From: Gammaproteobacteria bacterium | GTDB taxonomy: Bacteria > Pseudomonadota > Gammaproteobacteria > UBA1113 | DNA length: 64,000 nt | NCBI GenBank assembly: GCA_021773305.1 | Contig: JAJFKH010000007.1 | Coordinates: 8,058-72,057 of the forward strand | Direction: 5' to 3' | In this document: one piece after another, positions 1 through 64,000 of the stretch | Layout: every line of letters begins with the position of its first letter | Numbering within the stretch: the first letter of the stretch is position 1 | The notes under the pieces: generated by a model | What the model was told of the DNA's origin: nothing | Seen by the model: only the letters and a program-made list of their open reading frames with translations | The model's database searches: none | Translations under genes and position numbers: made by a program

Positions 1-25
1 GCCCGGGCGCAACTGACGCACAGAT

Positions 26-925
26 TTATCCCAGTCTCTTCTTAATAGAAAATTTAACGGTTCTGATGTTCCTGTCAACTGCCGGAAAAATCCGACGTGA
101 ACCTCGATCGAGCAGTTTTTGGCATGCCTCTACATGTTCATTATCACAATTTAGCTCATGCGCTCTCTTAAAAGCTGCTTGAGCAATTTTGTGGGTATCG
201 TTTGTTTCTCGATAACCCATGTTAGCATTGTTCCATAAAGATTTAACTAAATTTTTGCTACGATACCGCAGAGGTGCTAATGTGCCATTTAATCCTGGTT
301 TATCGCCAAAACTCACACCAATACCATCAAGCAATTGCCCCAATTCTTTTATGCTGTCACTCTGTTTAATTAAATCTATGCAAATTTCAGCAATCGCAGG
401 ATCATCTTTTTGTTTATTGGCAGTGGCTGATAAATTTTGACGTTTTATTTCCTGCACACAACGCGTCAATAAAGTAGATTTTACCCCAATGTTAGGTATT
501 TCGAACTCAGGCTCAGGTAATTCATACTCATATTCACTATTATCTAATAGAGTCATCACAGCTCTAGCAGGTTTACCCGATAAAATAGCATGGTAAAGTA
601 CTTTTTGCTCTGGCTCTAAATTATCATTTTGAAGGATCACCTCAGCGGCAAGCTCTCCGGATTTATTTTTAATCCCATAGTCTCGTTCCTCTTGCAAGCC
701 ATACTGGCCAAAAGCATCAAACACACTGATACAATCACCACAGCGAAAAATATAATGAAACCAAGTATCTCCTGCTTGATCAGTGATGAGAGGATCCGAT
801 AGACTAACAAAAATATCCGCCTTAATAGTGCCGTCTGGATCTTGAAATAAAAAAAACTGCTTCCAATTATCGTGTTGATTCAAAAGATCTTGTGTAATAA
901 TAAATTGTTCGTTATCGTCAGCCAT
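26..925 (-). CDS. Hypothetical effector-like protein with degenerate ankyrin-like repeats and a C-terminal YRETND domain
   Basis: 299-aa ORF. DQAGDTWFHY and IKNKSGELAAEV resemble ankyrin motifs. The C-terminus aligns by eye with the 12346 and 13548 ORFs. It has its own sigma70 promoter. Confidence 0.7.
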   Translation of the reverse strand: MADDNEQFIITQDLLNQHDNWKQFFLFQDPDGTIKADIFVSLSDPLITDQAGDTWFHYIFRCGDCISVFDAFGQYGLQEERDYGIKNKSGELAAEVILQNDNLEPEQKVLYHAILSGKPARAVMTLLDNSEYEYELPEPEFEIPNIGVKSTLLTRCVQEIKRQNLSATANKQKDDPAIAEICIDLIKQSDSIKELGQLLDGIGVSFGDKPGLNGTLAPLRYRSKNLVKSLWNNANMGYRETNDTHKIAQAAFKRAHELNCDNEHVEACQKLLDRGSRRIFPAVDRNIRTVKFSIKKRLG

Positions 926-963
926 CAGTACGTTCCAAATTATCGTTTTTCTAGTTAAGCGCG

Positions 964-992
964 ATCATACCAAATTCTATTGCATATGTCAA
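964..992 (-). promoter_or_regulatory. Sigma70 promoter of the 26..925 gene
   Basis: Minus strand reads TTGACA-17 nt-TATGAT, ending about 40 nt upstream of the ATG. Confidence 0.75.
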
Positions 993-1052
993 TAAATGGT
1001 CAATATTTTGCCGTCCAAAATTGTAACTGCTTGTTTTAAAATAATTTTCAAT

Positions 1053-2144
1053 TTAGATGGGGTTACGCTGTTGATCCGATCTAAAATTTAACATCCTCTC
1101 TGCAATATTGTTAAAATCATAATCTGGTAATTTTTCATCATTGATACCACACCACGCTGCAATATGCTCGACATCATTGTTTTTCATTGCGGCAGCCCTT
1201 AAAGAAGCGGTCAATAAGTGTGGCCAAGGATAGGGAGGAAAATTAGTTTTATTTTTTTTGTAATAATCAAGCATTATCTGATAGAGCCGATTCTCAACAG
1301 TGCGAGCCATGCGTCCTGAAACAACAGAGGTTAAAACACTGTTAGCAGTATTTTTTGAAGAAACGGTATTGAGGTAATTTGTTGGCAAGCCAGAACTTCG
1401 GCAAGCTAAAAAAGAGGTGCCTAGCTGGATAGCAGAAACACCTAGCTTAAATAGCGTTTCAACTTCCTCTGCATTGCGAATACCACCGGCAGCGATGCAA
1501 GGTACATCCCATTCTTCCAACCGCGCTGAACGAATAAGTTCAACCACGGTAAAAGTCAGATCAGCAATTGTCTCACCTTCGAATAAGCTCAAGTGGCCAC
1601 CGGCACAAGGCGATTGCAAAACAATGGCATCACACCCATCTTCAATAAGCTGCTGCGCTCCACGTATGGATACCGCAGATCCTATAATAAATGTCCCATT
1701 GCGCTTAAATGCTTCTATATGTTTTTTAGGTAAACGACCAAATGTAAAACTAAATACGGGGATTTTATGTTCTAGTAATACATCAAGCTGATCCCAAAAT
1801 AAACCTTTAATATCGAGATAAGGGATCTCAGGCTGCGCTACACCTAATGCCTTATAATAAGGAGATAAATATTGCCACAGACCATCTAATTGATGTTTCT
1901 GAGTACTATTTTTCTTATTGATACCCCAGCTTGGAATAAACAAATTAAAATTAAATACACTCGCGCTTTGTGCGTAAACTTTCACTTTCGATGCCACTGC
2001 ACTACCTTGCATATAACCAGCACCATAAGAAGGTAAGAAAAGCACCTTTCCATCAGTATCAGTAAAATGCGGTAACCATATATCTGTTGCAATCCCAGCC
2101 ATCGGGGCTTGAATGATGGGCGTTAAAAGCTCTAGGCGCTCCAT
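1053..2144 (-). CDS. Nitronate monooxygenase family flavin oxidoreductase
   Basis: Motifs PIIQAPMAG, AGGH, IAAGGI, QLGTSFL and SGRMAR. Start placed at the ATG at 2144. Confidence 0.85.
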   Translation of the reverse strand: MERLELLTPIIQAPMAGIATDIWLPHFTDTDGKVLFLPSYGAGYMQGSAVASKVKVYAQSASVFNFNLFIPSWGINKKNSTQKHQLDGLWQYLSPYYKALGVAQPEIPYLDIKGLFWDQLDVLLEHKIPVFSFTFGRLPKKHIEAFKRNGTFIIGSAVSIRGAQQLIEDGCDAIVLQSPCAGGHLSLFEGETIADLTFTVVELIRSARLEEWDVPCIAAGGIRNAEEVETLFKLGVSAIQLGTSFLACRSSGLPTNYLNTVSSKNTANSVLTSVVSGRMARTVENRLYQIMLDYYKKNKTNFPPYPWPHLLTASLRAAAMKNNDVEHIAAWCGINDEKLPDYDFNNIAERMLNFRSDQQRNPI

Positions 2145-2395
2145 GAACTCCTTGGCTCTGAGAAACTTGGAAGCAACGTGGATACCTAATTCGCAAGGGG
2201 TTAGCACAGCATTACTCTAAAATCACATTACATTAATTTGATGTATTGTACTCTAATTTAGGCGATTTCGCCCTGCAAGAATGCAGAACTGCAGTCTATT
2301 CCAATAGCAAAATGAATCTGAAGGTAGTTTGCTCTCATTATGTGCATCTGCTCCAGGCTCATTTCATATTGGAAGACTCTATGTCTATAAAACAA

Positions 2396-2426
2396 CGCAG
2401 AACCTGCTACAATAGTCGGTTCTGCG
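2396..2426 (+). promoter_or_regulatory. Inverted repeat enclosing the extended -10 of the emrAB-like operon (putative operator)
   Basis: CGCAGAACC-13 nt-GGTTCTGCG; the spacer contains TGcTACAAT. Confidence 0.5.
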
Positions 2427-2448
2427 ATCCCTTAAAAGAGAATATCCC

Positions 2449-3468
2449 ATGGAAAATCAACAACCCGCATCCTCCTGGAACAGTAAAAAACAGACTATTA
2501 TTTGGACAGTCATTGCGCTGGCTATTGCGCTGGCAACTTATAGTTATTTCCAATATCGGAAAAAGCACCCTTCCACAGATGATGCTTATGTACAAGCTGC
2601 CGTGGTACAAATGGCCCCTCAAATTAGCGGCCCCATCGCTCAAATCCATGTGGCAAACAACGAAGCTGTAACCAAAGGGCAATCCCTGATTACCATCGAA
2701 CCCATTATTTTTATGAATGCTGTACTAAAAGCAAAAGCAGGATTGCAATTAGCAGCACAGCATATGCAGATGGATAGTAAAGCCATTGATATTGTGAAAG
2801 CACAGGTGGTTCAAGCTCAAGCGCAGCTACTCGCCGAGCAACAACGATACAAGCGTATTCAAAGCCTGCTGCAAAATGATCAAATTGCTGTAGCCAAAGG
2901 AGATGATGCCAAAGCCAAATTGGATGTGGCTAAAGCACGACTCAATGCTATTAAAAGCACCTTAGCCAAAGCAGAAAAAAATCTTGGTACCGCAGGACAT
3001 CTCAATGCGCAAATCCAACAGGCCAAAGCCACGTTGGCCCTGGCTAAGAAAAATTTGGATTACACCGATATCAAAGCACCGGCTTCTGGCCATATCACTA
3101 ACTTCCATTTACGAGAAGGTACAACTGTTCAAGCAGGCCAAAAATTATTTCAATTGATTGAAAACAATCACTGGTGGGTTGATGCTCATTTTAAAGAAAC
3201 TCAGCTCGGCAATATTCAACCAGGTCAACTCGCAACGATAAAAATTGATATGTATCCCGGGCAAACCTTCCAAGGCCATGTGGATAGTGTCAGCCGAGGC
3301 AGCGGCGCTGCATTTTCCTTACTCCCTCCTGAGAATGCTACGGGAAATTGGGTGAAAGTCACCCAGCGCTTTACTGTCAAAATTACGTTGGACGATCCCG
3401 ATCCTAAATATCCATTGCGAGTCGGTGCGAGCAGTAAAGTGACCATTGACACTCAGCCTGCGGATTAG
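2449..3468 (+). CDS. emrA: EmrA/HlyD family efflux membrane fusion protein
   Basis: N-terminal TM segment, STDDAYV, coiled coil, and FSLLPPENATGNWVKVTQR. Confidence 0.9.
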   Translation: MENQQPASSWNSKKQTIIWTVIALAIALATYSYFQYRKKHPSTDDAYVQAAVVQMAPQISGPIAQIHVANNEAVTKGQSLITIEPIIFMNAVLKAKAGLQLAAQHMQMDSKAIDIVKAQVVQAQAQLLAEQQRYKRIQSLLQNDQIAVAKGDDAKAKLDVAKARLNAIKSTLAKAEKNLGTAGHLNAQIQQAKATLALAKKNLDYTDIKAPASGHITNFHLREGTTVQAGQKLFQLIENNHWWVDAHFKETQLGNIQPGQLATIKIDMYPGQTFQGHVDSVSRGSGAAFSLLPPENATGNWVKVTQRFTVKITLDDPDPKYPLRVGASSKVTIDTQPAD

Positions 3469-3473
3469 TCTCA

Positions 3474-4976
3474 ATGGAAACCCTCTCCAATATTAACAAA
3501 GGGCAATTAAGGCTCCTTGTCATTGCAGTCATGCTCGTCACTATCATCGAAGTACTGGATATGACCATTGTCACCGTGGCCCTGCCTCACATGATGGGAA
3601 ACCTCGGTGCCAGCTCTGATCAAATCACTTGGATCGTCACGTCCTACATTGTGGCATCCGTCATCGTCATGCCCTTGACCGGATTTTTAGTTAATTTCTT
3701 CGGTCGGAAAAGACTATTACTCATTTGCGTCAGTGGATTTATGGTTGCATCTATTCTCTGCGGCTTATCTGTCAATATCCTACAAATGGTTTTTTTCCGT
3801 GTCTTACAGGGTGCCTTTGGAGCAACCTTAATTCCGTTGTCACAGTATATCCTTCAAGATTCATTCCCTCCGGAAAAACAAGAAAAAGCCATGGCATTTT
3901 GGGGTATGGGCGTCATGGTTGCGCCGGTATTTGGCCCCACAATTGGTGGCTTTATTACCGAAGGACTTAATTGGCGTTGGATCTTCTTCCTCAATATCCC
4001 AGTATGTATTTTAGCTCTGTTTCTCATTCTAAAAGCGATTCCAGAGACCCTACGCAAACCACTTAGTGTGGATAAAGTCGGGTTATTTTGGATGGCTCTA
4101 GGTGTGGCTGCTTTGCAAATTTTTCTCGATGAAGGCAATACCCACAATTGGCTAGCATCCGACGTCATGCTATCTCTAATGTTGATTTCGATATTTTCTT
4201 TAGTTTTTTTCATCTATCGAGGCTTAAAAATTAACAATAACATTATTAATATCCGGCTGTTTGCCGATAGAAATTTTGCTGCATCAACCATCGTACTCTC
4301 TCTCGCCTGTATCGGTTTTTATAGCTTAACCACCATCCAACCTATCTTACTAGAACATCTACTACATTTTCCTGTTGCATTCACTGGATTAATTTTAGCT
4401 CCCCGAGGCGTCACCTGTGCCATTGCTATGTTTGTAGTGGCAGCCTTTTCCAGCAAAGTAGATCCAAGAATATGGGTGGTGGTTGGCTTGCTATTCAGTG
4501 CCACCGGAACTTATTTAGTCTCCAACTTAACCTTAGAAACAAGCTACATGCCATTTATCATCAGCTGTATCATTCAAGGCTTTGGCATGGGTCTGTTGTT
4601 TGTGCCCTTATCCGTACTGGCTTTAACCACACTCGCTCCAAAAGACATTGCAGAAGGCACAGGGTTATTTAGCTTTGGGCGAAGCTTGGGAGGCAGCATT
4701 GGCATTTCCATCATCAGCACGTTATTGACTCGCGCTACTATGGTAAAATGGAATGAAATCGGCGCGGCTATTGATCCGACGCGAAATGCGATGCAATATT
4801 GGCTCAGCCAAACAGGGCTTGATATCAATGCGCCCGTGACTATCAAACTCCTTGGCTATGAAGTCTACCGCCAATCGTCTATGGTTGCATTCAACAACTG
4901 TCATTGGCTGCTCGTTTGCCTCTTTATTATCCTCATACCTTTTGCGCTACTCATTAAAAAACCAGGACGCCCTTAA
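3474..4976 (+). CDS. emrB: DHA2 family MFS efflux permease (EmrB/QacA)
   Basis: LDMTIVTVALP, WIVTSY, GPTIGG and WRWIFFLNIP motifs; multi-TM; directly follows emrA. Confidence 0.9.
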   Translation: METLSNINKGQLRLLVIAVMLVTIIEVLDMTIVTVALPHMMGNLGASSDQITWIVTSYIVASVIVMPLTGFLVNFFGRKRLLLICVSGFMVASILCGLSVNILQMVFFRVLQGAFGATLIPLSQYILQDSFPPEKQEKAMAFWGMGVMVAPVFGPTIGGFITEGLNWRWIFFLNIPVCILALFLILKAIPETLRKPLSVDKVGLFWMALGVAALQIFLDEGNTHNWLASDVMLSLMLISIFSLVFFIYRGLKINNNIINIRLFADRNFAASTIVLSLACIGFYSLTTIQPILLEHLLHFPVAFTGLILAPRGVTCAIAMFVVAAFSSKVDPRIWVVVGLLFSATGTYLVSNLTLETSYMPFIISCIIQGFGMGLLFVPLSVLALTTLAPKDIAEGTGLFSFGRSLGGSIGISIISTLLTRATMVKWNEIGAAIDPTRNAMQYWLSQTGLDINAPVTIKLLGYEVYRQSSMVAFNNCHWLLVCLFIILIPFALLIKKPGRP

Positions 4977-5120
4977 GTATGAATAATTATTGAAATTTTC
5001 ACCTAAAACCAGGTTATACCCCGATTCATTAGACATATATTCGGAGTACACTCTGAATATAAAAGCTTTTGGATTGTATCTTGTAATAAGTCCTGAGAGT
5101 TTTTCACCCTCACATAAACC

Positions 5121-6536
5121 CTAGGTAAAAAACTCAGCATTTATCCATAGGTGACAAGCAACCGCCGCAATATAGCCTAGGCCTATCGCCCAGGCCCATT
5201 TTAAATGGCCAAAAAAGGTATATTTTCCTTTCGCCTGTCCCATAAGTGCAACACCCGCAGCAGAACCAATGGAAAGCATACTACCCCCAATACCTGCGGT
5301 TAACGTCACTAAGAGCCACTGACCTTCAGACATTTTCGGTAACATCGTCAACACAGCAAACATCACGGGTATATTATCCACAATCGCAGAAAGCACACCC
5401 ACCACCACATTGGCTGGCGTTGCCTGGTAAGCCGCGGGCAAAGATTGCCCCCATTGGTGATACATTACATCCGATGCTAAGCTCAAATACCCTAGGGCAG
5501 AAAGCCCGCCAACACAGAGGATCACTCCATAGAAAAATAATAAGGTATCCCACTCTGCTTTTTTCACACGCTGAAAAATGTCGAAAGGACGATAACTACC
5601 ATCTTCATCTTGAACTAATTGCCCACGTTTTTTCAAATAGTAGCCAAAGAATTGTAAATATCCTAATCCCGTCATCATCCCAATGACCGGGGGCAGTTCG
5701 AGGAAATGATGAAATCCAACGGCAGTGGCAATGGTCAAGATAAACAATATCATCACTCGCTTGGAGCCAAATTTCATCGTAATCACTTCTGTACTGGCTT
5801 CAGGTTTTTTCTTGCCAATAGCAAAGTGCATACAAGCTGCGGGAATAATAAAGCTCACAACAGAGGGTACAAAAATATGCAAGAATCCATGGATAGGTAT
5901 GATGCCCTTTTGCCAAACCATCAGTGTGGTAATATCACCAAAGGGACTAAATGCTCCCCCCGCATTAGCCGCAACAACGATGTTAATACAAGCAATGGAA
6001 ATAAATTTAACATCATCGCCTCCCACAGCCATCACCACAGCACACATCAGCAATGCAGTGGTTAAATTATCCGCGATGGGCGAAATAAAGAATGCCAAAA
6101 TCCCGGTGATCCAAAACAGTTGGCGGTAACTAAAACCTTTTCTCACCAACCAGGATCGCAAAGCTTCAAATACATTTCGCTCTTCCATGGTAATAACGTA
6201 GGTCATCGCAACTAACAAAAATAAAAATAACTCAGCATATTCTAAAATATTATGTCGCACCGCTTCCGCCGCCAGTTCACCAAGCCCCTTGGTATGGCAA
6301 ATATTCGCGACCACCATCCAAATAAAACCGGCTACTAACACCACTGGTTTAGATTTGCGCAGATGAGTAAATTCTTCTAGCATCACGAAGACATAAGCAA
6401 TAGCAAACAACAGCAATGCAATCATCGCCGCAGGGGAGGCTGTCATATGTAAATTTAAGATTTCATGCTCACTGGAAAATGCTAAAGCTGGCAACAATCC
6501 AATCAATGCCAATAAAGTAATGGTGATTTTCTTCAC
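5121..6536 (-). CDS. nhaD: Na+/H+ antiporter NhaD
   Basis: LRKSKP, FFISPIADNLTTAL, AANAGGAFSPFGDITTLMVW and SAIVDNIP. Confidence 0.92.
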   Translation of the reverse strand: MKKITITLLALIGLLPALAFSSEHEILNLHMTASPAAMIALLLFAIAYVFVMLEEFTHLRKSKPVVLVAGFIWMVVANICHTKGLGELAAEAVRHNILEYAELFLFLLVAMTYVITMEERNVFEALRSWLVRKGFSYRQLFWITGILAFFISPIADNLTTALLMCAVVMAVGGDDVKFISIACINIVVAANAGGAFSPFGDITTLMVWQKGIIPIHGFLHIFVPSVVSFIIPAACMHFAIGKKKPEASTEVITMKFGSKRVMILFILTIATAVGFHHFLELPPVIGMMTGLGYLQFFGYYLKKRGQLVQDEDGSYRPFDIFQRVKKAEWDTLLFFYGVILCVGGLSALGYLSLASDVMYHQWGQSLPAAYQATPANVVVGVLSAIVDNIPVMFAVLTMLPKMSEGQWLLVTLTAGIGGSMLSIGSAAGVALMGQAKGKYTFFGHLKWAWAIGLGYIAAVACHLWINAEFFT

Positions 6537-6559
6537 AATCCCTGTACTCCTTATTCATG

Positions 6560-7486
6560 CTAAAAATGCTGATAACCTTGAATGTCAAAATTTTGGCATT
6601 CTCCGCAGCTATCGAGCAATGATATCCCCATTGAAGCACAAATTGTGCCAATACGAAAGTATTCGAAAGAAACGCCTGGCTCCCCCGCCATGGTAAAACA
6701 AAGCTGGTAGTCATCACCTCCCCCAAGAGCTGCTTTGATGGCTTCATCTGCCCCAAGATCCTCTGAAAGTATTGGGTTCATCGGTATACTACTCAGTTGC
6801 AATTCGGCTCCAACACCGCTTGCACTCAATATGTGATGTAAGTCAGCTAACAAACCGTCAGAAATATCAATAGCCGCACTAGCACAATCTCGAAGCTGCA
6901 AGCCTGCCTCAATTTGTGGCGTTGGACGAAGAAATGCTTGGGATATCTGCGGGTGCTGTTCTAACAGAGCTGTTTCATCATTCATCAACCATTTTAGCCC
7001 CAAGTAGGCACTGCCCAACGCTCCCGTCACATAAATGCTATCTCCTGGCTGAGCACCTTCACGCTGCAAACCTTTCACATCCGGTAAAAACCCGTGCACT
7101 TGGCACGTAATAGATAAAGGCCCTCGGGTAAGATCACCCCCGACTAAAGACAGTGAAAATTCATCCGCCAATGAAAAAAAACCTTGGGAAAATTTTTCTA
7201 GCCAATTAACGTCATTATCTGGCAGTGTCAAAGACAATGTGACCCAAGCCGGTTCTGCCCCCATTGCAGCCAGATCGCTTAACGCCACCGCCAATGAGCG
7301 ATAACCCAAGTCGTCGGCTAAGATAGTTGGAGGAAAATGTACCCCGCTTACCAATGTATCGATACTGATAGCAAGACGTTTGTCTTGAGGAACTGAAAGA
7401 ATTGCACAATCATCCCCCGGCCCTAAAGCAACATCTCTTCGCAAAGGCCGCTTAAAGAAAAAATCAATGATTTCAAATTCGTTCAT
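6560..7486 (-). CDS. thiL: Thiamine-monophosphate kinase
   Basis: MNEFEII, GDDCA, SDLAAMGAEP, DISDGL and GGDDYQL; follows nusB. Confidence 0.95.
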   Translation of the reverse strand: MNEFEIIDFFFKRPLRRDVALGPGDDCAILSVPQDKRLAISIDTLVSGVHFPPTILADDLGYRSLAVALSDLAAMGAEPAWVTLSLTLPDNDVNWLEKFSQGFFSLADEFSLSLVGGDLTRGPLSITCQVHGFLPDVKGLQREGAQPGDSIYVTGALGSAYLGLKWLMNDETALLEQHPQISQAFLRPTPQIEAGLQLRDCASAAIDISDGLLADLHHILSASGVGAELQLSSIPMNPILSEDLGADEAIKAALGGGDDYQLCFTMAGEPGVSFEYFRIGTICASMGISLLDSCGECQNFDIQGYQHF

Positions 7487-7918
7487 CTAACGAGTTTCAA
7501 TTTCACGGAGTTGTCGTGCAGCTTTATCAACCACACCATTGATAAATTTATGGCTTTTGTCCGCACCAAATTTTTTTGCTAGTTCGATTGCTTCATTAAT
7601 CACAACTTTATAAGGCACATCCGGTTGCTTTAAAAATTCAAATGTCGCAATACGCAAAATACTCAATTCAATAGCACTGATTTCGCCAATGGGTCGATCT
7701 AAAAATGGTGCAAAAGATTCATCTAAGACAGATACGCTTAAAGGAATCTCCCGAAATAAATGTTGAAAATATTCTACGTCAAATGCAGACTGATTATTTT
7801 GATTTAAATATTGGGTTTCAATATCGAGACGATCTTCCCCTCCCACAAGCCATTGATATAGAGCTTGCAGAGCAATTTCTCGGGAACGCCGCCTGGCTTT
7901 AGGTTTCAGTTTCTTCAT
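7487..7918 (-). CDS. nusB: Transcription antitermination factor NusB
   Basis: [14 protein letters not shown] and [14 protein letters not shown]...FINGVVD. Confidence 0.96.
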
Positions 7919-8363
7919 TCGCTAATCGTTGGATCTCTTGTTTGAATGCTTCCAAATCTTGGAAACTATAATAAACCGAAGCAAACCTCACGTAGGCCAC
8001 TTGGTCCATCTCTAATAATTCGTCCATCACCCATTTGCCTAACTGCTCTGAGGCAACTTCTCTCTCACCACAAGCACGCAAACGATGAATAATCCGTCTC
8101 ACCGCTTCATCTACACGTTCAACACTAACAGGACGTTTTTCTAATGCCTTGAGAAGTCCTTGCCGCAGTTTTGATTCTACAAAGGTAGAACGTCTGCCAT
8201 CGCGCTTGATTAATAACGGCATGTTCAATTCCGCGGACTCGTAAGTGGTAAAGCGCTCACTGCAAGACAAACACTCTCGTCGTCGCCGCACTTGCTCACC
8301 TTCACCAACCAAACGAGAATCGACAACTTTTGTCTCTGAAAAATTACAAAATGGGCAACGCAT
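7899..8363 (-). CDS. nrdR: Transcriptional repressor NrdR
   Basis: MRCPFC...VVDSR...RRRRECLSC zinc ribbon, ATP cone, and AYVRFASVY. Confidence 0.97.
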
Positions 8364-8372
8364 AGTAATCCT

Positions 8373-9626
8373 TTACTGATAAACAGGAAAACGTTGACAT
8401 AATTCAAGCACCTGCTGCTTGACTCGTGCTTTAATAGAAGCACTGGCAATATCATCTAACACATCGCAGATCCATAAAGCCAACTGAATGACCTCAGCTT
8501 GTTTAAACCCACGGGTTGTAATAGCCGGTGTGCCCATGCGCAAGCCACTGGTCACAAAGGGCGAACGCGGCTCGTTGGGTACGGTATTTTTATTGACGGT
8601 AATGTTTGCCTCTCCTAGAGCGGCTTCTGCATCTTTTCCCGTAATATCGTTGGCAATCAAATCCACTAGGAATAAGTGATTATCTGTTCCTCCTGAAACG
8701 ATATGATAACCTCGTCCCATCATCGCCTCAGTCATGGCTTTTGCATTATCAATAACTTGCTGTTGGTAAGTGCTAAACTCTGGTTCTAATGCTTCTTTAA
8801 ATGCCACAGCTTTCGCAGCAATCACATGCATTAACGGGCCACCTTGAATGCCTGGAAAAATCAATGAATTAAATTTTTTGGCAAGCTCTGGGGAACCATC
8901 TGCGAGAATCAAACCACCTCGTGGGCCGCGCAATGTCTTGTGAGTTGTGGAAGTAACCACATGAGCATGGGGAAAAGGAGAAGGATAATGCCCCGTTGCA
9001 ACTAACCCTGCTACATGGGCCATATCTACATGGAGATAAGCGCCCACACTATCTGCGATTTGACGAAACCGCTGCCAATCCATTATCCGTGAATAGGCAG
9101 AAAATCCAGCAATAATCAGTTTAGGTTTATGTTCATTCGCTAATGCTTGAACCTGATCATAGTCTACCTGGGCCGTATCAGCATCTAAACCGTAGGGAAT
9201 AACATTATAGAATTTGCCCGAAAAATTTACCTTACAACCATGGGTTAAATGACCACCATCGGACAGCCCCATCCCCAAAACCGTATCACCTGGTTCTAAC
9301 AATGCCATATAAACAGCCATATTCGCCTGAGAGCCGGAATGAGGTTGAACGTTAGCATAATCCACGGAGTATAGTGCTTTGGCTCTTTTTATCGCTAATA
9401 TTTCAGCCTGGTCAACATATTCACAACCACCATAATAACGTTTATGAGGGTAACCTTCAGCATATTTGTTCGTTAGCACGGAACCTTGAGCTTCCATGAC
9501 TCTAGGACTTACGTAGTTTTCCGAGGCAATTAATTCAACATGATCTTCTTGACGACGCTCTTCAGCCTTAATTGCGGTGTCAAGTTCCGGATCAAAATCA
9601 GCAATGGTCATAGATTCTGTAAACAT
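8373..9626 (-). CDS. glyA: Serine hydroxymethyltransferase
   Basis: [21 protein letters not shown] and [13 protein letters not shown]. Confidence 0.98.
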
Positions 9627-9720
9627 GCAAAATATCCTAAACTGAGCAAAATACTTTTCGCAGGTAGGATAACCTTTTCTGAACGATTAATCCATACACA
9701 AGCGAGCGAGAAACTATAGC

Positions 9721-10098
9721 CTAAATAATAACCAAGATCAACAACATTGCACCCATCAATGCAAAGTTAGTGATAAAAAGTTGTCGGGAAATATATTTTA
9801 TTTCACCTTCTCTTTTCCAAAATCGGTTACATGTGAGATTGTGAATGAGTAGATATACTATTAAAAAGAGGGCAGCAACAGTGAGAAATTGACCCACAAC
9901 AAGCAGTATGCTGGCTAATATTTGCACTAAAATACCAACGAGAAGACCTATCATGGGCAAAGGTACATTGCATGCTTTCATCGTATCCACATGAGTTTGC
10001 CAATTTTTTATACTTTCATAAGCCATGTATAAAAAATATCCTGCTAATAACAAGCGCGCGAGAAAAAAGAAAAATGCCATGCCGCTTGATAATTCCAT
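9721..10098 (-). CDS. DoxX family membrane protein
   Basis: 125 aa with 4 TM segments; ARLLL and FW...FITNFALMGAMLL pattern. Confidence 0.75.
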   Translation of the reverse strand: MELSSGMAFFFFLARLLLAGYFLYMAYESIKNWQTHVDTMKACNVPLPMIGLLVGILVQILASILLVVGQFLTVAALFLIVYLLIHNLTCNRFWKREGEIKYISRQLFITNFALMGAMLLILVII

Positions 10099-10179
10099 GG
10101 TGAAGACCTCTGTTGTCCTTAATTAATAAAAACAATTATACACTTTTTTTAACGCATACTAAAGTTATACTCACGCCGC

Positions 10180-10205
10180 ACGATAATTAATTACGATAAT
10201 TAATT
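10180..10205. repeat. 13-bp tandem direct repeat ACGATAATTAATT x2
   Basis: Exact copies at 10180-10192 and 10193-10205, between the divergent DoxX gene and the cyd remnant. Confidence 0.7.
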
Positions 10206-10229
10206 AAAGATAATCTGCGGAGAATCAGA

Positions 10230-10432
10230 ATGAATAGGCATACAGTAAACTTCTCGTTGAAATAGCCTGTTGCCTCGCTTTAAAAATCCTAGGCTTGATT
10301 ATCATTGCTCACGTTTGTTTTGCAAATCATTCTCATTTAACGCCTGAAAATATCCAATCACACTTATTCCCACAATTGGAAGGATCTATATCAGCCAAGG
10401 CATTGCAGGTTACTCTCTGCAAACCCAACTAG
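10230..10432 (+). pseudogene. Frameshifted cydP-like small subunit remnant
   Basis: GGAGA RBS and ATG at 10230, which stops after 11 codons. A shifted frame reads KLLVEIACCLALKILGLIIIAHVCF, resembling CydP. It lies directly upstream of cydX. Confidence 0.5.
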
Positions 10433-10437
10433 TATTT

Positions 10438-19767: not shown

Positions 19768-20082
19768 TCATTCCATTTTCACTTGCAGCATGCCCTCTTT
19801 TTCTCGTACAGAAAAAGTATCAATATCTTCATAGGCTGGAGGCATAGTGGCTTCCCCCGTCTTAAGACAAAACCTAGCACCATGACGGGGACAGATGATT
19901 TCGTCCCCTTCAATTTCACCCGCAGACAAATCACCACCATCATGAGTGCAAAGATTTTCTACGGCAAAAAAATTACCATCGACATTTAATATCAAAATAT
20001 CAACATCATCTACGATAAAATCTTTGTGCTCACCAGGTTTTAGCTCCGACGCTGGAACAACATCGAACCACTGTTCTGTCAC
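19768..20082 (-). CDS. Rieske [2Fe-2S] ferredoxin
   Basis: CTHD and CPRHGARF. Confidence 0.92.
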
Positions 20083-20531
20083 GCTTTGTCTTCTACAACA
20101 ACAAGAGTCAATGTAGTTTGCACTTCAGGGTGCAATTGCAGAACAATTTCATGCTCCCCTGTGGTTCTAAGCGCACCATCAGACAATTGCACTTCCTTTT
20201 TAGTCACCTCTGCACCTGCGGCTGTAATGGCTTCAGCAATTTCTCGCACACCAATGGAACCAAAAAGTTTCCCTTCGTCCCCAGCTCGCGCCGAAATACT
20301 CACACTGATCCCAGCAATCGCTTCAACTCGCTGATTCGCTGTTACCAACGCATCAGCAGCTTTTTCCTCAAGCTCTGCCCGGCGTTCTTCGAAGATAGCT
20401 AAATTATCTCCTGTTGCACGCACCGCATGGCCAAGAGGCAAAAGAAAGTTTCGCGCATAACCAGATTTCACATCAACCTTATCGCCCAATAGGCCTAGGT
20501 TCCTCACATTTTCAAGTAAAATAACTTCCAT
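20079..20531 (-). CDS. rplI: 50S ribosomal protein L9
   Basis: MEVILLE...GYARNFLLP and GKLFGSI. Confidence 0.97.
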
Positions 20532-20543
20532 CAAACACCTCTT

Positions 20544-21464
20544 CTACGTTAACTGCCAACGCTTACGCAAATCGAATAAACTATCACCGATAGCAAGCAA
20601 AAATAATAAACCCATCATAAAAGCTGGAAATAATACTAACAACAAGTAAAAAAGAACCACCGTCGTTAATCCTCGACGGCTCTTTCCAACCCAGCAATGA
20701 ATCAAACTTAGCCCTGCTATAATAAATGTCGCAAAAATAATGGGGATCACGTCTATCGCAGGACGAAAAGACAACCAAGCCCCAATAAATCCTATTAACG
20801 CCGCCCCGAGTGCTACATAGCCAAGGCGAACGTCACATAACTCGGGTCTTAAACCCTTGGGGTTAAATAACAACGCCTGCCACCAACGAGCTAGCCCGAG
20901 CAACACCAACTTAGAAAACATAACAAAGGCCAAAACACTTCCCGTCGCAATCATGGCAATGTTCTCAATGGCTTTGCTATCTTTTAATAGCTCCGTCACA
21001 TTGCCGAGCAAAGCCTCTCCCTGGGGCGTTAAAGCGTCTGCACTCATGTCTTGTGTAAACTGAGTTAAGATAGATTGATATTTCATTTCCCACCATCCTG
21101 GGAGATCGGGCAACAATCCATGCAACAACAAAACAACAATAACCGCTGCAAGTGCAGAAAACTCCAAGACAAATGTCCAAGAAGAACAGTAGCGCAGCAC
21201 CCATGCCATAGCCCATACATAGACGGAACCCGCAAGCACGGAACCTATCAAAATAGTAGGGTAATTTAAAAAGGCTAACACCACTACGGGCAAGCTTGCC
21301 CAAAGCAAAACCCAAGCACCTTCTTTCGGCCCTTTACGCAAAGTAACCAGACCTACGATCATCATGCTTAGCCAACCCATCAGAGGCAAAATGGCAAATA
21401 ACAATGCCATCGATGCCCCCAGTCTTTGACTCTTCAGCACATAGTGACCAAAGCGGACAAACAT
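20544..21464 (-). CDS. DUF2232-like membrane protein
   Basis: Multi-TM with LVTLRKG and LARWWQALLFNP; typical position between rpsR and rplI. Confidence 0.8.
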   Translation of the reverse strand: MFVRFGHYVLKSQRLGASMALLFAILPLMGWLSMMIVGLVTLRKGPKEGAWVLLWASLPVVVLAFLNYPTILIGSVLAGSVYVWAMAWVLRYCSSWTFVLEFSALAAVIVVLLLHGLLPDLPGWWEMKYQSILTQFTQDMSADALTPQGEALLGNVTELLKDSKAIENIAMIATGSVLAFVMFSKLVLLGLARWWQALLFNPKGLRPELCDVRLGYVALGAALIGFIGAWLSFRPAIDVIPIIFATFIIAGLSLIHCWVGKSRRGLTTVVLFYLLLVLFPAFMMGLLFLLAIGDSLFDLRKRWQLT

Positions 21465-21483
21465 GCTATCTATCCAATTTTAT

Positions 21484-21714
21484 TTATTGATGAGAATCAG
21501 TAAACGGCAACAACGCAAGCAAACGAGCACGTTTAATAGCCTCTGCCAACATGCGCTGGTATTTAGCGCTGACCCCGGTGATCCGACTAGGAACAATTTT
21601 ACAGGTTTCAGTAATATACTTTTTCAGCGTATAAATATCTTTGTAGTCAATCTCTTCAACATTTTCCGCTGTAAAGGGGCAAAACTTTCGTCCTCGATTA
21701 CGACCAAATGACAT
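21484..21714 (-). CDS. rpsR: 30S ribosomal protein S18
   Basis: [14 protein letters not shown] and [12 protein letters not shown]. Confidence 0.97.
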
Positions 21715-21735
21715 AACAATGTTCTCCTATAATAT

Positions 21736-22155
21736 TTACTCTTCAGTTTCAGTGGGTTTTGTGTCTTCAGCGGTTTCCGCTTTCGTCTCAGGCGCTCGAT
21801 CTCTAGAAAATTTAGCCCTATCATCATACTTAGGCTTTTCCGCTTTCATCATAGGAGATGCTTCGGTAATCGCACGCTTTTGTTTGATCACAAGATTTCG
21901 CATCACTGCATCATTAAAACGAAAGGCATGATCGAGTTCATCCATGGCCGTTTGAGCACACTCCACGTTGAAAAGCACATAGTGAGCTTTATGGATTTTG
22001 TTAATCGGGTAAGCGAGCTGCCGTCGTCCCCAATCTTCAAGGCGATGCATCTTGCCACCATCTTTTTCAATAATGGCTTGATAACGCTCAATCATGGCAG
22101 GTACTTGGTCACTCTGATCCGGATGGACCATAAAAACGATTTCGTAATGTCTCAT
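21736..22155 (-). CDS. rpsF: 30S ribosomal protein S6
   Basis: [15 protein letters not shown] and [10 protein letters not shown]. Confidence 0.98.
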
Positions 22156-22159
22156 TGTT

Positions 22160-22220
22160 GCTCCTTATGGCTAATAATGAGTAGTTGTTATTGGATAAAA
22201 ACCCAATAAAAACAAGGAGT
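22160..22220 (-). promoter_or_regulatory. S6:S18 autoregulatory leader RNA (rpsF leader)
   Basis: Minus-strand ACTCCTTG can pair with the AAGGAG SD. Inner hairpin TTATTGGG/TCCAATAA, and a CC(A) just before the SD. Confidence 0.65.
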
Positions 22221-22251
22221 TAATATTCAACCCTAGGGTTGTCAGCCCATT

Positions 22252-22279
22252 ATTTTAGCAGATCCGGCGCGAGAGTCAA
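22252..22279 (-). promoter_or_regulatory. rpsF operon sigma70 promoter
   Basis: TTGACT-16 nt-TAAAAT with an extended TG. Confidence 0.7.
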
Positions 22280-22463
22280 AAAAATTTTACTTAAAATATA
22301 TTAATATTACATTATTATCGAAGTTCCCAATATGATGAGATCTTACTACTTAACTGCTTCTTCGACAAAAGTTTTGTTTCAATACATTAACGCAGTCATT
22401 CTTGACTGCATGGTAATGATTAGATAGAGTGGTAAAAAATAACGGGGATAAGGATCCACTCAG

Positions 22464-23244
22464 ATGACAAAAAAAAAATAAAACTCGGATTAAAAGATTT
22501 CTTATCGCTATTTCTTATGGGTGCTTAGTTGATATCAAACACTTGCTTACTTCCCTCATCCGACCCTATCAAGAAGATCCTCATCTCAAGAATATGACAA
22601 AATGGGAACAAGCTGCCTCAAAAGTGCCTTTGCTAAATGCACCTTGGCATCTCTTCAACGGACTTGTTCTTATTCCTATTACCTATTTAGTGATAGCACC
22701 CCCAGCGGCTATTATTGCTGGAATTGGGGCTTCGGTTGCACTCCTAGTAGCTCCGGTTGAATTAGGAAATATAGCGATTGATATTGTCGTGAAAGCGTTA
22801 ATGATCTGTTTAATCCCTTGTGTTATCGTATTCACTGTAGTTGCTACACTTTCCTTACCTTTATATGGAATGGCTGCAAGTGCAGGCAATCTATTAGCTG
22901 CAGCGCTAGATGTGGTGATGACACCGATTTCTATTTTCTCTCGCTCGTTTGCCAGTCTATTACATACAATTAAAAAACCTAAAGAAAAAGTAAAGGGGGA
23001 AGAGAAAAAGCCCGCGGCTAAACCTCGGCATGTTTATCAAAAAGTCGCAGCCGATGAGCAATCCATAGAAAAAGTGAAAAAACAGCATTGTTATCCAAGC
23101 CCATTGCACACTAAAAAATCAGTAAATACTGATAAGATTGCTCCAGAAATGCCCGAAGGAAGTAAGAAAAACCCTGATGAAATTCAACCTTCAGTAGAAG
23201 CTATTGAGCATGCTCAAGTACCCTTGCTCAGAGCCACATATTAA
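22464..23244 (+). CDS. Hypothetical membrane protein, frameshifted in an A10 run after the probable start
   Basis: AAGGA RBS and ATG at 22464. A10 at 22469-22478 gives an immediate TAA, whereas A9 would join the open frame of ORF 22543..23244. Confidence 0.6.
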
Positions 23245-23415
23245 AATCCAACAAATCATCCGCATGGGCATATAAACTTCCTGGATGCCGTAGACATGCG
23301 TCCAAGAGCAGGCACATTACCCTTTCTCCTTGTCACCAATACCCTTTAGTAAAGGGTATAAAAAGTTTTTTAAATTCAATTAGTTGTAAATTTTAGACCC
23401 AAATAGGAGGCAAAA

Positions 23416-23505
23416 ATGCTATACTTGGGTCAAATTGAAATCCTTATTTTCAAATTGACCTTATTTTTGATCGTAATGATAATGTTGTCACTATTTGTGA
23501 AATAA
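23416..23505 (+). CDS. Candidate 29-aa hydrophobic small protein
   Basis: AGGAGG 5 nt before the ATG; translates as MLYLGQIEILIFKLTLFLIVMIMLSLFVK. Confidence 0.35.
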   Translation: MLYLGQIEILIFKLTLFLIVMIMLSLFVK

Positions 23506-23648
23506 AATACCTCAGCACTCCTGCTAAGAAAAAAATTATTAACTAGTGCCTCTGGTGCAGAGCAATCATTAATTGACATGCATTACTTCGATAAAATCAT
23601 TACATTAGAAGATATTCTCAATCCCCATTATTGGGAGCATCCTAGACC

Positions 23649-24710
23649 TTAATGTTGACTCAGCTCATGAACCGCATCGACAAAACAAGCCACATGATCG
23701 GGAGAAATTTCTGGATGGATCCCATGGCCAAGATTAAAAACATGGCCGGAGCCTTCACCATAACTATTGAGAATACGTTTGACCTCTGAGCGAATAGATT
23801 CCTCTGAGCTATACAGCACACAAGGATCCATGTTGCCTTGTAACGCAACTTTGTCGCCAATCCTTGCTCTGGCAATATCAATGTCAATCGTCCAATCCAA
23901 ACCCACCCCGGTACAACCAATAGCTGCGATTTTCTCTAACCACAACCCACCATTTTTGGTAAACACAATCGTCGGGATATTGCGATCCTCATAATTCAAG
24001 TCTAATCCGGAAATAATTTTTTCCATGTAAGCTAACGAAAAAGCTGCATAAGCAGGTGTGCTCAATACTCCACCCCAGGTATCAAATAACATCACACAAT
24101 CAACTCCAGCATGGATTTGCGCATTCAAATATTGAATGACCGATTGCGCCAGCTTATCTAGGAGAGCATGTAACGTATTAGGATCTTCATACAATAATCC
24201 TTTAATCTTAGAAAAAGTTTTACTACTGCCTCCCTCTACCATATAGGTTGCCAACGTCCAAGGACTTCCCGAAAAGCCAATCAAGGGTACGGATTGATTC
24301 AGCTCCCGTTTAATGGTTGTCACAGCGTCTGGCACATAAGCAATATCATGCAAGGGATCCGGTATAGATAATTTATCAATATCCGCTTTGGATGTTATCG
24401 GGTGTTCGAAGCGAGGCCCTTCTCCTGGTGTAAAATACAATCCCAACCCCATGGCATCAGGTATGGTTAAAATATCAGAAAATAAAATAGCCGCATCAAA
24501 CTCATAGCGTCGCAAAGGTTGCAATGTCACTTCACAAGCAAGTTCTGGATTTTTGCACAGAGACATAAAGTCTCCCGCTTGTTCGCGCACTTTACGGTAT
24601 TCCGGAAGATAACGTCCCGCCTGTCGCATCATCCAAACCGGCGTGCAATCCACCGGTTTACGAAATAATGCTCGAATAAATCTATCATTTTTTAAAGGTA
24701 ACGAAGGCAT
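23649..24710 (-). CDS. hemE: Uroporphyrinogen decarboxylase
   Basis: [23 protein letters not shown] and FNLGHGI. Confidence 0.98.
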
Positions 24711-26389
24711 TATGTTTGACGCTTATGACTCGATGGTTGTACAGAAGAAAATTGTCGCGCCCAAGGATGCTCTTTTTGCGCAGCTTGAGGCAACCCATGG
24801 ATAGCACGTCTCGCCGCTTGGGCAGAATTGTAGTTTCCATAGGTTACAATATACCAATCTTTTCCATTATGTTTTGTATGAAAATAAAAAGCATTTTTTT
24901 CTAAATGATTCAAATCCACAAAACGATGCAAACGTTGTTTATCATATGCCCCCATCAATTGTAATGTATAGTGATTTTTATTATGGCTTAAAAAATTATC
25001 TTCATCAGTTTTATGCATAGTTCGTAAAGAACTAGGTTTGAATTTTTGATCAACTTTTATTTGAGTTTTTTCTCCCGATAACACAGCGGGATCAGAAATA
25101 AATAATTGTTGCTTTTCTAACAACAATACTGAATCAACAGCCCCCTGTGGCTCCACTGGATTATCCTTGGATGGTGCAGGAGCAACTTTCGGTTTTACCT
25201 TTTGTGGCGCTGGTGGTGCTACCTTAATCGGAGCATCTGCTACAACTACCCTTCCAGGCTTTATTGAAGGTATTTTCTCTTCAGACGCCTCAACCACAGG
25301 AGTTTTTTCTGCAATAACCTCTTCAAACGTAGGTGCGGGTGCTTCCGCTGCACTCTCTAAAGGCAGTGTGATTAATGGCGTTTCTTTAGCATCATGCAAT
25401 GCCGTAATATTCAATTCATCACTAATAGAAAGCTCAGCCTGATCGCTGGAAGTATGTTGTCTAAAATCATCCATCAATTGCTCAATAACCACTTGTTCCG
25501 GTTGAGACTCTTCCCCAAGGAAAAAAATCAGAGCAACAAAAGTCAACGCAATCGTTAAGACACTACCAAGCCCGTAAAAAATGACTTTCTTTGGTAATCT
25601 TAATCGCATTTTTTTATCTTTTTTATCCGTTTTTTTTCCAGCATCTTTCGCTGAGGTTTTCGTTTCTAATGCTTGACGAGCATAAAAGTTAACTTTAGCA
25701 GGCACACCGCCTGAATGTTGGAAAATATCAATAACTTCTTCGTCATTCAATGGAAATTCTTGCTTTAATCCCGCTAAAGACAAACGATGCTGAATATAAT
25801 CTCTAATGGTTTCACAGGACATAGGCTTGATCCGAGAAGTGTGGGTCACACCTTCTCCCATATGCTGGGCAGTGATATCGGCCACTGTCGCTTCCACTTG
25901 AGGCCCACCAAATAAAATCACATGTAATGGTTGATTATCTTTAGGTTGCTGAGTCGCAATATCCAAAATGGCCGCTAAGGCCTTTTCCGGTAATAAATGG
26001 GCATCATCGATCACTAAAAGATATCGACGCTGTTGCATTTTTTCTAGCTGAGTGTTCAGCTGCTGATTAAATGTTTCTCTACGGCCATCCGAAAAGGCAA
26101 ACCCAAGGTGCTTAGCCAGTAGATAACGCAAGACATCTGGCGTTAAAGAAACATCTCCCTGAACTTTGCATATATCAGCACTTTCTTCCACCCGGCTAAT
26201 AAATTTTCGCAATAATGTGGTTTTTCCTACTCCGGATATACCGGTGACCATCAATACCGCTTGGCTGTTATCACTCAAATGGACAATTAAGTCCAGCAAT
26301 TGCTGCCATTGGCTAGAAAAATAATAGCCATCAGAAGCTAACTCCGGCGCAAAGGGATCCCGTTCTAAATTGTAATACTGCCAGTACAT
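24710..26389 (-). CDS. AAA (ExeA-like) plus SPOR domain protein, DamX-like
   Basis: Walker A GISGVGKT, Walker B LVIDDAH, one TM segment, and a C-terminal SPOR (YTLQLMG...PWAR); follows aroB. Confidence 0.85.
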
Positions 26390-26396
26390 CTTCACC

Positions 26397-27485
26397 TCAA
26401 GACAGTTTGCAACCTGTCGCAATTAATGTTTCATCAAGCATATCCTCTAGGACTGCTTTTTTGACAATTCCATGACCAATTTGTTGTAACAAAATGAACT
26501 GTAAACCACCTTCAAGCATTTTTTTATCCAGAGCCATGGCAGACTTTAATTGCAACAGAGTTAGCTCTGGCGGTGGAGCAATAGGTAATTCAACATGTTG
26601 CAACAGGTCAAGAATACGCCTCTTAGCTGCCGGTTGCAATAAGCCTAAGCGCTGAGATAAGTCCGCCGCCATGGCTATCCCTATGGAGACAGCCTCTCCG
26701 TGAAGATAAGTACCATAACCTGAACAAGTTTCAATGGCATGGGCAAATGTGTGACCAAAGTTGAGCAATATTCGTTCCCCCTGCTCTTTTGGATCGCCAC
26801 TGACAATCTTCGCTTTGATCTGGCAACTGCGGCAAATGACAGTGTGAAGGCATTGAGGCGATTTATTCATAAGTGCATCGACGCTGTTCACCAAATCATC
26901 AAAATATGAACTATCAGCAATCAATGCATGCTTCACTATTTCTGCAAAACCTGCACGATACTCCCTGGTTGGTAATGTCTCCAGCGTGTTGAGATCCATA
27001 ATAACACATTGGGGATGATGGAAAGCACCTATCATATTTTTGCCCCGTGGATGATTCACAGCGGTCTTACCTCCCACCGAAGCATCCACTTGAGCCAACA
27101 GCGTTGTCGGCACTTGAATAAAATCCACACCCCGCTGATAACATGCAGCAGCAAAACCTGTCACATCTCCGATAACCCCACCCCCTAAGGCAATCAAGGT
27201 ACAAGTTCGGTGAAAGCGATTATCAATCAACCTATCAAAAATATGCTCAGCCGAAGCCATGCTTTTATAGGCTTCACCATCAGGCAAAATAACTTCTATA
27301 ACGTTTCGATCCCTTAAGGTTTTTTTCAATGTTGATAAATATAAGGGAGCCACTGTCTCATTAGAAACAATGCACACTTGAGTTCCCTGGATATGTGGCT
27401 CAAACAGGTGTTTCTGGGATAATAAATTCTCACCGAGATAAATAGGGTAAGCATTGTCGGCCAGAGCGACCGGTATGATCTCCAC
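26397..27485 (-). CDS. aroB: 3-dehydroquinate synthase
   Basis: GGGVIGD, PTTLLAQVDASVGGKT and LNFGHTFAHAIE. Confidence 0.97.
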   Translation of the reverse strand: MEIIPVALADNAYPIYLGENLLSQKHLFEPHIQGTQVCIVSNETVAPLYLSTLKKTLRDRNVIEVILPDGEAYKSMASAEHIFDRLIDNRFHRTCTLIALGGGVIGDVTGFAAACYQRGVDFIQVPTTLLAQVDASVGGKTAVNHPRGKNMIGAFHHPQCVIMDLNTLETLPTREYRAGFAEIVKHALIADSSYFDDLVNSVDALMNKSPQCLHTVICRSCQIKAKIVSGDPKEQGERILLNFGHTFAHAIETCSGYGTYLHGEAVSIGIAMAADLSQRLGLLQPAAKRRILDLLQHVELPIAPPPELTLLQLKSAMALDKKMLEGGLQFILLQQIGHGIVKKAVLEDMLDETLIATGCKLS

Positions 27486-27488
27486 TAT

Positions 27489-28010
27489 TTACCGTTGATC
27501 GAGTAATTCAATGAGTTTGCACGCGAGTGCTTTAATACTTTCTTCGTTGGTACTGTAAACATAATCTGACATTTCTCGATAAATGGTGTCCCTATATTTT
27601 TGTTGTTCAATCAAAAACGTTCGCCTATCTGTAATCGTACGTAATTTAGGGCGGCGCTTATCTTTTTCCATACGAAGAAGTTGCTGCTCAATATCTACCG
27701 TTAAGTAAACCACAATGCCTCGGGCCGCAAGCACTCGACGATTGTCGGAAGATTCTACAGCGCCTCCGCCAGTGGCTAAGACAATACCTTGTTTTTTACT
27801 TAACTCATCGATGATCTCAAACTCTCGTTCCCGAAAGCCTTCTTCTCCTTCAAGATCATAGATCCAGGCCACATCCACCCCAGTACGTTCTTCGATCACT
27901 TGATCTGAATCGTAAAAAGGGCAACCCAGTTCCGCCGCCAATTGGCGACCGATGGTCGTTTTGCCAGCCCCCATGGGGCCGACTAAAAAAATATTTCGTT
28001 GTTTTTTCAT
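27489..28010 (-). CDS. aroK: Shikimate kinase
   Basis: NIFLVGPMGAGKTTIG, GEEGFR and ATGGG. Confidence 0.96.
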   Translation of the reverse strand: MKKQRNIFLVGPMGAGKTTIGRQLAAELGCPFYDSDQVIEERTGVDVAWIYDLEGEEGFREREFEIIDELSKKQGIVLATGGGAVESSDNRRVLAARGIVVYLTVDIEQQLLRMEKDKRRPKLRTITDRRTFLIEQQKYRDTIYREMSDYVYSTNEESIKALACKLIELLDQR

Positions 28011-28028
28011 AAGTGTTGCTATGGTAAA

Positions 28029-30158
28029 TTAAGTTGTTGCTGTCTGTTCCACAATCTTAGGCGTTATGAATATAAGCAATTCTTGCCTTTCATTCATATT
28101 ATTTGTATTTCTAAACAAATACCCAATTAAGGGCAAGCTACCAAAGAATGGGATCCGCGTTACTGTATTTCGTTTATCTTCCTGATAAACACCACCGAGC
28201 ACAATGGTTTGACCATTTTCGACTAATACCCGAGTTTCAATTTGCTGAGTCGCAATTGCAGGCACGCCTAGCACTTCCGGCTCATTACTACGTCTATCTT
28301 GATTGATTTTCAAATCCATGATGATATTACCATCCGGTGTTATCTGGGGCGTTACCCGTAGGGCCAACACCGCCTTTTTAAATTCAACGGAAGTTGCGCC
28401 ACTGGATGTGGCTTCTTGATAGGGAATTTCCTCGCCTTGCTCAATAACCGCTTCATGTTGATTCGCAGTCACTAACCTAGGACTTGAAATGAGTTCACCC
28501 ATACCTTCAGATTCTAAAGCAGAAATTTCTAAATCTAGCAAATAACCTTTCCCTAAATTAGCCAGGGCAACACCAAAGGAACCGGCAATACCTGCATCAG
28601 GCAAGGAAGGTAAATTCACATTTAATCTCTCTGCCACCGGCAAATTCAATAAAGGATTATTGCCATTTAATACGTTATTTTGCATGGTATTGGCACCTTC
28701 TAGGGTACCTGTCACGTGATTAGGTTTTGTCACACCAAATTGAATCCCTAATTCCTTTTCAAAATTGGTATCGACATTGACAATCCTTGCTTCGATTAAG
28801 ACTTGCTTCACCGGCACATCTAAACGCTCAATCAATTCCCTCGCACGCAGTACGCTATCGAGGGTATCTTGGATAAGTAACGTATTGGTTCTATCATCCA
28901 CTGTGACATTACCTCTAGCGGTGAGCAGTGATGTGCTTTGATCTTTTAACAAATTAGAAACATCCGCAGCTTTAGCATAATTCAGTTGCATCAATTCTGT
29001 TGTGAGCGGCTCTAAGGCTTTCACTTCTTTTTTTGATTCTAATTCTTCTTTTTCCCGAGCAGCCACTTCCTCACTCGGGGCAATCATCAACACATTGCCA
29101 ACCTTGCGCTGCGCTAAGCCTTGGGTTTTCAGGATAATAGCAAGGGCTTCATCCCAAGGAATGTTATTTAATCTGAGAGTAATACTGCCTTTCACGGTAT
29201 CACTTGCAACAATATTAATTCCGGTAAACTCAGCTAATAATTGCAAAATAGCCCGCACTTGAATGTCTTGAAAATTAAGCGACAATCGCTCTCCTGTATA
29301 AACAATGTCTTCTTCATTTTCACCAATGATAGTATCACCCACATCCGGACTCACATCGACAACAAATTTATCATTCACTTGATAAGCCAGATGCTGATAA
29401 CTCCCTGTAACATGAATCGACATTTTGACATTGCTTGCTTGTTTTTGCGTATCAATGATTTGCACAGGCGTACCAAAATCAGTCACATCAAGTCGTCGTT
29501 GAAGCCGAGACGGTATCGACGTCTCAATAAATTCCACAACAATTTCATCTGTTTGCTGGGTCACATTTATCCCCATACTAGCATCAGACAACATTGCAAT
29601 GACACGTCCTCCACCATCTTCATCTCGGCGAAAATCAACCCCTTTAATAGCGTGATGTACTTTGCTCCATTGGTTAACCGAAAATTTATCTTTCGTATAT
29701 TTTAAAGCAACAGGAGCCGTTCCATTTAATGTCACATAAATATGGGTACCATTATCCCTTCCCACCCCTGGGACAACTTGGTAGTGCACAGCATTTTTTA
29801 AACTTAATACCGCTCTGACTCGATTATTCGCTTCAACCACGTCAATATTGCGCAATACACCCACAGGAAGAAATTTACTATTTTTGTCAAAGCCTTTTTT
29901 AGCATGGGCAAAATCAATAATCACCCGTGGCGGCTGTTGAGTTTTAAAGCTTTTAGGGATCATAACCGGTTTATCAAAAGTAAAGTCTATACGAATTTTT
30001 CCATTGGCCAGCGCCTGAGCATCAATATCGGTTAATACTGCATCAGAACGTTCTGCTGCAAATACCAAAGAAACCCAACACAGCAGAAACAGGCCGAGAA
30101 AACCCGACAAACTCCATCCAACCCGTTTCAAATGTATATTATCCAATCTACTGCTCAC
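28029..30158 (-). CDS. pilQ: Type IV pilus secretin PilQ
   Basis: AMIN domains, YTGERLSLNFQDI, QVLIEARIV and ELLIFITPKI. Confidence 0.96.
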   Translation of the reverse strand: MSSRLDNIHLKRVGWSLSGFLGLFLLCWVSLVFAAERSDAVLTDIDAQALANGKIRIDFTFDKPVMIPKSFKTQQPPRVIIDFAHAKKGFDKNSKFLPVGVLRNIDVVEANNRVRAVLSLKNAVHYQVVPGVGRDNGTHIYVTLNGTAPVALKYTKDKFSVNQWSKVHHAIKGVDFRRDEDGGGRVIAMLSDASMGINVTQQTDEIVVEFIETSIPSRLQRRLDVTDFGTPVQIIDTQKQASNVKMSIHVTGSYQHLAYQVNDKFVVDVSPDVGDTIIGENEEDIVYTGERLSLNFQDIQVRAILQLLAEFTGINIVASDTVKGSITLRLNNIPWDEALAIILKTQGLAQRKVGNVLMIAPSEEVAAREKEELESKKEVKALEPLTTELMQLNYAKAADVSNLLKDQSTSLLTARGNVTVDDRTNTLLIQDTLDSVLRARELIERLDVPVKQVLIEARIVNVDTNFEKELGIQFGVTKPNHVTGTLEGANTMQNNVLNGNNPLLNLPVAERLNVNLPSLPDAGIAGSFGVALANLGKGYLLDLEISALESEGMGELISSPRLVTANQHEAVIEQGEEIPYQEATSSGATSVEFKKAVLALRVTPQITPDGNIIMDLKINQDRRSNEPEVLGVPAIATQQIETRVLVENGQTIVLGGVYQEDKRNTVTRIPFFGSLPLIGYLFRNTNNMNERQELLIFITPKIVEQTATT

Positions 30159-30684
30159 TTAATGTCATGGTCACTTGGCGTTTTTTCCAACCACCAAGCC
30201 CATCCGGCACTGTTTCTAAAATGCTAACTTGGTTCACCGTAACACGTTCAACCTTACCAAAATTCTGTCCAATATGGTTGCCTGTGGCAATACGATAAAC
30301 CGAACCATCAGGGGCCGATATCAACGCCCAAATATCACCCGCTCTACCTAATGTCCCTACCATTCGCAGAGCATCTAACGGAAAGGCCTCTAACTTTTCT
30401 TTGGGCCGATTCGTATCCGGTTGTACCCCAGACGCTAATTTCCTAACCTGAGGCGGTCGAAATGGATCCCGTAAATTCCCAGCAGAATAACTATGCGAAT
30501 CGAAAGTGGCAAACTGCGGTATCGGTTCCACTTCCTGGGCAGGACGGCTTTTCACTTCATCCATGTAAGCTTTTAAACCAGCGTGCCTCTTTTCATAGCT
30601 ACTACAACCTGACACTACAAGCATGCAAAATAAGAGCCAGATTATCAAGCAACTCGACAGTGACTTTCGCGCTAAGTGTATCAC
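30148..30684 (-). CDS. pilP: Type IV pilus lipoprotein PilP
   Basis: Lipobox, RDPF, KEKLEAFPLDALRMVGTL and GQNFG. Confidence 0.94.
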   Translation of the reverse strand: MIHLARKSLSSCLIIWLLFCMLVVSGCSSYEKRHAGLKAYMDEVKSRPAQEVEPIPQFATFDSHSYSAGNLRDPFRPPQVRKLASGVQPDTNRPKEKLEAFPLDALRMVGTLGRAGDIWALISAPDGSVYRIATGNHIGQNFGKVERVTVNQVSILETVPDGLGGWKKRQVTMTLSEQ

Positions 30685-41181: not shown

Positions 41182-42441
41182 TCATATTAACTTTACTCGC
41201 CCTATCTCATTCAAAGAGGGAACTACTTTGTCGCGCAATTCATTTGCAACCTCATTTCTAAGATCTCTAAGATCAGAAATTTTTTCAAATACCAACCCAA
41301 CATGGCAGTGGGCATTCAACCTAATAATTAATCGGCAGTTGAAACTATCTTGCTTATAACTACCCTTTCCATCGTCAATATAATCTGCCAAGACACCTAA
41401 TTGTTTGTCTCGATTTCCTTGTGTCTCCTCCAGCTTCTCGTGCAAATCCCCATAAATTTTATTTGCAGCCTTTGACAGCTTTTGACCTGGGATTCTATTG
41501 ACCGCTTGCCAGCATTCATCAACAAGTATCAGCAAATCATTCTGATCTATTTCTTCAGAAGGATTATCGCCTTTAATTACATCACCTTCAGCAGCATTGG
41601 CTGCGTTCAAGCTATCTTCCAAAGATGAATGTGGTTCTTCAATCAACTCCATCTTTGATTGCATACTTAAGTTTTGTTCAACTATTTCCTGAAGTTCTCC
41701 TGGCAGTTGAGACAATTGCTCCTCCGCAATGTCCAAAGCTATTCCCTTCTGGCATAAAGTCGTCACAACGGCTTTTGCAATAGCGCCACTAAAACGTACC
41801 CGTTGCAAATTGGTATTACTATTAAATGCAGTAATGACAAAATCCAGCAAATTTTCTGAACTCTCAAGAGACCAATTTTCTAATTCCAACACATTCACCT
41901 GTGGCGGCAAATTCATTAACATGGCAAATAACGCTTGTTTCTGCACATCCCCATGAATAGCAATACCATGAATATTCGGATTAGCACTCACACTGGCCAT
42001 GACCTTTCCCGCGGATTGAAAATCAAGTCCTAATCCAAGCCCTAGTTCTACCACATTTTTATGTTCTGCAACGGTCAAGTGGTTTATCACACCACAAATA
42101 TCATCAGCATCAATCTCACCACGAAAATCAAGCATTCTAATCGTTTTGTTGGCTTTACTCAGCTTACTAGACGTTTGTTTCCTGCGGTGCTTAGGCTCAC
42201 AGATCCCTTTTTTAACAAGTTCGATATCTTCTGATGCCAATTCTTGTAACCCTAACCGAACAATGCTGGGATTATTCCTAAGCCCTTGCACAAATTCTCG
42301 GGCCTTCCCACCCAAATAACCAAATGGCCCTTTAAGTGTCACAGCCTTCGGCAAATTACTCACAAATTGCCCATCCCCATGCTCTGCAAGCTTCAGAATG
42401 AAAGCATTATCTAACTCATATAGAATTCCAGACCCAGACAT
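41182..42441 (-). CDS. RNI-type LRR-like effector candidate
   Basis: Repeats SIVRLGL, TIRMLDF, NVVELGL, NIHGIAI, QVNVLEL and NLQRVRF; acidic linker; PmrA-like box upstream. Confidence 0.7.
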   Translation of the reverse strand: MSGSGILYELDNAFILKLAEHGDGQFVSNLPKAVTLKGPFGYLGGKAREFVQGLRNNPSIVRLGLQELASEDIELVKKGICEPKHRRKQTSSKLSKANKTIRMLDFRGEIDADDICGVINHLTVAEHKNVVELGLGLGLDFQSAGKVMASVSANPNIHGIAIHGDVQKQALFAMLMNLPPQVNVLELENWSLESSENLLDFVITAFNSNTNLQRVRFSGAIAKAVVTTLCQKGIALDIAEEQLSQLPGELQEIVEQNLSMQSKMELIEEPHSSLEDSLNAANAAEGDVIKGDNPSEEIDQNDLLILVDECWQAVNRIPGQKLSKAANKIYGDLHEKLEETQGNRDKQLGVLADYIDDGKGSYKQDSFNCRLIIRLNAHCHVGLVFEKISDLRDLRNEVANELRDKVVPSLNEIGRVKLI

Positions 42442-42488
42442 TTAACTCAGTTTTCTCATTTTGACCGGCTTCACCGCTTCTGTGGTAG

Positions 42489-42521
42489 ATTCTAACCCCC
42501 AAATATTAATTTAATATTAAG
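42489..42521 (-). promoter_or_regulatory. PmrA-like box with -10 element
   Basis: Minus strand reads CTTAATATT-AA-ATTAATATT-7 nt-TAGAAT. Confidence 0.75.
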
Positions 42522-43371
42522 AGAAGCTATTTTGAGTATAATTTAGTAAGATACCCGCATATATTAATAACCCAATATAATGATTGTTCAAAAAAGCCTT
42601 TAAACATTTATCACTAGCCCTGTATTTTATAAGAAATTGATGGTATATCAACAAGATAGCAGATATACCTAAGAAAACATAATAAATTATATGAAAGTTC
42701 AAATAGCCGCCGACTAAGCCTAAAACCCCAATAAAAGCCCCCTGGAAACAGCCAATAGCGGCCTTATCATAACGCCCTAATAAAATGGCCATGGAATGAA
42801 CATCAAGATGCTTGTCATCCTCCCTGTCCGCCATGGCATACTGTGTATCAAAAGCAACTGTCCAAAAAATAGCCGATATATATAATGCCCAGGCAATTGG
42901 CGGCAATGTGTGTTGCTCCACAGCAAAGGCCATCATCATGCCCAAATACCACGCAATCCCTAACAATACTTGAGGCACTAGGAAAAATCGCTTACTAAAT
43001 GGATACAAAATTGACAGCCCAAGAGCAATAACAGCGATACAAGCCGCTAAGAGATTCAACCAAAATAATAAACAACCTGCTAGAGCGCACAATATACCAA
43101 ATAAGCACCAGGCTTGTTTGATGCTAACCGCTCCCGTCACCAAAGGGCGATGCTTTGTTCTCTTCACAAAACCGTCGATCTTATAGTCAGCAAGGTCATT
43201 AATGACACAGCCTGCTGCACGCATAATCACCACGCCCACAATAAAAACCATAACATGGGACAGCTGTGGATGGCCATTGCCCGCAATCCATAATGCCCAT
43301 AATGTTGGCCAAAGCAAAAGAAATGTACCAATAGGTTTGTCAAAGCGCATCAAACGCAGATACGATATCAT
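42517..43371 (-). CDS. ubiA: 4-hydroxybenzoate polyprenyltransferase
   Basis: RFDKPIGTFLLLWP, GCVINDLAD and DTQYAMADREDD. Confidence 0.96.
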   Translation of the reverse strand: MISYLRLMRFDKPIGTFLLLWPTLWALWIAGNGHPQLSHVMVFIVGVVIMRAAGCVINDLADYKIDGFVKRTKHRPLVTGAVSIKQAWCLFGILCALAGCLLFWLNLLAACIAVIALGLSILYPFSKRFFLVPQVLLGIAWYLGMMMAFAVEQHTLPPIAWALYISAIFWTVAFDTQYAMADREDDKHLDVHSMAILLGRYDKAAIGCFQGAFIGVLGLVGGYLNFHIIYYVFLGISAILLIYHQFLIKYRASDKCLKAFLNNHYIGLLIYAGILLNYTQNSFS

Positions 43372-43946
43372 GAAAAAATATTCTCAGAAAAGACCACTTC
43401 TGTCACAAGTAAGGGCTGATCGTAAATATAAAATTGAGAGCGCCTAGCCCACAACCTTGTCTCAGATGTGTTATACCCTTGGGTCGCTAAATGAAATTCT
43501 AAGTGAGAATTGTCCAATTGAGAAAAATACAAACGCGTCCGTTTCAATGAAGCTTCCTTGAAAAGTAAATCACCGATCGGTCTCGTATCCAGCAACGCGA
43601 GCCACTTTCTTCCCCTGCCTTGAAAAAAAGCATAGGGAAATACCGTACGGCCAAACATCACAATAGCATTATCACAGCGCAAGTACACTTCACGGATCAA
43701 TACTTGATGTTTAGCACCGCATTGTAAATATAAGGATTCGCTTACCGTAGGATGACCCCAACATTGTTCTAATAATTGAACATCCAAAGCCTGTTTGGCA
43801 AACTTACGCAAACGCTTCGTCATCGATCCCGAATCAAACAACCAAGGTTGTAGCGGCCTGGGTAAGTATGACTGTGCTTGCTGCTGCCCGACCCAATTGG
43901 GTAAATTATAGACTGAATTCATGGAATCTATTATCCAAGATTTCAC
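43368..43946 (-). CDS. ubiC: Chorismate pyruvate-lyase
   Basis: WLFDSGSMTKRL, REVYL, RPIGDLLF, WARRS and LLVTEV. Confidence 0.9.
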   Translation of the reverse strand: MKSWIIDSMNSVYNLPNWVGQQQAQSYLPRPLQPWLFDSGSMTKRLRKFAKQALDVQLLEQCWGHPTVSESLYLQCGAKHQVLIREVYLRCDNAIVMFGRTVFPYAFFQGRGRKWLALLDTRPIGDLLFKEASLKRTRLYFSQLDNSHLEFHLATQGYNTSETRLWARRSQFYIYDQPLLVTEVVFSENIFS

Positions 43947-43965
43947 AATGAAAAGCTATATTAAA

Positions 43966-45747
43966 TTAAGGAGAAGGTCTAGGAGCCTCAAACGGTTTGA
44001 TTTCTCGAATAAAATCATCACAGAACGCATCACCATGGGAACCATGAAATAAAGCATGATCCCCACGTTTAAGAACGGTAATATCAACCGCAGGATCATT
44101 TTTATAATTTTTTTTCATCTTCTTAACTGTGCTAGAACTCACCGCACTATCACTATCGCCGATATACACTCTCAATTTTGATTGATTTGGCATGTTCTTT
44201 TTCTTTCGAATATGAAATTTCAATACATCATGAGATTTTTTCATGATAGAAAATAATTGCTTAAATGTCGTCAGCGTTTTTCTCAAACTAATAGAATATC
44301 TCCGACCCTTATCTGGATTTTCTCTCTCCTCAGCCGATTCATGGAAATCTCGTTTTGATGGCGACAAGATATTTCGCAAAGCGTTTCTTGCAGACGATCG
44401 AATAGCCGGTGAAAAAAGATTAACTCCCGTCACAGCATCTTTTTTTGATAAATATTCATACTCAGAGAGGACAACACTGCCTCCCATACTATAACCAACC
44501 ACTTCAACCGGCACGCCTGGATTTGCAGCAATAACACTATCTACATGATTACGGAGATCCATACGCATTTGGAAAAATTTAATTTCATTTGTTTGCTTTT
44601 CCGCATCCAAACCATAACCACGCTGGTCATAAGCAATCACTTCAACGCCCTCTTCTCTCGCTTTTCTCCCCAGATTATTCCAACAGCCAAGATGGCCATT
44701 CCAACCATGGAGTGCAATAATAATTTTTTTGGGCGCTTCCCCATTAGCGGGTACCCAATGTTTTGTTTCAAAACTTCTTTGATAACCATCTTCTGCACGA
44801 TAATATGTTTGCTTTTCTTGTTTATAATGTTTTATAGCATTCAAGCAATGTGCTTTTAACCGACTTCCCCTTCTCTTGCTAAAAGGCGAATCCTCGGCCT
44901 TTAAATACGCCTCAAGCAATTCAATTTTTTTGCTATCAGGTACATCTCCGTCTACAAGCCCTGAAAGATTAGTCATATCTTCCATTCTACTTTCTGAAAT
45001 AGTTCGCTGCTGCATGCTTTTGTGTGTTTTATATTGGTCGATGGCAAACTGAATATATTCCTTGAGGCTATAGTCCATTGTTTCCGTTCGATAGATTTCT
45101 CCTGGTAAAATATGATGTTGACGAAATTTTTCTAGCTCTTCTGTCAGTTTTTCTCGAAAGGCTCTATTTCCAAAAGATTTTACAACACGCGGTAGCTGCT
45201 GATCTTGCCAATCTGGCGCATCAAACTTAATCTTATTCACGATAATTTCTGCCATTTTAGAAATGTGATTAACCTTTTCCTGGGGCAGATCTTGAGTAGA
45301 TTTGATCTCTTGTAATGCACGATCAAAACATGCTTTGAGAGCTTGACGCTTTTCAGTCACATCACTTTCAACAAATTTTTTCGGAATAAGCTTGGTATCG
45401 CGGTAAAAATCCATAGCGGCTACTAACATATCTTCCAGCTTACTCTTATCTTTTACACCTGTTTTAAAAGTTAACTTCTTTAATCCAGCATCTATATTGC
45501 CCATGAGACTGTCTGCAACATGATCCCCAGATAGGTATTTTTGCATTTTGAGAATTTTTTCTTCATTCTTCAAAGAATTATTTTTGATGACTGCACAGAA
45601 AAACCGCACATCTTTTATCCGCCGCGCCGTGGGTTTTTTGAGTAACAAATAATCATCAAGAACAAACAACATCAACGCTTGAAAATCATCATCCTCTTGA
45701 AATTTCTCAAAAATTCTTTCTTTTTCACTGGAATACTGACTTGCCAC
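43966..45747 (-). CDS. Effector-like alpha/beta hydrolase (lysophospholipase-like) with a repeated helical N-terminal extension
   Basis: ALHGWNG, YDQRGYG, nucleophile elbow GYSMG, and Asp (GDSD) and His (GDHAL) in triad order. Confidence 0.8.
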   Translation of the reverse strand: MASQYSSEKERIFEKFQEDDDFQALMLFVLDDYLLLKKPTARRIKDVRFFCAVIKNNSLKNEEKILKMQKYLSGDHVADSLMGNIDAGLKKLTFKTGVKDKSKLEDMLVAAMDFYRDTKLIPKKFVESDVTEKRQALKACFDRALQEIKSTQDLPQEKVNHISKMAEIIVNKIKFDAPDWQDQQLPRVVKSFGNRAFREKLTEELEKFRQHHILPGEIYRTETMDYSLKEYIQFAIDQYKTHKSMQQRTISESRMEDMTNLSGLVDGDVPDSKKIELLEAYLKAEDSPFSKRRGSRLKAHCLNAIKHYKQEKQTYYRAEDGYQRSFETKHWVPANGEAPKKIIIALHGWNGHLGCWNNLGRKAREEGVEVIAYDQRGYGLDAEKQTNEIKFFQMRMDLRNHVDSVIAANPGVPVEVVGYSMGGSVVLSEYEYLSKKDAVTGVNLFSPAIRSSARNALRNILSPSKRDFHESAEERENPDKGRRYSISLRKTLTTFKQLFSIMKKSHDVLKFHIRKKKNMPNQSKLRVYIGDSDSAVSSSTVKKMKKNYKNDPAVDITVLKRGDHALFHGSHGDAFCDDFIREIKPFEAPRPSP

Positions 45748-45798
45748 GGTGATACCCTTTTGTCTACTTATTATTCTAACAAGATTCTATACAGGCTC

Positions 45799-45832
45799 AT
45801 TATGCACATATGATAGTTAAGGCAATATTAAA
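45799..45832 (-). promoter_or_regulatory. PmrA-like box with -10 element
   Basis: Minus strand reads TTTAATATT-GC-CTTAACTAT-8 nt-CATAAT. Confidence 0.6.
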
Positions 45833-45937
45833 TAGCAAATTTTATCAGCATCTTACCCTAAAAAAACACATCTCATTTCTGGCATAAGGATAATTTAAGC
45901 AAACCATGATAGACTGGTCACTCATAAATCAAAACAG

Positions 45938-46447
45938 GTGGCTCTATTAATGCCAACACCCGTTCTTAAGAGAAACTATTCAACCTATATTATAACCAGA
46001 AGTCGGCCAGATCCTTTACTGCAAAAAGCATCTAACACACTGAATGGAAAAGAAAGTCTGGAAGAAGCTACATCTGGCTCTGCCGCCATTACGTCACAAC
46101 GCCTTGGGTTAGGTAAAAATCCAGCGATCGGTGCCAGTCTAAACGGTATTGCATCCCAAATAGGACTTATCAACCCCCTTATCTCAAATCGTTCAAATCT
46201 TGCTAACGTCAATCTTAACAAAACATCACCGGATAAAAGTGATGTAATGGAAGCTGCTGAAGAAGCCGCCACAGAAATTGTCGGTGATATACTCATCGAG
46301 GCAGCCATGCATTTCACTTCACCTCAAATGGCACTCTTGTCTCCAATGCTCACCGCAGCAACCAATGTCCTCAGAGAAAATGAAGAAACCGAAGCAGAAT
46401 ATACGCCTTCCATCGCAGATAGGCAGTTAAGATTACAGCACAGATAA
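45938..46447 (+). CDS. Hypothetical protein
   Basis: 169-aa ORF filling an otherwise empty gap; acidic patch near the C-terminus; no recognised motif. Confidence 0.55.
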   Translation: MALLMPTPVLKRNYSTYIITRSRPDPLLQKASNTLNGKESLEEATSGSAAITSQRLGLGKNPAIGASLNGIASQIGLINPLISNRSNLANVNLNKTSPDKSDVMEAAEEAATEIVGDILIEAAMHFTSPQMALLSPMLTAATNVLRENEETEAEYTPSIADRQLRLQHR

Positions 46448-46560
46448 ATTTTGCACACTGGAAAATTGTAATTTTTTAGCATCCAGATTGCGCTTTGTCT
46501 TTTAAACGAAAAGCAGGCTGGACGGATAAAAAGCTGATTTCAAGATGCTGATCCCCGGCT

Positions 46561-46692
46561 TGTGTATGACCCATAGACACAGGTAACACCTTGAAACAGA
46601 CATACATTAACATTGGGATCATCATAAACGAGAAGGAGGTGATGATGCCCTGGCAAGAGGTAAGTGTAATGAGTCAAACAAAAACCTTTTGA
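46561..46692 (+). mobile_element. IS481-family left-end remnant with truncated transposase start
   Basis: TGT-initiated end (TGTGTATGACCCATAGACACAGGTAACAC), AGGAGG RBS, then MPWQEVSVMSQ and a stop after 15 codons. Confidence 0.7.
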
Positions 46693-46721
46693 CGCTTACT
46701 TGATAAAGAGTTTTGTGTACA

Positions 46722-47816
46722 CTAAGCGACATGGTACTCAAATCGCAGGTATAATCCTTGATCTGCATGATCATTCGGGTGTGCCATGGAATCTGTATAA
46801 CTGACGATAGAGTTATCCACTTCGTTGAAATAATTTGTCACTTCGTAACCCAGTTCAACGCCTAAGGCTGTTCTAGGACTCAACGGATGGACATATTTTA
46901 AACCTATCCTAGCGTCTAATTCTGGGACAACAACGGTTTTTGAAGGTAATTGCCGCTGAAAGTTCATGACTTGAGCCGAATTCATTGTCTGACTTTCAAT
47001 GATTGCAAAGGCATTATAATTCTGGTCTTGATCGCCGACTAATAAAGAACCTGCAAACATGCCGACTATACTGAGATCACCTTGCAGGTGAATTTCTGTA
47101 TCCATTCCTGCTCTAGGGCCTAATCCTTCAAAATCACTGCGAAGGGAAAAATTAGCATTCACTTCAACTTCATTGCCTCCACTAATTGTTTGCAGAGGAG
47201 AATGATATGTACCACGCACTTTTGTATTAATATCTGCATAACGCAGTCCACCAAAGGCATGTAAGCTCAAGCGTTGGCCAAACTCCATTTCCTGTCCAAA
47301 GACTACATCTATGGCATCGTAATTATCGTAAAATTTTGCATCAATTTCATCCCAACCCGTAATAGGATTCATAAAAATAGCACCTGGAGAAGTAATATCT
47401 GTTGGTATAGCTGTTGACGTATAGCCCTCAACATTATGAAATTCCTCTTCACCTACTTCATGAAAATGCGTCCAGGTTAATCGTACATCTCGGCCATTGC
47501 CTGCAAATAAATAAGCTACATCACCGCGCACCCCCCATTCATGATCAGGTTCTAATGCGCGAGTATGGTGCGTTAAAAGAGAACCCTGAGCCATGCCATT
47601 CAAAAATGTTTGATCAATACGGGTCAAAGCAAAGTGAAAATCATGGTTATTACTTTCTAGGTATAATGCTTCGATACCAACAATCCAACTGCCTGTTTGT
47701 TGGGGAATTTCAACGGGCACTGTCAAAGGCATGGCGACATCATCACCGGGGTGGCCAGAAAATGCCACACCACTCAGCAAACATCCTGCTAAAACAGCTA
47801 AAACTTTCCTAAACAT
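46722..47816 (-). CDS. Lpg1974/Legionella MOMP-family outer membrane porin, copy 3
   Basis: Signal peptide, GSWIVGIEALY, FGGLRYA, SDFEGLGPRAG, VVPELDARIG and GYEVTNYF. Confidence 0.88.
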   Translation of the reverse strand: MFRKVLAVLAGCLLSGVAFSGHPGDDVAMPLTVPVEIPQQTGSWIVGIEALYLESNNHDFHFALTRIDQTFLNGMAQGSLLTHHTRALEPDHEWGVRGDVAYLFAGNGRDVRLTWTHFHEVGEEEFHNVEGYTSTAIPTDITSPGAIFMNPITGWDEIDAKFYDNYDAIDVVFGQEMEFGQRLSLHAFGGLRYADINTKVRGTYHSPLQTISGGNEVEVNANFSLRSDFEGLGPRAGMDTEIHLQGDLSIVGMFAGSLLVGDQDQNYNAFAIIESQTMNSAQVMNFQRQLPSKTVVVPELDARIGLKYVHPLSPRTALGVELGYEVTNYFNEVDNSIVSYTDSMAHPNDHADQGLYLRFEYHVA

Positions 47817-47890
47817 AAAGTACCCCAATTATTTAAATTAAATAAGTGAGGTATCAGACGCAAAAGTCATGCCAAAATAAGGGGAAAAGA

Positions 47891-48976
47891 CTAAGCTACA
47901 TCTAGTTGTACGCGCAGATAAGGCCCGTGAAAGGCAACATCATTGTAGTGGGACATGGAGTCTGTATAACTCACTACACTATTATTTTGTCCATTCCAGT
48001 AATGAGTATTCTCATAACCAACCTCAAACAAAACAGCAGCATCCGGACTTAAAGGGTGCAAATAATTAAAGCCTATGCGGGCGTCCATTTCCGGTACCAC
48101 AACGGTACTATCATCAAGACGACGATGAGACACGAGACTGCTTGTGGTTTCTAAAGATTGATCGGTATATACCGCTGAAGTATAACGTTTCTGATCAAGA
48201 TCTCCGACTAACAAAGAACCTGCTATTGTACCAACGATATTGGTATGACAACCGAGGCGGATCCTGGCATCCATTCCTCCCCGAGGGCCTAATCCTTGAA
48301 AATCACTTTGCAACCGTAGGGTTCCTGTGGCAAAAAATTCATCGTTATTTCCAGCCACAGCACTGTAGCTCACGCTATCTGTAATTTGAATATCCCCATA
48401 GCGCAGGCCACCAAATGCTCTTAGACGAACTTTTGGCCCGAAATCAAAGTGCTGTCCCCACATTACATCCACAGCATCGTATTGATTCGCTGCCTTCGGC
48501 CTTGCGGTATCCCAACCACCAGGAAAATTTCCATTCCCGCCGATAAGGCTTGGCGTTAAAATATCACTGGCCACTGCATAAAGAAATTCATTTTCTCGAC
48601 GAGCACTAGCATCATCATGGTGATAATGAGTCCAAACCACATTGATATCTCTTCCAAAGTCAGGGAATAAGTATTTAACATCGAACCGCCCGCCCCAATC
48701 AGGATCACGATCCCGGCTACGTACTAAAAAGCGGTTCTGCACTTCAAAATCATTCGTTACAGCAAATGTATCGGAACCTCGGGTCGTTGCATAATTAAAA
48801 TCTCCATTAGAGGGTCGAAAATATTGCGCTTCAGCTGCCACAGACCAAGAACCTTCTTGCTCTGGAATCGTAACAGGTACCATTACAGGTACTATCACAT
48901 CAACGGCTGGATGTCCTCCATAGGCACTTGAGCAAATACCGATAGCAAACAGCGACAACATACTTTTTAATTTCAT
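47891..48976 (-). CDS. Lpg1974/Legionella MOMP-family outer membrane porin, copy 2
   Basis: Same motif set (FGGLRYG, SDFQGLGPRGG, VVPEMDARIG, HGPYLRV). Confidence 0.88.
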   Translation of the reverse strand: MKLKSMLSLFAIGICSSAYGGHPAVDVIVPVMVPVTIPEQEGSWSVAAEAQYFRPSNGDFNYATTRGSDTFAVTNDFEVQNRFLVRSRDRDPDWGGRFDVKYLFPDFGRDINVVWTHYHHDDASARRENEFLYAVASDILTPSLIGGNGNFPGGWDTARPKAANQYDAVDVMWGQHFDFGPKVRLRAFGGLRYGDIQITDSVSYSAVAGNNDEFFATGTLRLQSDFQGLGPRGGMDARIRLGCHTNIVGTIAGSLLVGDLDQKRYTSAVYTDQSLETTSSLVSHRRLDDSTVVVPEMDARIGFNYLHPLSPDAAVLFEVGYENTHYWNGQNNSVVSYTDSMSHYNDVAFHGPYLRVQLDVA

Positions 48977-49538
48977 GGTAACCTTCCCTTGGATTTATTC
49001 CCTACTAACGGAAGATACTCTTTTAGGGATCTAAGGTCAAGCCACAGAGTTTTCCAACATGAAATGAGTCTGAAGAAAAGCCCTATTTTGCTGGAGTTTT
49101 AGTTAAAGCGGTCTAATGGATGGACAAATTGAGTACAGCCTCCATGATCAATGGATGAAAACGATCATGAGCTTAGACAAGCTAAATACCTTGAGTGCGT
49201 TGCCCAAACTCACACAGCAAACAAGGCTCTCCCACTGATTATTATCGAGGCGATCATAATCGAGATTTTATTTCTGATTTATTATCATCAATATATCCTG
49301 GGATTGGATTTTCACTTTTTCAAGGCCTTGAAAATCTTAACAAAACCTACAAACCTCAAGCATCGAAATTCTATCTATGTAAAAATTGTGGTATTACTTA
49401 CAATGACAGATATATGCAAGGACAATTAATCAATGAAAATTTGTGTAAACCGGGAAATTCGTGACGAACTCTCAAGACTTGTTCGCCAGCACTCAGAAGG
49501 AGGAGACAAGCCCTACCATACTAATCATTAAAAATGGC

Positions 49539-49570
49539 AAAAAAAAACGCCGGTCAAAGACCGGCGTTTT
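49539..49570 (-). terminator. Intrinsic terminator of porin copy 1
   Basis: Minus-strand hairpin AAAACGCCGGTC-TTT-GACCGGCG followed by a long T-tract. Confidence 0.9.
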
Positions 49571-49596
49571 CAGTAAAGCTTAAAAAAGCTTAGAGA

Positions 49597-50706
49597 TTAA
49601 GCTAGGTTAAGTTCTACTCTCAAGTATGGGCCGTGCAATGCGAAATCATTGTCATGGCTCATAGTATCAGTAAAGCTTACGAAGCTGTTATCTTTAGCAT
49701 TCCAGTAATTGGTCACTTCATAACCAATTTCTAAGCCAAGAGATGTATCTGGGCTGAATGCGTGTGTGTAGTTCAAACCAATGCGAGCATCCATTTCTGG
49801 AACAACGATTGTGTTTTCGCTAAGACGAGCTGAGTTAGAAACCGTATCAGAGCTATCATCACTGGTGTTAACAACAGTAACGAAGTTATCCCATTTTTGA
49901 TCTCTGTCACCCACGAGTAAAGAACCAGCAATGGTACCCATAACAGCAAAGTTACCACCTAAACGAACGGTAGCATCCATACCAGCACGAGGCCCAAGAC
50001 CTTCAAAATCGCTAGCGATGCGGCTTTCAGCACGAGCTGTCCACACAACATCAGGATCTGAAGCAAAATCGGTAGCTTCTGCAGTGAAATTAGCTTTATC
50101 GCTCATGTCGATATCAGCATATTTCAAACCACCGAAGGCACGCAATGTGACTTTTTGACCGAAATCCATCTTTTGACCAAATACTAAGTCAATAGAATCG
50201 TAGTCATTGTCAGAACGGCCCCTAGCAGTATCCCACGTATTAGTCAGAGGGTTAGTTGGGGGGTTAGCATCCTGAGGGTTATCAATATCGAAATCAATTG
50301 CATTCAAATCAGTACCGTCAATAAGATTCTTACTGTCAGACTCGTTATCATGCAAATGTGTGTAAATTAACTGAACATCACGACCATTACCTGGGAAATG
50401 GTATGTAATGTCACCACGAACACCCCAATTATGCTCAGTATCAACAGAATGAGTTCTGAGACTGTTGTGAGTTAAATCGGCGTTTCCATTAGTTGCTGTG
50501 GTTGTTGAGGAGGTTACTCCGTAATGGAAATCTCCATTAGCAACCTGCCAATACAACGCTTCAACACCAACGTTCCAACTACCCTGTTGTTGAGGAATGG
50601 TAACATTCACAGTTGGGGGTAGCATAACGTCTTCAGCAGGGTGACCCGCATAAGCTGAAGCACTTAAACCTAAAGCAGCTAAAGCAAGAGATACTTTTTT
50701 AATCAT
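49597..50706 (-). CDS. Lpg1974/Legionella MOMP-family outer membrane porin, copy 1 (probably the main expressed one)
   Basis: MIKKVSLALAALGL signal and the same motifs; own strong terminator and long AT-rich upstream region. Confidence 0.9.
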   Translation of the reverse strand: MIKKVSLALAALGLSASAYAGHPAEDVMLPPTVNVTIPQQQGSWNVGVEALYWQVANGDFHYGVTSSTTTATNGNADLTHNSLRTHSVDTEHNWGVRGDITYHFPGNGRDVQLIYTHLHDNESDSKNLIDGTDLNAIDFDIDNPQDANPPTNPLTNTWDTARGRSDNDYDSIDLVFGQKMDFGQKVTLRAFGGLKYADIDMSDKANFTAEATDFASDPDVVWTARAESRIASDFEGLGPRAGMDATVRLGGNFAVMGTIAGSLLVGDRDQKWDNFVTVVNTSDDSSDTVSNSARLSENTIVVPEMDARIGLNYTHAFSPDTSLGLEIGYEVTNYWNAKDNSFVSFTDTMSHDNDFALHGPYLRVELNLA

Positions 50707-50992
50707 CGCTTCCATCTTCCTTCCATCAATTTTAAACACGTGCCGCTATTGCAAATGCGACTTAAACTATCCATCAAAATTCCGCTATTGTCATAGTATA
50801 CTGGACGCCTACGTTAATAGCGATAATATCAATGATAATACATTTTAACCAAATAACAACTTTATTTTTAAAAAAATTTATATTTTTTAATCGGATGTGT
50901 ATTTTCGCAAAAAAATTTAGACTTCTGACGAAAAATAACACACGAAAAAAGTTATTGTTGTATCATACAAAGTTTAGCGAAGGTAAGATAAC

Positions 50993-51949
50993 ATGCAATC
51001 GGAAAAATTTTTGCATAAAGATCCTCTTGTGCTCTGTTTAATGGGGCCTACCGCAACAGGAAAAACAAATCTTGCATTAGCACTACAGAAATTATTTTCC
51101 GTGGAACTGATTAGTGTTGACTCTGCACTCGTATATAAAGACATGGATATAGGCACTGCAAAGCCTGCCGGTAGCGCATTAGCTGCACACCATTTAGTTA
51201 ACATAAAAGACCCTAAAGAATATTATTCTGCTGCCGACTTTATAAGTGATACTGTACCGTTAGCTGAAAAAATTATCACAGCAAACAAAATACCTTTATT
51301 TGTAGGTGGAACGATGATGTATTTTCGTGCACTACAACAAGGGTTGTCCCCATTACCGGGGGCCAATGCAACGATAAGAAAAGAAATCGAACAAGAAGCA
51401 CAGCAAAAAGGCTGGCAAGAAATATATCAACAACTAAAAAAAATCGATCCGATTGCCGCCCAGCGTATTCATCCGAATGATCCCCAGCGCATACAGCGAG
51501 CAATGGAAGTTTACCGTACCACAGGAAGACCTCTGTCAGAACTTCAACAAGCAATAAATGAACAAACGTCTCACTGGCAATTTCTCAACATCGCTTTAAT
51601 GCCAACGGACAGACCGAAGCTACACCAAACAATTGCCCGGCGTTTTCACACTATGCTTGAGCAAGGTTTTGTGGCGGAAGTTGAACAACTTTTTGCACGA
51701 GACGATCTTTCTTTGCAACTACCCTCCATGCGAGCGGTGGGATACCGTCAGGTTTGGGAGTTTTTAGATGGGAAAATTACCTACGATGAAATGGTAGAAA
51801 AAGCAATTATCGCCACTCGCCAATTAGCCAAAAGGCAAATTACTTGGTTGCGATCGTGGCCCAATATCCATGAATTTGATTACGAGGATGTGAATTTGCT
51901 TGAAAAAGTAACACAACTTTTAAACACAACTCTCTCCAAGACGCACTAA
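50993..51949 (+). CDS. miaA: tRNA dimethylallyltransferase
   Basis: MGPTATGKT, SVDSALVYKDMDIGTAKP, VGGTMMY and TRQLAKRQITW. Confidence 0.97.
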   Translation: MQSEKFLHKDPLVLCLMGPTATGKTNLALALQKLFSVELISVDSALVYKDMDIGTAKPAGSALAAHHLVNIKDPKEYYSAADFISDTVPLAEKIITANKIPLFVGGTMMYFRALQQGLSPLPGANATIRKEIEQEAQQKGWQEIYQQLKKIDPIAAQRIHPNDPQRIQRAMEVYRTTGRPLSELQQAINEQTSHWQFLNIALMPTDRPKLHQTIARRFHTMLEQGFVAEVEQLFARDDLSLQLPSMRAVGYRQVWEFLDGKITYDEMVEKAIIATRQLAKRQITWLRSWPNIHEFDYEDVNLLEKVTQLLNTTLSKTH

Positions 51950-52417
51950 ATCATACTGTTGTTGACAACCACCTAAAGCACTCTCAACTGTGGTACCACA
52001 AGGCAATAGCAAATTAGGGGTAATTTCATAGAGCGGCAATAAAACAAAATAACGGGCTTTCAAGCCTTCATGGGGCACTATCAAACGATCACTGCTGATG
52101 ATTTCATCACCATAGAGCAAAATATCGAGATCCAGTGTCCTCGCTTCCCAACGGATCGATCCTCGCTGACGATCGTGGTTATCTTCAATCTGATGTAGCT
52201 CATTGAGTAATATTTCAGCGTTTAGCTGAGTATGAATCAAAACCACTGCATTAATATAGTAAGGTTGATCCTGAGGCCCCATCGGTGCACTCTGATATAA
52301 AGATGACACGCTCAATAGCTGTGTCTCAGGCAACAGACTTATTTCGCGAACTCCCTGCTTAACATGAGCCATGGGATCGTCTAAGTTACTTCCAAGGCTA
52401 AGGTAGGCAGCAATCAT
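51920..52417 (-). CDS. folK: 2-amino-4-hydroxy-6-hydroxymethyldihydropteridine diphosphokinase
   Basis: YLSLGSNL, RTLDLDILLYG and LIVPH. Confidence 0.96.
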   Translation of the reverse strand: MIAAYLSLGSNLDDPMAHVKQGVREISLLPETQLLSVSSLYQSAPMGPQDQPYYINAVVLIHTQLNAEILLNELHQIEDNHDRQRGSIRWEARTLDLDILLYGDEIISSDRLIVPHEGLKARYFVLLPLYEITPNLLLPCGTTVESALGGCQQQYDLVRLGESCV

Positions 52418-53751
52418 TGGAATTTTCTGTTGGGGAGTTGACTCATCAATGCCCCTCGTTGTTCCTCATTACCCTGAATAAAGTTTGTCCACCATTGGCC
52501 TGCTTGAGCAAAAGTTGGATCCACTTCCCCTCGTAACAATAGAAAATCATAGGCGGCTCGAAAACGAGGATTGTCCAATAAACGATAAATTTTTCGTTGT
52601 TCACGTCTTTCGAGTAAATACTGCAAATCCCAAATCTCTCGCATAATCCCCACGAGGCGCTTAGGAATTGCTGTATGCTGACATTGTAAACGTAACACAT
52701 CGGCCTCAGCTCTCTCAAAAGCAAGACGAGGCCCCATACGCTCTTTTTTGTAAGCTTGAGCAAGATCAATTGTGGGATACCAAAGTAGCGCTGCAAATAA
52801 AAATGCGGGGTTGACGGGTTTTCCTTGAGCAATCCTCTCATCCGTATTACGAAAAACTCGTAGCAAAAAACTATCCGCTAACTGATGTAATTGGGGATCT
52901 TGCAAAATTTGCTCTGTCATTGGAAATAAAAAATCCAATAACTCATAATGCCTGAGCAGAGAAAAAGTTTCTACCCCTGCACCGCCAAGAAATAGCTTCA
53001 GTGATTCATCGTAAAGTCGCGCATTTGAAATATGATCGAGTAACTCGCCCATTTCACCGATGGGTGCTTCCGTATCTGGGTGGATCACAAACCCTAGCTT
53101 CGCTGCAAAACGCACTGCCCGTAGAATACGTACGGGATCTTCTCGATAACGTTCACTAGGATCACCGATGATTCGCAAAATCCCTTGTTTGAGATCTTCT
53201 AGCCCATCAGCATAATCAACAAGACTAAAATCGGCGATATTGTAGTAAATAGCATTGACCGTAAAGTCTCGACGCCAAATATCATCATCCAAAGTACCGT
53301 AAACGTTATCTCGTAAAATCACCCCATGGGATGAACGACCCTTAGCTGTTGCGCCATCGCTACTGTTTTCTTGACCAGGCGCGCGAAAAGTTGCCACTTC
53401 AATAAGCTCATCTTTAAAATACACATGGGCTAAACGGAATCGTTTGCCAATCAAGCGACAATTTTTAAATAATTTCTTAACCTGTTCAGGCTTTGCATCG
53501 GTGACTACATCAAAATCTTTTGGCTCTCGGCCCAGCAATAAATCACGAACACCACCACCCACAATATAGGCTTCATAGCCTGCACTATTTAATCGACGCA
53601 GCACTTTAATGGCATGTTCACTGATAAATGCCCGAGATACGGTATGGTGATCCCGCGGTATGATCTTCTTATGTACAGAGCATGCTTTGGACGCCGAAGC
53701 CATCTCCTGTCCCTTGATAAATCCTGTCACCTTCTTTATGAATTTTTTCAA
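52414..53751 (-). CDS. pcnB: Poly(A) polymerase I
   Basis: VGGGVRDLLLG, PKDFD, LIGKRFRLAHV, RRDFTVNA and RFRAAYDFL. Confidence 0.96.
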   Translation of the reverse strand: MKKFIKKVTGFIKGQEMASASKACSVHKKIIPRDHHTVSRAFISEHAIKVLRRLNSAGYEAYIVGGGVRDLLLGREPKDFDVVTDAKPEQVKKLFKNCRLIGKRFRLAHVYFKDELIEVATFRAPGQENSSDGATAKGRSSHGVILRDNVYGTLDDDIWRRDFTVNAIYYNIADFSLVDYADGLEDLKQGILRIIGDPSERYREDPVRILRAVRFAAKLGFVIHPDTEAPIGEMGELLDHISNARLYDESLKLFLGGAGVETFSLLRHYELLDFLFPMTEQILQDPQLHQLADSFLLRVFRNTDERIAQGKPVNPAFLFAALLWYPTIDLAQAYKKERMGPRLAFERAEADVLRLQCQHTAIPKRLVGIMREIWDLQYLLERREQRKIYRLLDNPRFRAAYDFLLLRGEVDPTFAQAGQWWTNFIQGNEEQRGALMSQLPNRKFQ

Positions 53752-53783
53752 ATCAATTAGCTAACGTTATTTCAAAACATTTA

Positions 53784-55049
53784 TTATACACCGACAACCA
53801 TTCCTTCCACGCTGCCGAACCCAATTTTATAATCTTTGTCTTCACAATGACCAGAAATAGTCAGCCTATCTCCATCTTGTAGGAAAGATCGTTCTTCACC
53901 ATTGGCTAGTTTGAATGGTTCTGATCCATTGGCACTGATTTCTAATAAACTTCCCCAGTTTTCCCGGTTAGGCCCACTCACAGTCCCCGAGGCCAATAAA
54001 TCCCCCGTCTGCATCACACAATTATTGACGCAATGATGGGCCAACATCTGCTCCATGCTCCAATATAATTCTTGAAAACCCGTTTCACACAACAAAGAAC
54101 TATCGTCCGATCCTTGGGTTTGCAACTCTACCTTCAGCTTAATATCCGGAAGCATCGGACTGTCCTGGCGCAAGTACTCCACAAGATTTGGGTTTTGCTC
54201 TCCCAATGGCACCATAAAATCCTCCAACGCAGCCATAGGAACCACCCAAGGAGAAATGGAGGTTGCAAAACTTTTTGCCAAAAATGGCCCTAGGGGTTGA
54301 TATTCGAAAGCTTGAATATCTCTGGCACTCCAGTCATTGAGCAATACCATACCAAAAATATGAGATCGCGCATTATCTATAGTAATAGGTTGTCCTGTGG
54401 GATTTCCTGTACCAAGGAAAAAGCCCATTTCCAACTCAAAATCCAATTTTCGACAAGGAGCAAACAAAGGAATGTCTTGATCAGGTAATTTAATTTGTCC
54501 TCTGGGACGCTTTATATCAGTACCTGATAAAAAAACCGTACTCGCCCGGCCATTGTAGGCCACGGGCAAGCATTTCCAATTGGGTAATAATGCATTTTCT
54601 CTACCCCGGAACAATGTCCCTACGTTCGTTGCATGATGTTCGGATGCATAAAAATCCGTATAACCAGAGACAGCAAAAGGCAATTTCATCACAACATCTT
54701 TGCGCAATAATAGTGCTTCGCTTAACACATTCTGATTGCCCTTTAAGTCATCGCAGTGGATCCCTAAAAGCGCTTGCAATCGTTCTCTTACCTCGGCCCA
54801 CACCTTCGCACCCTGGGCCGCAAAATCATTTAATGTGGGTTTATCAAATAACGATTGCGCTCGCTCCTTCAGTAGCAGCCCGTGTTTCTCTAGCACAGAC
54901 AAATCGATAACATAATCACCAATAGCCACGGCTCCCCGAGGCGTTTTCCCCTTTTCATGAGTTATAATGCCGTAGGGTAGATTATTCAGAGGGAAACTAG
55001 AGCTATCCGCCCCTTCGATAAAGGATGGTAATAAAGGTGTTGATGCCAT
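53784..55049 (-). CDS. fahA: Fumarylacetoacetase
   Basis: FPLNNLPYG, YTDFYASEHHATNVG, LDFELE, NDWSARDIQ and PLGPF. Confidence 0.95.
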   Translation of the reverse strand: MASTPLLPSFIEGADSSSFPLNNLPYGIITHEKGKTPRGAVAIGDYVIDLSVLEKHGLLLKERAQSLFDKPTLNDFAAQGAKVWAEVRERLQALLGIHCDDLKGNQNVLSEALLLRKDVVMKLPFAVSGYTDFYASEHHATNVGTLFRGRENALLPNWKCLPVAYNGRASTVFLSGTDIKRPRGQIKLPDQDIPLFAPCRKLDFELEMGFFLGTGNPTGQPITIDNARSHIFGMVLLNDWSARDIQAFEYQPLGPFLAKSFATSISPWVVPMAALEDFMVPLGEQNPNLVEYLRQDSPMLPDIKLKVELQTQGSDDSSLLCETGFQELYWSMEQMLAHHCVNNCVMQTGDLLASGTVSGPNRENWGSLLEISANGSEPFKLANGEERSFLQDGDRLTISGHCEDKDYKIGFGSVEGMVVGV

Positions 55050-55143
55050 TGGCTAGCCCCATTTTGATAAAAATTTGGCCTGTGATTATAGTCCATTTCC
55101 CTTGCTCTTGCAAAATCCGCTCCTGTTGATCTATGATCATTCC

Positions 55144-55836
55144 ATGGATAATTTTAATCTGCTTGTAGAAGATTTAAGCATTCTTGTACAACGAAAAAAA
55201 ATTAAAAACCTCAATCTCAGCATTTTGCCTCCAGAAGGCAGCATTCGCTTATCCATCCCTCTTCGCACATCAAAAAAAGATGCCAAGCAAATGATCCTGG
55301 AAAAATACCAGTGGATTAAGCAAAAACAAGCCATGGTCCGAGCGCGTCCTAAACCCAGTAAAAAGAAAATGCACTCCGGAGAACGCTTTCCTTATCGAGG
55401 AACATGCTACGAACTGGAAATCATCGAATGCGCTTTAAAAAAGGGGATCGTGTTAATGGAAGACAATAAACTAAAACTCTACGCTAAAACGGATTCTACA
55501 ACAGCCCAGCGAGAAAGCCTTCTACAAAATTGGTACCATGTAATGCTAGAAGAACAGATCCCACCATTAATTGTAAAATGGGAACCTATCATTGGAAAAC
55601 ACGTAGCCAGCTGGGGAATAAGACGAATGAAAACCCAGTGGGGTAGCTGCCATATCGAAAAAAAACATATCCAATTAAATCTTGATTTAATTCAAAAACC
55701 ACCTGAATGTTTGGAATATGTCATTGTACACGAAATGGTGCATTTATATGAACGTTATCACAATGCTCAATTTAAACAATACATGGATCGATTCATGCCT
55801 AACTGGCGTACATACAAAGAAATGTTAAATGGTTAA
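55144..55836 (+). CDS. YgjP/DUF45-like (M48-type) metallohydrolase
   Basis: MKTQWGSC and YVIVHEMVHLYERYHN. Confidence 0.88.
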   Translation: MDNFNLLVEDLSILVQRKKIKNLNLSILPPEGSIRLSIPLRTSKKDAKQMILEKYQWIKQKQAMVRARPKPSKKKMHSGERFPYRGTCYELEIIECALKKGIVLMEDNKLKLYAKTDSTTAQRESLLQNWYHVMLEEQIPPLIVKWEPIIGKHVASWGIRRMKTQWGSCHIEKKHIQLNLDLIQKPPECLEYVIVHEMVHLYERYHNAQFKQYMDRFMPNWRTYKEMLNG

Positions 55837-55878
55837 CACTATTTACTAGATTTAAGCATTTTAACCATTCTGACGTGT

Positions 55879-57564
55879 CTAAGCGACGATAGGCGACTCA
55901 CTGCTAAACAATGCTTCGATTTTAGCTTTTGGCATTGCCTTAAAACACTCTTTCTTTTTTGCATCTTTTTGTGATAACAATAGCGTTATTTCTTTTTCAG
56001 CCAAGGCATTAGTATGACTCGCACTATAAACCGTCGCAATAAGATGAGCACTCTCATCTGTGCTTTTTGTCGTTAAAAATCCATCGAATAATTTATCCAA
56101 GCAATCACCCATATTAAATTGTCGTAGAAATCCCGGTGCTTTTCGTACGACAACATTCGTCGGTGACATCACTGAAATAACAAAACCTAACTCATCAAGT
56201 CTCTCACTCATTTTTTCTATCTTTTCAACATCTATTTCTTTTAGCGTAAGCTCTTTAGGGATCAATAAAGGTTGGCTATGTACCTTATTGAGTGGTACAT
56301 TGGGAGGCAACTCACTCAACGCATAATGATAACGTAATTTAACACGGTCATAAATTTCAATACCTGTTGAAACCTTTAAGAAAAGGTAGCGATCGGCAAT
56401 GGTGATATAAGACGATAAATCTAAATCACTTTCGCTACTGCTATCACCCATATTTGAATAATGACTTACAGCAGGTTCTCTGACCGCGCTACTCTGAGAC
56501 GCTGCCCTATCATAATCTGAAGGTTGCGCATAGGACGCCGATCCTTCTGCCGTGCTAGTAGCAAATTGCTCAGCTTCCTGAGGCACAAGAGCCTGACGAA
56601 TATGGTGAGCAACAAAATCATGAATTAAGCGGCTGTCACGAAAACGCACTTCATGCTTTGTTGGATGGACATTCACATCAACCATGTTTGGATCAATGTC
56701 TAAAAATAAAACATAGCATGCATGCCGACCTTCATAGAGTAAATCATTATAGGCTTGACGCATCGCATGGCCTAATAGACGATCTCGAACAACACGTTTA
56801 TTAACATAAAAATATTGTAAATCCGTCTGGCTTCTTCCATATTCAGGTAATCCTAACCACCCCCATAGTGTAAAACCCACCGCAGAGAATTCAATAAACG
56901 TCGAGTTTTTTAAGAAATTTTGACCACAAATTGTTTTAATCCGCGTTTTGTCTTCACTGGCTCGACTCTGTAAAACATCTCTTTGGTTGTGCCTTAAGGT
57001 AAATCCAATGTTAAAATGACTCAATGCAATTTTTTTAACAATATCTTCAATATGGGAAAATTCTGTTTTCTCCGTGCGCAGAAAATTTCTTCTCACGGGA
57101 GTATTAAAAAATAAATCTTCTACATCAATGGTTGTACCTTGAGGATGGGACGCCGGTTGAATATCAACCTTCATCTCTTTGCCTGCAACATTGGCCCGCC
57201 AAGCATTGGTATCATCAGCAACCTTTGAGCAAATACTTAAACGAGAAACTGACGCAATACTTGCGAGTGCCTCACCGCGAAACCCCAAACTTGCAATCGC
57301 TTGCAGATCATCAAAATGCTTAATTTTACTGGTTGCATGGGGACTCAATGCTAGCGCTAAATCATCTTTGTGGATCCCACATCCATCATCTCTAATGCGA
57401 ATCAGCCGCATACCGCCCTTTTCGATATCAATTTGAATGTTTTTTGCTCCAGCATCAATACTATTTTCAATTAATTCTTTTACAACAGATGCGGTTCGCT
57501 CAACGACTTCTCCAGCCGCTATTTGATTTGCAAGTAGTAAAGGCAATTGATGAATTCGTGGCAT
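55879..57564 (-). CDS. mutL: DNA mismatch repair protein MutL
   Basis: NQIAAGEVVER, GFRGEALASI and DVNVHPTKHEVRF. Confidence 0.96.
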   Translation of the reverse strand: MPRIHQLPLLLANQIAAGEVVERTASVVKELIENSIDAGAKNIQIDIEKGGMRLIRIRDDGCGIHKDDLALALSPHATSKIKHFDDLQAIASLGFRGEALASIASVSRLSICSKVADDTNAWRANVAGKEMKVDIQPASHPQGTTIDVEDLFFNTPVRRNFLRTEKTEFSHIEDIVKKIALSHFNIGFTLRHNQRDVLQSRASEDKTRIKTICGQNFLKNSTFIEFSAVGFTLWGWLGLPEYGRSQTDLQYFYVNKRVVRDRLLGHAMRQAYNDLLYEGRHACYVLFLDIDPNMVDVNVHPTKHEVRFRDSRLIHDFVAHHIRQALVPQEAEQFATSTAEGSASYAQPSDYDRAASQSSAVREPAVSHYSNMGDSSSESDLDLSSYITIADRYLFLKVSTGIEIYDRVKLRYHYALSELPPNVPLNKVHSQPLLIPKELTLKEIDVEKIEKMSERLDELGFVISVMSPTNVVVRKAPGFLRQFNMGDCLDKLFDGFLTTKSTDESAHLIATVYSASHTNALAEKEITLLLSQKDAKKKECFKAMPKAKIEALFSSESPIVA

Positions 57565-57568
57565 TGTT

Positions 57569-58876
57569 CTATCCTTTTTTGGGTATTTTTAATACCTGTC
57601 CCACACGGATGTTATGACTCTTAAGATGATTTTCTTTTTTCAAAGCGTCTGTACCAATATGGTAGTAATGAGCAATGCTTGATAAACTATCACCTTTTGC
57701 AACCTTATGCTCTCCTAAACTTTCAACATGACTTGCAAGCCATGTTCCCGGGGGAGGATTTTGATAAAAATATTCCCGCAGACCGCTTAAAATTGCTTCA
57801 GCAATTTTTCGCTGATAAATAGGATCTTTTAATCGCTTTTCTTCTTGAGGGTTAGAAAGAAAACCCGTCTCGACTAAAATAGAGGGAATATCTGGAGATT
57901 TAAGTACCATAAAGGGAGCTTGTTCAACACCGTGATGATGTAGTCTACTCACTCTACCTATTTGATGCAGCACTTCATCACCCAAATTAAGACTTGCGCT
58001 AATGGTAGCCGTTTGAGACAAATCAATTAAGACCGAACGCAGCAAATCATTTTTACCGTTCAAGCTCACACCACCCAACTCAGAGTAATTCTCTTTTTCA
58101 GCTAACCAACGAGCCGCTTCACTACTGGCACCTTTAAGAGACAAGGCATACACTGATGCACCACTGGCATGAGCATGTTTAAATGCATCCGCGTGAATCG
58201 CCACAAAAACGTCGGCTTTCGTCGAGCGCGCTTTTTTTAATCGTTCTCGCAAGGTCACATAATAATTTTTATCCCGGGTCATTTCAGGGTTCATACCTTT
58301 TTCACGCTCTAACAAATGATACAGTTGTTTAGAAATCTCTAAGACAACATCTTTTTCTCTAGTGCCATGAGGGCCTGTCGCTCCTGGATCCTTCCCCCCA
58401 TGGCCTGGGTCAATTAACACAATGATATTACGCATGGGTGTTGCTGCGATAATTAAGGGTTGCAGTTTCCCAGGCTTGGTCGTCGTTACATGCAGAATCA
58501 CTTGATTATTTTGTGTTTTCTGAGATCGAATAAAAACAGATCGTTGCAAATCAAACACAATACGTAGCACATGAGGCTTGGGATAACCGTGACGCACTTT
58601 GCTGAAGGGAGCATCAAGAAGAGAAATATCTTTGAGGTTCATACCCAGGTGTGTATCATCCAGATCGACTACTAACCGCTGAGGATTATCTAACAGGAAA
58701 TACCGAAATGTAACATTTTTATTAAAGGAAAAATGAATATCTGTTTGCTCGGCAGAAGAGTGGTTATCCATATAAATAGATAATAAGTCTGCATCAGTAC
58801 TTCGCCCCGCAGCGCCTGTACTCAACCCCAACCATATGACAATAAAAAAAATACTAGCTTTTATACGATGTTGCAT
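57569..58876 (-). CDS. amiB: N-acetylmuramoyl-L-alanine amidase (AMIN + Amidase_3 + LysM)
   Basis: DPGHGGKDPGA, IHADA, LVETGFLSN and a C-terminal LysM. Start placed at the ATG at 58876. Confidence 0.9.
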   Translation of the reverse strand: MQHRIKASIFFIVIWLGLSTGAAGRSTDADLLSIYMDNHSSAEQTDIHFSFNKNVTFRYFLLDNPQRLVVDLDDTHLGMNLKDISLLDAPFSKVRHGYPKPHVLRIVFDLQRSVFIRSQKTQNNQVILHVTTTKPGKLQPLIIAATPMRNIIVLIDPGHGGKDPGATGPHGTREKDVVLEISKQLYHLLEREKGMNPEMTRDKNYYVTLRERLKKARSTKADVFVAIHADAFKHAHASGASVYALSLKGASSEAARWLAEKENYSELGGVSLNGKNDLLRSVLIDLSQTATISASLNLGDEVLHQIGRVSRLHHHGVEQAPFMVLKSPDIPSILVETGFLSNPQEEKRLKDPIYQRKIAEAILSGLREYFYQNPPPGTWLASHVESLGEHKVAKGDSLSSIAHYYHIGTDALKKENHLKSHNIRVGQVLKIPKKG

Positions 58877-59321
58877 GTCGAATGACTTCACGCCCCTTTC
58901 CACTGTAACCTTCCATAATAACTCCACGCCCTTGTTCAGGAAGCAAAATATTGCACCAAAGATCGGCCTTAGGCAACATACCACGACCCTTCTCAGGCCA
59001 TTCAATCAAACAAATGCTCTGTCCATCAAAATAATCTCTGATCCCCATGGCTTCTAATTCTTCTGCATCGTGAATACGATACAGATCAAAATGATAAATT
59101 CTGTGCTGCCCAATGTCATAGGGTTCAACTAACGTATACGTCGGACTTTTGACCGAATCTTTGTACCCTAAGCCTCGCAGTATTCCTCTAACCAAGGTCG
59201 TCTTCCCAGCACCCAAGTCACCACTTAGGGTTACCACAATCCCAGGAGAAAGTGCTTCAGCCCATACAGCACCCCACTGTAGCATTTCATGCTCATCAGC
59301 TAATTCAATGGTTGTTTGCAT
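58854..59321 (-). CDS. tsaE: t6A biosynthesis ATPase TsaE
   Basis: LSGDLGAGKTT, VKSPTYTLVEPY, HFDLYR and IEWPE. Confidence 0.97.
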   Translation of the reverse strand: MQTTIELADEHEMLQWGAVWAEALSPGIVVTLSGDLGAGKTTLVRGILRGLGYKDSVKSPTYTLVEPYDIGQHRIYHFDLYRIHDAEELEAMGIRDYFDGQSICLIEWPEKGRGMLPKADLWCNILLPEQGRGVIMEGYSGKGREVIRHATSYKS

Positions 59322-60808
59322 CAGAGTTTATTCACAAAATCACGAATATGAGGTAATAAATCCGTTGCTAATAATCCCCTTTCTCCAAGCTGAGCCGCGT
59401 TATCAGCCGCTAAACTATGCACCAGCACACCGGCTTGAGCAGCCACTGTCATGGTCAACCCTTGGGCGACAAGCCCTGCAATGATACCGCTTAACACATC
59501 TCCCATACCACCACTGGCCATACCAGGGTTACCATGGGGGCACACTGCCACAGGATATTCCGATCCTAACACTAAACTCCCCGATCCCTTCAGCACAACC
59601 ACCCCAGAAAACTTTTCTTGTAATGCCTCTATTGCAGCAAAGCGATCGCGCTGAATTTCTTCAACAGGAACACCTGATAATTGAGAGGCTTCTCCTGGAT
59701 GGGGTGTCAAAATCCAGTCCTTTTGAGATTCTGTTTTCACTAAAAAACCCAAACCATCAGCATCCACAATAAAAGGCTTATCGTGCTCCATGCAACAAGC
59801 AAATAGGGCCGTTGCCCAGTCATCAGAGCCTAATCCAGGCCCCAGTACAACCACTGACGCTTTATCTAAAAGAGGCAATAAATCATCACCCGTTGCAACA
59901 CCATGACACATAATTTCGGGACGAGGGCCACTGATCGCTGCCACATGTTCCTGCCGAGTCGCAACACTCACCAGCCCTGCCCCAGCCCGATAAGCGGCTT
60001 CCGCTGCCATCCGCGCAGCACCTGCCATACCATAATTTCCACCCACGACCAGTACATGGCCAAAATCGCCTTTGTGAGCATCCCGAGAACGCGCTCCCAG
60101 ACAATCAGCCAGTTCATCCATATTCAAAAGAAATGCATTTTCATCAATATCCTGGAACATATCCTCCTGAAGATCTAAATCATCCAGCACCACTTCGCCA
60201 CTGCACTCAATGCCTGAGCCGGTGTATAACCCTTGCTTTACACCAATAAAGGTTATCGTCATGTCAGCAACCACGGCATCTCCATGAATAGAGCCTGTAT
60301 CTGCATCCAAACCTGAAGGAATATCCAACGCAAAAACGGGGGCGTCCATGAGATTAATTTCTTCAATCGCTTCCAAAAAGATCCCTGTCACATCCCTATC
60401 AACGCCGGTTCCTAAAATAGCATCCACAATTAACTCGCATTCTTGTAAATCCACCTTTGCACTATAAGGTTCAATGATCACCCCAGCACTTTTACTTGCT
60501 TCAAAAGCAATCAAAGCAGCACCTTTTAACGATGCCGTCTCTCCTAAATGAAAAGCTCGTACTTCCACACCATCCAGTTGCGCCATGCGAGCTAAAACAT
60601 AACCATCCCCACCATTATTGCCTGGGCCACACAATACTGTAATACGCCCTACATCACTCCAAGTTCCCTTAAGCGCTCGGTAAGCGGCCAGCCCAGCACG
60701 CTCCATCAACATTTGCTCGGAAACATTATGTTGTTTAAATGCATTTTTTTCTAATTCTTTTATTTGATCAGATTGGTATAACTCAGTAAATTGAAATTCC
60801 ATCGCCAT
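59321..60808 (-). CDS. nnr: Bifunctional NAD(P)H-hydrate epimerase/dehydratase
   Basis: LMERAG, GNNGGDG, HKGDFG, LTPHPGEA and GMGDVLSG. Confidence 0.96.
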   Translation of the reverse strand: MAMEFQFTELYQSDQIKELEKNAFKQHNVSEQMLMERAGLAAYRALKGTWSDVGRITVLCGPGNNGGDGYVLARMAQLDGVEVRAFHLGETASLKGAALIAFEASKSAGVIIEPYSAKVDLQECELIVDAILGTGVDRDVTGIFLEAIEEINLMDAPVFALDIPSGLDADTGSIHGDAVVADMTITFIGVKQGLYTGSGIECSGEVVLDDLDLQEDMFQDIDENAFLLNMDELADCLGARSRDAHKGDFGHVLVVGGNYGMAGAARMAAEAAYRAGAGLVSVATRQEHVAAISGPRPEIMCHGVATGDDLLPLLDKASVVVLGPGLGSDDWATALFACCMEHDKPFIVDADGLGFLVKTESQKDWILTPHPGEASQLSGVPVEEIQRDRFAAIEALQEKFSGVVVLKGSGSLVLGSEYPVAVCPHGNPGMASGGMGDVLSGIIAGLVAQGLTMTVAAQAGVLVHSLAADNAAQLGERGLLATDLLPHIRDFVNKL

Positions 60809-60875
60809 AGCGAGACCCTCAGGTGTCAGAGTATTTAGCTAAGGATAACAAGTTGTGCCAAGAATTGGCAAGAAG

Positions 60876-61126
60876 GCAATCATCTTAAAAAGTAAACGGT
60901 GGCGCTATTCTTCTTTTTCTGTCTTATTCTTGTTCTGTGCGCGTAAACAACACTTTTTTTATTTTAATTGTCTCGTGTCATTTATTAATTACAACGACAA
61001 GCAACAATCTTAAAAAGCAAACAGTGGCGCTATTCTTCTTTTTGTGTCTTATTCTTGTTCTGCGCGCATAAATAACACTCTTTGTTGCTTTAATTGTCTC
61101 GTGCTATTTGTTAGCTACTATAACAA
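60876..61126 (-). ncRNA. Candidate structured non-coding RNA, two tandem ~125-nt units
   Basis: Direct repeat 60876-61000 / 61001-61126 with no shared ORF. Differences between the copies are compensatory or G-U compatible on the minus strand. Confidence 0.5.
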
Positions 61127-61228
61127 CGGGATGTTAAGGTTATATGAATTGAGGAAAAACTTTTAAAATTTAATGGATATATTTATTTTATTCTTTAAAG
61201 TGAAAGTGGCATTTCCACCATTCCTACC

Positions 61229-64000: not shown

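Follow-up and report, generated by a model that had tools for sequence, protein, structure and literature searches.

The window, that is, the whole stretch of 64,000 nucleotides that was analysed, carries a short tandem repeat inside the 420-nt gap between orn and nnr. The original prediction had placed the repeat between these two genes, and Pfam matches confirmed the flanks as orn (RNase_T) and nnr (YjeF_N and Carb_kinase). The gene order nnr-tsaE-amiB-mutL given there was also recovered, with tsaE, amiB and mutL coming after nnr on the minus strand. The genes and repeat units are as follows.

61229-61780, minus strand: orn (oligoribonuclease); Pfam RNase_T at 3.4e-31 and tblastn alignments
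61001-61126, minus strand: repeat unit 2, 126 nt, the upstream unit in the minus-strand reading; direct repeats, alignment and nhmmer (E 2e-39)
60876-61000, minus strand: repeat unit 1, 125 nt, the downstream unit in the minus-strand reading; direct repeats, alignment and nhmmer
59321-60808, minus strand: nnr, first gene of nnr-tsaE-amiB-mutL; Pfam YjeF_N and Carb_kinase
55879-57564, minus strand: mutL

The orn reading frame is open to 61891, and relatives align with it from residue 41-42 in tblastn, which makes M38 the likely start.

The tandem 125-nt repeat was readily reproduced as two direct copies by a direct-repeat search and by alignment. Two pieces match between the copies, the first 83 nt long and 89% identical, the second 46 nt long and 76% identical, and their spacing is 125/126. 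Tandem Repeats Finder did not report the 125-nt period, only short arrays of 10-13 nt, and nhmmer with --max, run over the flanks and the rest of the genome, revealed no degenerate third copy. Aligned with each other, the copies differ in 20 of 126 columns (16 transitions, 3 transversions and 1 indel), and these differences are placed roughly as at random: the longest identical run spans 20 columns (P 0.44), while the longest stretch with at most one difference spans 39 (P 0.057). The 3' part has somewhat fewer of them, with 8 in columns 49-126 against 12 in columns 1-48 (Fisher P 0.043). The only palindrome in the units is GCGCGC in unit 2, and unit 1 does not share it. An assembly artefact can be excluded, because contigs from two sequencing runs span the locus with 0 differences: a 1192-nt contig from run X1, possibly the source of the assembly, covers 60752-61700, and a 151-nt contig from run X2, a second sample of the same study, crosses the copy junction (60925-61075). 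In a third run of that study, next to none of the locus sequence was present.

The 420-nt gap is specific to this lineage. Four loci of the family have orn directly upstream of nnr in the same orientation, and there only 15-55 nt separate the end of the Orn alignment from the beginning of the Nnr alignment, compared with 424 nt here; the two genes thus abut in these relatives, so within the family the gap is a recent feature. Its G+C content is 34%, whereas the genome has 40%. When genes are approximated by a crude ORF set, 87 of the 1386 intergenic gaps in this genome reach 400 nt or more, so the length of the orn-nnr gap is unusual, not extreme. The genome also contains at least three further non-coding tandem duplications, with periods of 190, 326 and 398, identities of 85-94% and no Rfam or tRNA match, indicating that such duplications are tolerated. 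ARAGORN found no tRNA remnants in the 64,000-nt window, distant blastn gave no plasmid or phage match that would point to a mobile element, and no regulator gene lies adjacent to the gap. Four loci from other genomes have an ORF of 360-398 aa between orn and nnr, which we take to be queG-like from the gene order in E. coli. The possibility that the gap is a relic of this gene was rejected: in tblastn of the four ORFs, the best match within the gap had an E of 0.45, and no match at 1e-5 was found elsewhere in the genome.

The repeat unit is also without detectable relatives. It had been put forward as undescribed, and no Rfam family matched it significantly (best match E 0.18), nor was there any gathering-level Rfam match in the whole window. 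Among 40 relatives, the best BLASTN match had an E of 0.003 and covered 25-35 nt only. A covariance model of the unit found nothing at E <= 0.1 in the 20 other genomes of the family, which is also the whole order; a single match at E 0.15 per genome was set aside as being at chance level across 21 genomes. The power of these searches is limited, because even the nearest relative's Nnr is only 51% identical to the one here. An Nnr-based metagenome scan yielded 66 loci, the best of which was only 55% identical, and hence no congener for alignment. An Orn-based scan of genome contigs yielded 80 loci at 61-69% identity, six of them with nnr downstream on the same strand, and gave no syntenic orn-nnr gaps for comparison. 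No homologue of the unit from which covariation might have been read was thus found among the relatives searched. A 32-letter pattern of the unit with 31 specified bases had 0 matches in genome contigs. A looser, gapped pattern had three matches in viral contigs, all 213-369 kb long; nhmmer scored only one of these (E 3.6) and not the other two, and all three were judged to be chance.

Scans for promoter-like and terminator-like sites on the minus strand gave the following, together with two U5 runs and the TTTAAA-17-TATAAC motif, which the scans did not list.

61205-61219, minus strand: terminator-like hairpin right after the orn stop codon; terminator scan, local fold -10.0 kcal/mol
61185-61212, minus strand: promoter-like ATGCCA-16-TAAAAT upstream of the repeat; 9/12 positions, a consensus match only
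61139-61167, minus strand: the TTTAAA-17-TATAAC motif of the original prediction, lacking the last T of the -10 hexamer
61012-61016, minus strand: U5 run after a weak hairpin of unit 2 (A-tract, stem and U-tract, -5.4 kcal/mol)
60887-60891, minus strand: U5 run after a weak hairpin of unit 1 (-3.2 kcal/mol)
60842-60871, minus strand: promoter-like TTGCCA-18-TATCCT with TG, between repeat and nnr; promoter scan

The TTTAAA-17-TATAAC motif that had been offered as a promoter is indeed present at 61167-61139 (minus strand) but was missed by the promoter scan, because the final T that the scan requires is absent. The hairpin UGCCAA/UUGGCA described downstream of the repeat is present at 60870-60856 (minus strand), folds at -9.2 kcal/mol and is overlapped by the TTGCCA-18-TATCCT site. 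The latter is the best-scoring promoter-like site beside nnr and lies downstream of both units. Within the units, a promoter-like site was found in unit 1 only (60988-60961, minus strand). Six promoter-like sites were found in all, compared with 2.2 +/- 1.5 in shuffled sequences, and these are consensus matches only. The hairpin following orn is the sole terminator-like site in 60600-61400, and in that interval the scan found none within the units or between the units and nnr.

The RNA-structure signal of the repeat is no better than chance. Each unit had been said to fold into three hairpins on the minus strand; the stems in question turn out to be weak (0 to -4.9 kcal/mol), and the folding energy of the repeat matches that of shuffled sequences. 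Stem 1 reaches -4.9 kcal/mol in unit 1 and is not part of the minimum free energy (MFE) fold in unit 2, stem 2 reaches -3.0 kcal/mol with 4 pairs only, stem 3 amounts to -0.2 and 0.0 kcal/mol, and the MFE folds differ between the two units. Relative to dinucleotide shuffles, z for the folding energy of the 331-nt region is -0.56 (minus strand) and -0.21 (plus strand), and the single units have z values of -0.48 and -1.04. In alifold on the minus strand, randomly mutated copies did at least as well in 0.45-0.80 of cases by energy and 0.68-0.69 by SCI; the corresponding values on the plus strand were 0.12-0.86 and 0.14-0.49.

The argument that the differences between the copies preserve pairing does not stand up to controls: all 16 pairs of the three stems are standard in both copies, but covariation does not rise above chance. 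Two of these pairs are altered on both sides and four on one side, and the G-U pairs occur on the minus strand only. If the structure is treated as fixed in advance, the 8 substitutions at paired positions break no pair (P about 0.0005). When helices are instead chosen after seeing both copies, the 2 double changes observed compare with null means of 0.2-3.2 under random mutation of one copy, and for minimum helix lengths of 4-7 the P values are 0.18-1.0 for double changes and 0.05-0.93 jointly. In a shuffle control of the pair changes, which is powerless with two sequences, 121/500 shuffles scored as high. As the covariation fails these controls, chance and transition bias suffice to account for it in the two copies, the only sequences known; the original prediction had itself named such an outcome among those that would refute it. 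The three linkers reported as invariant are identical in both copies, but their invariance is marginal (P 0.06-0.44). There is a general lesson here: in two A/U-rich sequences, short hand-picked hairpins can be expected to show pair-preserving differences by chance, and such differences should therefore not be counted as covariation.

A more distinctive property of the units is a pair of A-rich tracts in each.

61032-61059, minus strand: pair of (AAN)4 tracts in unit 2 (AACAAGAAUAAG, AAAAAGAAGAAU), motifs of the Hfq distal-face type
60907-60934, minus strand: pair of (AAN)4 tracts in unit 1, with the same sequences as in unit 2

All four such tracts of the repeat are on its minus strand and the plus strand has none, whereas the genome as a whole has 0.21 per kb per strand. 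Pairs of (AAN)4 tracts no more than 60 nt apart occur 22 times in the genome, 19 of them within ORFs of at least 100 aa; of the three that are non-coding, two are the repeat units themselves. The genome encodes an Hfq that, over residues 1-68, differs at few positions from the P. aeruginosa and E. coli proteins of solved structure and matches them exactly in the stretch around Tyr25. CrcZ titrates Hfq by occupying its distal face with six A-rich stretches, and the Y25D exchange abolishes binding (PMC4063720).

We consider it most probable, at roughly 0.4, that the repeat is a drifting tandem duplication of lineage-specific orn-nnr spacer DNA. The spacer would have been duplicated in tandem, likely by slipped-strand or unequal recombination, and would later have drifted. 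The gap would then hold the terminator-like hairpin of orn and promoter-like sites for nnr-tsaE-amiB-mutL, with the two 125-nt units between them, and no three-hairpin RNA would have been selected. Should an upstream promoter fire, transcription would simply run across the units, which would make up a weakly folded, A-rich 5' leader on the nnr mRNA, and they would have no dedicated function. The near-random spread of the 20 differences points in this direction, as do the weakness of the claimed stems and the chance-level results for folding, alifold energy, SCI and post-hoc helices. So do the recent origin of the gap within the family, the failure to find any relative of the unit, the three or more comparable duplications in the genome and a gap length that is not extreme. 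Less easily accommodated is that both copies have been kept to 16% divergence, since tandem duplications are usually soon lost through general repeat instability. The fixed-structure test, the smaller number of differences in the 3' part and the rarity of paired (AAN)4 tracts outside ORFs also count against simple duplication and drift.

The main rival, which is possible, is that a promoter upstream of unit 2 drives synthesis of a functional A-rich RNA from the minus strand, whose four single-stranded (AAN)4 tracts would be held by Hfq on its distal face. Such an RNA may take the form of a long 5' leader of nnr-tsaE-amiB-mutL or, less likely, of an sRNA of about 125-270 nt ending at the U5 runs, and it may titrate Hfq as CrcZ does or place the mutL-containing operon under Hfq control. 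A stand-alone sRNA is less favoured than a leader because no terminator-like site lies in or after the units and the hairpins before the U5 runs are weak. The confinement of all four tracts to the minus strand speaks for an RNA of this kind, although they could merely reflect the 41% A of that strand; so does the occurrence of non-coding (AAN)4 pairs at these units and only one other site, in a genome that encodes Hfq with a conserved core. The promoter-like site at 61212-61185 lies upstream, with no terminator-like site between the units and nnr, but the hairpins with their U5 runs are too weak for the terminator scan. The fixed-structure P and the confinement of the G-U pairs to the minus strand would agree with a transcribed RNA, whereas the remaining structural measures lie within chance and no homologue provides independent covariation. 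Precedents exist for both modes of action: CrcZ for titration by A-rich stretches (PMC4063720) and, for a leader, a mismatch-repair gene that Hfq can repress through its leader with no sRNA needed (PMC5580658). The CrcZ model, however, scores only 11 bits here against a cut-off of 95, and the nnr start codon follows the tracts only after 100-250 nt, so that blocking of the ribosome site as in amiE is not directly applicable. A more far-reaching version, which is doubtful, would have the units as modules of a new, lineage-restricted Hfq-binding RNA (a leader or a processed sRNA) that arose by recent insertion and duplication between genes abutting in relatives; its four putative distal-face (AAN)4 sites would couple Hfq availability to nnr-tsaE-amiB-mutL or sponge Hfq.

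The units might instead act as DNA, as duplicated upstream promoter sequence (tandem sites for a regulator or nucleoid protein, or A/T-rich UP-like DNA) serving the site at 60871-60842. We think this unlikely. The geometry would suit it, in that the best promoter-like site beside nnr is downstream of the units, which then occupy about -40 to -290, and the 125-nt spacing is arithmetically near 12 helical turns; the low G+C of the gap relative to the genome would suit it as well. Yet the units have no palindrome or known operator motif in common, the promoter-like sites are consensus matches only, and there is no adjacent regulator gene. Very improbable is a structured tandem cis-regulator of the riboswitch or attenuator type, with two aptamer-like domains in the nnr leader. 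It would explain two units of about 125 nt in tandem, directly upstream of an operon and in sense orientation, but not the lack of a significant Rfam family, a folding energy equal to that of shuffles, weak stems with MFE folds unlike between the units, or the absence of the element from all relatives searched, whose orn and nnr abut.

A final alternative concerns the opposite strand. The units were said to share no ORF, which is true of the minus strand but not of the plus strand, where both copies contain a 15-codon GTG...TAA ORF antisense to the A-rich tracts.

61024-61071, plus strand: 15-codon ORF of unit 2, with 2 amino-acid changes and 1 synonymous change relative to unit 1
60899-60946, plus strand: 15-codon ORF of unit 1, GTG start

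The unit 2 ORF is also the end of a 44-aa ORF (60937-61071, plus strand). All 15 residues in unit 1 and 14/15 in unit 2 are hydrophobic (I, V, L, F, C, M or A), and the ORF coincides with the best-conserved block of the repeat, where one of its 3 substitutions is synonymous and one changes Phe to Leu. These features would fit a tandem type I toxin-antitoxin locus of the Ibs/Sib type, with a plus-strand hydrophobic peptide and a minus-strand cis-antisense RNA, which we nevertheless regard from the sequence as quite improbable. All three plus-strand frames are open across this pyrimidine-rich block, so an ORF is expected from composition. No Shine-Dalgarno motif was found within 20 nt upstream of either ORF, the promoter scan found no plus-strand site upstream of either, and the overlapping longer plus-strand ORFs have no Pfam match. 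A screen for type I toxins asks for a tandem short ORF in one intergenic region, 16-70 aa, a hydrophobic stretch of at least 10/15, a polar, charged or aromatic C-terminal region, and translation signals (PMC2887945). Measured against that screen, the ORF occurs in both units and is hydrophobic enough, but at 15 aa the peptide is one below the lower limit, the translation signals are missing and the C-termini (...VLCA and ...VLRA) have no polar or charged tail (PMC2887945).

If the repeat is duplicated spacer DNA, as we prefer, then, as matters stand, it joins other orphan tandem duplications in the intergenic DNA of metagenome-derived genomes and is of little significance. To our knowledge, no sRNAs have been characterised in the host's uncultured gammaproteobacterial order. 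An A-rich RNA, if it exists, would represent the de novo birth of an Hfq-binding RNA module through spacer duplication, and would show CrcZ-like logic a second time, unrelated to CrcZ and outside Pseudomonas, in front of a mismatch-repair operon.

Several known systems invite comparison. In sibling sRNAs such as OmrA/OmrB, PrrF1/PrrF2 and AbcR1/2, every copy comes with a promoter and a terminator of its own, and conservation extends across species. The locus resembles them in having two diverged short non-coding units head to tail in one intergenic region, a theme that has been reviewed (PMC4211561). It is unlike them in that a promoter-like site is found in unit 1 only and a terminator-like site in neither, and in that the unit has no homologue in any genome searched. 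With Ibs/Sib and Ldr/Rdl it shares a tandem intergenic unit of about 100-150 nt, a short hydrophobic ORF and a possible antisense RNA (PMC2887945), but its ORF has just 15 codons and is without ribosome-binding motif, polar tail or family match. CsrA sponges of the RsmY/RsmZ/CsrB type carry repeated GGA loop motifs that are absent here; the original view that the repeat is not RsmY/Z-like is sound, as GG dinucleotides are lacking from the minus strand of both units. CsrA itself is encoded in the genome. Hfq-bound leaders, namely those of amiE in P. aeruginosa and mutS in E. coli, are similar in having ARN/AAN repeats upstream in sense orientation (PMC4063720, PMC5580658). In amiE, the A-rich stretch overlaps the ribosome-binding site, in contrast to the distant candidate tracts here (PMC4063720); the likeness to the mutS leader (PMC5580658) extends to the operon here, which includes the mismatch-repair gene mutL. 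To CrcZ the element shows no homology in sequence or structure; it is also smaller, measuring 251 nt with 4 tracts where CrcZ has six stretches in 407 nt, and sits in a different genomic context, the orn-nnr gap. CrcZ is linked to cbrB and has regulated, high-level expression from a CbrAB/RpoN promoter. The Rfam model (RF01675) aligns at 60892-60971 (minus strand) with an E of 3.9, short of its gathering score. The resemblance to CrcZ/CrcY of Pseudomonas lies in arrangement: in both cases several A-rich (AAN)n stretches stand between short hairpins on one strand, and the four (AAN)4 tracts here would, as motifs, suit the distal face of Hfq.

The tandem repeat between orn and nnr is real and lineage-specific. 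Its two head-to-tail copies, unit 1 (60876-61000) and unit 2 (61001-61126), were borne out by a repeat search and by alignment, in which 20 of 126 minus-strand columns differ (16 transitions, 3 transversions and 1 indel). Misassembly does not account for the duplication, because DNA contigs from two sequencing runs of one study, X1 and X2, agree with the assembly without difference. A 1192-nt Logan contig of X1, which may be the source sample and hence is not independent, matches 60752-61700, and a 151-nt contig of X2 matches 60925-61075 across the unit junction.

The parent contig (C67) belongs to a genome of 2.47 Mb in 110 contigs, 98.9% complete and with 40.2% G+C. Its genus is represented by one species, its own, in the genome collection searched, and its order comprises one family of 21 genomes. 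On the minus strand, orn is followed by a gap of 420 nt (60809-61228) and then by nnr, tsaE, amiB and mutL:

ORF open to 61891, likely start Met38 at 61780, minus strand: orn, RNase_T domain
59321-60808, minus strand: nnr, first gene after the gap
58854-59321, minus strand: tsaE
57569-59005, minus strand: amiB
55879-57564, minus strand: mutL

Met38 is the likely orn start because relatives align from residue 41-42. The 37 open codons upstream of the Met where all relatives begin aligning (61781-61891, minus strand) overlap the start of divergent plsY (61866-62462, plus strand), so this extension is probably untranslated. The gap is long, yet not extreme for the genome, where 87 of 1386 inter-ORF gaps in a crude ORF set reach at least 400 nt. 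Downstream of mutL comes a YgjP-like gene on the opposite strand instead of miaA-hfq, in contrast to the E. coli superoperon. Farther downstream, some 7 kb from the repeat and sharing its strand, is a pcnB-type poly(A) polymerase gene (52414-53751), whose product has a PolyA_pol head domain together with RNA-binding and Arg-rich C-terminal domains.

Orn was found within the flank at 6 of the 20 family loci with Nnr, the window's own not counted among the six. At four of them (L030, L031, L033, L045) orn stands directly upstream of nnr on the same strand, with 15-55 nt between Orn-end and Nnr-start alignments, versus 424 nt in the window; at L032 orn is on the opposite strand, and at L035 the two genes are separated by an opposite-strand ORF of 375 aa. 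By this comparison of gene order, the gap with its repeat is a lineage-specific insertion or expansion. An opposite-strand ORF of 360-398 aa, presumably queG-like by its position in the E. coli gene order, separates orn from nnr in four other gammaproteobacterial loci:

L035:276-1400, intervening ORF
L140:3074-4267, intervening ORF
L197:3040-4164, intervening ORF
L180:4006-5085, intervening ORF

No relic of such an ORF was detected within the window's gap, and tblastn with these four, run over the whole genome of this bacterium at E 1e-5, found no counterpart.

Searches for relatives of the unit were likewise negative. BLASTN and nhmmer (--max) found no further copy in the genome, so that the unit is unique there, and the entire gap, compared by BLASTN with 40 relatives, gave chance-level matches only (best E 0.003, length ~20-40 nt). 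At E ≤ 0.1, a covariance model that combined both units with the predicted structure hit 0 of the 20 other genomes in the family and order. The species-representative genome collection lacked an exact 32-letter pattern with 31 specified bases, and plasmid and phage collections gave no match. An Nnr-based metagenome scan yielded 66 loci, all at ≤55% identity, and therefore no close relative to compare.

Self-comparison of the genome revealed many tandem repeats, mostly with periods divisible by three and inside long ORFs. In-frame repeats of 99 nt (33 residues) occur in such ORFs on seven or more contigs, and other in-frame periods are 81, 102, 111 and 333 nt; these suggest that repeat proteins form large families here. 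Examples with a 99-nt period are:

C18:10067-10941
C28:881-1526
C47:1194-1590
C64:13702-14193
C84:34020-34592
C85:2819-3569
C7:592-755

At least three further tandem duplications, with 85-94% identity, are non-coding:

C30:1412-1903 (L203:513-1004), period 326
C93:10794-11061 (L204:495-762), period 190
C94:20212-20885 (L205:513-1186), period 398

These three lack an Rfam or tRNA match, and no ORF of ≥90 aa overlaps them; in the C93 repeat, unit 1 carries a GC-rich hairpin and then a T run. Diverged non-coding duplications are thus either tolerated in this genome or form an unexplored class.

The original prediction was of three minus-strand hairpins per unit, with differences that preserve pairing and invariant A-rich linkers. 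The stems do exist, with 16 of 16 pairs standard in both units, and there are two two-sided changes (C-G to U-A and G-C to A-U) and four one-sided ones. When the 16 transitions and 3 transversions were placed at random on this structure, taken as given, at least eight paired-position changes without a broken pair arose in ~0.05% of trials. This figure called for controls, because the structure was picked after viewing both copies, and short helices with G-U pairs abound in A/U-rich sequence. One control counted every helix conserved in both sequences and treated randomly mutated copies in the same way. The real pair had 2 double-compensated pairs (null means 2.9-3.2, P 0.73-0.79) and, within conserved helices, 15 substituted columns (null means 13.2-13.5, P 0.25-0.34); joint P was 0.28-0.38 for a minimum helix length of 5, 0.05-0.21 for 6 and 0.69-0.93 for 7. 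The C-to-U change in column 5 also suits a different helix (columns 1-5 paired with 29-33) that cannot form together with the first, illustrating how readily changes are "explained" by some helix.

RNAalifold energy and structure conservation index (SCI) were no better for the real pair than for randomly mutated copies, the nulls being at least as good in 0.45-0.80 (energy) and 0.68-0.69 (SCI) of cases on the minus strand and 0.12-0.86 and 0.14-0.49 on the plus strand. Fold stability was unremarkable over the 331-nt region (z -0.56 minus, -0.21 plus) and in single minus-strand units (z -0.48 and -1.04), whose MFE folds are unlike each other. In isolation, stem 1 of unit 1 reaches -4.9 kcal/mol, that of unit 2 does not form the MFE structure, stem 2 reaches -3.0 kcal/mol with four pairs only, and stem 3 -0.2 and 0.0 kcal/mol in the two units; a hairpin of A-tract, stem 3 and U-tract reaches -3.2 and -5.4 kcal/mol. 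That the linkers are invariant is borne out, but does not stand clearly apart from chance (longest run of identity 20 columns, P 0.44; longest window with ≤1 difference 39 columns, P 0.057; differences in the 5' versus 3' part of the alignment, Fisher P 0.043). The built-in covariation shuffle control is without power for two sequences (121 of 500 shuffles equally high). For the two existing copies, chance and transition bias thus explain the covariation, one of the outcomes named with the original prediction as refuting it; the evidence offered for a structured, covarying RNA is no better than chance. A tandem riboswitch-like element is highly improbable.

Scans of the region for transcription signals gave:

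61219-61205, minus strand: terminator-like site directly after the orn stop codon, the sole one of the region (local fold -10.0 kcal/mol)
61212-61185, minus strand: promoter-like site upstream of the repeat
60988-60961, minus strand: promoter-like site inside unit 1 only
60871-60842, minus strand: promoter-like site TTGCCA-18-TATCCT with TG, between the repeat and nnr

Promoter-like sites number six in total versus 2.2 ± 1.5 in shuffles. The predicted TTTAAA-17-TATAAC is present at 61167-61139, but its -10 hexamer is missing the final T, and it does not appear among the scan's sites. The terminator scan found no site within or after the units. We favour, at a probability of about 0.42, a tandem duplication in which spacer DNA between orn and nnr would have been copied and then drifted; were an upstream promoter active, the units would be read through as an A-rich leader. 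That the repeat instead serves as DNA-level sites is unlikely.

On the plus strand, the conserved block is pyrimidine-rich with all three frames open, and both units hold a short ORF:

60899-60946, plus strand: 15-codon ORF with GTG start, entirely hydrophobic peptide
61024-61071, plus strand: the same ORF in the other unit

[quoted passage not shown] However, it is one residue under the lower length limit used in that paper, has no polar tail, and is preceded by neither a Shine-Dalgarno motif nor a promoter-like site, while longer overlapping ORFs match no Pfam family. The ORFs differ by one synonymous, one Phe-to-Leu and one Cys-to-Arg substitution. We consider the toxin-antitoxin reading very unlikely.

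A functional A-rich minus-strand RNA acting through Hfq is a tentative alternative to drifted spacer DNA, and a leader would be likelier than an independent sRNA, since the units and nnr have no terminator between them. The one piece of evidence for Hfq binding is a motif count, that of four perfect (AAN)4 tracts (none on the plus strand), although the strand is already 41% A:

61059-61048 and 61043-61032, minus strand: (AAN)4 tracts of unit 2
60934-60923 and 60918-60907, minus strand: (AAN)4 tracts of unit 1

Genome-wide there are 860 non-overlapping tracts of (AAN)4 or longer and 22 pairs ≤60 nt apart, 19 of them inside ORFs of ≥100 aa; the three non-coding pairs are the two units and one site at C79:17036-17076 (plus strand). 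The genome encodes CsrA, ProQ (PF04352) was not found in it, and Hfq is encoded, followed by hflX, on contig C44 (L115:1483-3004), not on the amiB-mutL contig. As to known RNAs, the Infernal search called for by the original prediction matched no Rfam family (best mir-315, E 0.18), the CrcZ model scored 11 bits against a cut-off of 95, and the whole window had no gathering-level match; the repeat is a member of no Rfam family, not CrcZ and not an Rsm/Csr sponge. Over residues 1-68, Hfq differs by few substitutions from its structurally solved P. aeruginosa and E. coli counterparts, with identity throughout the stretch surrounding Tyr25. [quoted passage not shown] Given the tracts, the conserved Hfq and the precedent of CrcZ, an Hfq-binding role for RNA from the repeat is chemically plausible.
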